Of a stretch of DNA of 55,368 nt, positions 1-55,368 are shown in pieces (the first letter of the stretch is position 1; the number at the start of each line of letters is the position of its first letter). The notes under the pieces are model-generated. The model did not search any database and was not told the origin of the DNA. It was given only the letters and a program-made list of their open reading frames with translations. Where the stretch lies: the IMG/VR virus record IMGVR_UViG_3300049489_000171, positions 1 to 55,368 of that record. One strand, given 5' to 3'. This stretch comes from a virus (taxonomy: Duplodnaviria > Caudoviricetes). A program made the position numbers and the translations under genes.

Positions 1-186
1 GTACAAGCCTTGGCCGCCAGCGCGCTTGACGCCAAGGCGCAGCTTGGCGCACTTGACGAATTGGTCGACACGCTGACCCGCTTGACGCGTCTGCTTGACA
101 CTGACCAGCCGCTGACACCTGGCGGGCACGTTGACGCGCTTAAGCTGGCCGACGACGCCCTGCGCATCGCGGAGGGGTTGGCATGA
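1..186 (+). CDS. 3' part of a hypothetical protein that begins at 55333 and crosses the window junction
   Basis: Frame 1 is open from position 1 (VQALAASALDAKAQLG...) to TGA 184-186 and continues the ORF starting at ATG 55333. Confidence 0.75.
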   Translation, partial: VQALAASALDAKAQLGALDELVDTLTRLTRLLDTDQPLTPGGHVDALKLADDALRIAEGLA

Positions 187-347
187 CCGACGCGAACCGG
201 CTTGACGAATTAGAGACCCGACTGAATGCGGCCGAAGCTGCCTTGACCGACGTGGTGAAAATCTTCCGCACGCACAAGATGCGCGTGCCGCCGGCGCTGC
301 TCGCTTGGTACAGTCAGCATCTGCCGCCCGAGGCGCCGCAGCCGTGA
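183..347 (+). CDS. hypothetical protein (54 aa)
   Basis: Manual translation MTDANRLDELETRLNAAEAALTDVVKIF...; ATGA overlap with the upstream stop and GTGA overlap with the next gene. Confidence 0.65.
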   Translation: MTDANRLDELETRLNAAEAALTDVVKIFRTHKMRVPPALLAWYSQHLPPEAPQP

Positions 348-994
348 CTGACCCCCGCTGGCTGGAGCACTTGCCCCTTGTACGCTTCACGCTCAACCGC
401 ATGAGGGCGTCAGGCGAGCTACAGCAGCCGCCTGATGATGACCTGCTGCAAGAGGGCCGACTGGCAGTCGGGGAGGCGGTGCGCACCTGGGACGCAGGCA
501 AGGGCGCACTCAGCACCTGGGTCTGCGCACGGGTACGCTACGCCGTGCTGAACTACCTGAACAAGCAGCACAGCGGCGGGATCAATAGTCGGGCGTACAA
601 GGTGCGCATGACCGAGTTGCCGCCGGACGAGGTCGAGAGCGACGGCCTCGAAGACGATGACGCGAGCCGGCGTGCGCACGGGCGGGAGAGCCCGCAGGAG
701 ATGACCTACGCCGATCCGCCGGAAGGCTACGCCAACCCCAGCGAGGAGGCCGCCGGAGCGGTGCTTGTGGACCAGCTGCGCTTCGCCCTTGGACTGTTGA
801 AGGGCCGGGACTACGCCGTGATTGACGCGCTTTACGGTCTGGAGTCTGAGCCGTTGACCGCGACGCGGTTCGCCCAGGACACAGGGCTGTCGCGCGCCGG
901 GGTGTACGTGCGGCTCAACGCGGCCTTGGCGCGCTTGACGACGTTGATGGGGGAAGCGGCGGCAGTTTCGGGGCTTTCAGGGCGCCGTCTGTGA
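344..994 (+). CDS. phage-encoded sigma-70 family RNA polymerase sigma factor (regions 2 and 4)
   Basis: Region 2-like DDLLQEGRLAVGEAVRTWDAGKGALSTWVCARVRYAVLNYL; region 4 HTH-like RDYAVIDALYGLESEPLTATRFAQDTGLSRAGVYVRLNAALARL; GTG start coupled to the upstream stop. Confidence 0.85.
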   Translation: MTDPRWLEHLPLVRFTLNRMRASGELQQPPDDDLLQEGRLAVGEAVRTWDAGKGALSTWVCARVRYAVLNYLNKQHSGGINSRAYKVRMTELPPDEVESDGLEDDDASRRAHGRESPQEMTYADPPEGYANPSEEAAGAVLVDQLRFALGLLKGRDYAVIDALYGLESEPLTATRFAQDTGLSRAGVYVRLNAALARLTTLMGEAAAVSGLSGRRL

Positions 995-1127
995 GCTTCT
1001 CCAGCTCATAGGCACGGCGGGGCGGTACTTCCGGCCCCCATTGGTACACGGCTTCCCTGCGGATGCGCAGGGCGCGGCTAAGGGCGGAGGCCCCGCCGAA
1101 GTGCCTGAGCGCGTCTCTGGTTTTCAT
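915..1127 (-). CDS. cro: Cro-like HTH transcriptional regulator
   Basis: MKTRDALRHFGGASALSRALRIRREAVYQWGPEVPPRRAYELEKLTDGALKA matches the Cro/YdaS-type pattern. Confidence 0.85.
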   Translation of the reverse strand: MKTRDALRHFGGASALSRALRIRREAVYQWGPEVPPRRAYELEKLTDGALKAPKLPPLPPSTSSSAPRPR

Positions 1128-1135
1128 GGCTCGGA

Positions 1136-1227
1136 ACCGTATAGCAGCCCGTAGCGGGCCGTCAAGGTTTTTATTTTCGCCAAGGATGTGTAGCTGGCTT
1201 GACAGGGTGATATGTCGCATATACGGT
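1136..1227. promoter_or_regulatory. back-to-back sigma70-like promoters
   Basis: Rightward TTGACA (1199-1204)-17 nt-TACGGT; leftward TTGACG (1165-1160)-18 nt-TACGGT; both contain TATACGGT. Confidence 0.55.
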
Positions 1228-1256
1228 ACGGACAGGACCGAGAAGGGAGAATTGCG

Positions 1257-1508
1257 GTGCTCAAAGACAACCCCTACCGCACCGCTGCCCCTGGCGATCT
1301 GCCGGGCGACTTCGAGAGCGACGGCGACCTGCTCGCCCGCCTGCACCAGCTGGAGGACGAGAACGAACGGCTCACGGCTGAGCTTGAGCAGGCCAAAGGC
1401 GAGAAGGCCGACCTGCTGTTCACCCTGCGCCGGATGCGGCAGATCGGCAAGGCGATGGAAGCAGAGTGCAGCGATGTGCTGCGGGAGTGTGGGGAGAGCG
1501 AGGAATGA
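1257..1508 (+). CDS. hypothetical coiled-coil protein
   Basis: GGAGA RBS then GTG; heptad-like LHQLEDENERLTAELEQAK. Confidence 0.7.
   Translation: MLKDNPYRTAAPGDLPGDFESDGDLLARLHQLEDENERLTAELEQAKGEKADLLFTLRRMRQIGKAMEAECSDVLRECGESEE
1451..1495 (+). repeat. 45-bp direct repeat, copy 1
   Basis: GGCGATGGAAGCAGAGTGCAGCGATGTGCTGCGGGAGTGTGGGGA; second copy at 2543-2587 with 2 mismatches. Confidence 0.9.
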
Positions 1509-2269
1509 GCAAATACGAGTTTACCGGCGAGACGATGATTGCTATTGGTGGTCGCGTCCTGAAGCGCATCCGGGCAACAGCATCTTTCGGTTTTGTCGTC
1601 GCCGGCGAGGTCGGCGGATGGATCGAGAGCGAGGCCAATTTGCAGGTTTACGGCGATGCGCAGGTCTACGGCGATGCGTGGGTCTCCGGCAATGCGCAGG
1701 TCTACGGCAATGCGCAGGTCTCCGGCGATGCGCGGGTCTACGGCAACGCGCGAGTCTCCGGCAATGCGTGGGTCTACGGCAACGCGCGAGTCTCCGGCAA
1801 TGCGCAGGTCTACGGCGATGCGCAGGTCTACGACGACGTGCAGGTCTACGGCGATGCGCAGATCTCCGGCGATGCGCAGGTCTCCGGCGATGCGCGGGTC
1901 TACGGCAACGCGCGAGTCTCCGGCGATGCGCAGGTCTACGGCGATGCGTGGGTCTCCGGCAATGCGCAGGTCTACGGCAATGCGCAGGTCTCCGGCGATG
2001 CGCGGGTCTACGGCAACGCGCGAGTCTCCGGCAATGCGTGGGTCTACGGCAATGCGTGGATGCAGATCGGGCCTATCGGGTCACGCTCTGCGACACTGAC
2101 GGCTACGCTGGATGGGGTGATCGGCGTCCGCATCACGACCGGATGCTTCTCCGGCTCGCTTGATGATTTTGAGCGGGCCGTCAACGCCACGCACGGTGAC
2201 AACCAGCACGCACAAGACTACACGCTGGCAATCGCGTTGATACGGTCGCGCTTGGAGGTGCAATCGTGA
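1505..2269 (+). CDS. hexapeptide-repeat (left-handed beta-helix-like) phage protein
   Basis: More than 20 repeats of V(Y/S)G(D/N)A(Q/R/W); conserved flanks GEVGGWIESEANL and TGCFSGSLDDF. Confidence 0.85.
   Translation: MSKYEFTGETMIAIGGRVLKRIRATASFGFVVAGEVGGWIESEANLQVYGDAQVYGDAWVSGNAQVYGNAQVSGDARVYGNARVSGNAWVYGNARVSGNAQVYGDAQVYDDVQVYGDAQISGDAQVSGDARVYGNARVSGDAQVYGDAWVSGNAQVYGNAQVSGDARVYGNARVSGNAWVYGNAWMQIGPIGSRSATLTATLDGVIGVRITTGCFSGSLDDFERAVNATHGDNQHAQDYTLAIALIRSRLEVQS
1640..2060 (+). repeat. 18-bp tandem repeat array encoding the hexapeptide repeats
   Basis: Units such as GTCTACGGCGATGCGCAG; a block of about 128 bp at 1655-1782 is duplicated at 1925-2052. Confidence 0.9.
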
Positions 2270-2472
2270 ATGCCATCGAACTGAAGCGGCTGCCGGGGCA
2301 TGAAGGCGAGCCTGAGATGAATTCTGGATTTGATGAAGTTTACTGGGTATCGCAAGGTGCAAACGAATTCAACACCCGCCGGGTGCTGAGTAAATCTTGC
2401 CCCACCGAAGCAGAAGCCGCCGCCGACTGGAACGCCATGATTGACCGGATAATTGAGGAGTGCAGGAAATGA
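2266..2472 (+). CDS. hypothetical protein with Lar-like C-terminal motif
   Basis: TEAEAAADWN motif; similar to 3615-3812. Confidence 0.6.
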   Translation: MNAIELKRLPGHEGEPEMNSGFDEVYWVSQGANEFNTRRVLSKSCPTEAEAAADWNAMIDRIIEECRK

Positions 2473-2612
2473 AAACTGAAGCTGAGGCGCGGGAGTCAAT
2501 TTGCCCGATTACTATGCATCCCTGCATGGGCAGGGTCTGCATGGCGATGGAGGCAGAGTGCAGCGATGTGCTGCGGGAGTGCGGGGAGGGAGGTGACAAT
2601 GAACAGGTTTAG
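2469..2612 (+). CDS. small, probably chimeric Cys-rich ORF (47 aa)
   Basis: MKTEAEARESICP...CMGRVCM fused to AMEAECSDVLRECGE, which is shared with 1257-1508. Confidence 0.5.
   Translation: MKTEAEARESICPITMHPCMGRVCMAMEAECSDVLRECGEGGDNEQV
2543..2587 (+). repeat. 45-bp direct repeat, copy 2
   Basis: Matches 1451-1495. Confidence 0.9.
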
Positions 2613-2817
2613 CGGTTCGGCCACTGTGCCGATGGACTACGAGGTTGCGATCAGCGGCATCAACGTCGAGGATGGCGAGTGCTGCCACTGCGACTGCCGC
2701 ACGCGCCGCATGTTTGTGAACGTGATGGGCAAGCGGATCGCCTACGCCTGCTGCTTTGAGCATTTGCAGACGGTGTACCCGCAGTACACGACTGACGCAA
2801 CGGAGTGGACGGAATGA
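2599..2817 (+). CDS. hypothetical Cys-rich protein
   Basis: GGAGG RBS; CCHC and CC motifs. Confidence 0.6.
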   Translation: MNRFSGSATVPMDYEVAISGINVEDGECCHCDCRTRRMFVNVMGKRIAYACCFEHLQTVYPQYTTDATEWTE

Positions 2818-3062
2818 CCAAACTAGAACAAGCCCGCAAGCTGCTGGCGGAGGCGGCGAAGGTGACTCGCAGTGCTGATTTGTGCTATCGCGCAGCAGCG
2901 AACGCGATGGCAAGTGATGCCGTTCGCCAGTACGCCGCCCTGCTGGACGTGGTGGAGGCGGCTCAGGGCATCCACATCAAACGCGACCGCGACGGGCAGC
3001 CGGTGATTACCGGGATGCTTGCGCTGAGTAAGGCGGTGAGGAAATGGGAGGAGATGGCATGA
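2814..3062 (+). CDS. hypothetical protein
   Basis: ATGA-coupled ORF within the operon. Confidence 0.65.
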   Translation: MTKLEQARKLLAEAAKVTRSADLCYRAAANAMASDAVRQYAALLDVVEAAQGIHIKRDRDGQPVITGMLALSKAVRKWEEMA

Positions 3063-3508
3063 AATACACAACCCTGAACAAAATCCGCGAGCACAACCCA
3101 TGTAAAGCTGGTTGGCAGATGTTGCTCACCAGTCTCGGCAAAGCTTCTGCTGACGACGAGCCGCTGGCGTTCATGACTATCCTCGACAGCAACGGGCTGG
3201 ATGATGCGCTTTGGTGTTTGCGGTCTGCGCCAGAGTACAACAAAGACTGGCGACTGTTCGCCGACTGGTGCGCCCGACAGGTGCAGGACCTGATGACAGA
3301 CCAGCGCAGTCTGGATACGCTCGATGTGCCCGAGCGGTACGCGCACGGACAGGCGACCGACGCCGAACTGGCAGCAGCGAGGGCCGCAGCAATGACCGCA
3401 GCGTGGGCCGCAGCAATGACCGCAGCGTGCGCCTGCCTTGCCGGCACAGCGAGGGCCGCAGCGCGGGCCGCACAAGCCAGCGAACTGCGCCGGGTGTTTG
3501 AATCATGA
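3059..3508 (+). CDS. conserved phage hypothetical protein with Ala-rich repeats
   Basis: TTLNKIREHNPCKAGW...NGLDDALWCL...ELAAARAAA pattern common in phage proteins. Confidence 0.75.
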   Translation: MKYTTLNKIREHNPCKAGWQMLLTSLGKASADDEPLAFMTILDSNGLDDALWCLRSAPEYNKDWRLFADWCARQVQDLMTDQRSLDTLDVPERYAHGQATDAELAAARAAAMTAAWAAAMTAACACLAGTARAAARAAQASELRRVFES

Positions 3509-3555
3509 CAAAGGTAGACGCGGCTAAATTTTCACAACCAGAAGGAGACGTGACT

Positions 3556-3618
3556 ATGGATAACCAACACCAGAAGATCATCAGCATCATCCTGAAGCAC
3601 AAGGATGAACTGAAATGA
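3556..3618 (+). pseudogene. possible remnant of an Acb2-family (anti-CBASS) gene
   Basis: AAGGAGA RBS followed by MDNQHQKI, then unrelated sequence and a stop after 20 codons. Confidence 0.3.
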
Positions 3619-3812
3619 AAATCGAACGCCTAGCAGGAATCCCCGGGAAGCCGGAGGTTGCCCTAACAACCGGAGCAGTCTACCGCGTACTGCAAGGCGT
3701 GGAGCGCGGGTGGATAGCAGGCCCGCGTCGGTTTAGTGAGCGCGAGGCCATCAGCGCATGGAACACGATGGTACGCAGGATCAGGAAGCTGAATGCGGGA
3801 GGTGTGAAGTGA
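3615..3812 (+). CDS. hypothetical protein with Lar-like C-terminal motif
   Basis: SEREAISAWN; similar to 2266-2472. Confidence 0.6.
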   Translation: MKIERLAGIPGKPEVALTTGAVYRVLQGVERGWIAGPRRFSEREAISAWNTMVRRIRKLNAGGVK

Positions 3813-3994
3813 CCACCCTACAATCCCTGCCAAACGACGTTGCCCGCTGCCGTGGACACAACTACGGGTATCCCTGCACCGACTGCCTGCGCCGGACAGC
3901 TCCGGTCAGCGGCGACAGGGCCGTGATGATGGAGCCACCGCCGCTTGTGCAGGATGGTAACTGTGAGGAGAGGATAGCCCCATGGCCGACCTAA
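3809..3994 (+). CDS. hypothetical Cys-rich protein
   Basis: LPNDVARC...CTDCLRR; GTGA coupling. Confidence 0.6.
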   Translation: MTTLQSLPNDVARCRGHNYGYPCTDCLRRTAPVSGDRAVMMEPPPLVQDGNCEERIAPWPT

Positions 3995-4206
3995 TCACCC
4001 GCGCCCGGGCGGTGGCGCTGAACGAGCGACTGGCCGAAGCCGTTCGCTACCTGCAAGACCAGATCGAAGCCCTGACCACACTCTGCAACGATCTGGAAGA
4101 GTTCGCGCAGCATGACGGCGGCTGTTACCTGCGGCACTCTGGCGACAAGTGCGACTGCGGCCTGCTGTCCACCATCAAGCGGCTCAACGAGAGGATGGGG
4201 TTGTGA
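3982..4206 (+). CDS. hypothetical protein
   Basis: GGAGAGG RBS; H-C-CDCGL motif. Confidence 0.6.
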   Translation: MADLITRARAVALNERLAEAVRYLQDQIEALTTLCNDLEEFAQHDGGCYLRHSGDKCDCGLLSTIKRLNERMGL

Positions 4207-4451
4207 CCCGCGCCCGTCAAGCCCAGGAGTGGCTGCGGCAGCACGGTCCTGCCACAATGGCGCAGCTGAAAGCTGCCGGGTTTTCCTGCATGGCGGGCGG
4301 TATGCGTGAAGTAATGCGCGAGGAAGGCTCGATCCGAATGTTCATGGCCCCGGTGCCGCGGCAAGGGAAAGGGTCTAGAGCGTACATGATGCACTACGCA
4401 GCGACGGACATAGACCACGTACCGAAGAAGAAGAAGGGGCGGCGGAGATGA
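4203..4451 (+). CDS. hypothetical basic protein
   Basis: GTGA-coupled ORF. Confidence 0.55.
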   Translation: MTRARQAQEWLRQHGPATMAQLKAAGFSCMAGGMREVMREEGSIRMFMAPVPRQGKGSRAYMMHYAATDIDHVPKKKKGRRR

Positions 4452-4558
4452 TCACAGGGCTGTTGATTCTCGGGGGCATAGTGCTCGGCCTCGCAGGGCT
4501 TTACCTCCTGGCTCGTTTCGCGGTGTGGCTGATAATCGACATCATGGGGTTTGAATGA
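4448..4558 (+). CDS. small membrane protein (36 aa)
   Basis: MITGLLILGGIVLGLAGLYLLARFAVWLII; ATGA overlaps at both ends. Confidence 0.55.
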   Translation: MITGLLILGGIVLGLAGLYLLARFAVWLIIDIMGFE

Positions 4559-6681
4559 GCCGCGAACTGACCGTCGCCTTCGGCGGCAAGCACATGGCAC
4601 AGATCGAGCGCACGGTCACCATCCCGTGGGACCGTTACGCTGACCTGTTCACCAAGACCCCGGACGAGGCCACAGACAAAGCCGCAGCCGGCTGGTCGAT
4701 ACCGGCGCGCTTTGAGCCCGCCTACCGGGACAGCAAGAACCTTGTCGAGCGCCACGCCCTGACGCTGGACTATGACAACATCACTCGGGCCGACGTGGCG
4801 ACCATCGAGAAAGCCTTTGCCGACATCGAGTATGTTGTTTACACCACGGCCAGCCACACCGCCGCCAAGCCCCGCCTGAGAGTCATCATCCCGACCAACC
4901 GACCCATGAGCCCGGACGAGTTCGGCGCCGTGTCGCGCAAGGTGGCAGCACGGGCAGGCATCGAACTGGCATCAAGAGAGTCACACGTCCCAGGGCAGAT
5001 GATGTTCCTTGCGACGCGCAAACCTGGCGGACCGTTCAAGGCGAGGCGGCATGTCGGTGAGTGGCTGGACGTGGACTCGGTGCTGGCGGAGTACCGCAAC
5101 TGGGAGGACCGCAACGAGTGGCCGCGGCGAGCTGATGGCGACTCGACGCACACAGCGGCGACGGCTATACCGCCAGCAGAGAAGCCGGGGATCGTCGGTG
5201 ATTTCTGCCGTGCCTTTGACATTTACGCGGCGATAGAGAAGTTCAATCTGCCGTATGAACCGACCTCGATTCGAGGTCGCATGACTTACACAGGAGGCAG
5301 CCGACCCGAAGGGGCGGTGGTTTACGACAATGGGCAAAAACTCCACTCTCACCATGATACTGACCCGGCACGAGGACAACACAATTCGTTTGACCTCGTG
5401 CGACTCCATCGCTTTAGCGGACATGATGCAGGGGTTGTACCGGGTGGACCGGTTACCGATCTCCCGAGTTTCAAGGCTATGGCATCTCTTGCTGCGGCGG
5501 AGCCCGCCGTGCGCGCAGTACAAGCTGAGCAGGATTTCGAAGTTCTCCCTGACCCCTCCCCCGCTGAAGCCGCCCAAGCCGAAGCGATAAGGGCAGCGAA
5601 CCCGAAGCCCGCCCTGCCCAAAGACCCGAACCGTTTCACCGTTATTCCGCCCACCGAGTTCGCCGCCAAGGGGGATTTGGAGTGGATCGTCAAGGGGGTG
5701 CTGCCCAAAGCCGGCTTGGCCGTGGTCTACGGCGAGTCGGGCAGCGGCAAGTCGTTCTGGATACTGGACCTCGTGGCCCGCATCCAGCAAGGAGAGCCGT
5801 GGCGCAAGCACAAGACCCGGCAAGGCCGCTCGGTCATGGTGGTGGCCGAGGGGGCTGGTGGCTTCCGTCAACGGCTCAAGGCATACGTCGCGCAGACCGG
5901 CGTGCCGATGGCCGCCATGCCCGGGGTGGTGCCTGACGCCCCCAACCTGCTGCTGCTGGATGACACCGACGCCCTGATCCGCGGGGTGCTGGCATGGGGG
6001 CAGGTCAGCCTCGTGGTGGTCGACACGCTCAGCGCCACTACGCCGGGGGCGAACGAGAACGCTGGCGAGGACATGGGTAAGGTGCTGAACCACTGCCAGC
6101 GGCTCCATAAAGCCACTGAGAAGGCATGGGGCGAGGGCAACGGCGCGATGGTGGTCCTGATCCACCACTCCGGCAAGGATGCGTCACGCGGCGCCAGAGG
6201 CTGGTCTGGCCTCAAGGCCGCCGCAGATGTCGAGATCGAAGTCACCCGCAATGGCGAGTTCCGGTCAGCCCGCCTCTCCAAGCTGAAAGACGGCGAGGAC
6301 GGCGCTACCTGGGACTTCCGACTCCTGCCCATACCGGTCGGGGTGGATGATGACGGCGACACCATAACGTCGTGCGTCGTGGAGCATGTTGAACTGCCGC
6401 CGGCTGACGCTCGGCGCAAGCCACCCACCGGTCAGAAGGCCACCGTTTACTACGCGGCCACCGAGTTGATGGCTCCGGGCGAGGTGATCACGGTGACCGA
6501 CTTGCTGGACCGAGCCATTACCCAGATGCCGCACGAGGAGGGCAAACGCGACCTGCGCCGCCAGTACGCCAACCGGTCGTTGCAACGGTTGGTGGCTGAA
6601 GGCTACCTGTACCTGCCGACCGCCGAAACGGTGTCGCTGATCAGTGCAGCGACAGTCACTGATGAGACGTTTGAGAGTTAG
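4555..6681 (+). CDS. primase-helicase (N-terminal primase-like domain + RepA/AAA_25 helicase)
   Basis: LDYD and YTTASH..KPRLRV primase-like motifs; Walker A GESGSGKS; Walker B LVVVDT; IHHSGKDASRGARGWS. Confidence 0.88.
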   Translation: MSRELTVAFGGKHMAQIERTVTIPWDRYADLFTKTPDEATDKAAAGWSIPARFEPAYRDSKNLVERHALTLDYDNITRADVATIEKAFADIEYVVYTTASHTAAKPRLRVIIPTNRPMSPDEFGAVSRKVAARAGIELASRESHVPGQMMFLATRKPGGPFKARRHVGEWLDVDSVLAEYRNWEDRNEWPRRADGDSTHTAATAIPPAEKPGIVGDFCRAFDIYAAIEKFNLPYEPTSIRGRMTYTGGSRPEGAVVYDNGQKLHSHHDTDPARGQHNSFDLVRLHRFSGHDAGVVPGGPVTDLPSFKAMASLAAAEPAVRAVQAEQDFEVLPDPSPAEAAQAEAIRAANPKPALPKDPNRFTVIPPTEFAAKGDLEWIVKGVLPKAGLAVVYGESGSGKSFWILDLVARIQQGEPWRKHKTRQGRSVMVVAEGAGGFRQRLKAYVAQTGVPMAAMPGVVPDAPNLLLLDDTDALIRGVLAWGQVSLVVVDTLSATTPGANENAGEDMGKVLNHCQRLHKATEKAWGEGNGAMVVLIHHSGKDASRGARGWSGLKAAADVEIEVTRNGEFRSARLSKLKDGEDGATWDFRLLPIPVGVDDDGDTITSCVVEHVELPPADARRKPPTGQKATVYYAATELMAPGEVITVTDLLDRAITQMPHEEGKRDLRRQYANRSLQRLVAEGYLYLPTAETVSLISAATVTDETFES

Positions 6682-6686
6682 GGCAC

Positions 6687-6851
6687 ATGAACTACGAAAA
6701 GCTGTTGGATATGGCGCGGGAACGGGCCACCCGAGAGTCGAGAGATATGTGGCCGCCGTCGGTGGCGCGTATCCAGGCTCAGCGCGAGCTAACCGTCAGG
6801 TACTACTTGGAGTACATCAGCCCGATCGTGGTGCCGGAGGCGTACCAGTGA
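6687..6851 (+). CDS. hypothetical protein (54 aa)
   Basis: Manual translation MNYEKLLDMARERATRESRDMW...; GTGA overlap with the next gene. Confidence 0.55.
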   Translation: MNYEKLLDMARERATRESRDMWPPSVARIQAQRELTVRYYLEYISPIVVPEAYQ

Positions 6852-7420
6852 GCGACGAACGCGAACTACGGCTTTTCCGCGCACTGATCAACAGCAACTT
6901 GTCGCGTATGGTGGAGCGGGCCGGAAGGGTGACGCTTGGTCGCGGCGGGGTTTACCGTGAGGCGTTGGTCCGCCAGGCGATTGCGATGGCGTGGCACCGC
7001 CGCGATACGTTTGACCCGACGATGGGCGCGTGGGTGACATGGTTTGAGGATCTGCTGATCGAGGCGCGAAAGGCGTTGTCGCCGGTCGTGGAGCCCGAGG
7101 AGTTGTTTCGCTACCTGGCCGGCGATGACAAACCGAAAGCCGTGTCGCCGCGTCGCCGTGGGCCGGAATTCGGCACGGCAGGCACGCCACTAAACCTCAA
7201 CGCCCTCCCACGGGGCAGCAAAGACTGCCCTCCGTGTTGGCGTTGCCGCTACTTCGACGGCTGGTTGCCCGCTGACGAGGACGCGGTTGATGCGTCCAGC
7301 AGTGCAGCCCTCGAGCCGGAGATCGCCGAGTCCTGCCTGCGATTGGATCGGAACAAGGTGCGCGTCGCCAAATGGGTGCGCGGAATGGGTTGGGAGAACT
7401 TGGAGGAAGATGATGAGTAG
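6848..7420 (+). CDS. hypothetical protein with a sigma region-2-like segment and C-terminal Cys cluster
   Basis: EALVRQAIAMAWHRRDTFDPTMGAWVTWF resembles ECF sigma region 2; CPPCWRC. Confidence 0.55.
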   Translation: MSDERELRLFRALINSNLSRMVERAGRVTLGRGGVYREALVRQAIAMAWHRRDTFDPTMGAWVTWFEDLLIEARKALSPVVEPEELFRYLAGDDKPKAVSPRRRGPEFGTAGTPLNLNALPRGSKDCPPCWRCRYFDGWLPADEDAVDASSSAALEPEIAESCLRLDRNKVRVAKWVRGMGWENLEEDDE

Positions 7421-7670
7421 CTGGACTATTGTTGAGAAGGAACAAACGGGCATCGAGAGCCTGCGCAAGCCGAGTGTCGTGCAGGTAGGCGGGGATCACT
7501 ACAAAAACTTTGCCATCCAACCTGCCGAGTTCATCACGCGAAATAACCTGGGCTTTCTGGAAGGCAACGTGATCAAGTATGTCTGCCGGCACGGGCACAA
7601 AGGCGGCGTGCAGGACATCGACAAGGCAATTCACTATCTACAACTGCTGAAGGAGTACAAATATCCTTGA
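7410..7670 (+). CDS. DUF3310 family protein
   Basis: QVGGDHYK...GFLEGNVIKYVCR..HKGG.QDIDKAIHYL. Confidence 0.85.
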   Translation: MMSSWTIVEKEQTGIESLRKPSVVQVGGDHYKNFAIQPAEFITRNNLGFLEGNVIKYVCRHGHKGGVQDIDKAIHYLQLLKEYKYP

Positions 7671-7696
7671 CCGCCTCTTGCGGCGTGTGATAGCGT
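7667..7696 (+). promoter_or_regulatory. putative sigma70-like promoter for the replication genes
   Basis: TTGACC-18 nt-TAGCGT in the gap before 7736. Confidence 0.35.
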
Positions 7697-7735
7697 CGCG
7701 TCGTATTACGTTTACCCACATGGAGAACTGTCGTC

Positions 7736-8170
7736 ATGTCTATTGAAGCATTGCTTGAGCGTATCGCTGTGGCCGCCGAAGCCACCCATGAACTGCTGCG
7801 TGTCTACGGCGTGCCCACGGGGCCCGCACCCGCCACGCAAGCAGCCCCTCCGGTCGAGCCGCGCAAGCGCGGTCGTCCGGCCAAGGTTGAGGCACTGGAG
7901 GCCCCGACGGCCCCGCCGGTTGACACCGGTATCGACTTCGGTGACGCGCCCAGCGAGGGGTCGTTCCTCGATGAAGATCCGGTGGACGCCCCCGCAGCCG
8001 TGGTCTACACCCGGGAAGACGTGCGCTCGGCACTGGTCGCGCTGCAGAAGAAGCACGGCAACCCGGAACTGGCGCGGAAAGTCCTGAAGGACGCCGGGGG
8101 TTGCGACACGTTGAAGTCGCTGGACGAGTCCAAGTTCACTGCGGTCGTCGAAGCGGCCGCCAAGGCGTAG
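7736..8170 (+). CDS. conserved phage protein of the type found upstream of DUF2800
   Basis: GGAGA RBS; Pro/Ala linker, KRGRP, C-terminal TREDVRSAL...LKSLDESKF. Confidence 0.75.
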   Translation: MSIEALLERIAVAAEATHELLRVYGVPTGPAPATQAAPPVEPRKRGRPAKVEALEAPTAPPVDTGIDFGDAPSEGSFLDEDPVDAPAAVVYTREDVRSALVALQKKHGNPELARKVLKDAGGCDTLKSLDESKFTAVVEAAAKA

Positions 8171-8176
8171 CCCCGC

Positions 8177-8209
8177 AAGCGACCCGTCTGGGAGGGCGGG
8201 TCGCTTTTT
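8177..8209 (+). terminator. intrinsic terminator
   Basis: GCGACCCGTC/GGCGGGTCGC stem followed by TTTTT. Confidence 0.75.
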
Positions 8210-8233
8210 CACTGCACTACCAGGAGAACAACG

Positions 8234-8818
8234 ATGCCTACCGGATATACGGCAGCAATTGCCAAAGGGATTGACTTCAAGACGTTCGCGCTGGATTGCG
8301 CTCGGGCGTTTGGGGCTTGCGTCCTGCTTCGCGATGAGCCGGGGGGCGGTGAGATCATCCCCGAGCAGTTTGATCCTTCTGACTACCACGCCAAGGCGCT
8401 GATCGCGGTAGAGGCGCGTCTTGCCGAACTGGAAGGTATGGGCCCCCTCGATCTGGCGCGCGAGGCCAAGGCGTACAACGCTGCAGCGGAAGCATCGTGG
8501 AGGCAGTCGGCCGCAAAGATCGCCGATCTTCGGCAGAAGTACGAAGCCATGCTGGCCAAAGTCGAGGCTTGGGTGCCGCCGACTCTAGACCATTACGGAT
8601 TGCGCGAGTTCATGCGCGAGCAGATACGCCAGAGCATCGACTTTGACTGCTATGATCTAGCCAAGCCGCGGCCGGTCTCTGGTGTAGAGTGGTTTGCCAG
8701 CGAATACGACAAGGCCCGCAGGGGCGTGCAGTACCACACGGCCGAAAACGCGAAAGAGGTTGCCCGTGCCAACCAGCGTACCGCGTGGGTTAAGGCCCTT
8801 CGGGAGTCGCTGACGTGA
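8234..8818 (+). CDS. conserved phage hypothetical protein
   Basis: AGGAGA RBS; MPTGYTA...FALDCARAFGA. Confidence 0.75.
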   Translation: MPTGYTAAIAKGIDFKTFALDCARAFGACVLLRDEPGGGEIIPEQFDPSDYHAKALIAVEARLAELEGMGPLDLAREAKAYNAAAEASWRQSAAKIADLRQKYEAMLAKVEAWVPPTLDHYGLREFMREQIRQSIDFDCYDLAKPRPVSGVEWFASEYDKARRGVQYHTAENAKEVARANQRTAWVKALRESLT

Positions 8819-9972
8819 CCGCCCACTCACCCCTCGGCCCGTCAAGCGCCGAACGCTGGCTCAATTGCCCCGGCTCTGTCGCCCTCACCGCGGGGGCGCC
8901 TGACACAGAGAGCAGCCATGCCAAAGAGGGCACGGTCGCCCACAACCTGACCGAAGGGCTGCGCCTGCACGGCACGTCGCCCGCTGTCGGCTCCATCATC
9001 GACGGTGTCGAGGTCACGCAAGAGATGCTCGACTGCGTCGAGGCGTTCGTTGAATACGTCAACGAAAGTCCCGGCGACCGGCTTGTCGAGGTCAGGGTTT
9101 GCTTTGACCGTTGGGTGCCGAACGGCTTCGGCACTCTCGACGACGCCCGGATGCAGCCAGGCAAGGCGGTGGTCACCGACTTCAAATACGGCAAGGGTGT
9201 GCAGGTCTTCGCCACGGACAACTCACAGTTGAAGCTCTACGCATTGGGCTTGCTGCAGGAGTGGGACTGGCTCTACGACTTCCAGAGTTTCACGCTCTGC
9301 GTACACCAGCCCCGGCTGGACCATATCGACACCTGGTCGATTGACCGCGCCTCGCTCCTTGCGTGGGCGGATTCGATCGTCCGCCCCGGAGCGGCAGCGA
9401 CTTGCGACCGCGACGCCGCAGTACGGGCAGGGTCGTGGTGTCAGTGGTGCCGGATCAAGACGACCTGCAGGGTACGCGCAGAAGCTGTTTTCCAAACCGT
9501 GGTGGGCGAGTTCGAGAGTATTGAGGACGCTGCAACCAAGACCGCTACGCCGCGTGCCTTGCTCACCAACGACGAAGTGGCCGCGGCCCTCACCGCCATC
9601 GGCAACGTCAAGAAGTGGTGCGCCGAGGTCGAGGCTTATGCGCTCGCCGAGATCGGGCATGGCCGCCGGGTCGGGGACTGGAAGCTGGTCGAAGGGCGCA
9701 GCAACCGCAAGTGGGGGCTGACGGAGCCTGAGCTGATCAAGGTGTGGAGCGATGCTGGGCTCAGCGTCACCGACCTTTACGAGAAGAAACTGAAGACCCC
9801 GCCTGCTGCGGAGAAGGTGGCAGGCAAGAAGCATGCTTTGTGGAAGAAGGCCGACTTGGTCGTGAAGCCGCAGGGCAAACCCACCTTGGCACCGGGCTCT
9901 GATCCGCGGCCTGTCATGGTGCTCGATCCAAATGCGGAGTTTGATGGCATAGGAGAAGATGACAATGGCTAA
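8815..9972 (+). CDS. DUF2800 family Cas4-like (PD-D/ExK) exonuclease
   Basis: HSPLGPSSAERWLNCPGS; FGTLD; DFKYGKG; QLKLYALG; CQWC; WKLVEGRSNRKW. Confidence 0.9.
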   Translation: MTAHSPLGPSSAERWLNCPGSVALTAGAPDTESSHAKEGTVAHNLTEGLRLHGTSPAVGSIIDGVEVTQEMLDCVEAFVEYVNESPGDRLVEVRVCFDRWVPNGFGTLDDARMQPGKAVVTDFKYGKGVQVFATDNSQLKLYALGLLQEWDWLYDFQSFTLCVHQPRLDHIDTWSIDRASLLAWADSIVRPGAAATCDRDAAVRAGSWCQWCRIKTTCRVRAEAVFQTVVGEFESIEDAATKTATPRALLTNDEVAAALTAIGNVKKWCAEVEAYALAEIGHGRRVGDWKLVEGRSNRKWGLTEPELIKVWSDAGLSVTDLYEKKLKTPPAAEKVAGKKHALWKKADLVVKPQGKPTLAPGSDPRPVMVLDPNAEFDGIGEDDNG

Positions 9973-10537
9973 ATCCATTACCAGTGACGTGATCAAGCTC
10001 AAGGACGTAAGGCTGTCGTTTGCCGATCTGTTCGTCGCCAAGGCGTTCTCGCCGGGGCTGAAGCCCACCTACCGGGCATCGTTCATCCTCGACCCGAGCA
10101 ACACGGCTCACGCTGCGACTATCGCGGAGATCAAGGCGGCAATGCAGAAGCTGGCGGGGGAAGCGTTCCCCGGCGAGAAGCTGGGCGCCGACCGGGTGTG
10201 CCTCAAGAACGGCAACACCAAGAGCTACGACGGGTGGAAGGACATGATCATCCTGACCGCGTCCAACACCAATCGCCCGGTGGTGGTCAACGGCAAGCGC
10301 GACCCGGTGGCTGAAGGGGATCGGGGTGCGCCCTACTCAGGGTGTTACGTCAACGCGACGGTAACCCTGTGGACGCAGAACAACTCGTTCGGCAAGCGCA
10401 TCAACTGCAACCTGCGCGCCGTGCAGTTTGTACGCGATGGCCAGGCGTTTGGCGTGGCTCCGGTGGACGCAGAGGCCGAGTTCGAGGCACTGGGCGACAC
10501 CGCTGACACTGGCGCTGGGGCCGACTTCGACATCTGA
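9965..10537 (+). CDS. DUF2815 family single-stranded DNA-binding protein
   Basis: VRLSFADLF; YSGCYVNA; LRAVQFVRDG; acidic C-terminal tail. Confidence 0.9.
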   Translation: MAKSITSDVIKLKDVRLSFADLFVAKAFSPGLKPTYRASFILDPSNTAHAATIAEIKAAMQKLAGEAFPGEKLGADRVCLKNGNTKSYDGWKDMIILTASNTNRPVVVNGKRDPVAEGDRGAPYSGCYVNATVTLWTQNNSFGKRINCNLRAVQFVRDGQAFGVAPVDAEAEFEALGDTADTGAGADFDI

Positions 10538-10543
10538 GGGTTT

Positions 10544-10571
10544 GGCGGGGCTACGGCCCCGCTTTCTTTTT
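10544..10571 (+). terminator. intrinsic terminator
   Basis: GCGGGG-CTACGG-CCCCGC followed by TTTCTTTTT. Confidence 0.7.
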
Positions 10572-10583
10572 CTGGAGAGCGAG

Positions 10584-10823
10584 ATGAAGCTGTATTTGCT
10601 GACGCAAGACGAGAGCAGAAACTACGACGCTTACGATTCGTGCGTCGTGGTCGCCCCGACTGCAGGCAAGGCGCGGAAGATTCGCCCGTCGCCGTACGGT
10701 GAGTGGGGCGATGACAGCACATGGGCCAAGTCCCCTGCGAACGTCACGGTCAAGTTCATCGGCACCGCAGCCAAAGGGCTCAAAGAAGGGCTGGTCGTTT
10801 GTTCGTCCTTCAACGCAGGGTAA
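10584..10823 (+). CDS. conserved phage hypothetical protein
   Basis: MKLYLL...YDAYDSCVVVA...CSSFNAG. Confidence 0.7.
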   Translation: MKLYLLTQDESRNYDAYDSCVVVAPTAGKARKIRPSPYGEWGDDSTWAKSPANVTVKFIGTAAKGLKEGLVVCSSFNAG

Positions 10824-10827
10824 GGGC

Positions 10828-11034
10828 ATGACCGAACCGCAACTGTACATCGTGCGATACCTGATTCCCTGCAAAGACGTGATCTTCGCCACCAGCCCTG
10901 CTGACGCGGTGAAGGGGATCAGTGCCGCGCGCAACATCCCTTACGGCTCAGTGATCCAAGGGGCGTACCCAGCCAGCGGCCCGCTTCCCGAGGCGTTTGG
11001 CGGGCCGCCCGAACCGCCCAAGGCGGCGGCATGA
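10828..11034 (+). CDS. hypothetical protein
   Basis: ORF fills the operon gap; ATGA overlap with the next gene. Confidence 0.55.
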   Translation: MTEPQLYIVRYLIPCKDVIFATSPADAVKGISAARNIPYGSVIQGAYPASGPLPEAFGGPPEPPKAAA

Positions 11035-11819
11035 TCACCGCCGAAGGCGCGGGCCGCGTGAGCGACGTTCTTCATGGAGACACCATCGCGGTCTGGTTCT
11101 CTTGCGGGGCTGCGTCTGCCGTTGCGGCTAAAAAGACCATCGAATACTACGGCGCACTGGCGACAATTCGAGTGGTCAACAACCCGGTCGCCGAGGAAGA
11201 CGAGGACAACCGGCGTTTCTTGAAAGATGTAGAGCGGTGGCTTGGCGTCACTGTAGAGACGGCGGTAAACAGCAAATACCCGATGGCGTCAGCGGTGGAG
11301 GTGTGGGGTGATCGGCGGTTCATGTCCGGGCCGACGGGCGCCCCCTGCACCATTGAATTGAAAAAGCGCGCCAGGCAGGAGTGGGAGGAGAGCAACCACG
11401 CGGACTGGCACGTCCTTGGATTCACGGCGGACGAGCGCGGCAGGTACGACCGCTTTCGGCTGACGGAGCGGGACAACGTCCTGCCCATACTGCTCGACGC
11501 TTTCATCTCCAAACAAGAATGCTTTCGCATCCTCAAGGCAGCAGGCATTGCGCTTCCCCGCGTCTACGCGCAGGGCTATCCGAACGCGAACTGTATCGGC
11601 TGTGTCAAGGCCACGAGCCCGACGTACTGGAACCACGTCAGACAGCAGCACCCCGACGTGTTCGCGCACCGCGCTGCGCAGTCACGCGACATTGGCGCCC
11701 GCTTGGTTCGGCACAAGGGCAAGCGCCTGTTCTTGGATGAGTTGCCGCCAGACGCCAAAGGGCGAAGCATGAAAAGCATGACTGTCGAGTGCGGTATCTT
11801 TTGCGAGGAAAGGTCATGA
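11031..11819 (+). CDS. PAPS reductase-like (PP-loop, Cys-cluster) protein
   Basis: VWFSCGAASAVA variant PP-loop; CTIELKK; NANCIGCVK; ECGIFC. Confidence 0.8.
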   Translation: MITAEGAGRVSDVLHGDTIAVWFSCGAASAVAAKKTIEYYGALATIRVVNNPVAEEDEDNRRFLKDVERWLGVTVETAVNSKYPMASAVEVWGDRRFMSGPTGAPCTIELKKRARQEWEESNHADWHVLGFTADERGRYDRFRLTERDNVLPILLDAFISKQECFRILKAAGIALPRVYAQGYPNANCIGCVKATSPTYWNHVRQQHPDVFAHRAAQSRDIGARLVRHKGKRLFLDELPPDAKGRSMKSMTVECGIFCEERS

Positions 11820-11998
11820 TCACCGCCCTTGGCGAGTTCGTCGAGATCCCAGCGGGCAACTGGTCGGCGTCGCTGTGTGTCGAGGACGGCGTGAACGCGA
11901 TCCTGCTGGTTGACGACGCGCAGGAACCTCTGCTGCTCAAAGCGTTGAACGGGCAGTTGTACATCAAGCTGCTGGAGCCGGCGGAGGGGGAGCAGTGA
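11816..11998 (+). CDS. hypothetical protein
   Basis: Coupled at both ends. Confidence 0.55.
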   Translation: MITALGEFVEIPAGNWSASLCVEDGVNAILLVDDAQEPLLLKALNGQLYIKLLEPAEGEQ

Positions 11999-13632
11999 GC
12001 GCGTACTACAACGAACACGATCCTGGCGCAGCCGCGTGGCTGCGTGAACTGATAAAGCAGGGCCACATCGCAGACGGCGTGGTCGATGAACGGAGTATCG
12101 AAGATGTCCTCCCAAGCGAACTGGCTGGATTTACCCAGTGCCACTTCTTCGCCGGTATCGGTGGCTGGAGCTACGCCCTTCGACTGGCTGGATGGCCCGA
12201 CGACAAGCCAGTCTGGACAGGCTCCTGCCCCTGTCAACCTTTCAGCGTCGCAGGCAAAGGAAAAGGGACTGCTGACGAGCGACACCTCTGGCCTGCCTTC
12301 GCCTGGCTCATCCGCCAGTGTCGCCCTTCAGTCGTCTTTGGCGAACAGGTTGCGAGTCGTGCTGGCCGGGGTTGGCTCGCCGGAGTACGCACTGACCTGG
12401 AAGCAATGGGATATGCAGTCGGGGCCGCCGATCTGTGCGCTGCGGGCGTCGGCGCACCGCATATCCGGCAGCGATTGTTTTGGGTGGGGAACGCCGACCG
12501 TGCAGGACGGAAAGCATTCAACACTCAGCCCATCGGAACTGAAACGGGATCCAGCGAACTTGCGACTGCGGGCTCATTCGGCTGGCGGCGCGTATCCTTC
12601 GCAGCCGACTGTCTCGGAGGTGACCCCGGAGAACTCGGTGACGAATGCTCAATCTGTGGACTCGACTACAGCAACGACTGCGAATGTCCAGGGCCAACGC
12701 AAGATGACGAATACGAATACACAGAACTCGACGGAATCCTTCTCGCTCGCAGGTTGGGTCACGCCATCGACGAGGGACTGGAAGGATACGCCGGGCATGG
12801 CGACGACGGGCACGAACCCGGATGGCTCGACACGGACCAGGATCGACCAGTTGCCGAGGCAGGCGGCGATAGCTGGTCAAACAGCGTCTGGATTCCCTGC
12901 GCAGACGGGAAATCGCGGCGCATTGTCGCCCGTCTTGCCTTGCTTCCTGATGGGATACCCCATACAATGGCTTCACTGCGTTCCACGCAAGGAGAAGTGA
13001 ATGCCGAGGCCACCGTTACCCGTCCCGACGAAGCACTGCAAATCCTGCGGCATGAAGATGGAGCGGAAGCGGTACGGAGCCGCGCTGGAAGATCGCCCGA
13101 CCTTCATGCGTCGGACGTTTTGCAACCGTGCGTGCATGGCAGCGTGGATGGAGGGACAGATCAAGGTTCCAACCCCAAAGAACAGCCGTCGCCAGTCGGC
13201 CAAGGAGAAAGCAGCGGCGTGCGCGAAGTGCGGATCAATGAAGCGGCTCCAAGTGCACCACAAAGACGAGAACCCGCTAAACAACGACCGCTCGAATTTG
13301 GAGACGTTGTGCGCTACTTGCCACATGCGTACTCACTGGCAATCTTGGAAGGAGACGACGCGACGGCCCAGGGTCTGCTCCGTGTGTATGAAGCCTGCCC
13401 GTCACTTGGGTCTGTGCAACACGCACTACAGTCGGTTCCGTCGCTACGGCGATCCGCTTGTGGTCAAGAGGTTCAACGGGCATGGGACGCCGGTCTTTTT
13501 GAAGGCTTCGGAATCATGGCCTGCAACCCGCTCACCAAAGCGTTCCCGTCTCGATCCGTCGCCCTGAAGGGGCTTGGCAATGCCATCGTCCCGCAAGTCG
13601 CGGCGGCGTTCATCGAAGCCTGCGGACTCTGA
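11995..13632 (+). CDS. C5 DNA cytosine methyltransferase (large subunit) with long insertions
   Basis: Motif I FFAGIGG; IV GSCPCQPFS; VI GEQV; VIII HIRQRLFWVG; X GNAIVPQVAAAF; no obvious motif IX in this frame. Confidence 0.9.
   Translation: MSAYYNEHDPGAAAWLRELIKQGHIADGVVDERSIEDVLPSELAGFTQCHFFAGIGGWSYALRLAGWPDDKPVWTGSCPCQPFSVAGKGKGTADERHLWPAFAWLIRQCRPSVVFGEQVASRAGRGWLAGVRTDLEAMGYAVGAADLCAAGVGAPHIRQRLFWVGNADRAGRKAFNTQPIGTETGSSELATAGSFGWRRVSFAADCLGGDPGELGDECSICGLDYSNDCECPGPTQDDEYEYTELDGILLARRLGHAIDEGLEGYAGHGDDGHEPGWLDTDQDRPVAEAGGDSWSNSVWIPCADGKSRRIVARLALLPDGIPHTMASLRSTQGEVNAEATVTRPDEALQILRHEDGAEAVRSRAGRSPDLHASDVLQPCVHGSVDGGTDQGSNPKEQPSPVGQGESSGVREVRINEAAPSAPQRREPAKQRPLEFGDVVRYLPHAYSLAILEGDDATAQGLLRVYEACPSLGSVQHALQSVPSLRRSACGQEVQRAWDAGLFEGFGIMACNPLTKAFPSRSVALKGLGNAIVPQVAAAFIEACGL
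12104..13000 (+). CDS. probable methyltransferase small subunit, nested in the +1 frame
   Basis: GGAG at 12092 upstream of ATG 12104; WxTP repeats; C-terminal GALSPVLPCFLMGYPIQW resembles motif IX. Confidence 0.65.
   Translation: MSSQANWLDLPSATSSPVSVAGATPFDWLDGPTTSQSGQAPAPVNLSASQAKEKGLLTSDTSGLPSPGSSASVALQSSLANRLRVVLAGVGSPEYALTWKQWDMQSGPPICALRASAHRISGSDCFGWGTPTVQDGKHSTLSPSELKRDPANLRLRAHSAGGAYPSQPTVSEVTPENSVTNAQSVDSTTATTANVQGQRKMTNTNTQNSTESFSLAGWVTPSTRDWKDTPGMATTGTNPDGSTRTRIDQLPRQAAIAGQTASGFPAQTGNRGALSPVLPCFLMGYPIQWLHCVPRKEK
13001..13567 (+). CDS. HNH endonuclease nested in the +1 frame of the methyltransferase gene
   Basis: AAGGAGA RBS; CAKCGS..LQVHHKDENPLNNDRSNLETLCATCH; extra Cys motifs CKSC, FCNRAC, CSVC..LCNTH. 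Confidence 0.88.
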   Translation: MPRPPLPVPTKHCKSCGMKMERKRYGAALEDRPTFMRRTFCNRACMAAWMEGQIKVPTPKNSRRQSAKEKAAACAKCGSMKRLQVHHKDENPLNNDRSNLETLCATCHMRTHWQSWKETTRRPRVCSVCMKPARHLGLCNTHYSRFRRYGDPLVVKRFNGHGTPVFLKASESWPATRSPKRSRLDPSP

Positions 13633-13647
13633 GGACTGGCTGGCGAT

Positions 13648-16509
13648 ATGAAGGTCCACATCGACATCGAGACCTACAGCGAAGCGGACCTCAAGAAAGA
13701 AGGACTCTACCGCCACGCCAACGACTACAGCACCGAACTGCTGGTCGTCTGCTACGCCATCGACGACGGGCCTGTGATGACTTGGTGGCCGGTTCCAGAC
13801 GTGCCCGCCGCGCTGAGGGTGCCCCCCGCGCACGTTGGCGAGCAGGCGCCGGCAGACCTTCTCGCCGCTCTCGAAGCCGGCGCCACGGTCTACGCACACA
13901 ACGCGAGTTTCGAGAGAGCCGTTCTCTCTGGTCACGTCGGACGGCGTCACGGCTTCCCGGTCCTGCGGCCAAGCCGCATGGTCTGCACCGCAGCCAAAGC
14001 GGCGGCACACGGCCTGCCGCGCTCCCTGGAGGACGCCTGCAAGGCTATTGGCACCCGACCCAAGATGGCCAGCGGCAGAGCCAACATGCTTCAGTTGGCC
14101 AAGCCGCGTACTGGCAAGCAGCACCGCTACGAGATGGCGGACTACCCGGAGAAGTACGCGGACCTGGCCGCGTATTGCGTGGACGACGTGCGGGCCGAAC
14201 GTGACCTCGACCGCCGGCTCCCTGACCTCACCCCGAGAGAGCAGGCGGTCTGGGAGCTCGACCAGTTGATCAACGACCGCGGCGTGCGGCTGGACCGCAA
14301 AGCCATTGCCGACGTGCAGTTTCTGATCGCCGAGTACAAGGCTGAACTGAAGAAACTGTGCATCGAGTGGACGGGCTGCAACCCGACCCAGACCGCCGAG
14401 ATCGCCAATTGGGTGCGCAAGCACGGCTACCCGCAGTTGGTCGATCTGCAGAAAGCCTCGGTCGACGTGGCACTGCAGGACGAGGCGTGTCCTGAGAACG
14501 TGCGCCAGGTGCTGCGCCTTCGGTCGACCTATGCGATGGCCGCGGTCGCCAAGTACACGGCGATGGAGACCTCGGTTGGCGATGACGACCGCCTGCGCGG
14601 GATGCTCTTGTACCACGGAGCGGCAACCGGCCGCTGGGCCTCGCTGCTCGTGCAGCTTCAAAACATGTTCCGCCCGGTGATCAAGGACGTGCCGACCGCG
14701 ATCGAGGCGTTCGCCTTGCGTGACCTGCAGTGGGTCAAAGATCTGTACCCGGCCGACCCTATGAAGGTCTTCGCCTCGGCGGTCAGGGGCATGATCATCC
14801 CCGCTGAGGGGAAAGACCTGATGGCGTTGGACTTCAGCGCCATTGAGGCCCGGGTGCTGGCATGGCTCGCGGGTCAACGCGACATCCTCGCCGTGTTCGC
14901 CACCCACGGCAAGGTCTACGAGTACACCGCGGGGCAGATTTACCGGGTGCCGCTGGAGAAGGTCACCGAGGCCCAGCGGTTCATCGGCAAGGTCGCCGTG
15001 CTGGCACTGGGCTACCAGGGTGGTCAGGCAGCGTTCGCCAAGATGGCCAAGAACTTCGGCGTTGACATCCCCGAGGAGCGGGCCAACGAGATCAAGAACG
15101 ACTGGCGCAAGGCCAACAACTTCATCGTCCAGTTCTGGTACGACATCGAGACCGCGGCCAAAGCAGCGGTCGGTAACCCTGGGCAGGCGTTCGGTGTGCC
15201 GTCCAAGCGGATCGTCTTCTGTGTGAAAGACCGTTGGTTGGTGATGCGCCTGCCGTCGGGCCGCAAGCTGTACTACCTCGACCCGGAGATCGACGAGAAC
15301 GGCCAAGTCACATACATGGGCGTGGACACGTACACGCGCCGCTGGTGCAGGGTCGGAACGTATGGCGGGAAGCTCTGCCTTGCGGGGGACACGGAAGTGC
15401 TCACTGATAAAGGGTGGCTGCCGATTAGCCAGTACCGTGAGGGGGCCAGACTGTGGGACGGAGCGGCTTGGGTTTACGGTGGTAAGCTACTTGATCAAGG
15501 GGTCAAGCCTGTAATACGCTACGCGGGCGTTTGGATGACTTCTGATCACGAGGTACTGTCGAATGAAGGCTGGAAAACCGCCGAAGCTATGGCATCGGGC
15601 CAAGGACTTGAGCGGGCGCAAGTTCGCCTACCTGACTGTTCTCCGGTACTCTCACAGCGAGCGTGGCAAGACGTTCTGGGTTCTGCGGTGCGAGTGCGGG
15701 AAAGAGACGGTGGCCGAGGGGGCCGGATTGACTCGAGCCCGCGGCCCTTCACCGAAGTCATGTGGGTGCAAGACCGGCGCGTTGATTGCCGCGGGCAACA
15801 CGCAACACGGCCTGTCCAAGCACCCGGCGTACTGGGTGTATCGAAGCATGATCGACCGCTGTCGGCTGCCGTCTCATCAGGCATGGCACAACTATGGCGG
15901 CAGGGGTATACGGGTTTGCGCACGCTGGCGGAAAGGCTTTGCGTTCTTCTGGGCAGACATGGAGCGCGGATATCAGCCAGGGCTGTGCTTGGAGCGGGTG
16001 AACAACGCGAAGGGGTATTCGCCCGAGAACTGTCGGTGGGCTACGTACAGGGAGCAGGCCAACAATACGCGCATGAACCGAAAGATAAATACCCTTTGGG
16101 GGCTGATGACGGTCACTCAAGCCGGCAGAAAGGCCGGGCTTCTGAATACAACGATCCTCGAAAGGATCAAAAGAGGTTGGCCGGAGAGCAGACTGCTCGA
16201 ACCTACGACATAGCCAACGTCGGGCCGCGCAATCGCTTCACGGTTCGTGGCGACGCCGGAGAGGTGTTTATCGTCCACAACTGCGAAAACAGTGTGCAAG
16301 CTATTGCGCGCGACCTGCTGGTCAACGGTATGTTCGAGTTGGAGGCGGCCGGCTACCCCCTGGTCCTGACCGTGCATGACGAGGTGGTCATGGAAGTGGA
16401 CTCTGGCGATCTGGACGAGGCGGCGGCGCTGATGTGCCGGTTGCCAGAATGGGCGAAGGGGCTGCCAGTTAAGGCTGAAGGTTGGGTTGGGGTTCGTTAC
16501 AGGAAGTAA
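13648..16509 (+). CDS. polA: family A DNA polymerase, intein-containing precursor (about 651 aa after splicing)
   Basis: Exonuclease DIETYS, AHNASFER, YCVDDV; TGRWAS; motif A DFSAIEARV; motif B RFIGKVAVLALGY; motif C VHDEV. Confidence 0.93.
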   Translation: MKVHIDIETYSEADLKKEGLYRHANDYSTELLVVCYAIDDGPVMTWWPVPDVPAALRVPPAHVGEQAPADLLAALEAGATVYAHNASFERAVLSGHVGRRHGFPVLRPSRMVCTAAKAAAHGLPRSLEDACKAIGTRPKMASGRANMLQLAKPRTGKQHRYEMADYPEKYADLAAYCVDDVRAERDLDRRLPDLTPREQAVWELDQLINDRGVRLDRKAIADVQFLIAEYKAELKKLCIEWTGCNPTQTAEIANWVRKHGYPQLVDLQKASVDVALQDEACPENVRQVLRLRSTYAMAAVAKYTAMETSVGDDDRLRGMLLYHGAATGRWASLLVQLQNMFRPVIKDVPTAIEAFALRDLQWVKDLYPADPMKVFASAVRGMIIPAEGKDLMALDFSAIEARVLAWLAGQRDILAVFATHGKVYEYTAGQIYRVPLEKVTEAQRFIGKVAVLALGYQGGQAAFAKMAKNFGVDIPEERANEIKNDWRKANNFIVQFWYDIETAAKAAVGNPGQAFGVPSKRIVFCVKDRWLVMRLPSGRKLYYLDPEIDENGQVTYMGVDTYTRRWCRVGTYGGKLCLAGDTEVLTDKGWLPISQYREGARLWDGAAWVYGGKLLDQGVKPVIRYAGVWMTSDHEVLSNEGWKTAEAMASGQGLERAQVRLPDCSPVLSQRAWQDVLGSAVRVRERDGGRGGRIDSSPRPFTEVMWVQDRRVDCRGQHATRPVQAPGVLGVSKHDRPLSAAVSSGMAQLWRQGYTGLRTLAERLCVLLGRHGARISARAVLGAGEQREGVFARELSVGYVQGAGQQYAHEPKDKYPLGADDGHSSRQKGRASEYNDPRKDQKRLAGEQTARTYDIANVGPRNRFTVRGDAGEVFIVHNCENSVQAIARDLLVNGMFELEAAGYPLVLTVHDEVVMEVDSGDLDEAAALMCRLPEWAKGLPVKAEGWVGVRYRK
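15376..16281 (+). mobile_element. intein (302 aa) in DNA polymerase
   Basis: Block A CLAGDTEVLTDKGW; block B MTSDHEV; block F TYDI; block G FIVHN followed by Cys; the exteins join as YGGKL-CENSVQAIARD. Confidence 0.92.
15563..16213 (+). CDS. HNH homing endonuclease in the +1 frame inside the intein
   Basis: DLSGRKFAYLTV; RCECG; SCGC; MIDRC; YGGRGIRVC; LERVNNAKGYSPENCRWAT..EQANN; GAGGT at 15550-15554 upstream of the ATG. Confidence 0.9.
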   Translation: MKAGKPPKLWHRAKDLSGRKFAYLTVLRYSHSERGKTFWVLRCECGKETVAEGAGLTRARGPSPKSCGCKTGALIAAGNTQHGLSKHPAYWVYRSMIDRCRLPSHQAWHNYGGRGIRVCARWRKGFAFFWADMERGYQPGLCLERVNNAKGYSPENCRWATYREQANNTRMNRKINTLWGLMTVTQAGRKAGLLNTTILERIKRGWPESRLLEPTT

Positions 16510-16510
16510 A

Positions 16511-16783
16511 ATGAGAGAAGGCCCCATTCAAAAGAACGTGGTCGCCTATGCCCGCAAGAAAGGTTTCTGGGCGCGCAAGTTCGTCAGCCAGCATCGCCGG
16601 TCGGCGCCTGACTTCATCTTCGGGTGGGATCGCCAAATCTGGTTCATCGAGTTTAAGGCGACAGGCGAGCAGCCTACCGAGTTGCAGGCCAAGGAGCACA
16701 AAGAGATGCGCGATGTCGGGCTGACCGTCTACGTTGTTGACGACATCGACACAGGGCGCGCCATCATAGACTCGTATGCTTAG
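16511..16783 (+). CDS. VRR-NUC domain nuclease
   Basis: MREGPIQ; APDFI; FIEFKATG..PTELQ. Confidence 0.88.
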   Translation: MREGPIQKNVVAYARKKGFWARKFVSQHRRSAPDFIFGWDRQIWFIEFKATGEQPTELQAKEHKEMRDVGLTVYVVDDIDTGRAIIDSYA

Positions 16784-18179
16784 CCGCTCTGACTTCCGCC
16801 CCTACCAGACCCGCGCCGTCGAGTGGTTCAAGGACCACACGCATTGCGCCGGGTGGATTTTCCTTGGGGGCGGGAAAACGATTTCCACCCTCACCGCCTA
16901 CGACGAACTGCGTCAGGCCGGCGAGGTCAAGAAGATGCTCGTGGTGGCCCCCTTGCGCGTGGCTCGCTCGGTCTGGCACGAACAAGCCGCCGAGTGGGAG
17001 CATACCCGCCACCTCAAGGTCAGCAAGATCCTCGGCACGCCCGAACAGCGGCTGGCCGCGCTGCGCGCCAAGGCCGACGTCTACACCATCAACCGCGAGA
17101 ACCTGTGCTGGCTGCGCGACCTGATCATCCAGAACAAGAAGCAGGTCAAGGCGTGGCCCTTCGACATGGTGGTGCTGGACGAGTCATCGAGCTACAAGAC
17201 GCAAGGGTCAAACCGCTTCAAGGCGATGCGGCAACTCCGTGTGCTGTGCAAGCGCCTGGTCGAACTCACCGGGACGCCAGCCCCCAACCGCCTGCCGGAC
17301 CTGTGGGCGCAGATGTACCTGATCGACCGGGGCCAGCGGCTCGGGGCCACCGAGACAGCGTACCGTGAGCGGTGGTTCAACAAACCAGGGTATGGCGAGT
17401 ACAAGTGGACGCTGAAGAAGGGCGCGCAGGAGGCGATCTACGCGGCGGTGGCTGACGTGGTGCTCTCGCTGAACGAGTCTGACTACATGGACTTGCCGCG
17501 GGTCATTCCGGTGCCGGTGCTGGTGCGACTCAGCCCGAAGGCTATGGCTGAGTACAAGCGCTTTGAGCGCACGTTCGTCATGCAGGCTGGGGAGCGTCAG
17601 GTCAGCGCGGTCAGCGCCGGAGCCCTGCACGGCAAGCTCTGCCAGCTGGCAAACGGCGCGGTCTACACCGATGACAAGGGAACGTTCCACGAATTTCACG
17701 ACGAGAAGCTGGACGCGCTGATCGAGCAGGTCGATGGCGCCAGCGGGCCGATGATCGTGGTGTACTCGTTCCGGTCAGAGCTTGCGCGCATACAGGCGCG
17801 GCTCGCCAAAGAGTACGGCGATGGCTTAAGGGTCGAGGTTTTGGATTCGCAAGCCAGCGAGGACCGCTGGAATCGAGGTGAGACGGATGTGCTCCTGCTG
17901 CACCCGGAGTCGGCGGGGCACGGACTAAACCTGCAGCACAGCGGGGCGGAGCTTATAGTTTGGATGTCAGCTACGGCCAACCTGGAGCATTTTGATCAAG
18001 TCAACGCCCGGTTAGCCGGAGGGCATCGGCGCCGCGGTGGGTTGGTGGTGGCCTATATATCAGCGGTCGACACGGTCGATGATAAGTTGGTCAGGCTTCT
18101 GAAGGAGAAGACGGTGGAGCAAGACGCATTGCGGGTTGGCGTGGCGCGGTTGAACAACGACGATTGGTTGGCGATATGA
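16776..18179 (+). CDS. SNF2-family helicase
   Basis: RPYQ; LGGGKT; VVLDESS; LTGTPAPN; AGHGLNLQ. Confidence 0.9.
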   Translation: MLSRSDFRPYQTRAVEWFKDHTHCAGWIFLGGGKTISTLTAYDELRQAGEVKKMLVVAPLRVARSVWHEQAAEWEHTRHLKVSKILGTPEQRLAALRAKADVYTINRENLCWLRDLIIQNKKQVKAWPFDMVVLDESSSYKTQGSNRFKAMRQLRVLCKRLVELTGTPAPNRLPDLWAQMYLIDRGQRLGATETAYRERWFNKPGYGEYKWTLKKGAQEAIYAAVADVVLSLNESDYMDLPRVIPVPVLVRLSPKAMAEYKRFERTFVMQAGERQVSAVSAGALHGKLCQLANGAVYTDDKGTFHEFHDEKLDALIEQVDGASGPMIVVYSFRSELARIQARLAKEYGDGLRVEVLDSQASEDRWNRGETDVLLLHPESAGHGLNLQHSGAELIVWMSATANLEHFDQVNARLAGGHRRRGGLVVAYISAVDTVDDKLVRLLKEKTVEQDALRVGVARLNNDDWLAI

Positions 18180-18337
18180 GTTGCGGGAAAATGTCGTTTG
18201 AGACCAAATCGACCTGCCGGGAGTACGCGCGGCGGGCTCGTAAGCGGGTCGGCCATCAGCTGCGGCCGTACCAGTGCCCGCGCTGCGGCTACTGGCACAC
18301 GACCAGTCAGCGACCCGCCATCCCTAGAAAGGGCTGA
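18176..18337 (+). CDS. small zinc-finger protein (53 aa)
   Basis: Manual translation MSCGKMSF...RPYQCPRCGYWHTT; ATGA coupling. Confidence 0.65.
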   Translation: MSCGKMSFETKSTCREYARRARKRVGHQLRPYQCPRCGYWHTTSQRPAIPRKG

Positions 18338-18349
18338 CCGCGTCCTGAG

Positions 18350-18730
18350 TCAGCCCGGATACTTGCGCCTCGGCAACTGCCAATGAGGCATGTCCCACTG
18401 CCACAGATCGAAGCCCCACTGGATAGGAACGCCCACGTTGACCGCTGCGGCCTTCACGGCCAGTGCCAACTGGTGATACGGGGTGGGTTCCCACCTGATC
18501 GTCCCGAGCCACACAGCAAGGTCTACGGCATGCCCAGTCAGGTGCCTGGATCGCATCGTCCGGCTGGCTCCGGCTTTGACCAGCTCCCGCTGGCGCTCGA
18601 CTGACCGCAGCCCTTCGATCACCACGAAATCAATCGGCGTGATCTGGATTGCCCGCTTGACCACGGCCACGAGGTCGGGATGCACGCCTTCTAGGGACTT
18701 CAGGCTCCGTTTTGACAGCTTGAAACTCAT
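18350..18730 (-). CDS. endolysin, M15 family peptidase
   Basis: LSKRS..LEGVHPDL; EGLRS.ERQ; SRHLTGHAVD; DMPHWQL. Confidence 0.92.
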   Translation of the reverse strand: MSFKLSKRSLKSLEGVHPDLVAVVKRAIQITPIDFVVIEGLRSVERQRELVKAGASRTMRSRHLTGHAVDLAVWLGTIRWEPTPYHQLALAVKAAAVNVGVPIQWGFDLWQWDMPHWQLPRRKYPG

Positions 18731-18954
18731 TTCAACCCTCTAATCGCCTCAAACCGTGTGTTGCACTGCGCAATAACCAGCTTGGCATCCTCGTAGGCTT
18801 CCAACAGTTCCCCATTCGTCGCCGGGCTGGCTGTATGGACGCAGGGCGCGGTTAAACCGGCAGGCACTGCCATAGGACGGTAGATGATCCGCGTGCAGCC
18901 TGAGACATTTAACGCTGCCAGGATCGCGGGCAGGCAATAGGCTGCTCTGACCAT
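18727..18954 (-). CDS. Rz1: o-spanin lipoprotein
   Basis: Lipobox-like LNVSGC; PAGLTAPC; overlaps the 3' end of the i-spanin. Confidence 0.75.
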   Translation of the reverse strand: MVRAAYCLPAILAALNVSGCTRIIYRPMAVPAGLTAPCVHTASPATNGELLEAYEDAKLVIAQCNTRFEAIRGLK

Positions 18955-19226
18955 GCTTTGCACTCCGGGTCGGTTCGTACCGCATCGCGGTAGATGATTT
19001 TGACCTTGCCCTTTTGGGCTTCCAGGTCCGCCACCAGGTCATTCGTCGCCTCGATCACGGTCTCCCTGCGGGCCACCGCAGCCACCCCCGCCTCCAGCAT
19101 CCGGCGCAGTTCCTCGCCGTGCTTGTTGTTCAGCCGCCAGCCGTTCGCAAGCCACCCGGCAGCAAAGACAAATATCAGGGCTGCGACAGCGATACCCAAG
19201 CGGGCGGATGCAGTGAACGGGGTCAC
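18909..19226 (-). CDS. Rz: i-spanin
   Basis: N-terminal TM ending AAGWLANGWRL, helical region, C-terminal Cys. Confidence 0.75.
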   Translation of the reverse strand: MTPFTASARLGIAVAALIFVFAAGWLANGWRLNNKHGEELRRMLEAGVAAVARRETVIEATNDLVADLEAQKGKVKIIYRDAVRTDPECKAWSEQPIACPRSWQR

Positions 19227-19447
19227 TGCTCACCGTACTTGGTCAGGACGTGATCGGAAGCCCGCTTGCTCAGCCGGTCAGCCCATTGCAGTGCTGCGGT
19301 CAGGATCGTCGTCAACGCCGCACCCTCTGCCCCGGTCAGCGGGGGCTTGTCGGCCAGCCAGCCGTTCCATGCCCACAACAGCATCTGCACGACCGCGCCT
19401 GCGATCAGGCCGATGGTGACGATGTTAGGTCGCGTTTCGGTGTTCAT
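19223..19447 (-). CDS. putative holin
   Basis: Two hydrophobic segments, charged C-terminus, position in the lysis cassette, AGGAG RBS. Confidence 0.6.
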   Translation of the reverse strand: MNTETRPNIVTIGLIAGAVVQMLLWAWNGWLADKPPLTGAEGAALTTILTAALQWADRLSKRASDHVLTKYGEQ

Positions 19448-19594
19448 GTCTCCTCCCGTATATCCGCCCGACATAGCTCGGACTGGTCGGCTTGCGCGGC
19501 TTCTTGCGCGGGGCGTTGATAGTCCGATTGTTCACCCGCAAACAGTCCGGTACTCGTTTGCCGGTCAGTTCTTCCCATCGAATCCACCACGGCT

Positions 19595-20140
19595 TCAACC
19601 CGGCCCGCACTTGCCAACCCTATCGCCGACGATGCCGTAGCCCGTCAGACCGGGGATCGGCGCGCATTCAACCCCGAGCGGCAAAACCCCCGTCGCCCGT
19701 ACCAACCTGAGCGAGCCGCCGGAGTACATGCGGAACTCGTAGGCAGTCGTGGCCACCGTCACAATCACAGGCGGATTCGGCGGTGCGACCGGAACGACCT
19801 TGCTGGCGATGCTCGACCAGTCTGAGACGTTATTGGCAGTGTCATGCGTCCTCGCTCGGAAGCAGTATGTCCCTGGCGCAAGGTTGGATATGGTCAGGCT
19901 CGTACCTGCGCCCGTGGTCGCTGAAGTCCCCGTGACCGTGCCGAATGCCGTACCGGAGCAAGTGCCGTACTCGACTTCGGTGCTGCCGATCTGCGCCGAC
20001 GTGAGCGCCGAACCGTCCGTGCGGGTTGTCGGGTTAGTCCACGTCACGACAGCCTGACCGGCGAACGCGCTACCGGCCAGCAGGAACAGCGCCACGGCGC
20101 CTAGCATGATGAGCGCCATCAGTATTTTCTCGTATTTCAC
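19595..20140 (-). CDS. exported fibronectin type III domain protein
   Basis: Signal peptide ending AFA; WTNPTTRTDGSAL..YGT..LAPGTYCFRAR..SDWS. Confidence 0.75.
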   Translation of the reverse strand: MKYEKILMALIMLGAVALFLLAGSAFAGQAVVTWTNPTTRTDGSALTSAQIGSTEVEYGTCSGTAFGTVTGTSATTGAGTSLTISNLAPGTYCFRARTHDTANNVSDWSSIASKVVPVAPPNPPVIVTVATTAYEFRMYSGGSLRLVRATGVLPLGVECAPIPGLTGYGIVGDRVGKCGPG

Positions 20141-20517
20141 GATTTATCTCCCGCCATCAGTTGAAGGATCTTGTCCACCCGCTGCGTGAGCAACCCATGC
20201 TGTGTAGACATCTGGGCACTCAGCGCGTCGTACCGTCCAGCCGCCCGTTCGTTGTAGGCGTCGATTTTCACGTTGACTTCCTTCAGCTCAGTCGCCAACT
20301 CCTTGCGGATGTCGTCGTGACTGCGTGCATCTGCGACGGCGTGCTGGTTCAGGTCGTGAGAACACTTCTGCTCCAACTCGTCCTGGCGTTCTTCCAGCTT
20401 CCGCCACGTCCTGCGCATCATGGCTGTCACCGCAGCGGCCAGCGTGGCAATGATCCACCCGGCTGCATCCCATAGACCGGATTCCAGCACGTCCTTTGCA
20501 TGTGTTCCTTCATTCAT
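20137..20517 (-). CDS. membrane-anchored coiled-coil protein
   Basis: N-terminal TM WIIATLAAAVTAMM followed by coiled coil. Confidence 0.65.
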   Translation of the reverse strand: MNEGTHAKDVLESGLWDAAGWIIATLAAAVTAMMRRTWRKLEERQDELEQKCSHDLNQHAVADARSHDDIRKELATELKEVNVKIDAYNERAAGRYDALSAQMSTQHGLLTQRVDKILQLMAGDKS

Positions 20518-20523
20518 CGTGCC

Positions 20524-20886
20524 TCACCAGTTATTTGCCGTTGTTGCGAGATAGACGAGCGCCGCCCAAGCAGCGATCACAAACATCTGAACCCGTTTAC
20601 TGCACTCTACCGAACCCCAGAGTGGCGGGCCTGCGAGCGCGCCGTGCTGTTCGTCGAAATGCTCGAGGACATCCAGCAGCTTGTCCCATGCCCAACCGGA
20701 GCGGTGATCCTGCGCCCTGCGGGAGACGGTGCAGACTGCGCCGCCCGTGAGGACGTTCAAGCCCACGTCGAACAGGTAGACGGGCGCGAACTTCCATGCG
20801 TTCCAGCCGGGCTTGTAGGCGAGCGTGCCGAGCTTGAAAAAGCCGGTCAGCCAGAGAGTGAGGTTGTGGATGTAGTTGGTCATCAT
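20524..20886 (-). CDS. hypothetical membrane protein
   Basis: FDVGLNVLTGG..TVSRR motif; C-terminal hydrophobic segment. Confidence 0.6.
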   Translation of the reverse strand: MMTNYIHNLTLWLTGFFKLGTLAYKPGWNAWKFAPVYLFDVGLNVLTGGAVCTVSRRAQDHRSGWAWDKLLDVLEHFDEQHGALAGPPLWGSVECSKRVQMFVIAAWAALVYLATTANNW

Positions 20887-20889
20887 TGT

Positions 20890-23232
20890 TTACGCCAGTG
20901 TTATGGGGATTCCTGCCGAAGCAGTGCCAGCGGCGCTAACAACGTACACCCAGTTTGCGCCCGCGCTCAACAACCCTTTTTGGGCTATAGCAGTTATCGA
21001 CGTATCCTCCCAAGTCAGGTGCGGCTGCACTTCACGGCGGGTACACGCAGCCCACGTCGGGGCGTTACCTATCTCTACTCGTGCGCGGGTGTTGTCTACG
21101 TAGACATTGTCCATATGCACTTCAGACCACGCCAGGTAGGAAGGTCCGCCATCAACCTCCTCGGTCGACGAGTACGCTCCGATCCAGAGATTCTGCCAGT
21201 ATGAGTCCGCAGCCGTGCGCGTTGATGTCGCATTAGCGTTGAGCTGCAACGTGATGCTCGGGCTGGTCGTGCGGTGAACAGTAACCTCGGCCACGCCGTT
21301 TGCCGTGTTCGGCGCTGACTGCTTCAGATACACCTCAAACCTGATCCACTCCCCGTTAATGAGGTCCAGTTGTGTGTCGGCGTCCCACGGCACATATTGA
21401 TCTATGCCGTTGAACCGCAACTCGCCGTTGCCTGCGTCGGGGTTGCCCATACCGATATAGACGAAAGGCGCAGAGCCTTCAGAGGCAGGCCAGAAGTCAA
21501 AAGGCTTGGTGTTCCTTGACCACGCCTGCGTCCCGGTATGCGAGAACGACGTATCCTCATACCGCCACCAATAGGTGAAGTACAGTTCGTCGCCCGTGTC
21601 GGGCATCGGCTGGTTGACTTTCAGAGCGCATGTCCACGCGCTTGCCTCGCCGCTGTTGCCCCCGTACTTCAACAGGACGTTGTTTGACCCTGCTGTACGT
21701 CGGTTCGCATTGGAGTATTTCGGTTGGTCGTGCCCAGAACTGGCAACGTCCCACGTCCATGCGGCGTCGTCCTTCCGGGTAAGCGTCGGCGGTTGCCCGT
21801 ATACGTCGGCGCCGACTACGCCGCTGGCGAAGTTGTCAAACACCAGCGGGAAGTCTGGGCGCGTTCCGAAACCAGAACCTGTAACCGTCAGGATGCCGTC
21901 GGTTATAGACGCCCCCGGAGAGCCAACAGCCTCGACAGCGATCGCCCCTGCTGACCGCACAGCAACGGCCTGCAAAGCCCCTGAGAGGCTGCGGTTGTTA
22001 GCCGCTGCATCGGCAGGCGTCGTCACTGTCCTGGCATTGGAGGCTGGCGACTGGTTGCCGTCTATGTCAAACGCCCGTACCGTGAACGTGTAAGTGGTGC
22101 TGGGGGCGAGGCCAGACGCAACTATGTCAAGATCTAGCGCCCAGTCGTGGTAGACGCCGTTGATATACAGCACATAGTGCTCGACGCCAATGTCGTCATC
22201 AGCCGCAAGATACGTAATCCTGTAACTGCTCGGCGTCACCTGCACCGGCTCGAGCTGGAACGGCGCGGTCGGCGACTGCGTATCCAACTGCGTCGTTGAG
22301 GTGAAGGTGCGCGAGATGCCAGCTATGGTGACCGTCGTAGTGACGGACTGCAATGATCCAGCGCCGGATGTATGCTGTAGCCGCACCGTTTGCCCGTTGG
22401 AAATGGTCCCCGGAGACGCCGTGTACGCGGCGCCATTAATCGAGTACGTCCCGCCAGAGACAGATATGGCGACAGGCACGTTGATGCCGGTGATCGTGGC
22501 AGGCAGGGATGTCGCGGGGATGCCTGGAAGCATCCCCGTGAGACTGGCGAAGCTGAAGTCGTTAGGGACCGCATCCGCGGGGGCGGTTGTGCTGGTAAAC
22601 ACCGCCTGCACGCCGCCGACGGTCAGTGTGCTGTTCACCGACTCGTTCACGTTCGCTGAGCTGGTGTGGCGGACCCGAACCGTGTCGTTATTGACAACCG
22701 ACCCCGCTGAGGTGGTCCACGCGCCTGCCGAGTTCTTGTCCCACTCACCGACAAGCACAGTGACAGCCACCGGCCCGTTGATGCCGGTGATCGTCACGGG
22801 GTCGGAAGTCGTCAGCGTTGATTGTGCGACACCTGTTTTCGGCGCGATAGTGAACGGGTCTGGAACCAGGTCGGTGGCGAGCGTCGAGGCGACAAGGTTG
22901 GCAGATGCTGCCGAGTCCAGTGCCGACGTATAGCCGACGACATGAAACGTGTAAGACGTTCCGGGGGTCAGGCCAGTCACGGCCCGGCTGGTGCCTGTCT
23001 GTGCCGACAGTAGCTGCCCGTCCTGGTACACCCGGTATCCAATCACCGCCAACCCGTCTGTAGACACTGAAGCGGTCCACCTGAACGTGATGGACGTCAG
23101 GCTGGTGGCTGTCACCTGCAACTCTGTCGGTGCAGTCGGCGCGGTGTTAGGCGCGGGCGGGGCTACCGGCTGGTCGGGTGTGAGCCGAGTCCTGCCCGCG
23201 AAACATCGTCTGACTGCGGCTGAAACCCACAT
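20890..23232 (-). CDS. Fn3/Ig-like repeat protein with a C-terminal jelly-roll-like domain (probable virion adhesin)
   Basis: Two Fn3 domains (LTPGTSYTFHV; LAPSTTYTFTVRAFD); two D.VP..F....TG repeats; Trp-rich C-terminal domain (GEWIRFEVY, HMDNVYVD). Confidence 0.75.
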   Translation of the reverse strand: MWVSAAVRRCFAGRTRLTPDQPVAPPAPNTAPTAPTELQVTATSLTSITFRWTASVSTDGLAVIGYRVYQDGQLLSAQTGTSRAVTGLTPGTSYTFHVVGYTSALDSAASANLVASTLATDLVPDPFTIAPKTGVAQSTLTTSDPVTITGINGPVAVTVLVGEWDKNSAGAWTTSAGSVVNNDTVRVRHTSSANVNESVNSTLTVGGVQAVFTSTTAPADAVPNDFSFASLTGMLPGIPATSLPATITGINVPVAISVSGGTYSINGAAYTASPGTISNGQTVRLQHTSGAGSLQSVTTTVTIAGISRTFTSTTQLDTQSPTAPFQLEPVQVTPSSYRITYLAADDDIGVEHYVLYINGVYHDWALDLDIVASGLAPSTTYTFTVRAFDIDGNQSPASNARTVTTPADAAANNRSLSGALQAVAVRSAGAIAVEAVGSPGASITDGILTVTGSGFGTRPDFPLVFDNFASGVVGADVYGQPPTLTRKDDAAWTWDVASSGHDQPKYSNANRRTAGSNNVLLKYGGNSGEASAWTCALKVNQPMPDTGDELYFTYWWRYEDTSFSHTGTQAWSRNTKPFDFWPASEGSAPFVYIGMGNPDAGNGELRFNGIDQYVPWDADTQLDLINGEWIRFEVYLKQSAPNTANGVAEVTVHRTTSPSITLQLNANATSTRTAADSYWQNLWIGAYSSTEEVDGGPSYLAWSEVHMDNVYVDNTRARVEIGNAPTWAACTRREVQPHLTWEDTSITAIAQKGLLSAGANWVYVVSAAGTASAGIPITLA

Positions 23233-23639
23233 CAGAGAACCGTCAACGTGAGTGTGCCGGGGGTCACCGTGGCCCCGAGAATGATCGTGGTGTTGTCCAT
23301 CGTCAGGTCGCCCCCGCCACCTGTTGCCGTCACACTCATATCACAGACAAACACGTCAGCCGACGTGGTGAGCCGCGCCCAGGTGCACGCCGTGCCTGCC
23401 CCGCCGCTCGTGGCTGCTGCTGCCGGTAGCGCGTTGAGCGTGCCGACCGCCCCGGAGGTCGATGCGAACAGTGCGCCGGTTACAGTGAGAGTAACAAGCG
23501 GCGTCGGCGTGGTTGCGCCGTTGGCTGGCCGGGTGCCCGAACACAGCAGGAGTTTCGCGTTCGACCCTGCCGCTGCACCAATATCCGTCAGCACCGTCGA
23601 GGCGATGCTGTTTTGAAGCGTTGTTGCGAATGAGATCAT
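23232..23639 (-). CDS. putative virion structural protein
   Basis: LLLCSGTRP; GTACTWARL; DLTMDNTTI..GATV pattern seen in tail-associated proteins. Confidence 0.65.
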   Translation of the reverse strand: MISFATTLQNSIASTVLTDIGAAAGSNAKLLLCSGTRPANGATTPTPLVTLTVTGALFASTSGAVGTLNALPAAAATSGGAGTACTWARLTTSADVFVCDMSVTATGGGGDLTMDNTTIILGATVTPGTLTLTVL

Positions 23640-23648
23640 CAGGGCTCC

Positions 23649-26111
23649 TTACGCTATCTGTTCCCACACCGAGCCGACCGCCCGATAGGCGGCCCATGTG
23701 TCAGCGGCTATAGTCGTCGCACCGTTTATCGTACCCGCTGCGGCAGACAAGGTGATGTCCCCTGCGCCCAGCCCCTGATGTTTGATGGTCACTGTCTGGC
23801 CAGGGACAAGCGCTGGGTTGGGTATCGAGAATGCCATCGTGGTCGAGGTGCGAGCGCCCAGAACCGTGGTGACACCAGGCAGCACCGCAACGCCAGATGC
23901 CGCTGTTATGGTGGCTATATAGTCGTCGTCCTTGACGGTCAGGAACCCTTGTGCGGAGTAATGCCTGACGTGCGTGCCGGCGCCGCCGCCCGTCAGACCG
24001 AAGTACGTCCCCGCCACTCTGTTTCCAGATACAAATGTCGAGCAGGTCGGGGCTGCTGTTGCAAACGCGGTAAGCGTGAATCCAGCCGCGTTGCAGGTAA
24101 AACCGACGGCAACGGCGCTCCATGCGTCTCCCGCAGTTGTTGTGTCGTTGCCAAGAACCACGTTATCGCAGACATTGATGAGATAGCTGTCAGTTGACTG
24201 TATAACGACCGTCCGGGCTGACGCTGCTCCGTCGCAGCCTGGGTTGTTTTCCCTGATCGTGTTGCCTGTGACGTTCACCGCCGCGCTGATCGAGCAGAAA
24301 ACGCCGTGCGCTGATCCATACGGAATGTCAGAAGCGTCACGCTGCCAACCATTGCGGTGCAAGCTGTTGCCAGAGATCGTACCGTTGATAGCGTATGACG
24401 TGAGGATTCCAACGGTCGGGCAATGCGTGACTGTGTTGCCGGTTACGGCGAAGTCCTCAACAGGGCCGGAAACTCCCGTACCAAAGATGAGGATGCCGTG
24501 GGCGCTGCCGAGATCGTTGTTTTTTGCTTTGTGGATGTTCGCCGAGCCATCAACGTCGTAGTCGGTGTTGTTCCACGTTTCCTGCGGGCTCAGGAAGTTG
24601 ACCACGTTACCTGACACCACAATATCGCGGGCTTCATACGCAGACTTGTCGGTGCCCACGTCAATGCCGTTGTGGTTACAGGAGCCTGCTGTCACCAGCG
24701 CGCCGTTCAGCGCGCCTGGTGCCGCCACCACGTCTGTCAAGGTAACTGTCGAACCTGTCGGCGTGCCGTTTATTGTCGTCGTGTGGACGCTGGCGTCGGA
24801 CAAAACGATGCTGATAGTGGCGTCGTCGTCCAACCCTTCTATGGACGCAACCGTTAGCGTCGCCGCGCCAGTTATCGCCGCAGCGGTCAGTGTCGTGCTG
24901 ATATTGGCGCAGAGGAACCCGTGAATCACGTTGCCGGATATATTGACGTTGCGCAGGTAGCTGTTGGCGCTGGCGTTCGACCGTACCCGCGCCTCAATAC
25001 CACTCAGGCCGCAACTGGTCAGAGTGTTGCCTCGGATCACCACGTCTGTAATCGGCTTGGAGGCTGCGCGGATGAGAATTGACGTACCGCCAGTCGCCTC
25101 GATGTGGTTGTTCTCTATGGTGATGTGCTTGTTGTTGTTGCCGCTGATCGCCGCCACGTTTGCCCAGTCAGCGTAGGCGCGATCAACGCCAACAAACTCG
25201 ATACGGTTGCCGCTGATCTTGGTGTTCTCGTTGTTCGGGACAAACAACGCCGTGGATGTCGTGTCGGATATGTAGCAGCCGTGAATGGCGAGATTCTGAC
25301 AGCCAACCACTACCCACGAATTGCCGCCGTCCTGCCGGCAGTCCATGATCTTGATGTCTGCGCCGACGATGCTTCCGCCTGTCGTTCCTGAGTCACCTAT
25401 CCCGATAAGGCCGACTGTGGCGAGGTCTGTCTCAAGCGTCAACCCTTCGACGGTCAACCGTGATACGTCGCCATCAGTCTTGTAGATAAGGCCGTTGTCA
25501 TAAGTGTAGGTGTCTGTGGCAGATGCGTCCCGAACGGTTACGCCAACGGAGGGGACATAGATCGTCGCACCGTAGCCACTGACGGTCAGCCCGTCAAAGG
25601 CTTCAATCAAGCTGGCGTCCAGCACCCTGTACCGCCCCCCTGCTCTGAACAGGAGCGTTGGCGCGATAGAACTTGCTGCCGCCGCATTACGCGCCGCTTT
25701 GATTGCTGCTGTGTCGTCTGTCGTTCCGTCGCCAGACGCGCCAAAATCGTCGACCACGAAGACTCGCTCGCTAGAGCCAATGACGATCTCCCAAGCACCA
25801 TCGGCGCGGCAGGCCAGGACAGTGGTTGAGCGGCTTTGCAACAGTATAGCCCCCGCGCCCCCTCTGATCGTGTCGCTACCATCAGGCTCCACGGTCACTG
25901 CGTATGGCGACACTCGCTGGATGGCAAACTCCATCCCTGCCACAGCAGGCGGCAGCGTCAACGTGATGGCGTTTGGCGATCCGCTGTTGGTGATCAGCGC
26001 CCCGTCTTGCGCAGCGGTCAGTACGGTGCTGGTAACGTAGTCGTATTGCGTGCCGTAGCCGGGGCCGGGATCAACGCGACCGTAGAAGCCCGTGTTGCGT
26101 GCGTTGGTCAT
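23649..26111 (-). CDS. tailspike, parallel beta-helix depolymerase-like
   Basis: VDDFGASGDGTTDDTAAI; many I.GN repeats. Confidence 0.8.
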   Translation of the reverse strand: MTNARNTGFYGRVDPGPGYGTQYDYVTSTVLTAAQDGALITNSGSPNAITLTLPPAVAGMEFAIQRVSPYAVTVEPDGSDTIRGGAGAILLQSRSTTVLACRADGAWEIVIGSSERVFVVDDFGASGDGTTDDTAAIKAARNAAAASSIAPTLLFRAGGRYRVLDASLIEAFDGLTVSGYGATIYVPSVGVTVRDASATDTYTYDNGLIYKTDGDVSRLTVEGLTLETDLATVGLIGIGDSGTTGGSIVGADIKIMDCRQDGGNSWVVVGCQNLAIHGCYISDTTSTALFVPNNENTKISGNRIEFVGVDRAYADWANVAAISGNNNKHITIENNHIEATGGTSILIRAASKPITDVVIRGNTLTSCGLSGIEARVRSNASANSYLRNVNISGNVIHGFLCANISTTLTAAAITGAATLTVASIEGLDDDATISIVLSDASVHTTTINGTPTGSTVTLTDVVAAPGALNGALVTAGSCNHNGIDVGTDKSAYEARDIVVSGNVVNFLSPQETWNNTDYDVDGSANIHKAKNNDLGSAHGILIFGTGVSGPVEDFAVTGNTVTHCPTVGILTSYAINGTISGNSLHRNGWQRDASDIPYGSAHGVFCSISAAVNVTGNTIRENNPGCDGAASARTVVIQSTDSYLINVCDNVVLGNDTTTAGDAWSAVAVGFTCNAAGFTLTAFATAAPTCSTFVSGNRVAGTYFGLTGGGAGTHVRHYSAQGFLTVKDDDYIATITAASGVAVLPGVTTVLGARTSTTMAFSIPNPALVPGQTVTIKHQGLGAGDITLSAAAGTINGATTIAADTWAAYRAVGSVWEQIA

Positions 26112-28600
26112 CAGTTCATGCTCCGATCTGTTTCGTACCAGACAGCCGACCTGTACTGCAGCGTGAGGATGTCGTCTACTGTGCCTGTGAAGTTGGACCC
26201 GCCAGAGAGCTGCATCGCTGCTGCATTAACCACTGTCGAGTTACCGTTTGCGAACCGCAATTGGATCGTCTGCCCCTCAACCGCGTGACGGAACGAAGTG
26301 ATGCTTGTAGCGCCGCCGTTGTTCACCAGGAACCGGTTAAACCCGGCAACCGACGGAGTGGCTCCGGTCAGGGTTATCTCGTCTACAAGGTCGGATTTCG
26401 TGGGGATGTCGGTGAACTCTGCTACCTGAGTAAGCCCGCCATCGAACACGTTACCGGCCAACGTGATGCCTGAAGGCAGCGGCAGAGTCGCTCCGTCCAC
26501 ATACAGCGCAGAACGTATCGACGCACCGCCATCAGACCGAACACCGGATACGAAAAGCCCGGTCAGAGCGGTTGTCCCGTCTGAACCGACGATCATGTTC
26601 GATATAAAGCCGGGGTTGGACGTCCCGCAGAACGACACCACGCCGCCGGATATGGACGGGCGGGTAAGCCCTTTGAGTGATATGCCTTCCTGGGCAGCGG
26701 AGTACACTGCCAGATCCGTGCAAGTGAAGTCAGTGATGGCGCCCCCTGTGGCGTTCGCCAAAAGACCCCAGTACGAGGAATTGACGCTTCGGCAGTCATT
26801 GACGAACGGGCGCGTAAGCGCCGCAGCAAGAGAAAAGCTGCCGTCAAGAGCCGTTGGCTTGGCGCAGCAACTTCGTGCCAAACACCTTGAAAAGCCGCTA
26901 TCAACCGCAGGAAACCCCGGCAACGAGCCGTTCAGGAAGAAACCGGAAAGCCAGAACCCTGTCGCGTAGCAATCAACAGCCACACATCTTCGCGAGTACC
27001 CGTCGAACACGACCGCCCGACGACCCCCTGTCGCACCGGCAGTAAACGAGCTGTTGGACACCGTGCAGTCAACAGAGTTGATTGAGTACACCCCGTACCC
27101 GGAATCAGCGTCGGTTCCGATCAGGTTGGTAACGGCGATACGGTCGATCTTCAGCATTGACGCAGCGGAGGCATACACCGCCACGTTCAGCCCGGTTGAC
27201 GCCCCTGTGCCGCTGAACTTCATGCGGCTGATAACCGTACCGCTGCGCCCTCCGCTGGAGTAGATACCGTAATGCGCCGCAAACGACGATGTCGCTCCGC
27301 CCAATATGGCGAAATCCTCAAGCGTCACGTCATTGGCCGCAATGGAGAAAATAGCCCCTGCGTCCATTCCAGAAGACACGCCAGACTGCGTGCCAGTACC
27401 GTAGATACGCTGGCCTGCCCTTGTCACTGCCAGCGTAGTGCTGACAGTACACAGGAACGGGAAGAATACTTCGTCGGCAGCAAGCAGCGCGTTTGCGACG
27501 GCCTGTGTTGAGTCGCCCGTTGTGTTTGCCCCATACCGCCGCACGTCACCCCACGCATACGCATAGTCGGTAGGCGTGACGCCAGCAGCGATCTCGGCGG
27601 CAGACTGCGGGTAGAGCGCGGTTCCGACCTGAGCCCGACTGACGTATACGGCGTTGGAAGCCCGCCCCACGATCACCCTGATCTGGTCAGAGACAACCGG
27701 GGTAAATCCCAGCGTGATCGTGGTCGAGTTGGTCTCCGTGTAGTCAGAAGGCGACAGCAGCGCCCCGTTGAAGAACACATCGAGTTCATGCGCCCCTGGC
27801 GTGTAGGATGCTGTGGTCAGGGTGATGGTCGCGGAAGTCAGGCCAGTGAACGACTGTTCCTCGCGGTTTACCCGTGGCAGCGTGACGTCGAACACTCCCC
27901 CGATCGAGAACTCGATGATGTCCCCGGTTGTGGCAGCGGATGTCAACGTGATGAGGTTGGCTGCAGACTCGACATAATCAACGCCAACAACCAACTTCAG
28001 GCCATTGAGGTACACCGACAGATCGTAGGAGCCCGGCGTGTAGTCGGCGGGAACCGGAATGGCGGTCTGCCCCGTTACCGGATAGGACAGAAAGACGTTG
28101 TGAGTTACAGGCTGCGAAGGGTCGCCTGTGACGAACGTCGGCTCGCCGCTGGCGTTGAAGAACAAGAATTTGCTGGCGCGGGATGCTGCCGAGGCCATCT
28201 CGCCAATGGCGCCATCCTTGACCGCGCCGCGAAGCGACCGGCCGACGCGCTGCGCCAGGTCTTGAACCAGTACGACCAGCCGGTTCATCTCGGCGTTGGC
28301 GCGGGCGCTGGTCCACGGGCCACTCTGCGTGTATTCCGTGGTCCGCTCAATCGGGGTGTCGGTATAGATGGTGATGACGTCACCAGCCGAGCGCCCGGTA
28401 GCGAACACCACGTTGCCGCCGCTACTGCCCCCCGCTCCGGTGACCGTGTAGAGGGCGTTCAGCGTGCAAAGCGTGTCGTTGGAGTAAACGACAAGATCCC
28501 TGTCCTCGAAGATCGGGAAGGGGTATGGAAACACAGTCTGGCCCGCAGTCGCGGTGTACTGCTTGCGGCGAGACAGGTCGTCGAGATCGTCAAATGCCAT
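26111..28600 (-). CDS. tail fiber/tailspike with T7 gp17-like N-terminal anchor
   Basis: YTATAGQTVFPYPFPIF..DLVVY; VYLNGLKL.GVDY repeats; DVRRYGA followed by a beta-helix. Confidence 0.8.
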   Translation of the reverse strand: MAFDDLDDLSRRKQYTATAGQTVFPYPFPIFEDRDLVVYSNDTLCTLNALYTVTGAGGSSGGNVVFATGRSAGDVITIYTDTPIERTTEYTQSGPWTSARANAEMNRLVVLVQDLAQRVGRSLRGAVKDGAIGEMASAASRASKFLFFNASGEPTFVTGDPSQPVTHNVFLSYPVTGQTAIPVPADYTPGSYDLSVYLNGLKLVVGVDYVESAANLITLTSAATTGDIIEFSIGGVFDVTLPRVNREEQSFTGLTSATITLTTASYTPGAHELDVFFNGALLSPSDYTETNSTTITLGFTPVVSDQIRVIVGRASNAVYVSRAQVGTALYPQSAAEIAAGVTPTDYAYAWGDVRRYGANTTGDSTQAVANALLAADEVFFPFLCTVSTTLAVTRAGQRIYGTGTQSGVSSGMDAGAIFSIAANDVTLEDFAILGGATSSFAAHYGIYSSGGRSGTVISRMKFSGTGASTGLNVAVYASAASMLKIDRIAVTNLIGTDADSGYGVYSINSVDCTVSNSSFTAGATGGRRAVVFDGYSRRCVAVDCYATGFWLSGFFLNGSLPGFPAVDSGFSRCLARSCCAKPTALDGSFSLAAALTRPFVNDCRSVNSSYWGLLANATGGAITDFTCTDLAVYSAAQEGISLKGLTRPSISGGVVSFCGTSNPGFISNMIVGSDGTTALTGLFVSGVRSDGGASIRSALYVDGATLPLPSGITLAGNVFDGGLTQVAEFTDIPTKSDLVDEITLTGATPSVAGFNRFLVNNGGATSITSFRHAVEGQTIQLRFANGNSTVVNAAAMQLSGGSNFTGTVDDILTLQYRSAVWYETDRSMN

Positions 28601-28608
28601 GTGCGTTC

Positions 28609-31600
28609 CTATTTAACCTTGGCCGGTTCTTCGGCCGTAACCCGATCCCAGAAGTCCTGTGATGTGGCACCTTCAGCGCCCATCGCTTCAGCGGTCTCAC
28701 CTTCAACCGCGTTGATGATCCGACGCAGATACGCGAGGTTCTGTAATGGGACTATCTTCCGCAGCTTGTGGATGTCCGACGCGGTAAGGCTTGGCGTCAT
28801 GTCCTCGTCACTGGTGGGCCCGGTGGCGTTGCTCAACGCGAGAAAAAGGTCGGAAGCCGTACCGAACGACGGGCCGAGGAAGGTTTCAAACGGCGCGCGG
28901 TCGGAGAACCGCGACAGCCTCATCTTCGACCGAATCGGCTCCGGCATGACTGACGCCGCGGGGTCCGACAGGTCGGGCAGGAAACCCATTACACCGGACC
29001 ATGCCAATGATTCTTTGGCGACAGTCTCTGGACTCAGGTCAGGGGCGCGGCCTGCGGCTTTCTCCTTCGTGTAGTAGGTCAGCGCGCCCAGCCCCAGCAT
29101 GACAGCCAGGCCGTTAGCGGCGGCCACGTCACCGTGCGCCAGCCCCTGCGCCACCGGGATCATCAGCCGATTCACCGAGGCCATACCGAAGCTCTTGAAC
29201 TGCAGCAGTGTCTTGGCCATCTCCGAGTCCATCGTCAGCGGCAAGTCGCCCGCGCCGCGCGCGATAGCCATCTGCTCGCCGGCGTCGATGATGAACGCTT
29301 CAAACTTCTTGGCCAGCGCCTTGTCCGTCCACTCGCCCGTGGCCGCGCGCATCAGCCCATCAGTCTCGCCGTGCTTGGCGAACTGCGCCGCAACGCGCTC
29401 AAGCTCGTCGTCGGTGAACGGGATCTTGGCCCGCTGGTAAGGGGTCAACTTCTTCGGGTTCTGCGCCGCGCGGATTATCGCGTCCTGCTCGAGGATCGAC
29501 GTCAGGTTCTTGATCGTCGAGTTCCACGTCGACATCAGCGTCAGTCGCGTGAACTTGGCTGACGTGGTCCGCCCCGCGCGCTCGACGCCAGCCCAGAAGC
29601 CGGTGCCGCCGCTCAAGTCATCCGCGATGTCGGCAATGCTCCCGGTACGGGTGTCCAGAATCCAGTCAACCGCGGTGCCGAGGCGCTGGTTGTCTGCCCG
29701 AGTCATCTTGTTGTACGAGATGTTAGTCAGGAACTTGGCGGTGGCCTTGCCCGTCTTCACCAGCCCGTACTTCGAGATGACGTGGCCGTAGTCCGACAGT
29801 GACGACATGGTCTGGCCCCCCAGCAGCCGCACATAGTTGTACTGGCGGGCAATGCGCGCCGCGCGGACCCAGCCAACGTTCTCGCGCCCTGTGGGGCCGA
29901 TCTCATTCATCACCCGGCGGCGCATGCCTTCGAGGTCGCGCTGCACCTTGCCGGCTTCTTCTTTGAGCCGCTGCGCCTCTTTGTTGCTTTTCGCATTGGC
30001 GATCTTCACGTTGTAGGCTTCGTTGACCTCTTTCTTCTCGATCGCCAGATCGGTGCTGCCGAACGTCTTCCGCATTTCGATGTTCGGGGTGACCGTGCGG
30101 ATATAGCCCTGCATGACCTGCTCGAAGTCAGAGACCAGGAAAGGCTCAAGCACTTCGTCTGGAACGTCCAGAACGCGAGACTTTAACGGCCTCGGGTTGC
30201 TGATCCGGCCAAGATCCGCGCCGTTGCGCATCGTGCCGAGGATGCTGTCGATAGTGTCCTGCACAGCGCTTTCGATCTCCGCGGGGTCACGCTGGGTGTT
30301 GAGGGCTTCGCGTTGACGCTTGTCGAAGTCTTTGATCAGCGCGGCGTCGTCTGCCGCGCGCTGGGCTGCGTCTTCGGCGTCGTCGACCGCCTTGCCCAGC
30401 GCCCGTGCCTCCGTGCGCGCTCTCGCGGCGCGGACGTCAGCGGTTTCTTCCAGCCGCTTCGGGTTGTTGGTGAACCACTCGCGAAGCCGGGCGGAGAACC
30501 CCAATTGGTCTTTCATGATGGCGTTGTGGTCATAGACGCGAGGGAAGTACGACCGGGCGCCCAACGTGCCGATCTCCTCCGGCAGCACGCCCAACTCCTC
30601 GAACGCCTTGCGGTCTTCTTCAAACATCTTGCGCATGTGCCGGGCGAACTCGGACGCCTCGGAGATGTCGCTGATGTCGCCACGGCGCATGGCCTGGCTG
30701 ACTTTCACACCAAATTCGCGCAGGCTGAGGGCGTCAGCCCCGGCGCTCTGGCGGTACTTGTTGTAGGCGTGGTCAAAATTCTGCACGACGAACAAGCGGC
30801 TCTGCACCGCGCGCTGCCCGATGCGACTCTCGACGGACTGCTCCAGCGGAACCCCGCGCAGGTTCTTCTGCTTCATGAACGGTATGTTGACCAGCCGTTC
30901 CGCCAGCACCCGCGCTTCCTTGGTGCTTGAACTCAGCGTGCGGACCAGCGGGCTGATCTGGCCCATCGTGCGGGCGAGGAACTTGCCGCCTTTGGCGATG
31001 CCTTCGTCGTCAAGAGTGGTCTCGCCACCGACTCGGGCGGCGCCGACGGATGGGTTGTCGGGGGCGCCCATGTCGCGCTGCAAGTCCCGAGCCATCGTGT
31101 CGAACTCAGACTTCGGCATCCGGGTGGCCCAGGCGCCGACCGCCGAACTCAAGAACACCCCCGCGCCGACGTTGAGCAGCGAGTCTTGTATCGTCCGCAG
31201 GTCTTGCGACTCGTGCAGCGCGGCCTCGACCGTGAGGTCCGTAGCCGCGGTAGCTGCGACCGCCGCCGCGATGCGCTCGGCGCGAGAGCCCCAAGCGACC
31301 GGAGCCGCTGCCGGGATAGCCATTGACAGCAGCGTAAGCGGATCAGTGACTGCGAACGCGCCGACCAGGGCCTTGCCGAGAAACCCACTGCGAGCGACCG
31401 TCTCAACGTCCCGGCGTTCGGCGGCCTGCTTGCGGATGTGAAACGCCGTCTCCTCGGGCGACCGGCTGCGCAGGAACAGGTGAAAGTCGTCCGGGTCTAC
31501 GGACTCCAGTTGCGGGTCGGCAAACGGCGAGTAGTCTTTGATGTCCTCAAGACTCGGCGGCTTTACCCAGCCGAGGTCTTCTGCACCCAACCCACGGGCT

Positions 31601-31794
31601 GTCCACCGGTCCATCCAAGGGGCTGCGGCTCTGTTGAACATCATTGGCATGTAACTGCCGAGCCGGGCGGCAGCGACAGCCGTGTCCCGCAGAGACGGCG
31701 CCTCACCCTCGCCCAAGGCGGTAGGCTCGTCTTCAGGCCGAGTCAGCTGCAGGTTGGGGGTGGCGTTGGCCTGCTCCCAGGTGACAAAAGGCAC
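28609..31794 (-). CDS. internal virion (ejection) protein, large
   Basis: 1061 aa helical protein with SYFPRVYD and QFKSF; position before the tail fiber. Confidence 0.7.
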   Translation of the reverse strand: MPFVTWEQANATPNLQLTRPEDEPTALGEGEAPSLRDTAVAAARLGSYMPMMFNRAAAPWMDRWTARGLGAEDLGWVKPPSLEDIKDYSPFADPQLESVDPDDFHLFLRSRSPEETAFHIRKQAAERRDVETVARSGFLGKALVGAFAVTDPLTLLSMAIPAAAPVAWGSRAERIAAAVAATAATDLTVEAALHESQDLRTIQDSLLNVGAGVFLSSAVGAWATRMPKSEFDTMARDLQRDMGAPDNPSVGAARVGGETTLDDEGIAKGGKFLARTMGQISPLVRTLSSSTKEARVLAERLVNIPFMKQKNLRGVPLEQSVESRIGQRAVQSRLFVVQNFDHAYNKYRQSAGADALSLREFGVKVSQAMRRGDISDISEASEFARHMRKMFEEDRKAFEELGVLPEEIGTLGARSYFPRVYDHNAIMKDQLGFSARLREWFTNNPKRLEETADVRAARARTEARALGKAVDDAEDAAQRAADDAALIKDFDKRQREALNTQRDPAEIESAVQDTIDSILGTMRNGADLGRISNPRPLKSRVLDVPDEVLEPFLVSDFEQVMQGYIRTVTPNIEMRKTFGSTDLAIEKKEVNEAYNVKIANAKSNKEAQRLKEEAGKVQRDLEGMRRRVMNEIGPTGRENVGWVRAARIARQYNYVRLLGGQTMSSLSDYGHVISKYGLVKTGKATAKFLTNISYNKMTRADNQRLGTAVDWILDTRTGSIADIADDLSGGTGFWAGVERAGRTTSAKFTRLTLMSTWNSTIKNLTSILEQDAIIRAAQNPKKLTPYQRAKIPFTDDELERVAAQFAKHGETDGLMRAATGEWTDKALAKKFEAFIIDAGEQMAIARGAGDLPLTMDSEMAKTLLQFKSFGMASVNRLMIPVAQGLAHGDVAAANGLAVMLGLGALTYYTKEKAAGRAPDLSPETVAKESLAWSGVMGFLPDLSDPAASVMPEPIRSKMRLSRFSDRAPFETFLGPSFGTASDLFLALSNATGPTSDEDMTPSLTASDIHKLRKIVPLQNLAYLRRIINAVEGETAEAMGAEGATSQDFWDRVTAEEPAKVK

Positions 31795-33950
31795 TAGGGC
31801 GCCCCCACCGGGATTGGAGACTGGTACTGGCGCATGATCTCGCGAGTTCGCTCCTGCTCCTGCCTTGTCGCTTCTTCATCCTGCAGCCGCTTCGAGCGCA
31901 GCTCGTCACGCGCCTTCTTGTAGCGGTCTGCGTTTGGTATCGAGTACAGCAGCGGCCGGTTGTCTGGACCGCGGACGACGTCAAACACGAAACCGTTCTC
32001 GTCCTCCGGCACCACCGACCAGAACACGCCGCGGCTACGCTCAGTCTCGGTGTTGGGCACAAGTTTTAGCTTCGTCTTGTCTCCGGTAAAGCCTTTGGCA
32101 TCCAACGCGGTGTTCAGATCCTGCCGCACAACCTCGTCCTTACTTGGATCTATACCCCACTTCATGATCTCGGGCTTACCGTTGATCGTGGTGTACCTGT
32201 ACGTCGACATGACCTGCTCAGCCGCCTGCTCACGCGCGGCTTGCTTGTCGCCTCCATTCAGCATGAAATTAGCCTTCACTCTGGCGTTAAACTCAGCGTC
32301 CATCTCCGGCGGGGTTGCCGGAGCGCCGCCTCCGATCCGGTACCAAGGGCTGCGGTCAAACTTGGACCCGCTGTTCAGGAAGCCGCGAAGGGCAAGGCTG
32401 TTGCCTTCCTGCACCTTGTCCTTGGCGTACCGACGCTCCAGCTCATCGCGCAGCGCCTTGTTGTTGGCCTGCTCGGCGTTACGGTGGGCGAGACCAACGG
32501 CCTCCTCCACAGGGGCGCCAGACGCGATCCCTTCGTGAACTTGCCAAACCAGCGACTGCAGCCTTGAATCCTCAGCAGTGTACTGCGCCGCAGTCGGGTT
32601 GGCCGCCCACGCCTTGGCCAGAAACTCCGCGCCAAGGGCAACGGTGGCTGGGTCTTGGCTCAAAGCACTGATCCGGCCCCACGACAGCACAGTGGCCGGC
32701 AGGATGTTGCTCTGGCGGAACGTCTCGATGGCCAACTCTTGCCACTGGCGTGATCCCGGCAGCAGCCCTTCTTCTCCTGCCCGTGCCTGAAACAGCGTGT
32801 CGACCGCCTTCTTCGCATCGGGGTCAGTCGGATCGAGCCCCTGCCCGCTGGCAAGCGCCGCCCGAACAGCGGCCATGTCGTCCGCTTTCTCAGCGTTGGC
32901 CTTGGCGTTGCGGACATTGCCAGACAGCCGCGAGCTAAAGCCCTCTTGCGTCAACGCCCCGAGGCGAAACAGCCGGCGAGCTTCGTTCTCGATACCGACG
33001 CTCGATTCTTCCGAGGCGAGACGCTTGTCCAGCGCTGCGATGTCTTCCGCGTACAGCCGCGACCGGGTCGAGTGGACGTCAGAGAACACGGCCTCCGCGC
33101 CTTTCTGGACCGCCAGTTTCTGCTCATCCGTCAGGTCGTCGCGCTTCCAAAGCTGCTCCAACGCCGCCGCGCCAACCTCGACGTCCTCGCGAATGAGGTC
33201 CGTCAGATCCTCAATCGCCGCATTGACCGGCGCGTCCGTCAGCCCTTTCTCCAAGGCGTCACGAAACATGCCGTCGTATTTCACAACGTCGGTCGGCTGG
33301 ATCAGCCCCTCGCGAGCCATGACCTCCAGCCGGCGGCGGTTCTCGATGGCAAAGCCGATGGCGTAGGCGTCGCCCTCGCGCCCTGGCAGCTTGGTCGCCC
33401 CTTCAACAGCCATCTTCAGGGCTGAGTCCATGCCCTCCAGGTGGCTGGCAACGATCTGGTTGCCCTCGCGGATCTTCAGCTGCGCCTGCGCCCGGGCGAC
33501 TGCGACAGCGGTCTTGCCTTTGAGCATCACCGCGACCTGCGGGCGATATGCCTCGGGCACTGAGTCATGGATCGCTGCGCCATAGCTGTCAATGGCGAAC
33601 TGCAGCCCTGCAGGGTCGGCCTCGCGGTCAAGCGCCAGACGCTCAATCGTGGTCTGGATGTCGGTCTGGATCTTGGCGCTGTAGGCCGCCTCCGCAGCCG
33701 AGTTGTACCCGCGGCCAAACGGCGTCAACGCCGACATCCCGGTGCGCGGGTCCGGCGTGCCGGTCAACCCGGCCTGCTGGCCCTGCTCGATGCCTTGCTG
33801 CTCGACCAGCGCCGCGCCCGTGGAGTACGCCGCGCCCGCGACCTCCTTGGCCGCCCGAGACAGTTGCGTGGCGAGATCCACCCCACCGGAATCCGGGAGT
33901 CCGACCTGAACCCTTTCAGGGCCGATGTGCTGACGATACCGCTCTGCCAT
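31794..33950 (-). CDS. internal virion (ejection) protein
   Basis: 718 aa helical protein; podovirus gene order. Confidence 0.65.
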   Translation of the reverse strand: MAERYRQHIGPERVQVGLPDSGGVDLATQLSRAAKEVAGAAYSTGAALVEQQGIEQGQQAGLTGTPDPRTGMSALTPFGRGYNSAAEAAYSAKIQTDIQTTIERLALDREADPAGLQFAIDSYGAAIHDSVPEAYRPQVAVMLKGKTAVAVARAQAQLKIREGNQIVASHLEGMDSALKMAVEGATKLPGREGDAYAIGFAIENRRRLEVMAREGLIQPTDVVKYDGMFRDALEKGLTDAPVNAAIEDLTDLIREDVEVGAAALEQLWKRDDLTDEQKLAVQKGAEAVFSDVHSTRSRLYAEDIAALDKRLASEESSVGIENEARRLFRLGALTQEGFSSRLSGNVRNAKANAEKADDMAAVRAALASGQGLDPTDPDAKKAVDTLFQARAGEEGLLPGSRQWQELAIETFRQSNILPATVLSWGRISALSQDPATVALGAEFLAKAWAANPTAAQYTAEDSRLQSLVWQVHEGIASGAPVEEAVGLAHRNAEQANNKALRDELERRYAKDKVQEGNSLALRGFLNSGSKFDRSPWYRIGGGAPATPPEMDAEFNARVKANFMLNGGDKQAAREQAAEQVMSTYRYTTINGKPEIMKWGIDPSKDEVVRQDLNTALDAKGFTGDKTKLKLVPNTETERSRGVFWSVVPEDENGFVFDVVRGPDNRPLLYSIPNADRYKKARDELRSKRLQDEEATRQEQERTREIMRQYQSPIPVGAP

Positions 33951-34390
33951 CAGGGTTTCTTCGGCTTGTTCCAGTACTTGCCGTCGCCCAGCCCGTAAAC
34001 GGACTGCGCGCCATCCAGCAGCGTCATGACCCCTTGGACCCGTCCCGCGCGCTTGGCGTTCTTGCCCTGCAGCCGCAGCATGGCTTGGGTCGACGCCGTG
34101 TTGGCCTGGTCCGTGTACCAGTCATCGGCGGCGTACTGAATGTCCGCGTTGGCGAGGGTTGCGTTGGGGTCGACACCCGCTGCACCTGCGGCAGCGCTTT
34201 GCGATGAGAGGGACCGAAGCAGCGCCCGGCGGCGTTCGATCTCGCGCTGGCGAGCCGCGTCGCCCTCCCGGTTGGCGGCGATCTTGGCCTCGGCGTTGGC
34301 GACCTTGCCGGCATCACTCGACGCTTTTATCGAGTAAGCCGTCGAGGCGACCGTCAAACCAACCATTATCGGGACTGCGGCTGCGCCCAT
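33950..34390 (-). CDS. small internal virion protein (T7 gp14-like)
   Basis: Hydrophobic N-terminus; Q.AAAGAAGVD; position after the nozzle gene. Confidence 0.65.
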   Translation of the reverse strand: MGAAAVPIMVGLTVASTAYSIKASSDAGKVANAEAKIAANREGDAARQREIERRRALLRSLSSQSAAAGAAGVDPNATLANADIQYAADDWYTDQANTASTQAMLRLQGKNAKRAGRVQGVMTLLDGAQSVYGLGDGKYWNKPKKP

Positions 34391-34391
34391 G

Positions 34392-36875
34392 CTATTCGTT
34401 GCTCTCTATTCTGACGTCAATACCGAGGATGTTCATGGGCACCGGATCGACCTGGGTAAACTCAACCAGCAGGTCTCCGTCCGTCCAGTTGGTGGTCTCC
34501 TCCGTGCCAAGCGCGCCGGAGTACGGTGTGCGCACCGCGTCGTCAAACCGCCCCACGTCAAGGCTGCGGTCTTCCAGCACCCGACCGTTCATCAGCAGCC
34601 CCAGCGTGTCCTTGACTCTCACCCGCACCTTGACGATGCGCTTCTTGCGCATCAGGTTCGATGTGCCGGCGCTGGCGTTGGTGGTGGTTTGAAGCGGCAT
34701 CGGCGTCAAGCGCGGGTTGAAGTTCAGCCCGACCTCGACGTTGGCGCTGCTGCGGTCAATCGTAATCTGCCCTGCCGAGGGGGTGGCGTTCTCCAGCACG
34801 AAACCGTCGGCCCGCACCCGGCACAAGGCGCCGTTCAGGTGCCCGAGACCGGTGACTGTCGTGGATGCTGGGGTCGCCTGCTTGGCGCAGTCCGTGTAGG
34901 CGTCACTGTCTGCCTGCTCGATAAAGACCTTGTCTGCATTGTTGATACGGCGCTGGACGGCGAAATACAAGTCCTCCAGCACAGTGGCGCCACCCTTGAA
35001 CAACCCGTCGGTCGTCCAGTTAAACCACGCCTGGACGTTGGCTTCCCGCCGTGAGTTCAATACCGCCACGGTCCCGTCGCCGTTGACCACGAACACCATG
35101 CTGATCTCGTCGCTTCGTGAACCGTTCCAGACGAACAGGTCAACGACGTCATTCAAGAGGTGAGGGGCCAGCGCCGAAACGCCGATAGAGTCAAAGGCGT
35201 CTTCCTCATAGTTGTACTTGAAATCGCGGATTGACTTGCTGTTGCGCTGCACGAACAGGGTCGCGCCGTCTATCGCACAAGGACGGATCTTGGCAGCGCC
35301 GTACTGCGTCTGGTTGACCGGCGCGTCAGCCGGGGTCACGGGCGTGCCGGGAGGCTTTATGTAGCGGAACTCCCCGCCGCTGGTGAACACCTGCAGCGAC
35401 CGCCCCGCGTACAAGGCGTTGATGGCGTTCAGGTTCTGCCCACGGAGCGTGACCTGCAGCGCCTCGTCATCCAGTCCCTCGACCTGTTCGAAGTCCAGCA
35501 ATGCCGCAACCGTGCTGCCGAACAGCGTCTGCTGTCGGCTTTTGGTGCCACCGAAGAACAGCCGCCCCTCAAAGAAGGTCACCGTTCTGGGGTAGCCTCT
35601 GGTGCTGCTCCAAACCGGCTCGTGGCGGCTGGTGCCGTCCGCCGTCTTGACGACCGTGTGCTTGCCCGAGCCCGTAGCCACAGTGGTGCTCATCAGCTCG
35701 TAGTCGTCCGCCGAGGCACCCCCGAGGGTCACGGTATACTCACCCGTGCCGGTGCGAGTACAGGACACGCCAGTGTACCCTTTGACCGTGTACAGCGACT
35801 GCACCGCCTTCTGGATGTTGAGGGCGGTCGCTGCCTGGGCGTCGGCTGTGCCGTCGCCGGCATAGACCACGGCGCCAGACCGGGCGCCGTTCAGCTCGAT
35901 CTGGAAGGTATCGCCCTGCGTCCACGTCCCTGTCTGGGTCAGCACCTGGACGTCGCTGACCGGGGTGGGGGATTGGGCGTCGTTGTAGTCATAAGTCGGC
36001 ACGTTGTCGAATACGACCGGCGTGCTCTGAAAGTTGCTGTCTGACTCCCTGACGAAGAACCACGGTGGGTAGTCCTCGTGGACCAGCACCATGTCCTCAG
36101 CGTCGTTGGCTGCGTCCACCCCTGCAAGGTCGGCGCTCGAGTACGGCATAGGCGCGACACAGACAACCACGCCGTCTTTCAGTACGGTGGCGCTCCGGTC
36201 GGTGAGCGCAACGATGTAGCGGGCCTCGGTGCTGACCTCAAACGGAAACACTCGAACGGCCGACGGGGTTTGGTCCTCGATCCACAGGTCGAACCCGTCG
36301 ATGGTGATGACCGCAGTACTCATGTCCGTGCCGCCGACCTTGGCCACACGCCAGTACCGAGCCGGGACCGACGCCTCGCGGCGGTAGGATCGCGGGTCTT
36401 GGTAGTCAACGGCCTCAAGGGCGGCGCCGAGTGCCATCCACGTCACGTTGTCGGTGCTGTACTGGATGTAGAACTGCGTGCTGGTCCCAAGGTCGCTCTG
36501 AATACCGATCACGTCAGCGTACTTTATCGTCTGGTCCGACCCCAGATCATAGTGAACCACAACGTAGGGGTCCGTGGTGCTGACCCCTGCCGTGGTGACC
36601 AGCGAGGTCGTGTCATCATCGTCGTAGGCGTGGAGCGCAGTACCCCCATTCGGGGCCGTGGCGGCGCTGTACGTCGAAGCGAGCGACAGCGTCCCGGGGA
36701 GCGTGGCCCGGTGAACCAGCCCGCGGCGGCGGCGAGCCCCGCCGAGGTGGTGCAGCTCGATGTTCTCGCCGTAGAGCAGGGCGTTGTTGTAGGCTTCAGT
36801 TTCGACACGCGCTGCTGCCCGCGAGTCGATGACGCCGGAAAGGAAGCTCGATTGGACAACGTGACTCTTGGCCAA
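34392..36875 (-). CDS. tail nozzle (tail tubular protein B)
   Basis: QSSFLSG; GGARRRRG; GYPRTVTFFEGRLFFGG; FTSGGEF; AWFNWTTDG. Confidence 0.85.
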   Translation of the reverse strand: MAKSHVVQSSFLSGVIDSRAAARVETEAYNNALLYGENIELHHLGGARRRRGLVHRATLPGTLSLASTYSAATAPNGGTALHAYDDDDTTSLVTTAGVSTTDPYVVVHYDLGSDQTIKYADVIGIQSDLGTSTQFYIQYSTDNVTWMALGAALEAVDYQDPRSYRREASVPARYWRVAKVGGTDMSTAVITIDGFDLWIEDQTPSAVRVFPFEVSTEARYIVALTDRSATVLKDGVVVCVAPMPYSSADLAGVDAANDAEDMVLVHEDYPPWFFVRESDSNFQSTPVVFDNVPTYDYNDAQSPTPVSDVQVLTQTGTWTQGDTFQIELNGARSGAVVYAGDGTADAQAATALNIQKAVQSLYTVKGYTGVSCTRTGTGEYTVTLGGASADDYELMSTTVATGSGKHTVVKTADGTSRHEPVWSSTRGYPRTVTFFEGRLFFGGTKSRQQTLFGSTVAALLDFEQVEGLDDEALQVTLRGQNLNAINALYAGRSLQVFTSGGEFRYIKPPGTPVTPADAPVNQTQYGAAKIRPCAIDGATLFVQRNSKSIRDFKYNYEEDAFDSIGVSALAPHLLNDVVDLFVWNGSRSDEISMVFVVNGDGTVAVLNSRREANVQAWFNWTTDGLFKGGATVLEDLYFAVQRRINNADKVFIEQADSDAYTDCAKQATPASTTVTGLGHLNGALCRVRADGFVLENATPSAGQITIDRSSANVEVGLNFNPRLTPMPLQTTTNASAGTSNLMRKKRIVKVRVRVKDTLGLLMNGRVLEDRSLDVGRFDDAVRTPYSGALGTEETTNWTDGDLLVEFTQVDPVPMNILGIDVRIESNE

Positions 36876-36876
36876 G

Positions 36877-37440
36877 CTACCGGACGTCCGTGAAGGGGCT
36901 ACGCTGAATCGGCGTCGATGGCCGCCCCTGCGCGTCGGCGAACATGGCCCGGTCGCGCTGCTGCTGGTACTTGCGATGCATCACGGCGATCGACTCGCCC
37001 TTGTCCTCAGTAACCGGCTTCAGCATGTCCCGCGCCAGGGCGTATGTCAGCAGTGCGCAGAAGTAGGCCGGCAGCTGGCTGATCTCAGGCTTGAACACGT
37101 AGTCCATCTCGACCGTCGTCTCGTTGGTGTAGACGCGGTCGCCGTAGATCTCATAGGGCGCAACCGGGTAGATGTGCAGGGGCAGGAGGCAGTCGCTCGG
37201 GAGTTGATAGGCGTACTGCCACTGGTTCTGTGGGACGTCGACGAGGCGGGCGAGTTGTTCCTTCTTGACGGCAAACCGCCAACGATTGGACTGCAACTCG
37301 TTCTCGTAGGTCATCTCGAACATCTCGGCGCCGACCGTCACGCCATAACGGTCATCGTCGAGCGCCTGCGCCGGCTTTTCGCCGATGAGCAAAAGTGCTC
37401 GGCTGATCAATCCGATTTTGGTGTTCGTTTCGATGGCCAA
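36877..37440 (-). CDS. tail adaptor (tail tubular protein A)
   Basis: ISRALLLIGE; WRFA; WQYAYQLPSDCL; F..LL.Y.LA. Confidence 0.85.
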   Translation of the reverse strand: MAIETNTKIGLISRALLLIGEKPAQALDDDRYGVTVGAEMFEMTYENELQSNRWRFAVKKEQLARLVDVPQNQWQYAYQLPSDCLLPLHIYPVAPYEIYGDRVYTNETTVEMDYVFKPEISQLPAYFCALLTYALARDMLKPVTEDKGESIAVMHRKYQQQRDRAMFADAQGRPSTPIQRSPFTDVR

Positions 37441-37441
37441 A

Positions 37442-38068
37442 TTAATATCCTGCCGCCTTATATAGTGGGTGGTTTGGGGTCAGCGCCCAAGGCCGAGGCT
37501 TGCCGTGGAATGCGACGAGCCGTGCGTCTGCGGGCACCCCGTCACCGTGTTTGCGAATGTCGGCCTTGTAGCTCACGACCTGGCCGGGGAGAACGTCCTG
37601 CCACCGGGCAGCCTTGTCGAGCCACAACGTCTCCAGAAACTTTTGATCACCCCCTCCCCTGTGCCACCGCATGTGTCGTTGCGGAGACATCATCCATGCT
37701 TCCCAGACTTCCGCCCGGTCGGCTTCTGGCAGAAACATGACCCCCGAGCCAAGGTGCTCGGGCTTGTAGAAGTCGCGCAAAAGCGTCAATGAACGCACGG
37801 CGGCGAGATCGTCAAGCGGCCCGACGATGACAGTGTCGAGGTCCATGAACAGGATGTCGCCGATGATATCGGGCCGGAACAACTCCATCTTGCTCCACCA
37901 CCCCGGCCAGTCGTGGCGAAGCGGCACGGTTCTTACTCCATGTACGTCGACGTCTGAAAGGCAAACGGTGTCGACGCAAGGCAGCCACTCGGTTATCTGT
38001 CGGTGCAAGGCCCGAACATGTTTCGCTTGGTACTCGCGCCCGACGCGCAGGACGGTTACAACGCGCAT
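37442..38068 (-). CDS. GT-A fold glycosyltransferase
   Basis: CLSD; WPGWWSKMELF; FMDLDTVI (DxD); GDQ; FHGKPRPW. Confidence 0.8.
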   Translation of the reverse strand: MRVVTVLRVGREYQAKHVRALHRQITEWLPCVDTVCLSDVDVHGVRTVPLRHDWPGWWSKMELFRPDIIGDILFMDLDTVIVGPLDDLAAVRSLTLLRDFYKPEHLGSGVMFLPEADRAEVWEAWMMSPQRHMRWHRGGGDQKFLETLWLDKAARWQDVLPGQVVSYKADIRKHGDGVPADARLVAFHGKPRPWALTPNHPLYKAAGY

Positions 38069-38679
38069 CGGTAGATGACGTCGCGCTTCGACTTGGCGAC
38101 CTGCACATAGCCGAAGTTGCGCGCCAGCCACTTGCCGGCGCCGCCCTTCTCCGTGCCGAAGCGCTCTGACAACCCGTTGTCCTCGATGGCGATGACGGGG
38201 CGAGACAACGCGATGGTCTCAGCCGCCCCTTTTAGTGCCAACAGCTCCGACCCTTCGATGTCGAGATAGATCAGGTCGCAGTCGGTTACGCCGAGGCTGT
38301 CTATGCGTACGGCCGGCACTTCGTTTCCGGGCACGATGTACTGCTGCCCCAAGTTGTCCGTGCTGGGCCGGCAGATCGCCACGGTGCCCGGAGCGTCACT
38401 GAAGGCCGCATTCAGCTTTTCGACGTTGTGCTCCCTGACATTCTGGTCAAGGTACGCGAAGCAGCGCGGATCGGCTTCAGCGGTAACTACATGGGCGAAC
38501 TTGGCCGCCAGCTTCCACGGAAACGCGCCCATGTTCCCTCCCGCCTGGATCGCGGTGCGCGCCGAGCGGAGAAACGGGTACGTGGCTTTCAGCGAGACAA
38601 AAGAGTCAAAAACGACTGCAAGGCACTTCGTGTCGGCGTCAGGCCACGCCCACTCGCGGCCAGCCCGGGTGACGATCAC
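38056..38679 (-). CDS. FkbM family SAM-dependent methyltransferase
   Basis: IQAGGNMG; RIDSL; LIYLDIEGSELLALKGA..TI...RPVI.IE. Confidence 0.88.
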   Translation of the reverse strand: MIVTRAGREWAWPDADTKCLAVVFDSFVSLKATYPFLRSARTAIQAGGNMGAFPWKLAAKFAHVVTAEADPRCFAYLDQNVREHNVEKLNAAFSDAPGTVAICRPSTDNLGQQYIVPGNEVPAVRIDSLGVTDCDLIYLDIEGSELLALKGAAETIALSRPVIAIEDNGLSERFGTEKGGAGKWLARNFGYVQVAKSKRDVIYRCAL

Positions 38680-39275
38680 GTCAAGAAATCAGTCGGCGAC
38701 CCCAGACACTCCCGGGTGAAGCCGCTCATGGAGAACACGCGACCAGCGAACTCGGTCTTCGCCAGACGGGCGAACTTGTCCCGATATCCCACGATCGTCC
38801 GGTGGTTTTGCTGGGCGGCGTCCCCGACCCGGCGGCAGTCGTGTTTGATCTGGACCCCGGCAACGGACTCGCCGGGGAAATACCCCGACCCGTCCATTGG
38901 CGCGCCGCAGATGACAATTGGGTGGTAGCCCATCGCAAAGCCAATGCGTACTCCTTTGCCGATGCTCGTGGCGCCGGTCGACATGCTTTTGTCCCAGAAG
39001 TCCGTGACTGACGGCGTCTCGGCCTTGCGGGGGGCATCCAGCTTGTGGCCGTTGACGTGCAGTCGCCAAGGCTTGGCGTCAGGGAACACCGTGCGCCGTG
39101 CCGCTGCAAAGTGTTCAGCCTTCTCGCGATGCCCCGACAATACGTGCTCCGCATCTTCAACCGCCACGCAGGCTCCGTTGACCAGCATGACGTGGGCGTC
39201 CGGGTAGATGGCTTTGGCTTTGGCGATGTCCTCGTGAAGACAAGGCGCGCTGCCCACGACCAGCAGTGCCGGCAT
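38676..39275 (-). CDS. MAF/GT29-like nucleotide-sugar-binding fold protein
   Basis: LVVGSAPCL; VN; TS...GV..G..MGY..IVICGAPMD. Confidence 0.55.
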   Translation of the reverse strand: MPALLVVGSAPCLHEDIAKAKAIYPDAHVMLVNGACVAVEDAEHVLSGHREKAEHFAAARRTVFPDAKPWRLHVNGHKLDAPRKAETPSVTDFWDKSMSTGATSIGKGVRIGFAMGYHPIVICGAPMDGSGYFPGESVAGVQIKHDCRRVGDAAQQNHRTIVGYRDKFARLAKTEFAGRVFSMSGFTRECLGSPTDFLT

Positions 39276-39287
39276 CTACCCTCCGCA

Positions 39288-39317
39288 GAAAAGATGGCGG
39301 GGTCCGAAGACCCCGCC
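39288..39317 (-). terminator. hairpin or weak intrinsic terminator
   Basis: GGCGGGGTC-TTCG-GACCCCGCC then ATCTTTT on the minus strand. Confidence 0.6.
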
Positions 39318-39331
39318 GAAAGAGACTCCGA

Positions 39332-39625
39332 TCAGTCGCTGTCGATAGTGGAGAGCGCCAGCGTGTTGTTGCAGTCAACCACGCCCTCGACCGGCGGCGA
39401 AGCCGTCATGTCGCGGGTGTTGCCGCTGACCCACAGGAGACCAGGGACGCCGTTGCCGACGCAGTAGATCAGGTCGCCGACCTGCAGCTTGCCAGCGTCC
39501 AGGTTGAAGTACCCAGAGCCGTCAATGGTTGCGATGGCATCGCCATCCGCATACGTCCAGATGGTGGGGCCGCCGGAGTTTTGCGGGCCGACCCGACGAA
39601 TCGGGTTTGAAAGTTCGTAAGCCAT
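39332..39625 (-). CDS. putative minor capsid/decoration protein
   Basis: Directly after the capsid gene; WTY..GD...I.GSGYFN....LQVGDLI; GAGG RBS. Confidence 0.65.
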   Translation of the reverse strand: MAYELSNPIRRVGPQNSGGPTIWTYADGDAIATIDGSGYFNLDAGKLQVGDLIYCVGNGVPGLLWVSGNTRDMTASPPVEGVVDCNNTLALSTIDSD

Positions 39626-39644
39626 GAAGTGTTTCCTCGAATGA

Positions 39645-39681
39645 AAGAAGTGAAGAACGGGCGGGGTGTTACCCCCGCCCG
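39645..39681 (-). terminator. terminator after the capsid gene
   Basis: CGGGCGGGG/CCCCGCCCG stem followed by TTCTTCACTTCTTT on the minus strand. Confidence 0.55.
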
Positions 39682-39686
39682 GTCAA

Positions 39687-40562
39687 TTAGTCAGACGCCC
39701 AGCTCTGAACCTCAACCACGCCCTTGCTGTCGATGACAGCGGCGCCGGCTTTGAGGATGCCCTGCGACAGCCACGAGTAGCGCTCCGCGATGAAGTCCAC
39801 GCGGGTCGACGGCTCGATAGCGGTAGCGAGACCGACGGCAGCGCGGTCAAACGCGAAGCACTGCTGGATGTCGGCAGAGATGGAAGGCAGGCCGCCCTCA
39901 AGGCGGTCTTCGATGACCACCCAAGTGAAGCCAAACGCCTTCTTGTTGTTGAGGTCCGCGTCGACCAGGGCACGCATCGTCTGGTAGTCAGCCGACGTCA
40001 CCTCGGTCTCGGCCAGAGCGCCCTCGAGGCCGGCAGCGTTGATCAGAAGGGTGTGGTCAGACCCAACGACCTGCTGTGCCAGAAGGTAGCGCTTGGCGCG
40101 CCGCAGCTTGGTGGCGTTGATCGGGCTGTTGGTGCCGCCCAGATCCTCGTCCACCGTGCCAGCCAGAGACGAGGCGGCGTCCAGAGCGTCGATGATCAGC
40201 TGATCCTCGGCGCGGCCTAGGGCCATCGCGTTGCTCTTGGCGAGGTCCGCACGCTCGTCGACCGTGGTCTCGGCCTGGTCGAACAGGTCGGTGTATTCAC
40301 CGATGCGCCAGTTCGACAGGGTGGCCGCCACCTTGGTGTGCGTGTAGTCCTGCGGAGTGATGAGTTCAGCCGACGTGTGCTGAAGCGCAACGCCGGAGCC
40401 CATCTTGCGGAAGAAGTGCGTCTGGCCCGTGACGCCACTCTTGACCTTGACCCGGGACTTCAGCGAGCTGGAGCCCTGGTAGGCGAGTTTGACTTCGGTG
40501 TCGTAAGACGCGATTGCAGCGTTGGTGGTCGTACTGTAGACACCACCCAAGTTGATAGACAT
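39687..40562 (-). CDS. major capsid protein
   Basis: AYQGSSSL; ALGRAEDQLIIDAL; TSADY; FGFTW; GAAVID.KGVV; position after the scaffold. Confidence 0.85.
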   Translation of the reverse strand: MSINLGGVYSTTTNAAIASYDTEVKLAYQGSSSLKSRVKVKSGVTGQTHFFRKMGSGVALQHTSAELITPQDYTHTKVAATLSNWRIGEYTDLFDQAETTVDERADLAKSNAMALGRAEDQLIIDALDAASSLAGTVDEDLGGTNSPINATKLRRAKRYLLAQQVVGSDHTLLINAAGLEGALAETEVTSADYQTMRALVDADLNNKKAFGFTWVVIEDRLEGGLPSISADIQQCFAFDRAAVGLATAIEPSTRVDFIAERYSWLSQGILKAGAAVIDSKGVVEVQSWASD

Positions 40563-40774
40563 TTATCATTCCTCTTGAAATTGATAGGTAAGTTGACTCG
40601 GCCTTCCAGCCGCCCGAGTTCGATTGGGGTCCCGGTTTACCGGCCCGCTCTCACCTTTGCCCCGTGCGTGGGGCTCGCGACGCATCCGTCTCCCGGCTCT
40701 TGCGAGGTCCCGGGCGGGAGGCGTGAAATTCTGTTGGCAGTCGCTTTAGCGACGGATGTTGCGAAGGTAGTTGC

Positions 40775-42070
40775 TCATTGCGGGAACGGTCTCATCAACG
40801 GATCGCCTGTGGCGAGGTGCGTGTATTCCAGCGTGCACCACGCGGCTTCGCAAAGCGTGCGTCCACTCAGCAGCACGCGGAATGCGTCAAGGTATTTACT
40901 CTGCGGTTTCGGAGTTTGGTGGAACCCACCCTCGTTCGTCCCCATGTGCGAGATCGCCGAGAACCCCGCCGAACGCAGCGACGCTGCCCACCGGCTGCCG
41001 TAGGATGCCCCGCCGAGGAACAGTCCGCCGCTCGTCGAGCCGGCCATGTCGCCAGCCCACGTCGATTGTTTGCCGTTCTGAAAGCCGGTGCCGAGACCGA
41101 TCTGGAACGTGACTGTCGGTGTCGCTGTACCGTCATCCAGCGTCGCGGAAGTCCAACCCAAGCCGCTGGCTGCGGGCAGCAGGTCTTCCGCAATCCCGGT
41201 CGGGGTTGCTGAGTGCCAGTAATCTACGTCCAGCCCGAGGTCGATCAACTTCTTGCCCATCAGCGCCTGTTTCGCCGCTCTACCCCATGATGAATCCAAC
41301 TCGGTAACAGCGACCAGCACCTTGCGAGCCGATTGCAGGCTGGCAGGAATCTGGAAATTGCCCGCCTTGCCGAGAAGCACCCGGCTGTTATCCCACAGCG
41401 TCGTCGTCGCAGCGTGGCTGGCGTCCTCGTGGGTGTAGTAGCCGATCACGCCGGTCAGCAGGTTGTCCATGATGGAGTAGTCGCCAGACCAGCTTGATTT
41501 GAACTGCGTGAACTTATCTGATGTTTCGGTGCCTCCACCTGCTTCTAGCCAATCGTCATCGTCCACCACTTCCAGCGCAGACGTGACATTCGCGGTGTCA
41601 TAGCCTGATGTCGGGCTGCCCTTGTGGCTGGCCACGCTATCGCCAAAGCTCACGATTGTGTCGGCTGCCCTCATGGGGTAGTACCCGTCGCCAGTGCTGA
41701 GCATCAGCGGCTCTGCGTTCTGCGCGATGATGCGCTTAACCAGTCCGACCATCAGCGCGAAGTTTGCATTGACGCTGACGGTATCAGTCGTGTCGCGGAA
41801 CTCCATCTTGACGGGGCAACCAGCAGTGCAGAACACGGCATAGGCATCGACTGCGACGACCTTCGCGTACAGGTCAGCCCAAAAGCCAGCCAATCGCCCG
41901 GCGGCGTATGCCCATGTCGTTGCCGAGCCAAGCGCATAGACGAACTGATTGCTGGTCGGTATGCCGTACATCGCGCAGTAGCGGTCAGCAATCGTCTGGC
42001 TGTCAGCGTGATCGCTGTTCACGACCACAACCGCATGGGCTGCGATGTCGAGCTTGTCGCGCACGGTCAT
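40775..42070 (-). CDS. TIGR03790-like protein
   Basis: N-terminal VVVVNSDHADSQTIADRYCAMYGIP..N and C-terminal LSGRTLCEAAW...GDPLMRPF. Confidence 0.6.
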   Translation of the reverse strand: MTVRDKLDIAAHAVVVVNSDHADSQTIADRYCAMYGIPTSNQFVYALGSATTWAYAAGRLAGFWADLYAKVVAVDAYAVFCTAGCPVKMEFRDTTDTVSVNANFALMVGLVKRIIAQNAEPLMLSTGDGYYPMRAADTIVSFGDSVASHKGSPTSGYDTANVTSALEVVDDDDWLEAGGGTETSDKFTQFKSSWSGDYSIMDNLLTGVIGYYTHEDASHAATTTLWDNSRVLLGKAGNFQIPASLQSARKVLVAVTELDSSWGRAAKQALMGKKLIDLGLDVDYWHSATPTGIAEDLLPAASGLGWTSATLDDGTATPTVTFQIGLGTGFQNGKQSTWAGDMAGSTSGGLFLGGASYGSRWAASLRSAGFSAISHMGTNEGGFHQTPKPQSKYLDAFRVLLSGRTLCEAAWCTLEYTHLATGDPLMRPFPQ

Positions 42071-42891
42071 GTCGTGCCGTCGCCGTTCATGGTCCAGTCT
42101 GCGCCCGAGCCTTGGTTGGCCCCGGCGTTCCAGTCAGCCGCGACCTGCGTGCCCCCGTAGAACACAATCGGCGTGACGCCCGGCGCAGAGCCATCAACGC
42201 CCAAATCTCGCTCGTTGCCAAAGTCGTAGTCGGTCGGTGTGATGTAGTGGGCGGCGGTATCGCCTGCGGTGATCCATGCCAGCTTGACCTCACCGGGGAA
42301 CCACGCGCCGGGGGTATTGTTTGCAAACAAATACCACGAGGCATAGGTGCCGAAGGTCATGCCGGTGGCAGTCACAATGTCGCCGCTCCCGCTCAAAGCA
42401 CCATCTACCCATACGAAAGCGCGTGTGACTGATCCATCGTTGTACGCCGCAAAATGCACCGTATTATCCTGCCCGACGACCAGCGGGACAGTGCCTGCAC
42501 TCGTATTCGGCCCGTTGATATTCACGAAGTTAAGCGTCGGTGCGCCACCGGCTATCATTGTCAACCGCACTAGCGGGTTCGCAAACAAAAACTGCTTCTG
42601 TGCCGCCACGCTGGTCGGGTTGACGATGAATACAGCGGTGAAATAACTATGCGTCCCACCGAACGGATCGGACGGTGAGGTCATATAATCACTCGTCCCG
42701 TCAAAGACGACAGCGTTGTGGCCGGGGTAGGACGCAGGCGCGCCGTACTCCCATACCGCCTTCCCGCTGCCTGGGTCGGCCACATAAGACCCAGTGAACT
42801 CCTGGTCCTCGTAGGTGGCCTCCCAGATGCGCTTGCCGCCGCCGGGATCAGCGACGTAACCTGCGCCTGTCCGAACCCGGCGGGTTACCAT
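42067..42891 (-). CDS. LamG/concanavalin-like domain protein
   Basis: AVVFDGTSDY; VWVDG; N-terminal duplicated YVADPG.GK..WE. Confidence 0.6.
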   Translation of the reverse strand: MVTRRVRTGAGYVADPGGGKRIWEATYEDQEFTGSYVADPGSGKAVWEYGAPASYPGHNAVVFDGTSDYMTSPSDPFGGTHSYFTAVFIVNPTSVAAQKQFLFANPLVRLTMIAGGAPTLNFVNINGPNTSAGTVPLVVGQDNTVHFAAYNDGSVTRAFVWVDGALSGSGDIVTATGMTFGTYASWYLFANNTPGAWFPGEVKLAWITAGDTAAHYITPTDYDFGNERDLGVDGSAPGVTPIVFYGGTQVAADWNAGANQGSGADWTMNGDGTT

Positions 42892-43776
42892 TTAGGCTGC
42901 TTTCGCCTGCGAGTTGTAGTAGTCGATCCGCATCCGCTCGACCATGCTGCGGTACGCCGCGTCGGTCTCGTACAACCGCTTGCCGTCGGGGCCGAGCTTG
43001 GCCTGTGCTGCGTTGATGGCCGCCTCGCCGGTCGGCTGGCCTGCGGGCACGTCGGCCCCCGGCTTCGCCGTTCGCGGCTGTCGCGACTTGGCGATCAGCG
43101 TTTCGAACGTCTTGAACACCGCAGCGGCGTTGGGGCCGGCCGTGGCCTGACGCAGCGTCTCATACTGGTCGAGGGCGAGGTTGGCCTTGGCCCACTGCGC
43201 GACGTTGCGGATGCGCGTGTCGGCGTCGTCGCCGAGTTCAGCCTTGATGGTTGCAGGGTCAGGCGCCAGCTCAGCCTCATAGGCCGCCAGCATCCCCACC
43301 ACCTCGTTGAACGCCTCGTTGCTCATCTGCTTCTCGCCCGCCCACTTCTGGAAGGTCTGCAGCAGCGGATGCTCCATGTCCAGCGCGCCGTCAAGCGCCT
43401 CAGGGAGCTTCACCTCGTACTTGCCGTCCTTGGGCGCACCAGTGAAGGCGCCCATGCGCTTCTCGAGTTCGGCGTAGGCTTTCGCCTGTTCGCCGACGTT
43501 CTTGTACTTGTCGGCCTTGTACCACTCAGGGGCCTTGCCCTCGCCCTTCACCCCCTCAAGCAGAAACCAGTCAGACTCGTCCTGGCTGACCGCTGGCTTC
43601 TCGGCGGCAGGCGCCGGAGGCGTGACTTCAGCCTCTACCTTGTCCGCCTCAGGCAACAAAGATTCAGGCGCTGGCGCAGCGGCCGGAGTTTCAGGGGTAG
43701 CCGCTACCGGAGTCGTCGGTGCTGCGGCCGCGGGTGTCGCCGGATCGGCGGCTGCGGGTGTCGCTTCAGTGGTCAT
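42892..43776 (-). CDS. capsid scaffolding protein
   Basis: Pro/Ala-rich N-terminus; AKAYAELEKRMG..AP..Y; position between portal and capsid. Confidence 0.8.
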   Translation of the reverse strand: MTTEATPAAADPATPAAAAPTTPVAATPETPAAAPAPESLLPEADKVEAEVTPPAPAAEKPAVSQDESDWFLLEGVKGEGKAPEWYKADKYKNVGEQAKAYAELEKRMGAFTGAPKDGKYEVKLPEALDGALDMEHPLLQTFQKWAGEKQMSNEAFNEVVGMLAAYEAELAPDPATIKAELGDDADTRIRNVAQWAKANLALDQYETLRQATAGPNAAAVFKTFETLIAKSRQPRTAKPGADVPAGQPTGEAAINAAQAKLGPDGKRLYETDAAYRSMVERMRIDYYNSQAKAA

Positions 43777-43786
43777 GGGTGCCCTC

Positions 43787-44035
43787 TCAGACAGTTTTCG
43801 CCAGTTTTATCTGGCGGTGGATGCCGCGAACAAACGCGCGGCGCGCTTCGTAGTAGGCGTACTTGGCGATGGACGAGTCAGGCGGTACGTCTTGCGCCTC
43901 TATCTGGTCTGTCCACAGTGCCAGCAACTCGCGGGCGCGGACATCGGTCTCGAACACCGAGTACAGCGACAGCAGGCGGCGGTGTTCGTCTATGTTCTTC
44001 TGATCTGGCTTTGCGATGTCGAGAAAGTCACTCAC
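43787..44035 (-). CDS. small head-assembly region protein
   Basis: Y..VF....RELL; AYYEARRAFV..I; position between portal and scaffold. Confidence 0.65.
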   Translation of the reverse strand: MSDFLDIAKPDQKNIDEHRRLLSLYSVFETDVRARELLALWTDQIEAQDVPPDSSIAKYAYYEARRAFVRGIHRQIKLAKTV

Positions 44036-45597
44036 TGCGCCGGCTCCTGCATCTGCCGCATGGCCTGGGCGTTGGCCATCGCCTTCTCAGCCAACTCCTT
44101 CTTTTCTTCCTCAGTGCGCAGCAAGCCCATGTCACCGCCGAACTTCTCCATGAAGAACTTCGGCAGGTTCTCGACCTTCATCTCCTGCACGAGCAACTGC
44201 GCAGCGACCTCTGGCCCCAGCATGGCCATCGCGCTCATCGTGTTCTGCACCGCCAGCGCGTCCTGCGCGCCCTGCGTCTGGGCAAACGGCGACGTGTACT
44301 TGATGTTGACCTGCCGGCCGTCGACCTTGTACTTGGAGATGATGCCCCGCCGTTGCAGGATGTACACCCCGCGGCGGACGACCTTGGCCAGCCACTCGGC
44401 CTGGATGCGGCCCATCTCGCCGTTCATCGCCCACAGGCGGTTGCGGTCGTTGACGCTGACCTCGGTGGCGCTGCGTACAGCCCCTTCAGTGGGCTCCGGC
44501 CCCAGCATCGTGCGCCGCACGCGCTGGCGCAGGTCGGTCATCAGGTTCTCGGTGATGGCGAAGTTGCCGCCGATGTCGAGTACCCGGAGCGACGGGTTGC
44601 CGTTGTCGTTGGTGGCCACCGGCAGGATCGTGTTGGGGGCGAGCACTGCCGTGTACGGGTTCAACACGCCGTCTGACACCCCCGTGACCGGCGGCGCCAC
44701 TGACAAAGCCGAGTGGCGCAGGACGAACTCCTGCATCTTGTCCAAGGTCCGGGCATCCGAGAGTGCCAGCAGCACCCGACCGCGGCCGTAGGCTTCGCCA
44801 GCGGTCTTGGTGGCGCGGGCCACGATCCGCGGGCAACTCGGGCCGTAGTCATAGCGCCAGATGATCGCCTTGTCCTCGCAGACGATCACGATGCCGTAAT
44901 ACTTCTTGGTCTCCGGGTGGTAGACCTCGGCCTGCACCACCTCAACCGGCTCGTCCGGCTTCTCGCGGATCTTCTGCGCCAGAGTGTCCGGCAGGTCGAT
45001 CTCCTCGAGCCCGGCGTACATCCGCAGCAGGTTGCGCCCCGTCGGCTTGCGCAGCATGAAGGTCGTCTCAACCTCACCGTTCGGCCCTTCCTCGATCTCG
45101 ATGGTGCTGGAAGGCACCGCAGAGAAAACGAACGGGTTCTGGTCGTCGCCTTCGTCAAAATCCATTGCGCCGGTACCGACCATCAGGTCCAGCGCCATCT
45201 CGTTCGCCACCTGGGCGAAGTTGCTGTGGTTCAGGTAGTCGAAGAAGATCTCGGTGTCGTTGCGCAGCCCTGCCAGGATCTCGGGCGTGATCTTGCGCTT
45301 GTCGATGTCCCCGCCGGGAGTCAATTCAGCCCAGCGGGTCCAGCCTGGGAACAGCAGCGCGCACATGGTGTTGGCCGCGGTATACGTCGACTCCTGCAGC
45401 GTGGAGTCGTACAGGACGTTGTTGCGCACCTGCCCTTCCGTGTACCAGTGGAAGGTCTCTCGCGACGGCATGGCGAAGCGGTAGGCATCCGCATAGGTGG
45501 AGCGCCACAACTCCTTGCGCTCAGCCGCCTTCCCCCGCCGCTTCAGCAGCGCTTCAGCGTCTTCGAGGTCTGTCGGCAGCTCGGTGATCAGGGCCAT
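44032..45597 (-). CDS. portal (head-tail connector) protein
   Basis: YDST; DLMVGTG; GEAYGRG; RSATEV; YTSPFAQ.Q. Confidence 0.92.
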   Translation of the reverse strand: MALITELPTDLEDAEALLKRRGKAAERKELWRSTYADAYRFAMPSRETFHWYTEGQVRNNVLYDSTLQESTYTAANTMCALLFPGWTRWAELTPGGDIDKRKITPEILAGLRNDTEIFFDYLNHSNFAQVANEMALDLMVGTGAMDFDEGDDQNPFVFSAVPSSTIEIEEGPNGEVETTFMLRKPTGRNLLRMYAGLEEIDLPDTLAQKIREKPDEPVEVVQAEVYHPETKKYYGIVIVCEDKAIIWRYDYGPSCPRIVARATKTAGEAYGRGRVLLALSDARTLDKMQEFVLRHSALSVAPPVTGVSDGVLNPYTAVLAPNTILPVATNDNGNPSLRVLDIGGNFAITENLMTDLRQRVRRTMLGPEPTEGAVRSATEVSVNDRNRLWAMNGEMGRIQAEWLAKVVRRGVYILQRRGIISKYKVDGRQVNIKYTSPFAQTQGAQDALAVQNTMSAMAMLGPEVAAQLLVQEMKVENLPKFFMEKFGGDMGLLRTEEEKKELAEKAMANAQAMRQMQEPAQ

Positions 45598-45900
45598 CTA
45601 GATGCCGCCGAACCGACGGGCAGCGCGGACCCGGCGTTTGCCCCCGCTTTGGGCGCCATACCCCCTCGCGTTCGACTGCGCCAACCCATAGTTGTCCGCC
45701 GCAGGGCCGTTGGTTGAGTCGCCACGAGGCAGCCGCGAGTCCGCCGAGCCACGCGCGATACGCAGTCCCTGGGCCGCGGTGTACATCCGTTTGATGCGGA
45801 TGTTGGCGTCCTCGTCCAGGTCCATCAGCTGCGCTACCTGCCGCTTGCGGAGTGCCTTCGCGGACGGGTCTTCTTTCGGTGTGTCCGGTGACGAGCCCAT
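45598..45900 (-). CDS. small virion-associated protein
   Basis: MGSSPDTPK start; basic, low-complexity C-terminus; precedes portal. Confidence 0.6.
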   Translation of the reverse strand: MGSSPDTPKEDPSAKALRKRQVAQLMDLDEDANIRIKRMYTAAQGLRIARGSADSRLPRGDSTNGPAADNYGLAQSNARGYGAQSGGKRRVRAARRFGGI

Positions 45901-46286
45901 TACAGTCCTCTGGTCATGTGTGCGTACAGTTGGTACGGCGTGTGAACAAGCGGCAGGCGCAGCCCAAGGGCCATCTTCACCGCGTCGACGCAGGTCAGCG
46001 GGCCGAAGTGCCACGCCAGCGAGGTAACCCCGAGCTGAATCCTCGTGTTGACTGGCACGAACGTGGGCTTCAGCGCGGCCGGCAGGTAGTCTTCCGGCGA
46101 CACCAGATGCGCCTGCAGCGTCAGCAACTCGTATGCCGGGTCGATCCGCACCCACACGTCCCGGTCGTTAAGCCACAACTCGACGTGCTTGAACCCGTCT
46201 TTCAGCCAGCGCATGTACCACTTGCCGTCGTCAGCGTCAGGCAAGTTGCGGAAGACCACGACAGCGTCGATCGGGTACTCAGACAC
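45900..46286 (-). CDS. hypothetical protein (possible permuted papain-like fold)
   Basis: GFKHV...TCVDAVK..LG......TPYQLY. Confidence 0.6.
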   Translation of the reverse strand: MSEYPIDAVVVFRNLPDADDGKWYMRWLKDGFKHVELWLNDRDVWVRIDPAYELLTLQAHLVSPEDYLPAALKPTFVPVNTRIQLGVTSLAWHFGPLTCVDAVKMALGLRLPLVHTPYQLYAHMTRGL

Positions 46287-47748
46287 CGAAAACGTTCCAA
46301 TTCGCGTTGGCCCGAATCGGCCCCGTCGGTCGAGTAATCGGCGCCGTGGTGTTGGCGTTGACGATCTCATGCTCGCCGGCGTCCATCAGGCCGTACTCCG
46401 CTGCTTCAGCGACGTGCGAGAACATGTCCTTCACCGGCACGTCGCGGTAGCGCGAGTCGTCGGTCAGCAGCTTGATGCGGGCGTAGTGGTAGCCTCCGGC
46501 CAGCGCCTTGCGCAAGTGCTTCATCTTCGGCGACAGCAGCAGTCCGGGTTTGCCGCCCACCGTGCGGGTCAGGGGTCGATCCAGCGCCGCGCGGCGGATC
46601 TCCGGGTCGTTGGTCGTACACGGCAATGCCGGCACGCCGTTGGCCCGCAGCACCCGGAACGCCGTGTCACTGTCGGTCTGCGCCCGGATGTCGCCAGACG
46701 GGTCACCACGAAAGACGAAAGTTATGGCCCCTGCGCACTTGGCCTGCATCTCGGCGCAGCGAACCTTGATCTCGTTGGCCAGCATCTTGGCATCACCGTC
46801 CTCGATGACGATTTCCTCGAGGCCGTACCACTGGTTGTTGACCTGCCGCTGCCAGAAGACCGCGGCCGGGGTGAGCCCGAAGTCGAGGCCCACGTAGCAG
46901 ACCCCCGGCACCGGGTTCAGGATCTCCTTGGCCAGATGGACCGACTCCGCGTAGTCCGGGTGCACCGGCTTGCCGTCAAAGCTCAGCCCGATCTGGTTGG
47001 CAAGGTTGACCTTGATCCAGTCTTCCTTCTTGCCCTGCATCTGCCGCTGGTAGTAGCTATCGCGGATGCTGGGGGTGCCCTCGCAATCCGGGTTCACCAC
47101 CCACTTGTCGTCGACCTTGATGACACCGGGGGGTTGTGTGAAGAACTCCCAGTCCGGCAAGTCGCCCAGGTCCCACAAGTCCTGCATCCGCTGCAACCAG
47201 TGGTCGCCGTCCCAGGCGTTGGTGTCCGCCAGGATGCCTGACCAGTTGTGCCAGCCGAAGCCCTTGAACCGACCCGTGCGTGAGTGCAGGGTGTCGATCA
47301 CGGACTTGGGCTGCTGCTTGATCTCGTTGGCCCACGCACCGGTCAGGTTCGCACCGCGAATCCGCTCAGCCGCCTTCTCGGAGTCCAGCGCGATGAACAT
47401 GACGTTGGCCAGCACGCGGGTGCCGTCATCAAGGTCGAAGTCCAGGCGGTGTTCGGGTGGCGGGCCAAACGTGAAACTGCCGCAACCCTTGGGCACCACC
47501 GACATCCAGTCACGGATCGTCGTCGACTTCAACTGCGGCAGCGTGCCGCGAGTCACCATCCAGTTCGACTCACGGACGTCTTGCTTGTTGGGCTTCTCGC
47601 TGCAGATCAACTTGAACAGTTTGACCGCGGTAGCGATCGTCTTGCCGGCGCCCAGCGGCCCGCGCAGGATCTGCACGTTCTTCGTCGACTCGCCAAAGCG
47701 CTCCAGCGTCGGCCCTTGCGGCTTGTAGACCAGCTGCGCCTTGCTCAA
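46279..47748 (-). CDS. terL: terminase large subunit
   Basis: Walker A GPLGAGKT; GAWANE; nuclease motifs GLDFG, GDPSG, SHVAEA. Confidence 0.9.
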   Translation of the reverse strand: MSKAQLVYKPQGPTLERFGESTKNVQILRGPLGAGKTIATAVKLFKLICSEKPNKQDVRESNWMVTRGTLPQLKSTTIRDWMSVVPKGCGSFTFGPPPEHRLDFDLDDGTRVLANVMFIALDSEKAAERIRGANLTGAWANEIKQQPKSVIDTLHSRTGRFKGFGWHNWSGILADTNAWDGDHWLQRMQDLWDLGDLPDWEFFTQPPGVIKVDDKWVVNPDCEGTPSIRDSYYQRQMQGKKEDWIKVNLANQIGLSFDGKPVHPDYAESVHLAKEILNPVPGVCYVGLDFGLTPAAVFWQRQVNNQWYGLEEIVIEDGDAKMLANEIKVRCAEMQAKCAGAITFVFRGDPSGDIRAQTDSDTAFRVLRANGVPALPCTTNDPEIRRAALDRPLTRTVGGKPGLLLSPKMKHLRKALAGGYHYARIKLLTDDSRYRDVPVKDMFSHVAEAAEYGLMDAGEHEIVNANTTAPITRPTGPIRANANWNVFGV

Positions 47749-48395
47749 TTGTCGTCCTCGGCGCCCTGCGTGAACTCGCCGTCCATGATCGGTGTGGCCT
47801 GCTGGTCGCCCGCCAGGTTGACGATCTGAACCGTCACCCGGGCCTGCTCCTCGTCAGTACCCCACAGCTTCTTGTTCTTGCCCAGCAACTCGGCAGCCTT
47901 CAGCGCCAGTTCGGGGTCTCGCAGCGCCTCGAGCGCGTCGCCCTTCTCGTCGGTCAGCAACTCGCCATTGCGCCCCCGGAGCTTGATCCTGTCCATCCCG
48001 TAGTCGTGAAGCTCTTTGACCCGGACCAGCACGCCGTCGCCACTCAGCCCCAGCACGGCCTCGGAGTAGCGCTTGGCTGTCTCGATCGCGGCAGCCATAT
48101 CCTTGCGCTGCCGCCAGCGGGTGTACGTGCTCTTGTCGAGCCGGTAGCCCAACCCGTACATGATCTGCTGGGCGTTGGTCAGGTGAAAGTTGGTCTGCAT
48201 CAGCGCGTCCAGGTAGTGCCGATGCTGCAGCCCCAGCGCCTTCTTCAGCTGCAGGTACTGCCGGCGCATCCCTTCCGCGGTGCCGTTGTGGTTCTTGACC
48301 GGCGTCGAAACCGGCTTGGCCTTGCGTGGGTGCCGCGTGAAGTGCCACGCCGGTACGGTCGACGGCTCGTCAACAGCCAACCAGTCGTCGCTCAC
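47745..48395 (-). CDS. terS: terminase small subunit
   Basis: Directly upstream of terL; ALKAAELLGK motif. Confidence 0.7.
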   Translation of the reverse strand: MSDDWLAVDEPSTVPAWHFTRHPRKAKPVSTPVKNHNGTAEGMRRQYLQLKKALGLQHRHYLDALMQTNFHLTNAQQIMYGLGYRLDKSTYTRWRQRKDMAAAIETAKRYSEAVLGLSGDGVLVRVKELHDYGMDRIKLRGRNGELLTDEKGDALEALRDPELALKAAELLGKNKKLWGTDEEQARVTVQIVNLAGDQQATPIMDGEFTQGAEDDN

Positions 48396-49033
48396 GCCGC
48401 CCGGCCTTGCGGCAACATGATGACCTTGCCGCTGTTCATGCCCCGTCGAGCGCGCACGTTGGACATCCCGGCGGCGCACTCACCGGGTGTCGGCCCGCCG
48501 CGCATCGAGATCAGGGTGGCGATGTAGCTCAACTGGTCGTCGTAGATCTGCTTGGCCATGCCGGGGTCGTAGCGCCCCTTGATCCGACCGGCCATCTCCT
48601 CAAGGCAGTCGACGTACAACGGCCAGTCCCGCGCGCAGGCGGCCAAAGCCACAGCCCGCCGGACGTCAGAGTCTTTCAGCTCGCCGAGGTAGAAGCCCTT
48701 GCGAGCAAACGCCGAGCCTTCGTTGACCCGGTATATCTCGACGTCGTCCTGGGTCTCGACGTGGGTGTACTGCCCTTCACTCAGGAAGCGGTTGTGCCGC
48801 GCCAGCGTGGTCGGGTTGGCCACCACCGTCTTGACGCCGTCGATAACCCGGGTGGGGCGGAAATAGACGTACTCGCCGTCGCAGACCCACATCCGCGAGA
48901 TCCCCGACAGCTTCTTGATCATCGCGTGCGCCCGCTTGTTCTCGAAGGGCAGCTTGGCGCCAGGTTCAACCTTGACAGCCTTCTTGCGCCGTTTCTTCGG
49001 CGGTGATATGTCCAGCCAGTCGGTGTCGTTCAT
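48392..49033 (-). CDS. hypothetical protein, first gene of the late arm
   Basis: GGAGA RBS; GTGA coupling to terS. Confidence 0.7.
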   Translation of the reverse strand: MNDTDWLDISPPKKRRKKAVKVEPGAKLPFENKRAHAMIKKLSGISRMWVCDGEYVYFRPTRVIDGVKTVVANPTTLARHNRFLSEGQYTHVETQDDVEIYRVNEGSAFARKGFYLGELKDSDVRRAVALAACARDWPLYVDCLEEMAGRIKGRYDPGMAKQIYDDQLSYIATLISMRGGPTPGECAAGMSNVRARRGMNSGKVIMLPQGRAA

Positions 49034-49647
49034 GCGGTTCTCCGGGATTGGGTGTCGCTTTCGCGGCCAATAGGCACGGCAAAAAGAACCCCCGATGGTG
49101 CGCTACGTGGAAGCGTCGGGGGTGTTGTTTACTTGTGCGAGAGGTCCAACCCCCGGCCCCGCGCTCCGGTGCAGCCGGGAGAACGCGGCGCGGGAGGCCC
49201 GGGTTTTCGCCGGAACCGGGGGTTGGATGTTCGAAATAGCAGAGGGGTATACCTGAAGTATACCGCTGCCCCGGAAAGTGTTTATTTTTCTGGAAAATTT
49301 TTTTGGAAGGGGGTCGCCGTGTGAGGGTGTGAGGGTTATGCTGCAACGCACAACGTTTCGCCGGAGAGGGAAAAATTCCGTGAGCGCCTAGTGATAAACA
49401 CGGGCGAATCCATTTCGGGGAGGCCACCCTCGCGTGACCCTTTCCCCGCGTCGCGTTTCGCCTATATGCCGCGATGCGAAGCCCTGCATATCGGCCTGGT
49501 CGCCACCGCCAGCACAAAGCCTTACGATTCAACGGCATAGCATCCAGCGGCTAACGTGCGGATAATCTGTATTGTGTTAAATACCGCATACCTATGCGGG
49601 TTCCAGCGTGTTTTATGCACGCTGATCTGCATAAAGCCGACCGACCG

Positions 49648-49896
49648 ACCGTGACACGGTAACGCGGCCTGGTGACCGCCTGGTCTGGCTGTATTGCCTT
49701 GTGGCCGGCAGCCACGACCTGCCCGAGTCCTAGCCGTGGCTGCCGGCTGACCGTGACACGGTATCTGCCTGTATTGGCGTAGGCGCTTCGCGCGTGACCT
49801 GCCCGAGTCCTAGCCGTGGCAGCCGGGGGACCGTCTAACCGTGACACGGTTAGACGGTCTGGTGACCGCCTAGCAGCCGACTAGGTCGTGTCACGG
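49648..49896. repeat. palindromic and direct repeat cluster
   Basis: ACCGTGACACGGT at 49648, 49750 and 49838; 15-bp perfect inverted repeat at 49829-49859; 25-bp direct repeat at 49716 and 49796. Confidence 0.9.
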
Positions 49897-49986
49897 CCAG
49901 ACTCTTGCCGGATCAGTCGCGAAATCCCGCCGCGATGCGTCAAGGCAAATCACCCTTACCGTGGGTCACCTTGCAGCTAGCACCTC

Positions 49987-50230
49987 CACCATCACCCTCT
50001 AGGGTGATGGTGATCAAGGTGCGGGGCGCTGCAAAAAGATAAGGCGTTCAACCCTGTCACCATCCCCGCACCATCCGCGCACCATCTCCCCAAACAGTCC
50101 TAACACGATGATTTAATTAAATTTTTCACTAAACGCACCAACCGCGCACCAAGCCCGCACCAACTCCCATTTACCTGTGGATAACCTGTTAGCAACGGCG
50201 CACCATCTTTGCACTGCAAAAGCATGGTGC
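49987..50230. other. putative replication origin
   Basis: 12-bp inverted repeat at 49987-50012; CACCA repeats with 11-bp spacing flanking an AT-rich tract; DnaA box TGTGGATAA at 50176-50184. Confidence 0.5.
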
Positions 50231-50304
50231 AGCTAAGCTTGCTTAGGTGCGCCTAGCAGGCTCAAACATTACAAAAATTTAATGTAAAAACATGTAGACA
50301 ACCC

Positions 50305-50332
50305 TTGCTTATGCGTTTTGTACTGCTATCCT
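50305..50332 (+). promoter_or_regulatory. putative early promoter
   Basis: TTGCTT-16 nt-TATCCT with an extended -10 TG and an AT-rich upstream tract. Confidence 0.4.
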
Positions 50333-50366
50333 GATCACACGGAATCACACAACGGGAGTATCTGCC

Positions 50367-50648
50367 ATGTACTTGGTATCGCTCGCCTACGCTCCGAACC
50401 CAGACATTGACGGCGGTTACTGGAACGGCCAGCCGCATGAGGGGCACAAGGCCGAATGCATCGGGTCGCTGGAATCCGCATCCGCAGTATGCCTTGCCTA
50501 CATTGCCCGTAACGGGCTTGGCGCGGGCAATTGGACTGGTGGCCATGTTGTCGATGTCGAGTCCGGCGAGCTGGTCGCCACGATCAGTTACAACGGCAGG
50601 ATTTGGCCGGTAGCGAAGCGGCCCGAACACACACAACGGGAGTACTGA
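50367..50648 (+). CDS. early hypothetical protein
   Basis: AACGGGAG leader; GAGNWTGG...ISYNGRIW. Confidence 0.75.
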   Translation: MYLVSLAYAPNPDIDGGYWNGQPHEGHKAECIGSLESASAVCLAYIARNGLGAGNWTGGHVVDVESGELVATISYNGRIWPVAKRPEHTQREY

Positions 50649-50649
50649 A

Positions 50650-50835
50650 ATGCGATATCTGAACCCTGAAGACCACATTGCGGTACTGCTGGCGGCGCTG
50701 GAGCAGATTGAGCGCCTCGGGCGCGATGGGGCGACTAGCCTCCCGAACGGGTCCCCTATGCAATTTGCGCTCGCCGATATCGCAAGCAAGGCCATCGCGC
50801 GGTATTTGACTGAATCACACAACGGGAGTAGCTGA
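50650..50835 (+). CDS. early hypothetical protein
   Basis: AACGGGAG leader. Confidence 0.65.
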   Translation: MRYLNPEDHIAVLLAALEQIERLGRDGATSLPNGSPMQFALADIASKAIARYLTESHNGSS

Positions 50836-50836
50836 C

Positions 50837-51217
50837 ATGCCTTTCATGGAACTACAAATAACTGCCAAGGGAGCGCTGTACTGCGCAGACTGCGCCAAGT
50901 GTGGCGCGACGCTGTACAGCCACGAATGGGCTACCGGATACAACAACGACGCGCGCGACGCGCTGCAGGACGGGACATACCGTTGCCCTGAATGCGGCGG
51001 CACGGCTGACCCTGATACGTTTACGGACTGCGGCCAGCAGTACGCCGGCCGCTACAGCGCGCCCGGCTACCTGGATTGTACCGAATGGCATTTCGGACCT
51101 GATGCGGATGCATTGGCCGATGAACTGCGCGACATGTACGGGGAAGATGAAGTCTGCGCCGAATGCGAGCGCAGCAACGGTCCGCACTATGCGGGCCCAT
51201 GCGAGCACGTATCATGA
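50837..51217 (+). CDS. early zinc-binding protein, paralog A
   Basis: CAKC and CPEC; YSAPGYLDCT. Confidence 0.75.
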   Translation: MPFMELQITAKGALYCADCAKCGATLYSHEWATGYNNDARDALQDGTYRCPECGGTADPDTFTDCGQQYAGRYSAPGYLDCTEWHFGPDADALADELRDMYGEDEVCAECERSNGPHYAGPCEHVS

Positions 51218-51444
51218 GCGCAGACCCGCGTTACGTCGCCGCCATGATCGTGGCCGGCATGCTCGCTCTGGCGGTCTGGTCAGACGATACCAGCCCGACC
51301 GTGGACAGCTCAGCGCCCACGGATGCCGGATGCGTCTATAACGACTCCGGCCGCTGCGACGTGCCGCCGCCTGCCTGTCCTGACGGATCGGAGCCTACCG
51401 CATGGTGCGGCTGCGATGCGCCAGTGTATGGCGACGACTGCTAA
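51214..51444 (+). CDS. small membrane-anchored Cys-rich protein
   Basis: TM YVAAMIVAGMLALAVW followed by six Cys. Confidence 0.55.
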   Translation: MSADPRYVAAMIVAGMLALAVWSDDTSPTVDSSAPTDAGCVYNDSGRCDVPPPACPDGSEPTAWCGCDAPVYGDDC

Positions 51445-51472
51445 CCCAATCACCACAACGGAGAGCCACAAC

Positions 51473-51781
51473 ATGTCTTTCATGCAGCTTCAGATCACGC
51501 CGAAAGGAGCGACCTATTGCGCCGACTGCGCCAAGTGTGGCGCTACGCTGTACAGCCACGAATGGGCTACCGGCTATAACAATGACGACCGCGACGCATT
51601 GCGGGATGGGAGCTATGTCTGCTCCGAGTGTGGCGGCCATGCAGACCCGGAGACTTTCACAGACTGCGGCAGGCAGTATGCCGCACGGTACAGCGCGCCC
51701 GGATACATGGATTGCACAGACTGGGCATATGGCCGCAACAAGCGTGAGCTTCTGCGGACTGTCCGCGAGATTTACGGCTAA
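51473..51781 (+). CDS. early zinc-binding protein, paralog B
   Basis: Near-identical N-terminus to 50837-51217. Confidence 0.75.
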   Translation: MSFMQLQITPKGATYCADCAKCGATLYSHEWATGYNNDDRDALRDGSYVCSECGGHADPETFTDCGRQYAARYSAPGYMDCTDWAYGRNKRELLRTVREIYG

Positions 51782-51802
51782 CCCACACAAGGAGCTAGAG
51801 CT

Positions 51803-52042
51803 ATGACAATCCCAAAGCTAGAGCCGCATTGCGGCTCCTGGATTTGCTCGACTGACGTTGAAGGTGAGCCGCGAATCCGTGAGACCTTTGACCCTGCCAC
51901 GGCCGAAGCGCTGGCCGTGCGCGGCTGGCAGGTAGAGACAGCGGCGCAGTATCTGGCGCGGTTTAACCGTGGCGTGAAACTCGCAGCGGAAAGGCGTGCC
52001 GCGCTGGCCGCCTTCGATGCTGAATTTCTCACCGGCAAGTGA
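51803..52042 (+). CDS. early hypothetical protein
   Basis: AAGGAG RBS. Confidence 0.7.
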   Translation: MTIPKLEPHCGSWICSTDVEGEPRIRETFDPATAEALAVRGWQVETAAQYLARFNRGVKLAAERRAALAAFDAEFLTGK

Positions 52043-52116
52043 GTAGCGGCAAGCGTGCCTGGGTGACTTGGCACGCTTGACGATAATCATTTAACCAACG
52101 GGAGGAAACGACAATG
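52031..52116 (+). repeat. intergenic stem-loop plus RBS repeat, copy 1
   Basis: CAAGCGTGCC/GGCACGCTTG stem with GTGA loop; nearly identical to 52411-52496. Confidence 0.9.
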
Positions 52117-52422
52117 ACCGCGATAAACGCACATCTGATGGATTGCAGGAGCAAGGCCGGCCGTGAGGCTCTTACATCCGCATTCCTCGACGCCCTGCTC
52201 GCCGAATTCGGTTCGGCCGAGGCAGTCGCCGATGCCAAGCGTGCCCACGACGAGGTGTGGGCAGAGCGCGGCGAGTACCCATGCGGCGATGAGCATGATG
52301 ACGAGATCATGGGCCAGTGGGATGAGGCCGTGAGCAGGGCGATGCGCGTGGCGCTCAAGGCCGAAGGCTGGCTTGGCATCGATGGTTCGGCCTACATGGA
52401 TGTCACGGTGACCAGCAAGTGA
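52114..52422 (+). CDS. early acidic hypothetical protein
   Basis: GGGAGG RBS. Confidence 0.7.
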   Translation: MTAINAHLMDCRSKAGREALTSAFLDALLAEFGSAEAVADAKRAHDEVWAERGEYPCGDEHDDEIMGQWDEAVSRAMRVALKAEGWLGIDGSAYMDVTVTSK

Positions 52423-52496
52423 CTAGCGGCAAGCGTGCCTGGGTGACTTGGCACGCTTGACGATAATCATTTAACCAACAGGAGAAACTGAACATG
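52411..52496 (+). repeat. intergenic stem-loop plus RBS repeat, copy 2
   Basis: 380 bp downstream of copy 1. Confidence 0.9.
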
Positions 52497-52751
52497 CTAA
52501 TCGACAATTTACGGGTATGCGTAGACTGCGCCATGCTCATAGCCAATGGCGACGCAAGAAGCGGCATGGATAGCGCGACTGAGGCGCGATGCCGCGCGGG
52601 TATCGCGAAAGAATCCACTGTAGGCGGGATTTGGTTTTTGTCTGGCGAGGATAGCGAATACGCTTTCAGCTGGCGGGAGTGTGACTGCTGCGCCTCGCGG
52701 CTTGGCGGAGCGCGGAGGGAAGCCGCAGTCCTTTACCCGGCAAGTGACTAG
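52494..52751 (+). CDS. early zinc-binding protein
   Basis: CVDC...FSWRECDCC.SRLGG.R. Confidence 0.7.
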   Translation: MLIDNLRVCVDCAMLIANGDARSGMDSATEARCRAGIAKESTVGGIWFLSGEDSEYAFSWRECDCCASRLGGARREAAVLYPASD

Positions 52752-52819
52752 CGGCAAGCGTACCTGGGCGACCTGGTGCGCTTGACGATACTCATTCACA
52801 ACGGGAGAAACCGACAATG
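52737..52819 (+). repeat. intergenic stem-loop plus RBS repeat, copy 3
   Basis: CAAGCGTACC/GGTGCGCTTG stem with GCGA loop; compensatory change relative to copies 1-2. Confidence 0.88.
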
Positions 52820-53278
52820 GACACTGCAAACACTAGCGCACTTGACGAAAAAGCCAAGATTCTGGCCGCGCTCGATACCTGGATCAGGCAGCGCCCCGGC
52901 CTGGATTACGGGAATTATGGCGACGTGGCCGCATACCGCGCCGAAATCAGAAGCATTGGCCGCGACCTGCAAGATGCCCGGGAACTGCTGCGCGCTGTCG
53001 AGCTGTCGAGCATGACCGCCGAGACCCTGCGCGGCGGGTTCAGCGCCTATTCCGGGCGGCTGTCCTGGGACGGCGAGCGCCTGGACTACTGCACCGGCCA
53101 GTATTGGCCGACAGAGTACCGGCGCGCAGTCTGCGCCGTGCTGGCCTCTGCGCTTTGGGACCATTACCGAGACGGATTCGCAGCTTCGGCCAAGCCGGGA
53201 GAGTCTGCCGGCGATGCGATCCGGCGCTGCTTTCGGCGCGAGTATGGCCGGCGCATTGCGGCGCGCTGGTTTGACTGA
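52817..53278 (+). CDS. early hypothetical protein
   Basis: QRPGLDYGNYG...YCTGQYWPTEYR. Confidence 0.75.
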   Translation: MDTANTSALDEKAKILAALDTWIRQRPGLDYGNYGDVAAYRAEIRSIGRDLQDARELLRAVELSSMTAETLRGGFSAYSGRLSWDGERLDYCTGQYWPTEYRRAVCAVLASALWDHYRDGFAASAKPGESAGDAIRRCFRREYGRRIAARWFD

Positions 53279-53355
53279 GCGTGTAGCGGCTAGCCCGTCA
53301 GCAATGGCGGGCTAGACGATACTCGACTTAATCACAACGGGAGAAACCGACAATG
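53279..53355 (+). repeat. intergenic stem-loop plus RBS repeat, copy 4 (variant stem)
   Basis: TAGCGG-CTAGCCCGTCA-GCAA-TGGCGGGCTAG-ACGATA. Confidence 0.85.
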
Positions 53356-53886
53356 AAACCTAAACACATTGCCTATGACCCGGAATTCGAGCGCCGCCGA
53401 TGGGTTGAAAATGCCAGCAAGGGGCTTCGGGTTGTCCCGGCATCAGACATCGGCGTTATAGACCATAACGGATGGTACCTGGACGACGAATGCAGCGAAA
53501 CCGTAGAAGGCGCAGTGCTGCTACTGCCTCATGGCCGCTGCGTGCCCGCTATTGCCGATCCGTGGATCCGTGACGCCTACCTTGTGGATTTTCATTCCGT
53601 GACCGACGACAAGAGGGACGCGGCGCGATGGGCAGATAGCATGGCGCAGCAGTTCGCTGAGCGGGAACGCGAGTATCAGGCCGGTTTCCGCGCCCTGTCG
53701 AATGCTCAGGACAGTCTTACTGAATTGCTTGCGGAGCTGTGCGACTGTCGCGCCGCTCATACAGAGTACATGAGGAAAGGCGCATGGGAACTGGCGGAAC
53801 GGTTGCGCGGCAATGCGCACCGCCTGGTCGCGGCTATCCGCGAGTACCGCGAGACTGTCGCGGAACTTTCGCCGAAGTACGGCTAA
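53353..53886 (+). CDS. early hypothetical protein
   Basis: IDHNGWYLD; AARWADSMA...AEREREY. Confidence 0.75.
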   Translation: MKPKHIAYDPEFERRRWVENASKGLRVVPASDIGVIDHNGWYLDDECSETVEGAVLLLPHGRCVPAIADPWIRDAYLVDFHSVTDDKRDAARWADSMAQQFAEREREYQAGFRALSNAQDSLTELLAELCDCRAAHTEYMRKGAWELAERLRGNAHRLVAAIREYRETVAELSPKYG

Positions 53887-53915
53887 ACGTATTCAATCAA
53901 CGGGAGAAACCGACA

Positions 53916-54386
53916 ATGAACAACATCAGCAACAGCGACAACGTGATCGACAGCCGCGACGTAGAGAAGCGGCTTGATGAACTGACCGCAGAGCAAGCCG
54001 CGCTGCTCGATGCGCTGGACGAAGCGCGCACAGCCAGCGAGGAGGCGCAGCGTGAAGGGCGCGATGACCTGCACGCGGAGGAGGTGACCGCAGCACAAGC
54101 CGCGCTTGACGCCTGGAACGGCAGCGACGACACGGGCGGGGAGTTGGCGCGCTTGACCGCGTTACGCGATCAGGCGGAAGGCTACGCACCGGATTGGCGG
54201 TACGGTTGCACCCTGATCCGGGATAGCTACTTCAAGGACTACGCGCAAGAGCTCGCCGAAGATCGCGACATGCCCAAAGACGTGCGCTGGCCGTATAACT
54301 GCCTCGACTGGGATCAAGCGGCACGGGAGCTGCAACAGGATTACACGGCCGTTGAATATGGCGGTGTTACGTATTGGGTGCGCTAG
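53916..54386 (+). CDS. acidic protein resembling antirestriction protein ArdA at its C-terminus
   Basis: FKDYAQELAED...LDWDQAARELQQDY; strongly acidic. Confidence 0.55.
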   Translation: MNNISNSDNVIDSRDVEKRLDELTAEQAALLDALDEARTASEEAQREGRDDLHAEEVTAAQAALDAWNGSDDTGGELARLTALRDQAEGYAPDWRYGCTLIRDSYFKDYAQELAEDRDMPKDVRWPYNCLDWDQAARELQQDYTAVEYGGVTYWVR

Positions 54387-54389
54387 ACC

Positions 54390-54455
54390 GCAACGGGTAG
54401 CCCGTCAGCAATGGCGGGCTACACGGTGCCGCTTGGCATCTTTAACGGGAGAATG
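54390..54455 (+). repeat. intergenic stem-loop plus RBS repeat, copy 5
   Basis: GCAACGG-GTAGCCCGTCA-GCAA-TGGCGGGCTAC-ACGGTGC. Confidence 0.8.
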
Positions 54456-54458
54456 AGC

Positions 54459-54737
54459 GTGATCGAGAAACACACACCGGGGCCGTGGGCTATCGGCCTG
54501 GAAAGCGACGACGATCGATTTCAGGTAATCGCGTCAACCGGCGAGCACATTTGCTATGTCGAGCTTGACCCGGTAGGCAGCAACGCGCGGCTGATAGCCG
54601 CCGCGCCCGATCTGCTGGCGGCGCTTAAATGGGCTGTCGATTGCTCCGATATGAACCTTGATGACCTCGACCTGGATACGTGTGCGGCGCTTGACGCCGC
54701 ACGCGCAGCCATCGCCAAGGCGGAGGGCCGGTCATGA
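54459..54737 (+). CDS. conserved phage hypothetical protein
   Basis: HTPGPW...NARLIAAAPDLLAAL. Confidence 0.75.
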   Translation: MIEKHTPGPWAIGLESDDDRFQVIASTGEHICYVELDPVGSNARLIAAAPDLLAALKWAVDCSDMNLDDLDLDTCAALDAARAAIAKAEGRS

Positions 54738-54934
54738 AAAAACCACTCACGCCGAAACAACGTGCCACGCTTCAGGCTTTCGCGCTTGAAGTGCTGGCGA
54801 CACTGGAGCGTGATAAGGACTGGGGCGCCGATACGCTTGAGTCGATCATGGACGCCAGCACACGGCGCGGGCTTAACACGCTTGACCGCGATCTGGCTTT
54901 CCGGGTTGCCCCTGGGTACCGGGGGCGCGTATGA
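54734..54934 (+). CDS. hypothetical protein
   Basis: ATGA coupling at both ends; GGAGG RBS. Confidence 0.6.
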   Translation: MKKPLTPKQRATLQAFALEVLATLERDKDWGADTLESIMDASTRRGLNTLDRDLAFRVAPGYRGRV

Positions 54935-55197
54935 AAGGTCCATCCAAGCCTGAGCACGTTCGGGAAATCTACGACAACGGCGGCGAAACGTGCGACCGTT
55001 ACACGGTCCTGACTACATGGCCTGAGAATCCAACCGGCTGCTACATGGCGCTTGGCCTCAGTGACAACCCGACGCACCCGCAAGGCTTCAGCCAGTGGAC
55101 CGCGGCAATGCCGGGGCGCCACCTGGGGAAGCGAGTACCGTGGGCTGAAGTCCCTGAGCACATCAGGGTGCACGTTGTCGCGCGGATGGCTGAATGA
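54931..55197 (+). CDS. conserved phage hypothetical protein
   Basis: YDNGGETCDRYTV...PTHPQGF...HLGKRV. Confidence 0.75.
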   Translation: MKGPSKPEHVREIYDNGGETCDRYTVLTTWPENPTGCYMALGLSDNPTHPQGFSQWTAAMPGRHLGKRVPWAEVPEHIRVHVVARMAE

Positions 55198-55217
55198 GTT
55201 TTGTCGCGAAGCCCTTG

Positions 55218-55246
55218 AACCCCAGGACGACTGGGGTTTTTTTTTT
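55218..55246 (+). terminator. intrinsic terminator ending the early operon
   Basis: CCCCAG-GACGA-CTGGGG followed by ten T. Confidence 0.85.
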
Positions 55247-55271
55247 AATTGACGCACTTGACCGAAGCCCC

Positions 55272-55301
55272 TTGACCGACCGCAGCAAAGGGGCGTAGTT
55301 T
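55272..55301 (+). promoter_or_regulatory. putative promoter for the sigma-factor operon
   Basis: TTGACC-18 nt-TAGTTT upstream of the GGAGG RBS. Confidence 0.4.
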
Positions 55302-55332
55302 CCGTTTTAGGCACCAACCCGGGAGGACCATC

Positions 55333-55368
55333 ATGCTTTTGGCGCACTTGACCGACGACGACCTGAAC
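55333..55368 (+). CDS. 5' part of the hypothetical protein that continues at position 1
   Basis: GGGAGG RBS; 12 codons MLLAHLTDDDLN end exactly at the window end. Confidence 0.75.
   Translation, partial: MLLAHLTDDDLN

Follow-up and report, generated by a model that had tools for sequence, protein, structure and literature searches.

The DNA analyzed here, referred to as the window, is a 55-kb phage contig from IMG/VR (IMGVR_UViG_3300049489_000171; 55,368 nt). It carries a gene for a family-A DNA polymerase, whose product matched the Pfam model DNA_pol_A (PF00476) with an E value of 1.3e-20. An intein lies within the polymerase, and a second open reading frame is nested inside the intein coding sequence (Table 1). 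The intein begins with CLAGDTEV and ends with FIVHN, and the residue that follows is the Cys of CEN. Splicing blocks A, B, F, and G had been assigned in an initial annotation of the sequence, and all four were found where that annotation had placed them.

Table 1. Features of the intein-containing polymerase gene in the window (SD, Shine-Dalgarno)
Feature	Position	Strand	Remarks
Family-A DNA polymerase precursor ORF, 953 aa	13648..16509	+	One open frame through the intein; PF00476
N-extein, 576 aa, ending ...TYGGKL	13648..15375	+	Intein-less contig departs right after 15375
Class-1 intein, 302 aa, polymerase frame	15376..16281	+	Conserved catalytic residues; HINT fold (modeled)
N-terminal splicing part, blocks A and B, residues 1-89	15376..15642	+	pLDDT 86-98
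Block B T-x-x-H (ACT TCT GAT CAC)	15538..15549	+	Alignment
GAGGT, SD-like motif of the nested ORF	15550..15554	+	Intein codons Glu59-Val60
Nested HNH-like ORF, 216 aa, putative homing endonuclease	15563..16213	+	+1 frame; ATG 15563, TAG 16211-16213
Shadow-frame linker, intein residues 90-270	15643..16185	+	Polymerase frame without stops; mostly pLDDT below 50
Nested protein, Cys cluster (C43, C45, C67, C69)	15689..15769	+	Across 29 sequences, invariant or ≥90% conserved
Nested protein residues 141-168, beta-beta-alpha-like motif (LERVNN...NCRWAT...EQANN)	15983..16066	+	Aligned with I-HmuI (1U3E)
Block F (TYDIANVGPRNRF, Asp278)	16201..16239	+	Alignment; contains the stop codon of the nested ORF
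Block G (VFIVHN) plus the +1 Cys of the C-extein	16264..16284	+	Alignment
C-extein, 75 aa, CENSVQAIARD...VHDE...	16282..16509	+	Alignment

Residues C1, T55, H58, D278, and N302 of the intein were invariant in all 56 aligned sequences, and H301 and the +1 Cys were conserved in at least 90% of them. The AF2 model of the intein reached pLDDT values of 86-98 for residues 1-89 and 94-97 for residues 271-302, with values of 42-74 in the middle. When this model was compared with the PDB by Foldseek, the top 11 matches were all mini-inteins or HINT domains (E 1.3e-4 to 9.3e-4, probability 1.0; cut-off E ≤ 1e-3). We are confident from the model that the two ends of the intein would adopt a HINT fold; the middle was modeled at low confidence. 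In Pfam the intein stayed below threshold (Hint_2, E 0.19; cut-off 28.4 bits), and in NCBIfam the RecA-intein model alone matched it, below threshold (E 0.021). Neither collection revealed an endonuclease domain in the intein frame, in agreement with the initial annotation, which had noted the absence of in-frame LAGLIDADG and HNH motifs. Three other architectures were considered for the locus and rejected. A canonical bifunctional intein was discarded on account of the missing in-frame domain, the low pLDDT of the middle, and the lack of selection on the polymerase frame in that part. A group I intron with an endonuclease ORF did not agree with the open host frame or with the Rfam search, in which no family, group I introns included, matched within 15000-16700 at E ≤ 1. 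A split intein or fractured gene was dismissed because the polymerase is encoded by a single ORF.

The nested ORF was as complete as the initial annotation had described it, with its SD motif formed from block B codons and its TAG in block F. GAGGT ends 8 nt upstream of the ATG and is made of the codons that follow the block B His (CAC GAG GTA), and the TAG sits within the block F codons ACC TAC GAC ATA GCC. Among 38 distinct loci, a hand count gave 35 with a nested start (ATG, GTG, or TTG) and an SD-like motif (≥4 nt) upstream, the start at each locus being picked from one to six candidates; three loci had no SD-like motif before the nested ORF. The background rate of SD-like motifs was 23.5% of 9459 start-like triplets, and those at the nested starts arise in part from the conservation of intein codons (His-Glu-Val, Glu-Gly-Trp). 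In every case compared, an in-frame stop lay at most 8 codons upstream of the nested start. A scan of 13300-16900 yielded no sigma-70-like site, which neither supports nor opposes a separate internal promoter. The same region contained two terminator-like sites, both on the minus strand and fewer than expected from shuffled sequence.

The nested protein matched PHROG families annotated as "HNH endonuclease" with E values of 7.9e-54 (phrog_374) and 1.5e-46, and the label HNH is taken from this annotation name. Relatives were detected by tblastn in 945 of 50,697 phage records. The model of the protein had a mean pLDDT of 89.8, and 133 matches were obtained in BFVD at E ≤ 1e-3, with names including HNH endonuclease, HTH homing endonuclease, and AP2. 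None of 29 members of the nested family matched a Pfam HNH model; scattered weak HTH matches, in one member each, were all that Pfam returned. A phmmer search of the nested protein against the PDB gave no match, and Foldseek of its model against the PDB gave nothing at E ≤ 1e-3. The sole PDB sequence match of the family profile was the marginal one to I-HmuI (E 0.056), which extended over the beta-beta-alpha motif, modeled as strand 142-145, strand 157-160, and helix 162-167. I-HmuI is an intron-encoded HNH homing endonuclease of Bacillus phage SPO1. In this marginal alignment the catalytic His of its D-H pair corresponded to Arg145 in all 29 family sequences, whereas the Asp/Glu preceding Arg145 and two Asn residues aligned with the HNH motif were retained. 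The Cys cluster is likely a zinc ribbon, with a presumed role in zinc binding. Thus, the naming of the gene as HNH in the initial annotation held with regard to the PHROG families but found no counterpart in the Pfam models or in the catalytic His. Judged by its sequence, the nested protein is an HNH relative without this His, and because Arg takes its place the nuclease activity is regarded as putative. The general base differs in other HNH variants.

As evident from a survey of related loci, the nesting is conserved. The HNH ORF was in the +1 frame relative to the spanning ORF in the window, in APSE-1 (P45/P46), in Caulobacter phage GB2A, and in Shewanella phage SFCi1. Of 41 IMG/VR loci with this intein, 38 had the ORF nested in +1, one had it in +2, and two gave no hit; loci from bacterial species genomes showed +1 nesting in 10 of 12 cases and +2 in the other two, one of which was broken. 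At none of these 53 loci was the nuclease in the intein frame. Non-nested relatives occurred at 75 IMG/VR loci, 72 of which had no spanning frame, the remaining three being too fragmentary. The nested ORF was uninterrupted in 36 of the 38 IMG/VR loci. Decaying copies were present as well: L108 had an internal stop, the host frame was broken in L111/L131 and L130, and L135 was broken. In a FastTree phylogeny, for which SH-like support alone is given, 38 of the 39 +1-nested ORFs fell into one deep cluster. Homologous inteins, aligned over the full 302 aa, occupied several sites in PolA and also SNF2 helicases, and mini-intein relatives of 115-158 aa were found at the same sites (P0067, P0080, P0082, and P0083). 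About 75 further proteins aligned across the whole shadow region, and the similarity of their shadow peptides points to a +1 gene in these as well. The C-extein of one locus (L008) gave a sub-threshold match to Terminase_6N (E 0.011) and no PHROG match, and to call its host protein a terminase would be a guess. A blastn search in distant mode with 15200-16450 found no match in the 50,697 phage records; therefore, relatives are detectable at the protein level only.

In the splicing blocks, purifying selection acted on the polymerase frame, whereas in the middle it acted on the +1 frame, and the switch coincided with the borders of the nested ORF. A check of this kind had been suggested in the initial annotation, and its outcome agreed with the reading given there. 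Mean pairwise diversity at codon positions 1, 2, and 3 of the HNH frame was 0.42, 0.37, and 0.62 (187 columns). In 15 close pairs from six groups, 833 of 1788 differences in the overlap were synonymous in the +1 frame as opposed to 120 of 1794 in the polymerase frame. In the splicing-only parts of the same pairs, 364 of 794 differences were synonymous in the polymerase frame and 70 of 790 in the +1 frame. The nested family members under test were 42-54% identical to the protein of the window. The polymerase frame of the window contained no stop, whereas a mean of 7.15 was obtained under synonymous permutation of the +1 gene, and none of 5000 permutations left the frame open. This upheld the earlier claim that the intein frame must remain stop-free. 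All nine sequences analyzed in this way had a polymerase frame without stops against 1.9-14.9 expected, and the probability of an open host frame was ≤0.0008 in seven of them, 0.012 in L003, and 0.11 in L004. The third frame contained 7-16 stops across the nine sequences. Because the polymerase frame is stop-free against the permutation expectation, the nested layout is more than a product of chance.

An allele without the intein was also found. A contig in run X3 leaves the window exactly at 15375/15376 and, by hand translation, continues from GKL with TENAVQAIA. Intein-less phage polymerases aligned to the precursor in two pieces, with 68-75% coverage. A study of APSE phages speaks of "differential loss" of the intein among them (PMC7313666). 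The empty allele and the presence of the intein in several host genes and sites suggest a mobile element.

Taken together, these results make it probable (roughly 0.8) that the locus is a two-gene mobile element, consisting of a class-1 intein and a separately translated HNH-like gene, within a phage family-A polymerase gene. A composite element with a shadow peptide and a separate nuclease-like gene had been proposed in the initial annotation, and the proposal is supported by the conserved nesting, the frame-specific selection, the conserved starts, and the HINT ends. The N-terminal ~89 and C-terminal ~32 residues of the intein would form the HINT splicing domain. The intervening ~180 residues would be an unstructured shadow translation with no needs other than freedom from stops and ends able to meet. 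Protein splicing would discard this shadow peptide and give a predicted polymerase of 651 aa joined as GKL-CEN. The second gene would specify the 216-aa protein with its Cys cluster, its beta-beta-alpha motif, and C-terminal helices. Its translation is predicted to initiate internally, in the +1 frame, from its own start, which together with the SD motif is placed just after the block B codons, and to end in block F. Like the products of free-standing homing endonuclease genes, the protein may target alleles lacking the intein and thereby spread the whole element.

The source is a metagenome-assembled contig, and compensating indels arising from assembly or sequencing error might conceal a canonical in-frame HNH intein, a concern already raised in the initial annotation. 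However, no indel was seen: contigs of runs X2, X3, and X4, from three studies other than that of the likely source run X1, matched the window over 15428-15981 and 16057-16400 with 0 gaps and 0-1 other letters. The +1 relation recurred in three isolate phage genomes, 38 IMG/VR loci, and 10 genome loci, with none in frame, and errors of this sort would not yield a polymerase frame stop-free well beyond expectation. An artifact of this type has almost no chance of being the explanation. A canonical architecture would also be brought back by recoding, if ribosomes shifted +1 past block B and returned before block F to produce a single-chain intein-HNH protein, and the two frames do overlap over conserved sequence at both borders. 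This is highly improbable because, with ribosomes leaving the polymerase frame, its freedom from stops would not be maintained, and yet it remains open where 2-15 stops would be expected. In addition, the +1 stretch is closed by the stop that precedes its start by at most 8 codons and has its own start and SD motif. No conserved slippery or shift-prone motif was apparent by eye at either border in the alignments, and no Rfam frameshift element matched within 15000-16700.

Two further explanations accept the nesting and concern the nested protein. A free-standing nuclease gene could have landed in a mini-intein and persist there as a fixed relic, now unexpressed and tolerated thanks to splicing. 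The decaying copies and the mini-inteins at the same sites would fit such a history, but it is hard to reconcile with purifying selection on the +1 frame at 42-54% identity, with an ORF intact in 36 of 38 IMG/VR loci, or with the retention of start codons and SD-like motifs, and we give it very little credence. Alternatively, the protein could be made and act as a sequence-specific DNA-binding protein rather than a nuclease, either relying on a second nuclease for mobility, in trans or collaborative homing, or filling another phage role. The invariant Arg145, the failure of Pfam HNH models to match any of the 29 members, and the naming of some BFVD relatives as AP2 or HTH DNA-binding proteins all point in that direction. 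The family nevertheless resembles a selfish gene, its free-standing form being scattered through the 945 phage records, and the nested gene seems to have accompanied the intein to several genes and sites; the two HNH-aligned Asn residues and the Asp/Glu that precedes the Arg have also been kept. A purely DNA-binding role is unlikely, although it has more in its favor than a relic, and a separately translated HNH-like putative nuclease is preferred.

The initial annotation had further suggested that the arrangement could be an intermediate on the way to endonuclease-bearing inteins. This was not favored. Since no in-frame nuclease occurs at any of the 53 loci and 38 of the 39 +1-nested ORFs cluster together, the two-frame intein looks like a long-lived stable state rather than an intermediate. 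A wider reading, for which the balance is even, regards the two-gene element as an old self-maintaining design. A mini-intein would, in one event, have captured a free-standing HNH-like gene and founded a clade that extends over phages and prophages recovered alongside Proteobacteria, Firmicutes, Spirochaetes, and Chloroflexi. This clade would have diverged to about 45-50% protein identity without the nuclease ever moving into frame, and would have jumped among at least two neighboring PolA sites and two SNF2-helicase sites. The pair would be interlocked because the ribosome-binding site, start, and stop of the nuclease are written in conserved block B and F codons, and the nuclease may act without the HNH His.

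Inteins are commonly presented as one polypeptide in which the homing endonuclease shares the reading frame. The window belongs to a sizeable and deeply diverged family of about 50 DNA loci plus about 75 further proteins, which supports the view of intein origins in which the splicing domain came first and the endonuclease gene invaded later. The family also shows that overlapping-frame coding can last stably for a long time. Such nested genes are concealed by gene callers. In the Caulobacter and Shewanella phage records the nested gene is unannotated. In domain searches the inteins seem to be endonuclease-less and of odd length, and Pfam misses both the intein and the nested gene. The family offers a compact natural test case for the use of a ribosome-binding site inside a translated gene. 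It also lends itself to asking if DNA can still be cut by an HNH fold whose catalytic His is replaced by Arg.

The closest known counterpart is P45/P46 of the Hamiltonella phage APSE-1 (NC_000935), in which a homologous intein occupies the same polymerase site (TYGGKS/C...HN/CEN). P46, named "HNH endonuclease" in RefSeq, is 46% identical to the ORF of the window and likewise lies in the +1 frame and terminates within block F, but it is annotated from an internal ATG as a protein of 141 aa. Because the N-terminal 80 residues are conserved and a GTG at locus position 2504 has an SD-like motif, P46 appears to be a 216-aa product annotated about 75 residues too short.

The initial annotation had left open whether the arrangement was already published. 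Out-of-frame intein endonucleases as such are already in print for dnaX and for actinophages, and are called "a rarity" in recent preprints. The literature searched contained no account of this family or of a +1-frame HNH gene in a PolA intein, and the supplements of the Gogarten-lab preprints may list related cases. According to Phillips et al. (bioRxiv 10.64898/2026.09.14.751524; Gorbalenya 1998 as cited there), the cyanobacterial DnaX intein resembles the window in having a homing endonuclease in another, overlapping ORF between the splicing blocks, with purifying selection on the endonuclease frame, relaxed selection in the extein frame, and mini-intein relatives; secondary invasion of a mini-intein is proposed there. 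That case involves a LAGLIDADG nuclease, a cellular dnaX host, and a "+2ORF", whereas the family of the window is HNH-like, uses the +1 frame, resides in phage PolA and SNF2 genes, and carries the SD motif and both ends of the nested ORF within blocks B and F. Inteins with the endonuclease in a separate frame or strand are also described from actinobacteriophages (Gosselin, Arsenault & Gogarten, bioRxiv 10.1101/2025.01.02.630785), where it is argued that inteins were invaded by free-standing endonuclease genes and that the units remain mobile. The types differ, being endonuclease-VII-like in frame 3, antisense LAGLIDADG, and antisense VSR-like, with the HNH inteins of that study in frame, and the hosts are actinophages, unlike those of the window family.

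ShiLan is reported to carry an HNH gene in a different frame from the host ORF around it, and as in the window that ORF stays open (PMC11855218); the HNH gene begins close to the 5' end of the insert from a start of its own and terminates at the 3' end. The ShiLan insert is reported there to be without a detectable splicing domain, whereas the insert of the window is flanked by a complete HINT domain. The neighboring methylase gene of the window may itself be a ShiLan-like case. Fractured genes (Dassa et al. 2009, PMC2677866) share with the window a free-standing endonuclease gene at the endonuclease slot of the intein, and short coding overlaps with the intein parts are reported. Their host gene is divided into two ORFs and relies on trans splicing, whereas the host frame of the window is continuous and cis splicing is predicted.

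The window comprises the whole of an IMG/VR virus record (55,368 bases, estimated completeness 79%). Its polymerase locus carries an intein in the polymerase frame and an HNH-like open reading frame (ORF) nested in the +1 frame. The layout proposed in the initial annotation was correct throughout: a Shine-Dalgarno (SD) GAGGT is formed by codons adjacent to block B, the TAG of the nested ORF falls within block F, and the spliced polymerase has a calculated length of 953 - 302 = 651 aa.

Features of the polymerase locus and of its neighbors (window coordinates)
Feature	Position	Strand	Description
C5 DNA methylase (upstream neighbor)	11995-13632	+	one 545-aa open frame; PF00145 E 2.8e-15
ORF in methylase +1 frame	12086-13000		304 aa; PHROG 'DNA methyltransferase' phrog_1008 E 4.3e-15
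ORF in methylase +1 frame	13001-13567		188 aa; canonical HNH motif; phrog_1271 E 2.9e-16
Family-A DNA polymerase ORF	13648-16509	+	953 aa; Pfam DNA_pol_A E 1.3e-20
Intein	15376-16281	+	polymerase residues 577-878; CLAGDTEV at start, FIVHN at end, then Cys
GAGGT	15550-15554	+	from Glu and Val codons after block B His; 8 nt to ATG
HNH-like +1 ORF	15563-16213	+	216 aa
TAG stop of nested ORF	16211-16213	+	inside block F
ORF overlapping polymerase stop codon	16487-16783	+	98 aa; no Pfam match
SNF2-family helicase	16776-18179	+	downstream of polymerase; intein-free

The window insert was aligned with 55 of the 87 proteins found in a search with the intein region, double-intein and partial proteins being omitted. 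Cys1, Thr55, His58, Asp278, and Asn302 were invariant in these 56 sequences, and His301 and the +1 Cys were conserved in at least 90%. An AlphaFold2 model built on this alignment reached pLDDT values of 86-98 in residues 1-89 and of 94-97 in residues 271-302; residues 90-270, the shadow part opposite the nested gene, reached only 42-74 and were mostly coil. When the model was compared with the PDB by Foldseek, the top matches were all mini-inteins or HINT domains (DnaX, Ssp DnaB, gp41-1, RecA, and Npu DnaB), and 11 matches had E <= 1e-3. Curated Pfam and NCBIfam profiles stayed below threshold on the intein (Hint_2, E 0.19), pointing to a poorly modelled sequence family. An Rfam search of the locus matched no family, making a group I intron unlikely.

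Compensating indel errors had been named at the outset as a possible cause of the nesting. Contigs from three runs outside the probable source study aligned to the window without a gap over 15428-15981 and 16057-16400, and no indel was listed. With the nested protein as tblastn query, each of the best 17 matches (46-48% identity, coverage of 95% or more) was located within an annotated DNA polymerase gene, in four Caulobacter phages, Shewanella phage SFCi1, and 12 APSE records. In APSE-1, GB2A, and SFCi1, the match was +1 to the polymerase frame, which was open all through. An assembly artefact was rejected on the grounds of this shared nesting and of the gap-free contigs from the other studies.

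The nested protein matched the PHROG 'HNH endonuclease' families phrog_374 (E 7.9e-54) and phrog_3377 (E 1.5e-46), and relatives were detected by tblastn in 945 of 50,697 phage records. Its structural model (mean pLDDT 89.8) matched 133 BFVD models at E <= 1e-3, labelled HNH endonuclease, HTH homing endonuclease, or AP2. Pfam profiles matched neither the nested protein nor any of 28 relatives. Judged from these similarities, the +1 ORF is a genuine gene from a large phage family. In a marginal match of the family profile to I-HmuI (PDB 1U3E, E 0.056), the alignment spanned the beta-beta-alpha motif and placed the D-H pair of I-HmuI opposite D/E-R. The Arg, two motif Asn residues, and a four-Cys cluster were invariant in all 29 family sequences. 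Because this Arg occupies the position of the I-HmuI His, the nested protein appears to be an HNH relative without the usual catalytic His; its nuclease activity is putative.

To what extent the two components occur together was evident from searches with each of them. The nested protein identified 80 IMG/VR loci, five of them (L004, L005, L006, L008, and L009) with the nested layout. In 72 loci, no ORF in another frame spanned the gene, showing that the family is mostly free-standing; L077, L082, and L083 were too fragmentary to judge. The intein alignment identified 41 IMG/VR loci, five of which were the same contigs. Here, the HNH-like ORF lay in the +1 frame in 38 loci and in the intein frame in none; one locus (L121) had a distant relative in the +2 frame, and no match was found in L122 and L123. 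The +1 ORF was unbroken in 36 of the 38 loci, the exceptions being L108 (internal stop) and L111 (truncated). When one genome per species was searched in the same way, 12 loci were found, with the ORF in the +1 frame in 10 and in the +2 frame in two (L134, a repeat of L121, and L135, which was broken); among the 10, the host frame was broken in L130 and L131, and L136 ended at a contig edge. The record titles comprised Parapusillimonas, Pseudoxanthomonas, Burkholderiales, Arsenophonus, Spirochaetae, Chloroflexota, Butyricicoccus, Lachnospiraceae, Oscillospiraceae, and an actinobacterium. At the protein level only, about 75 of the 87 matching proteins aligned across all 302 residues, including the shadow part. 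Their exteins were either PolA, with insertion at YGGKL/C..HN/CEN, YGGKxxEN/C..HN/CxQA, or GKVxxLx/C (slashes mark intein borders), or SNF2 helicases, in which there were two insertion sites. In P0067, P0080, P0082, and P0083, the same sites held mini-inteins of 115-158 aa.

Several of these loci deviated from the common pattern. In the Butyricicoccus MAG (L130), the nested ORF was intact (243 aa) and the polymerase frame had a stop inside the overlap; in the APSE-like element of an Arsenophonus endosymbiont (L131/L111), intein and host frame were both truncated. Both look like prophage copies in decay. L121 (2554-3306) and L134, titled an actinobacterium MAG, represent the same element, with a homologous intein at a different PolA site, VERFVGKT/C...HN/CVLGLGYG. 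Its +2-frame gene is a distant HNH-like relative (E 4e-11, match confined to residues 95-178), possibly reflecting independent capture or a frame change. In L008/L124, an IMG/VR contig cut at its 5' side, the intein ended at 701 and contained a +1 HNH-like ORF, and the host gene was not a polymerase; the 562-aa C-extein, which may be terminase-like, gave a weak, sub-threshold Terminase_6N match (E 0.011) and no PHROG match.

Selection acted differently on the two frames along the intein. In nine nested genes (187 columns), nucleotide diversity averaged over pairs was 0.42, 0.37, and 0.62 at codon positions 1, 2, and 3 of the HNH frame. In 15 gap-free close pairs, which were drawn from six groups and are therefore not independent, 833 of 1788 changes in the overlap interior were synonymous in the +1 frame and 120 of 1794 in the polymerase frame. 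The shares were swapped in the splicing-only parts (70/790 and 364/794, respectively); selection thus acts on the intein frame in the two terminal parts and on the nested gene between them. Polymerase-frame stops were absent from the nested gene in all nine sequences; synonymous-codon permutation of the nested gene predicted means of 1.9-14.9. The probability of an open frame did not exceed 0.0008 for seven sequences; it was 0.012 for L003 and 0.11 for L004, the most GC-rich. The third frame contained 7-16 stops. Such a pattern is the signature of a polymerase frame that must be read through in the middle, with amino acid identity irrelevant there.

In every case inspected, the +1 open stretch was preceded by a stop a few codons upstream of the start codon. 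Two start layouts were found. In the window, SFCi1, and others, ATG followed about 8 nt after a GAGGT derived from the block B His-Glu-Val codons; in APSE-1, GB2A, and others, ATG or GTG came right after Gly-Trp-Lys codons, with GAAGG, GGAGG, or AAAGG from Glu/Lys-Gly-Trp codons as the SD-like motif. An SD-like motif (at least 4 nt) preceded the candidate start in 35 of 38 distinct loci by hand count (background, 23.5% of 9459 start-like triplets), a figure weakened by the choice of the start among 1-6 candidates per locus and by motifs partly forced by conserved intein residues. The nested stop (TGA or TAG) lay in the block F Tyr-Asp-Leu/Ile codons in eight of nine sequences and farther downstream, in block G, in L009. 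A promoter scan found no sigma-70-like promoter near the nested gene. Most simply, the nested gene would be expressed by internal initiation on the polymerase mRNA. In APSE-1 (L001, NC_000935), the annotated 'HNH endonuclease' P46 inside P45 begins at an internal ATG (locus 2732). Sequence conservation, together with a GTG that has an SD-like motif, favors 2504 as the start (gene 2504-3154). The corresponding genes span 2513-3154 in GB2A (L002) and 2489-3163 in SFCi1 (L003). The nested gene is absent from the annotation of the Caulobacter and Shewanella phage records.

A contig from run X3, one of the other-study runs, shared 93% identity with window positions 15300-15375, departed exactly at the predicted intein start, and continued with TENAVQAIA (hand translation). 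It reads as the intein-less allele GKL/TEN. Many phage polymerases likewise aligned in two pieces with the insert absent. The downstream helicase was 39% identical to intein-containing helicases such as P0011, and the alignment broke exactly at HGKL/CQLANGA, where a sister intein belonging to the same two-frame family sits in P0011. In this phage, the polymerase site is therefore occupied, and the helicase site is empty. A quick, arbitrarily rooted FastTree phylogeny was calculated for 79 proteins: 39 +1-nested, 39 free-standing (those with longer matches, selected from 75), and the +2-frame case. Duplicates were excluded, as were L108 and L111, which are broken. A single cluster (SH-like support 98) united 38 of the 39 +1-nested proteins, with cases from PolA sites a and b and SNF2 interleaved. 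The L008 protein fell among free-standing relatives, and L121 sat on a long branch. This topology would fit a single ancient capture, after which the element diversified and switched sites, together with one or two events of separate origin. The suggestion that the arrangement is a short-lived intermediate toward an in-frame endonuclease does not agree with it.

The upstream methylase arrangement resembles the published ShiLan out-of-frame HNH in a phage methylase, so that the window may carry two adjacent out-of-frame nuclease genes; Pfam matches of the 188-aa ORF were slightly below cut-off (PF01844, E 3.5e-4; PF13392, E 1.5e-4). At the spot equivalent to that of the 98-aa ORF, between polymerase and helicase, GB2A has a gene annotated 'endonuclease'.

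Comparative data give good support to the interpretation originally put forward, a composite element in which splicing would discard the shadow-frame peptide and the nuclease would be translated independently. The family is both large and old; its two genes interlock down to single codons, and the canonical His is missing from the putative nuclease. As a general architecture, however, this is not new and has been reported for other inteins. An actinophage study describes out-of-frame intein endonucleases (endonuclease-VII-like in frame 3, antisense LAGLIDADG, and antisense VSR-like), reports HNH cases in frame, and proposes that free-standing endonuclease genes invade inteins (10.1101/2025.01.02.630785). 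In the 'fractured genes' of PMC2677866, a free-standing endonuclease gene separates the two halves of a split intein, and PMC11855218 describes phage methylases with an out-of-frame HNH without any splicing domain. In the full texts searched, whose coverage excluded the 1999 APSE-1 paper and supplements, no PolA or SNF2 intein was described as carrying an HNH-like gene in the +1 frame; the family including APSE-1 P45/P46 and the window element itself seems undescribed. According to 10.64898/2026.09.14.751524, a cyanobacterial dnaX intein, for which the first proposal is credited there to Gorbalenya 1998, has a LAGLIDADG enzyme in an overlapping ORF and exhibits the same frame-dependent selection pattern as the window family.
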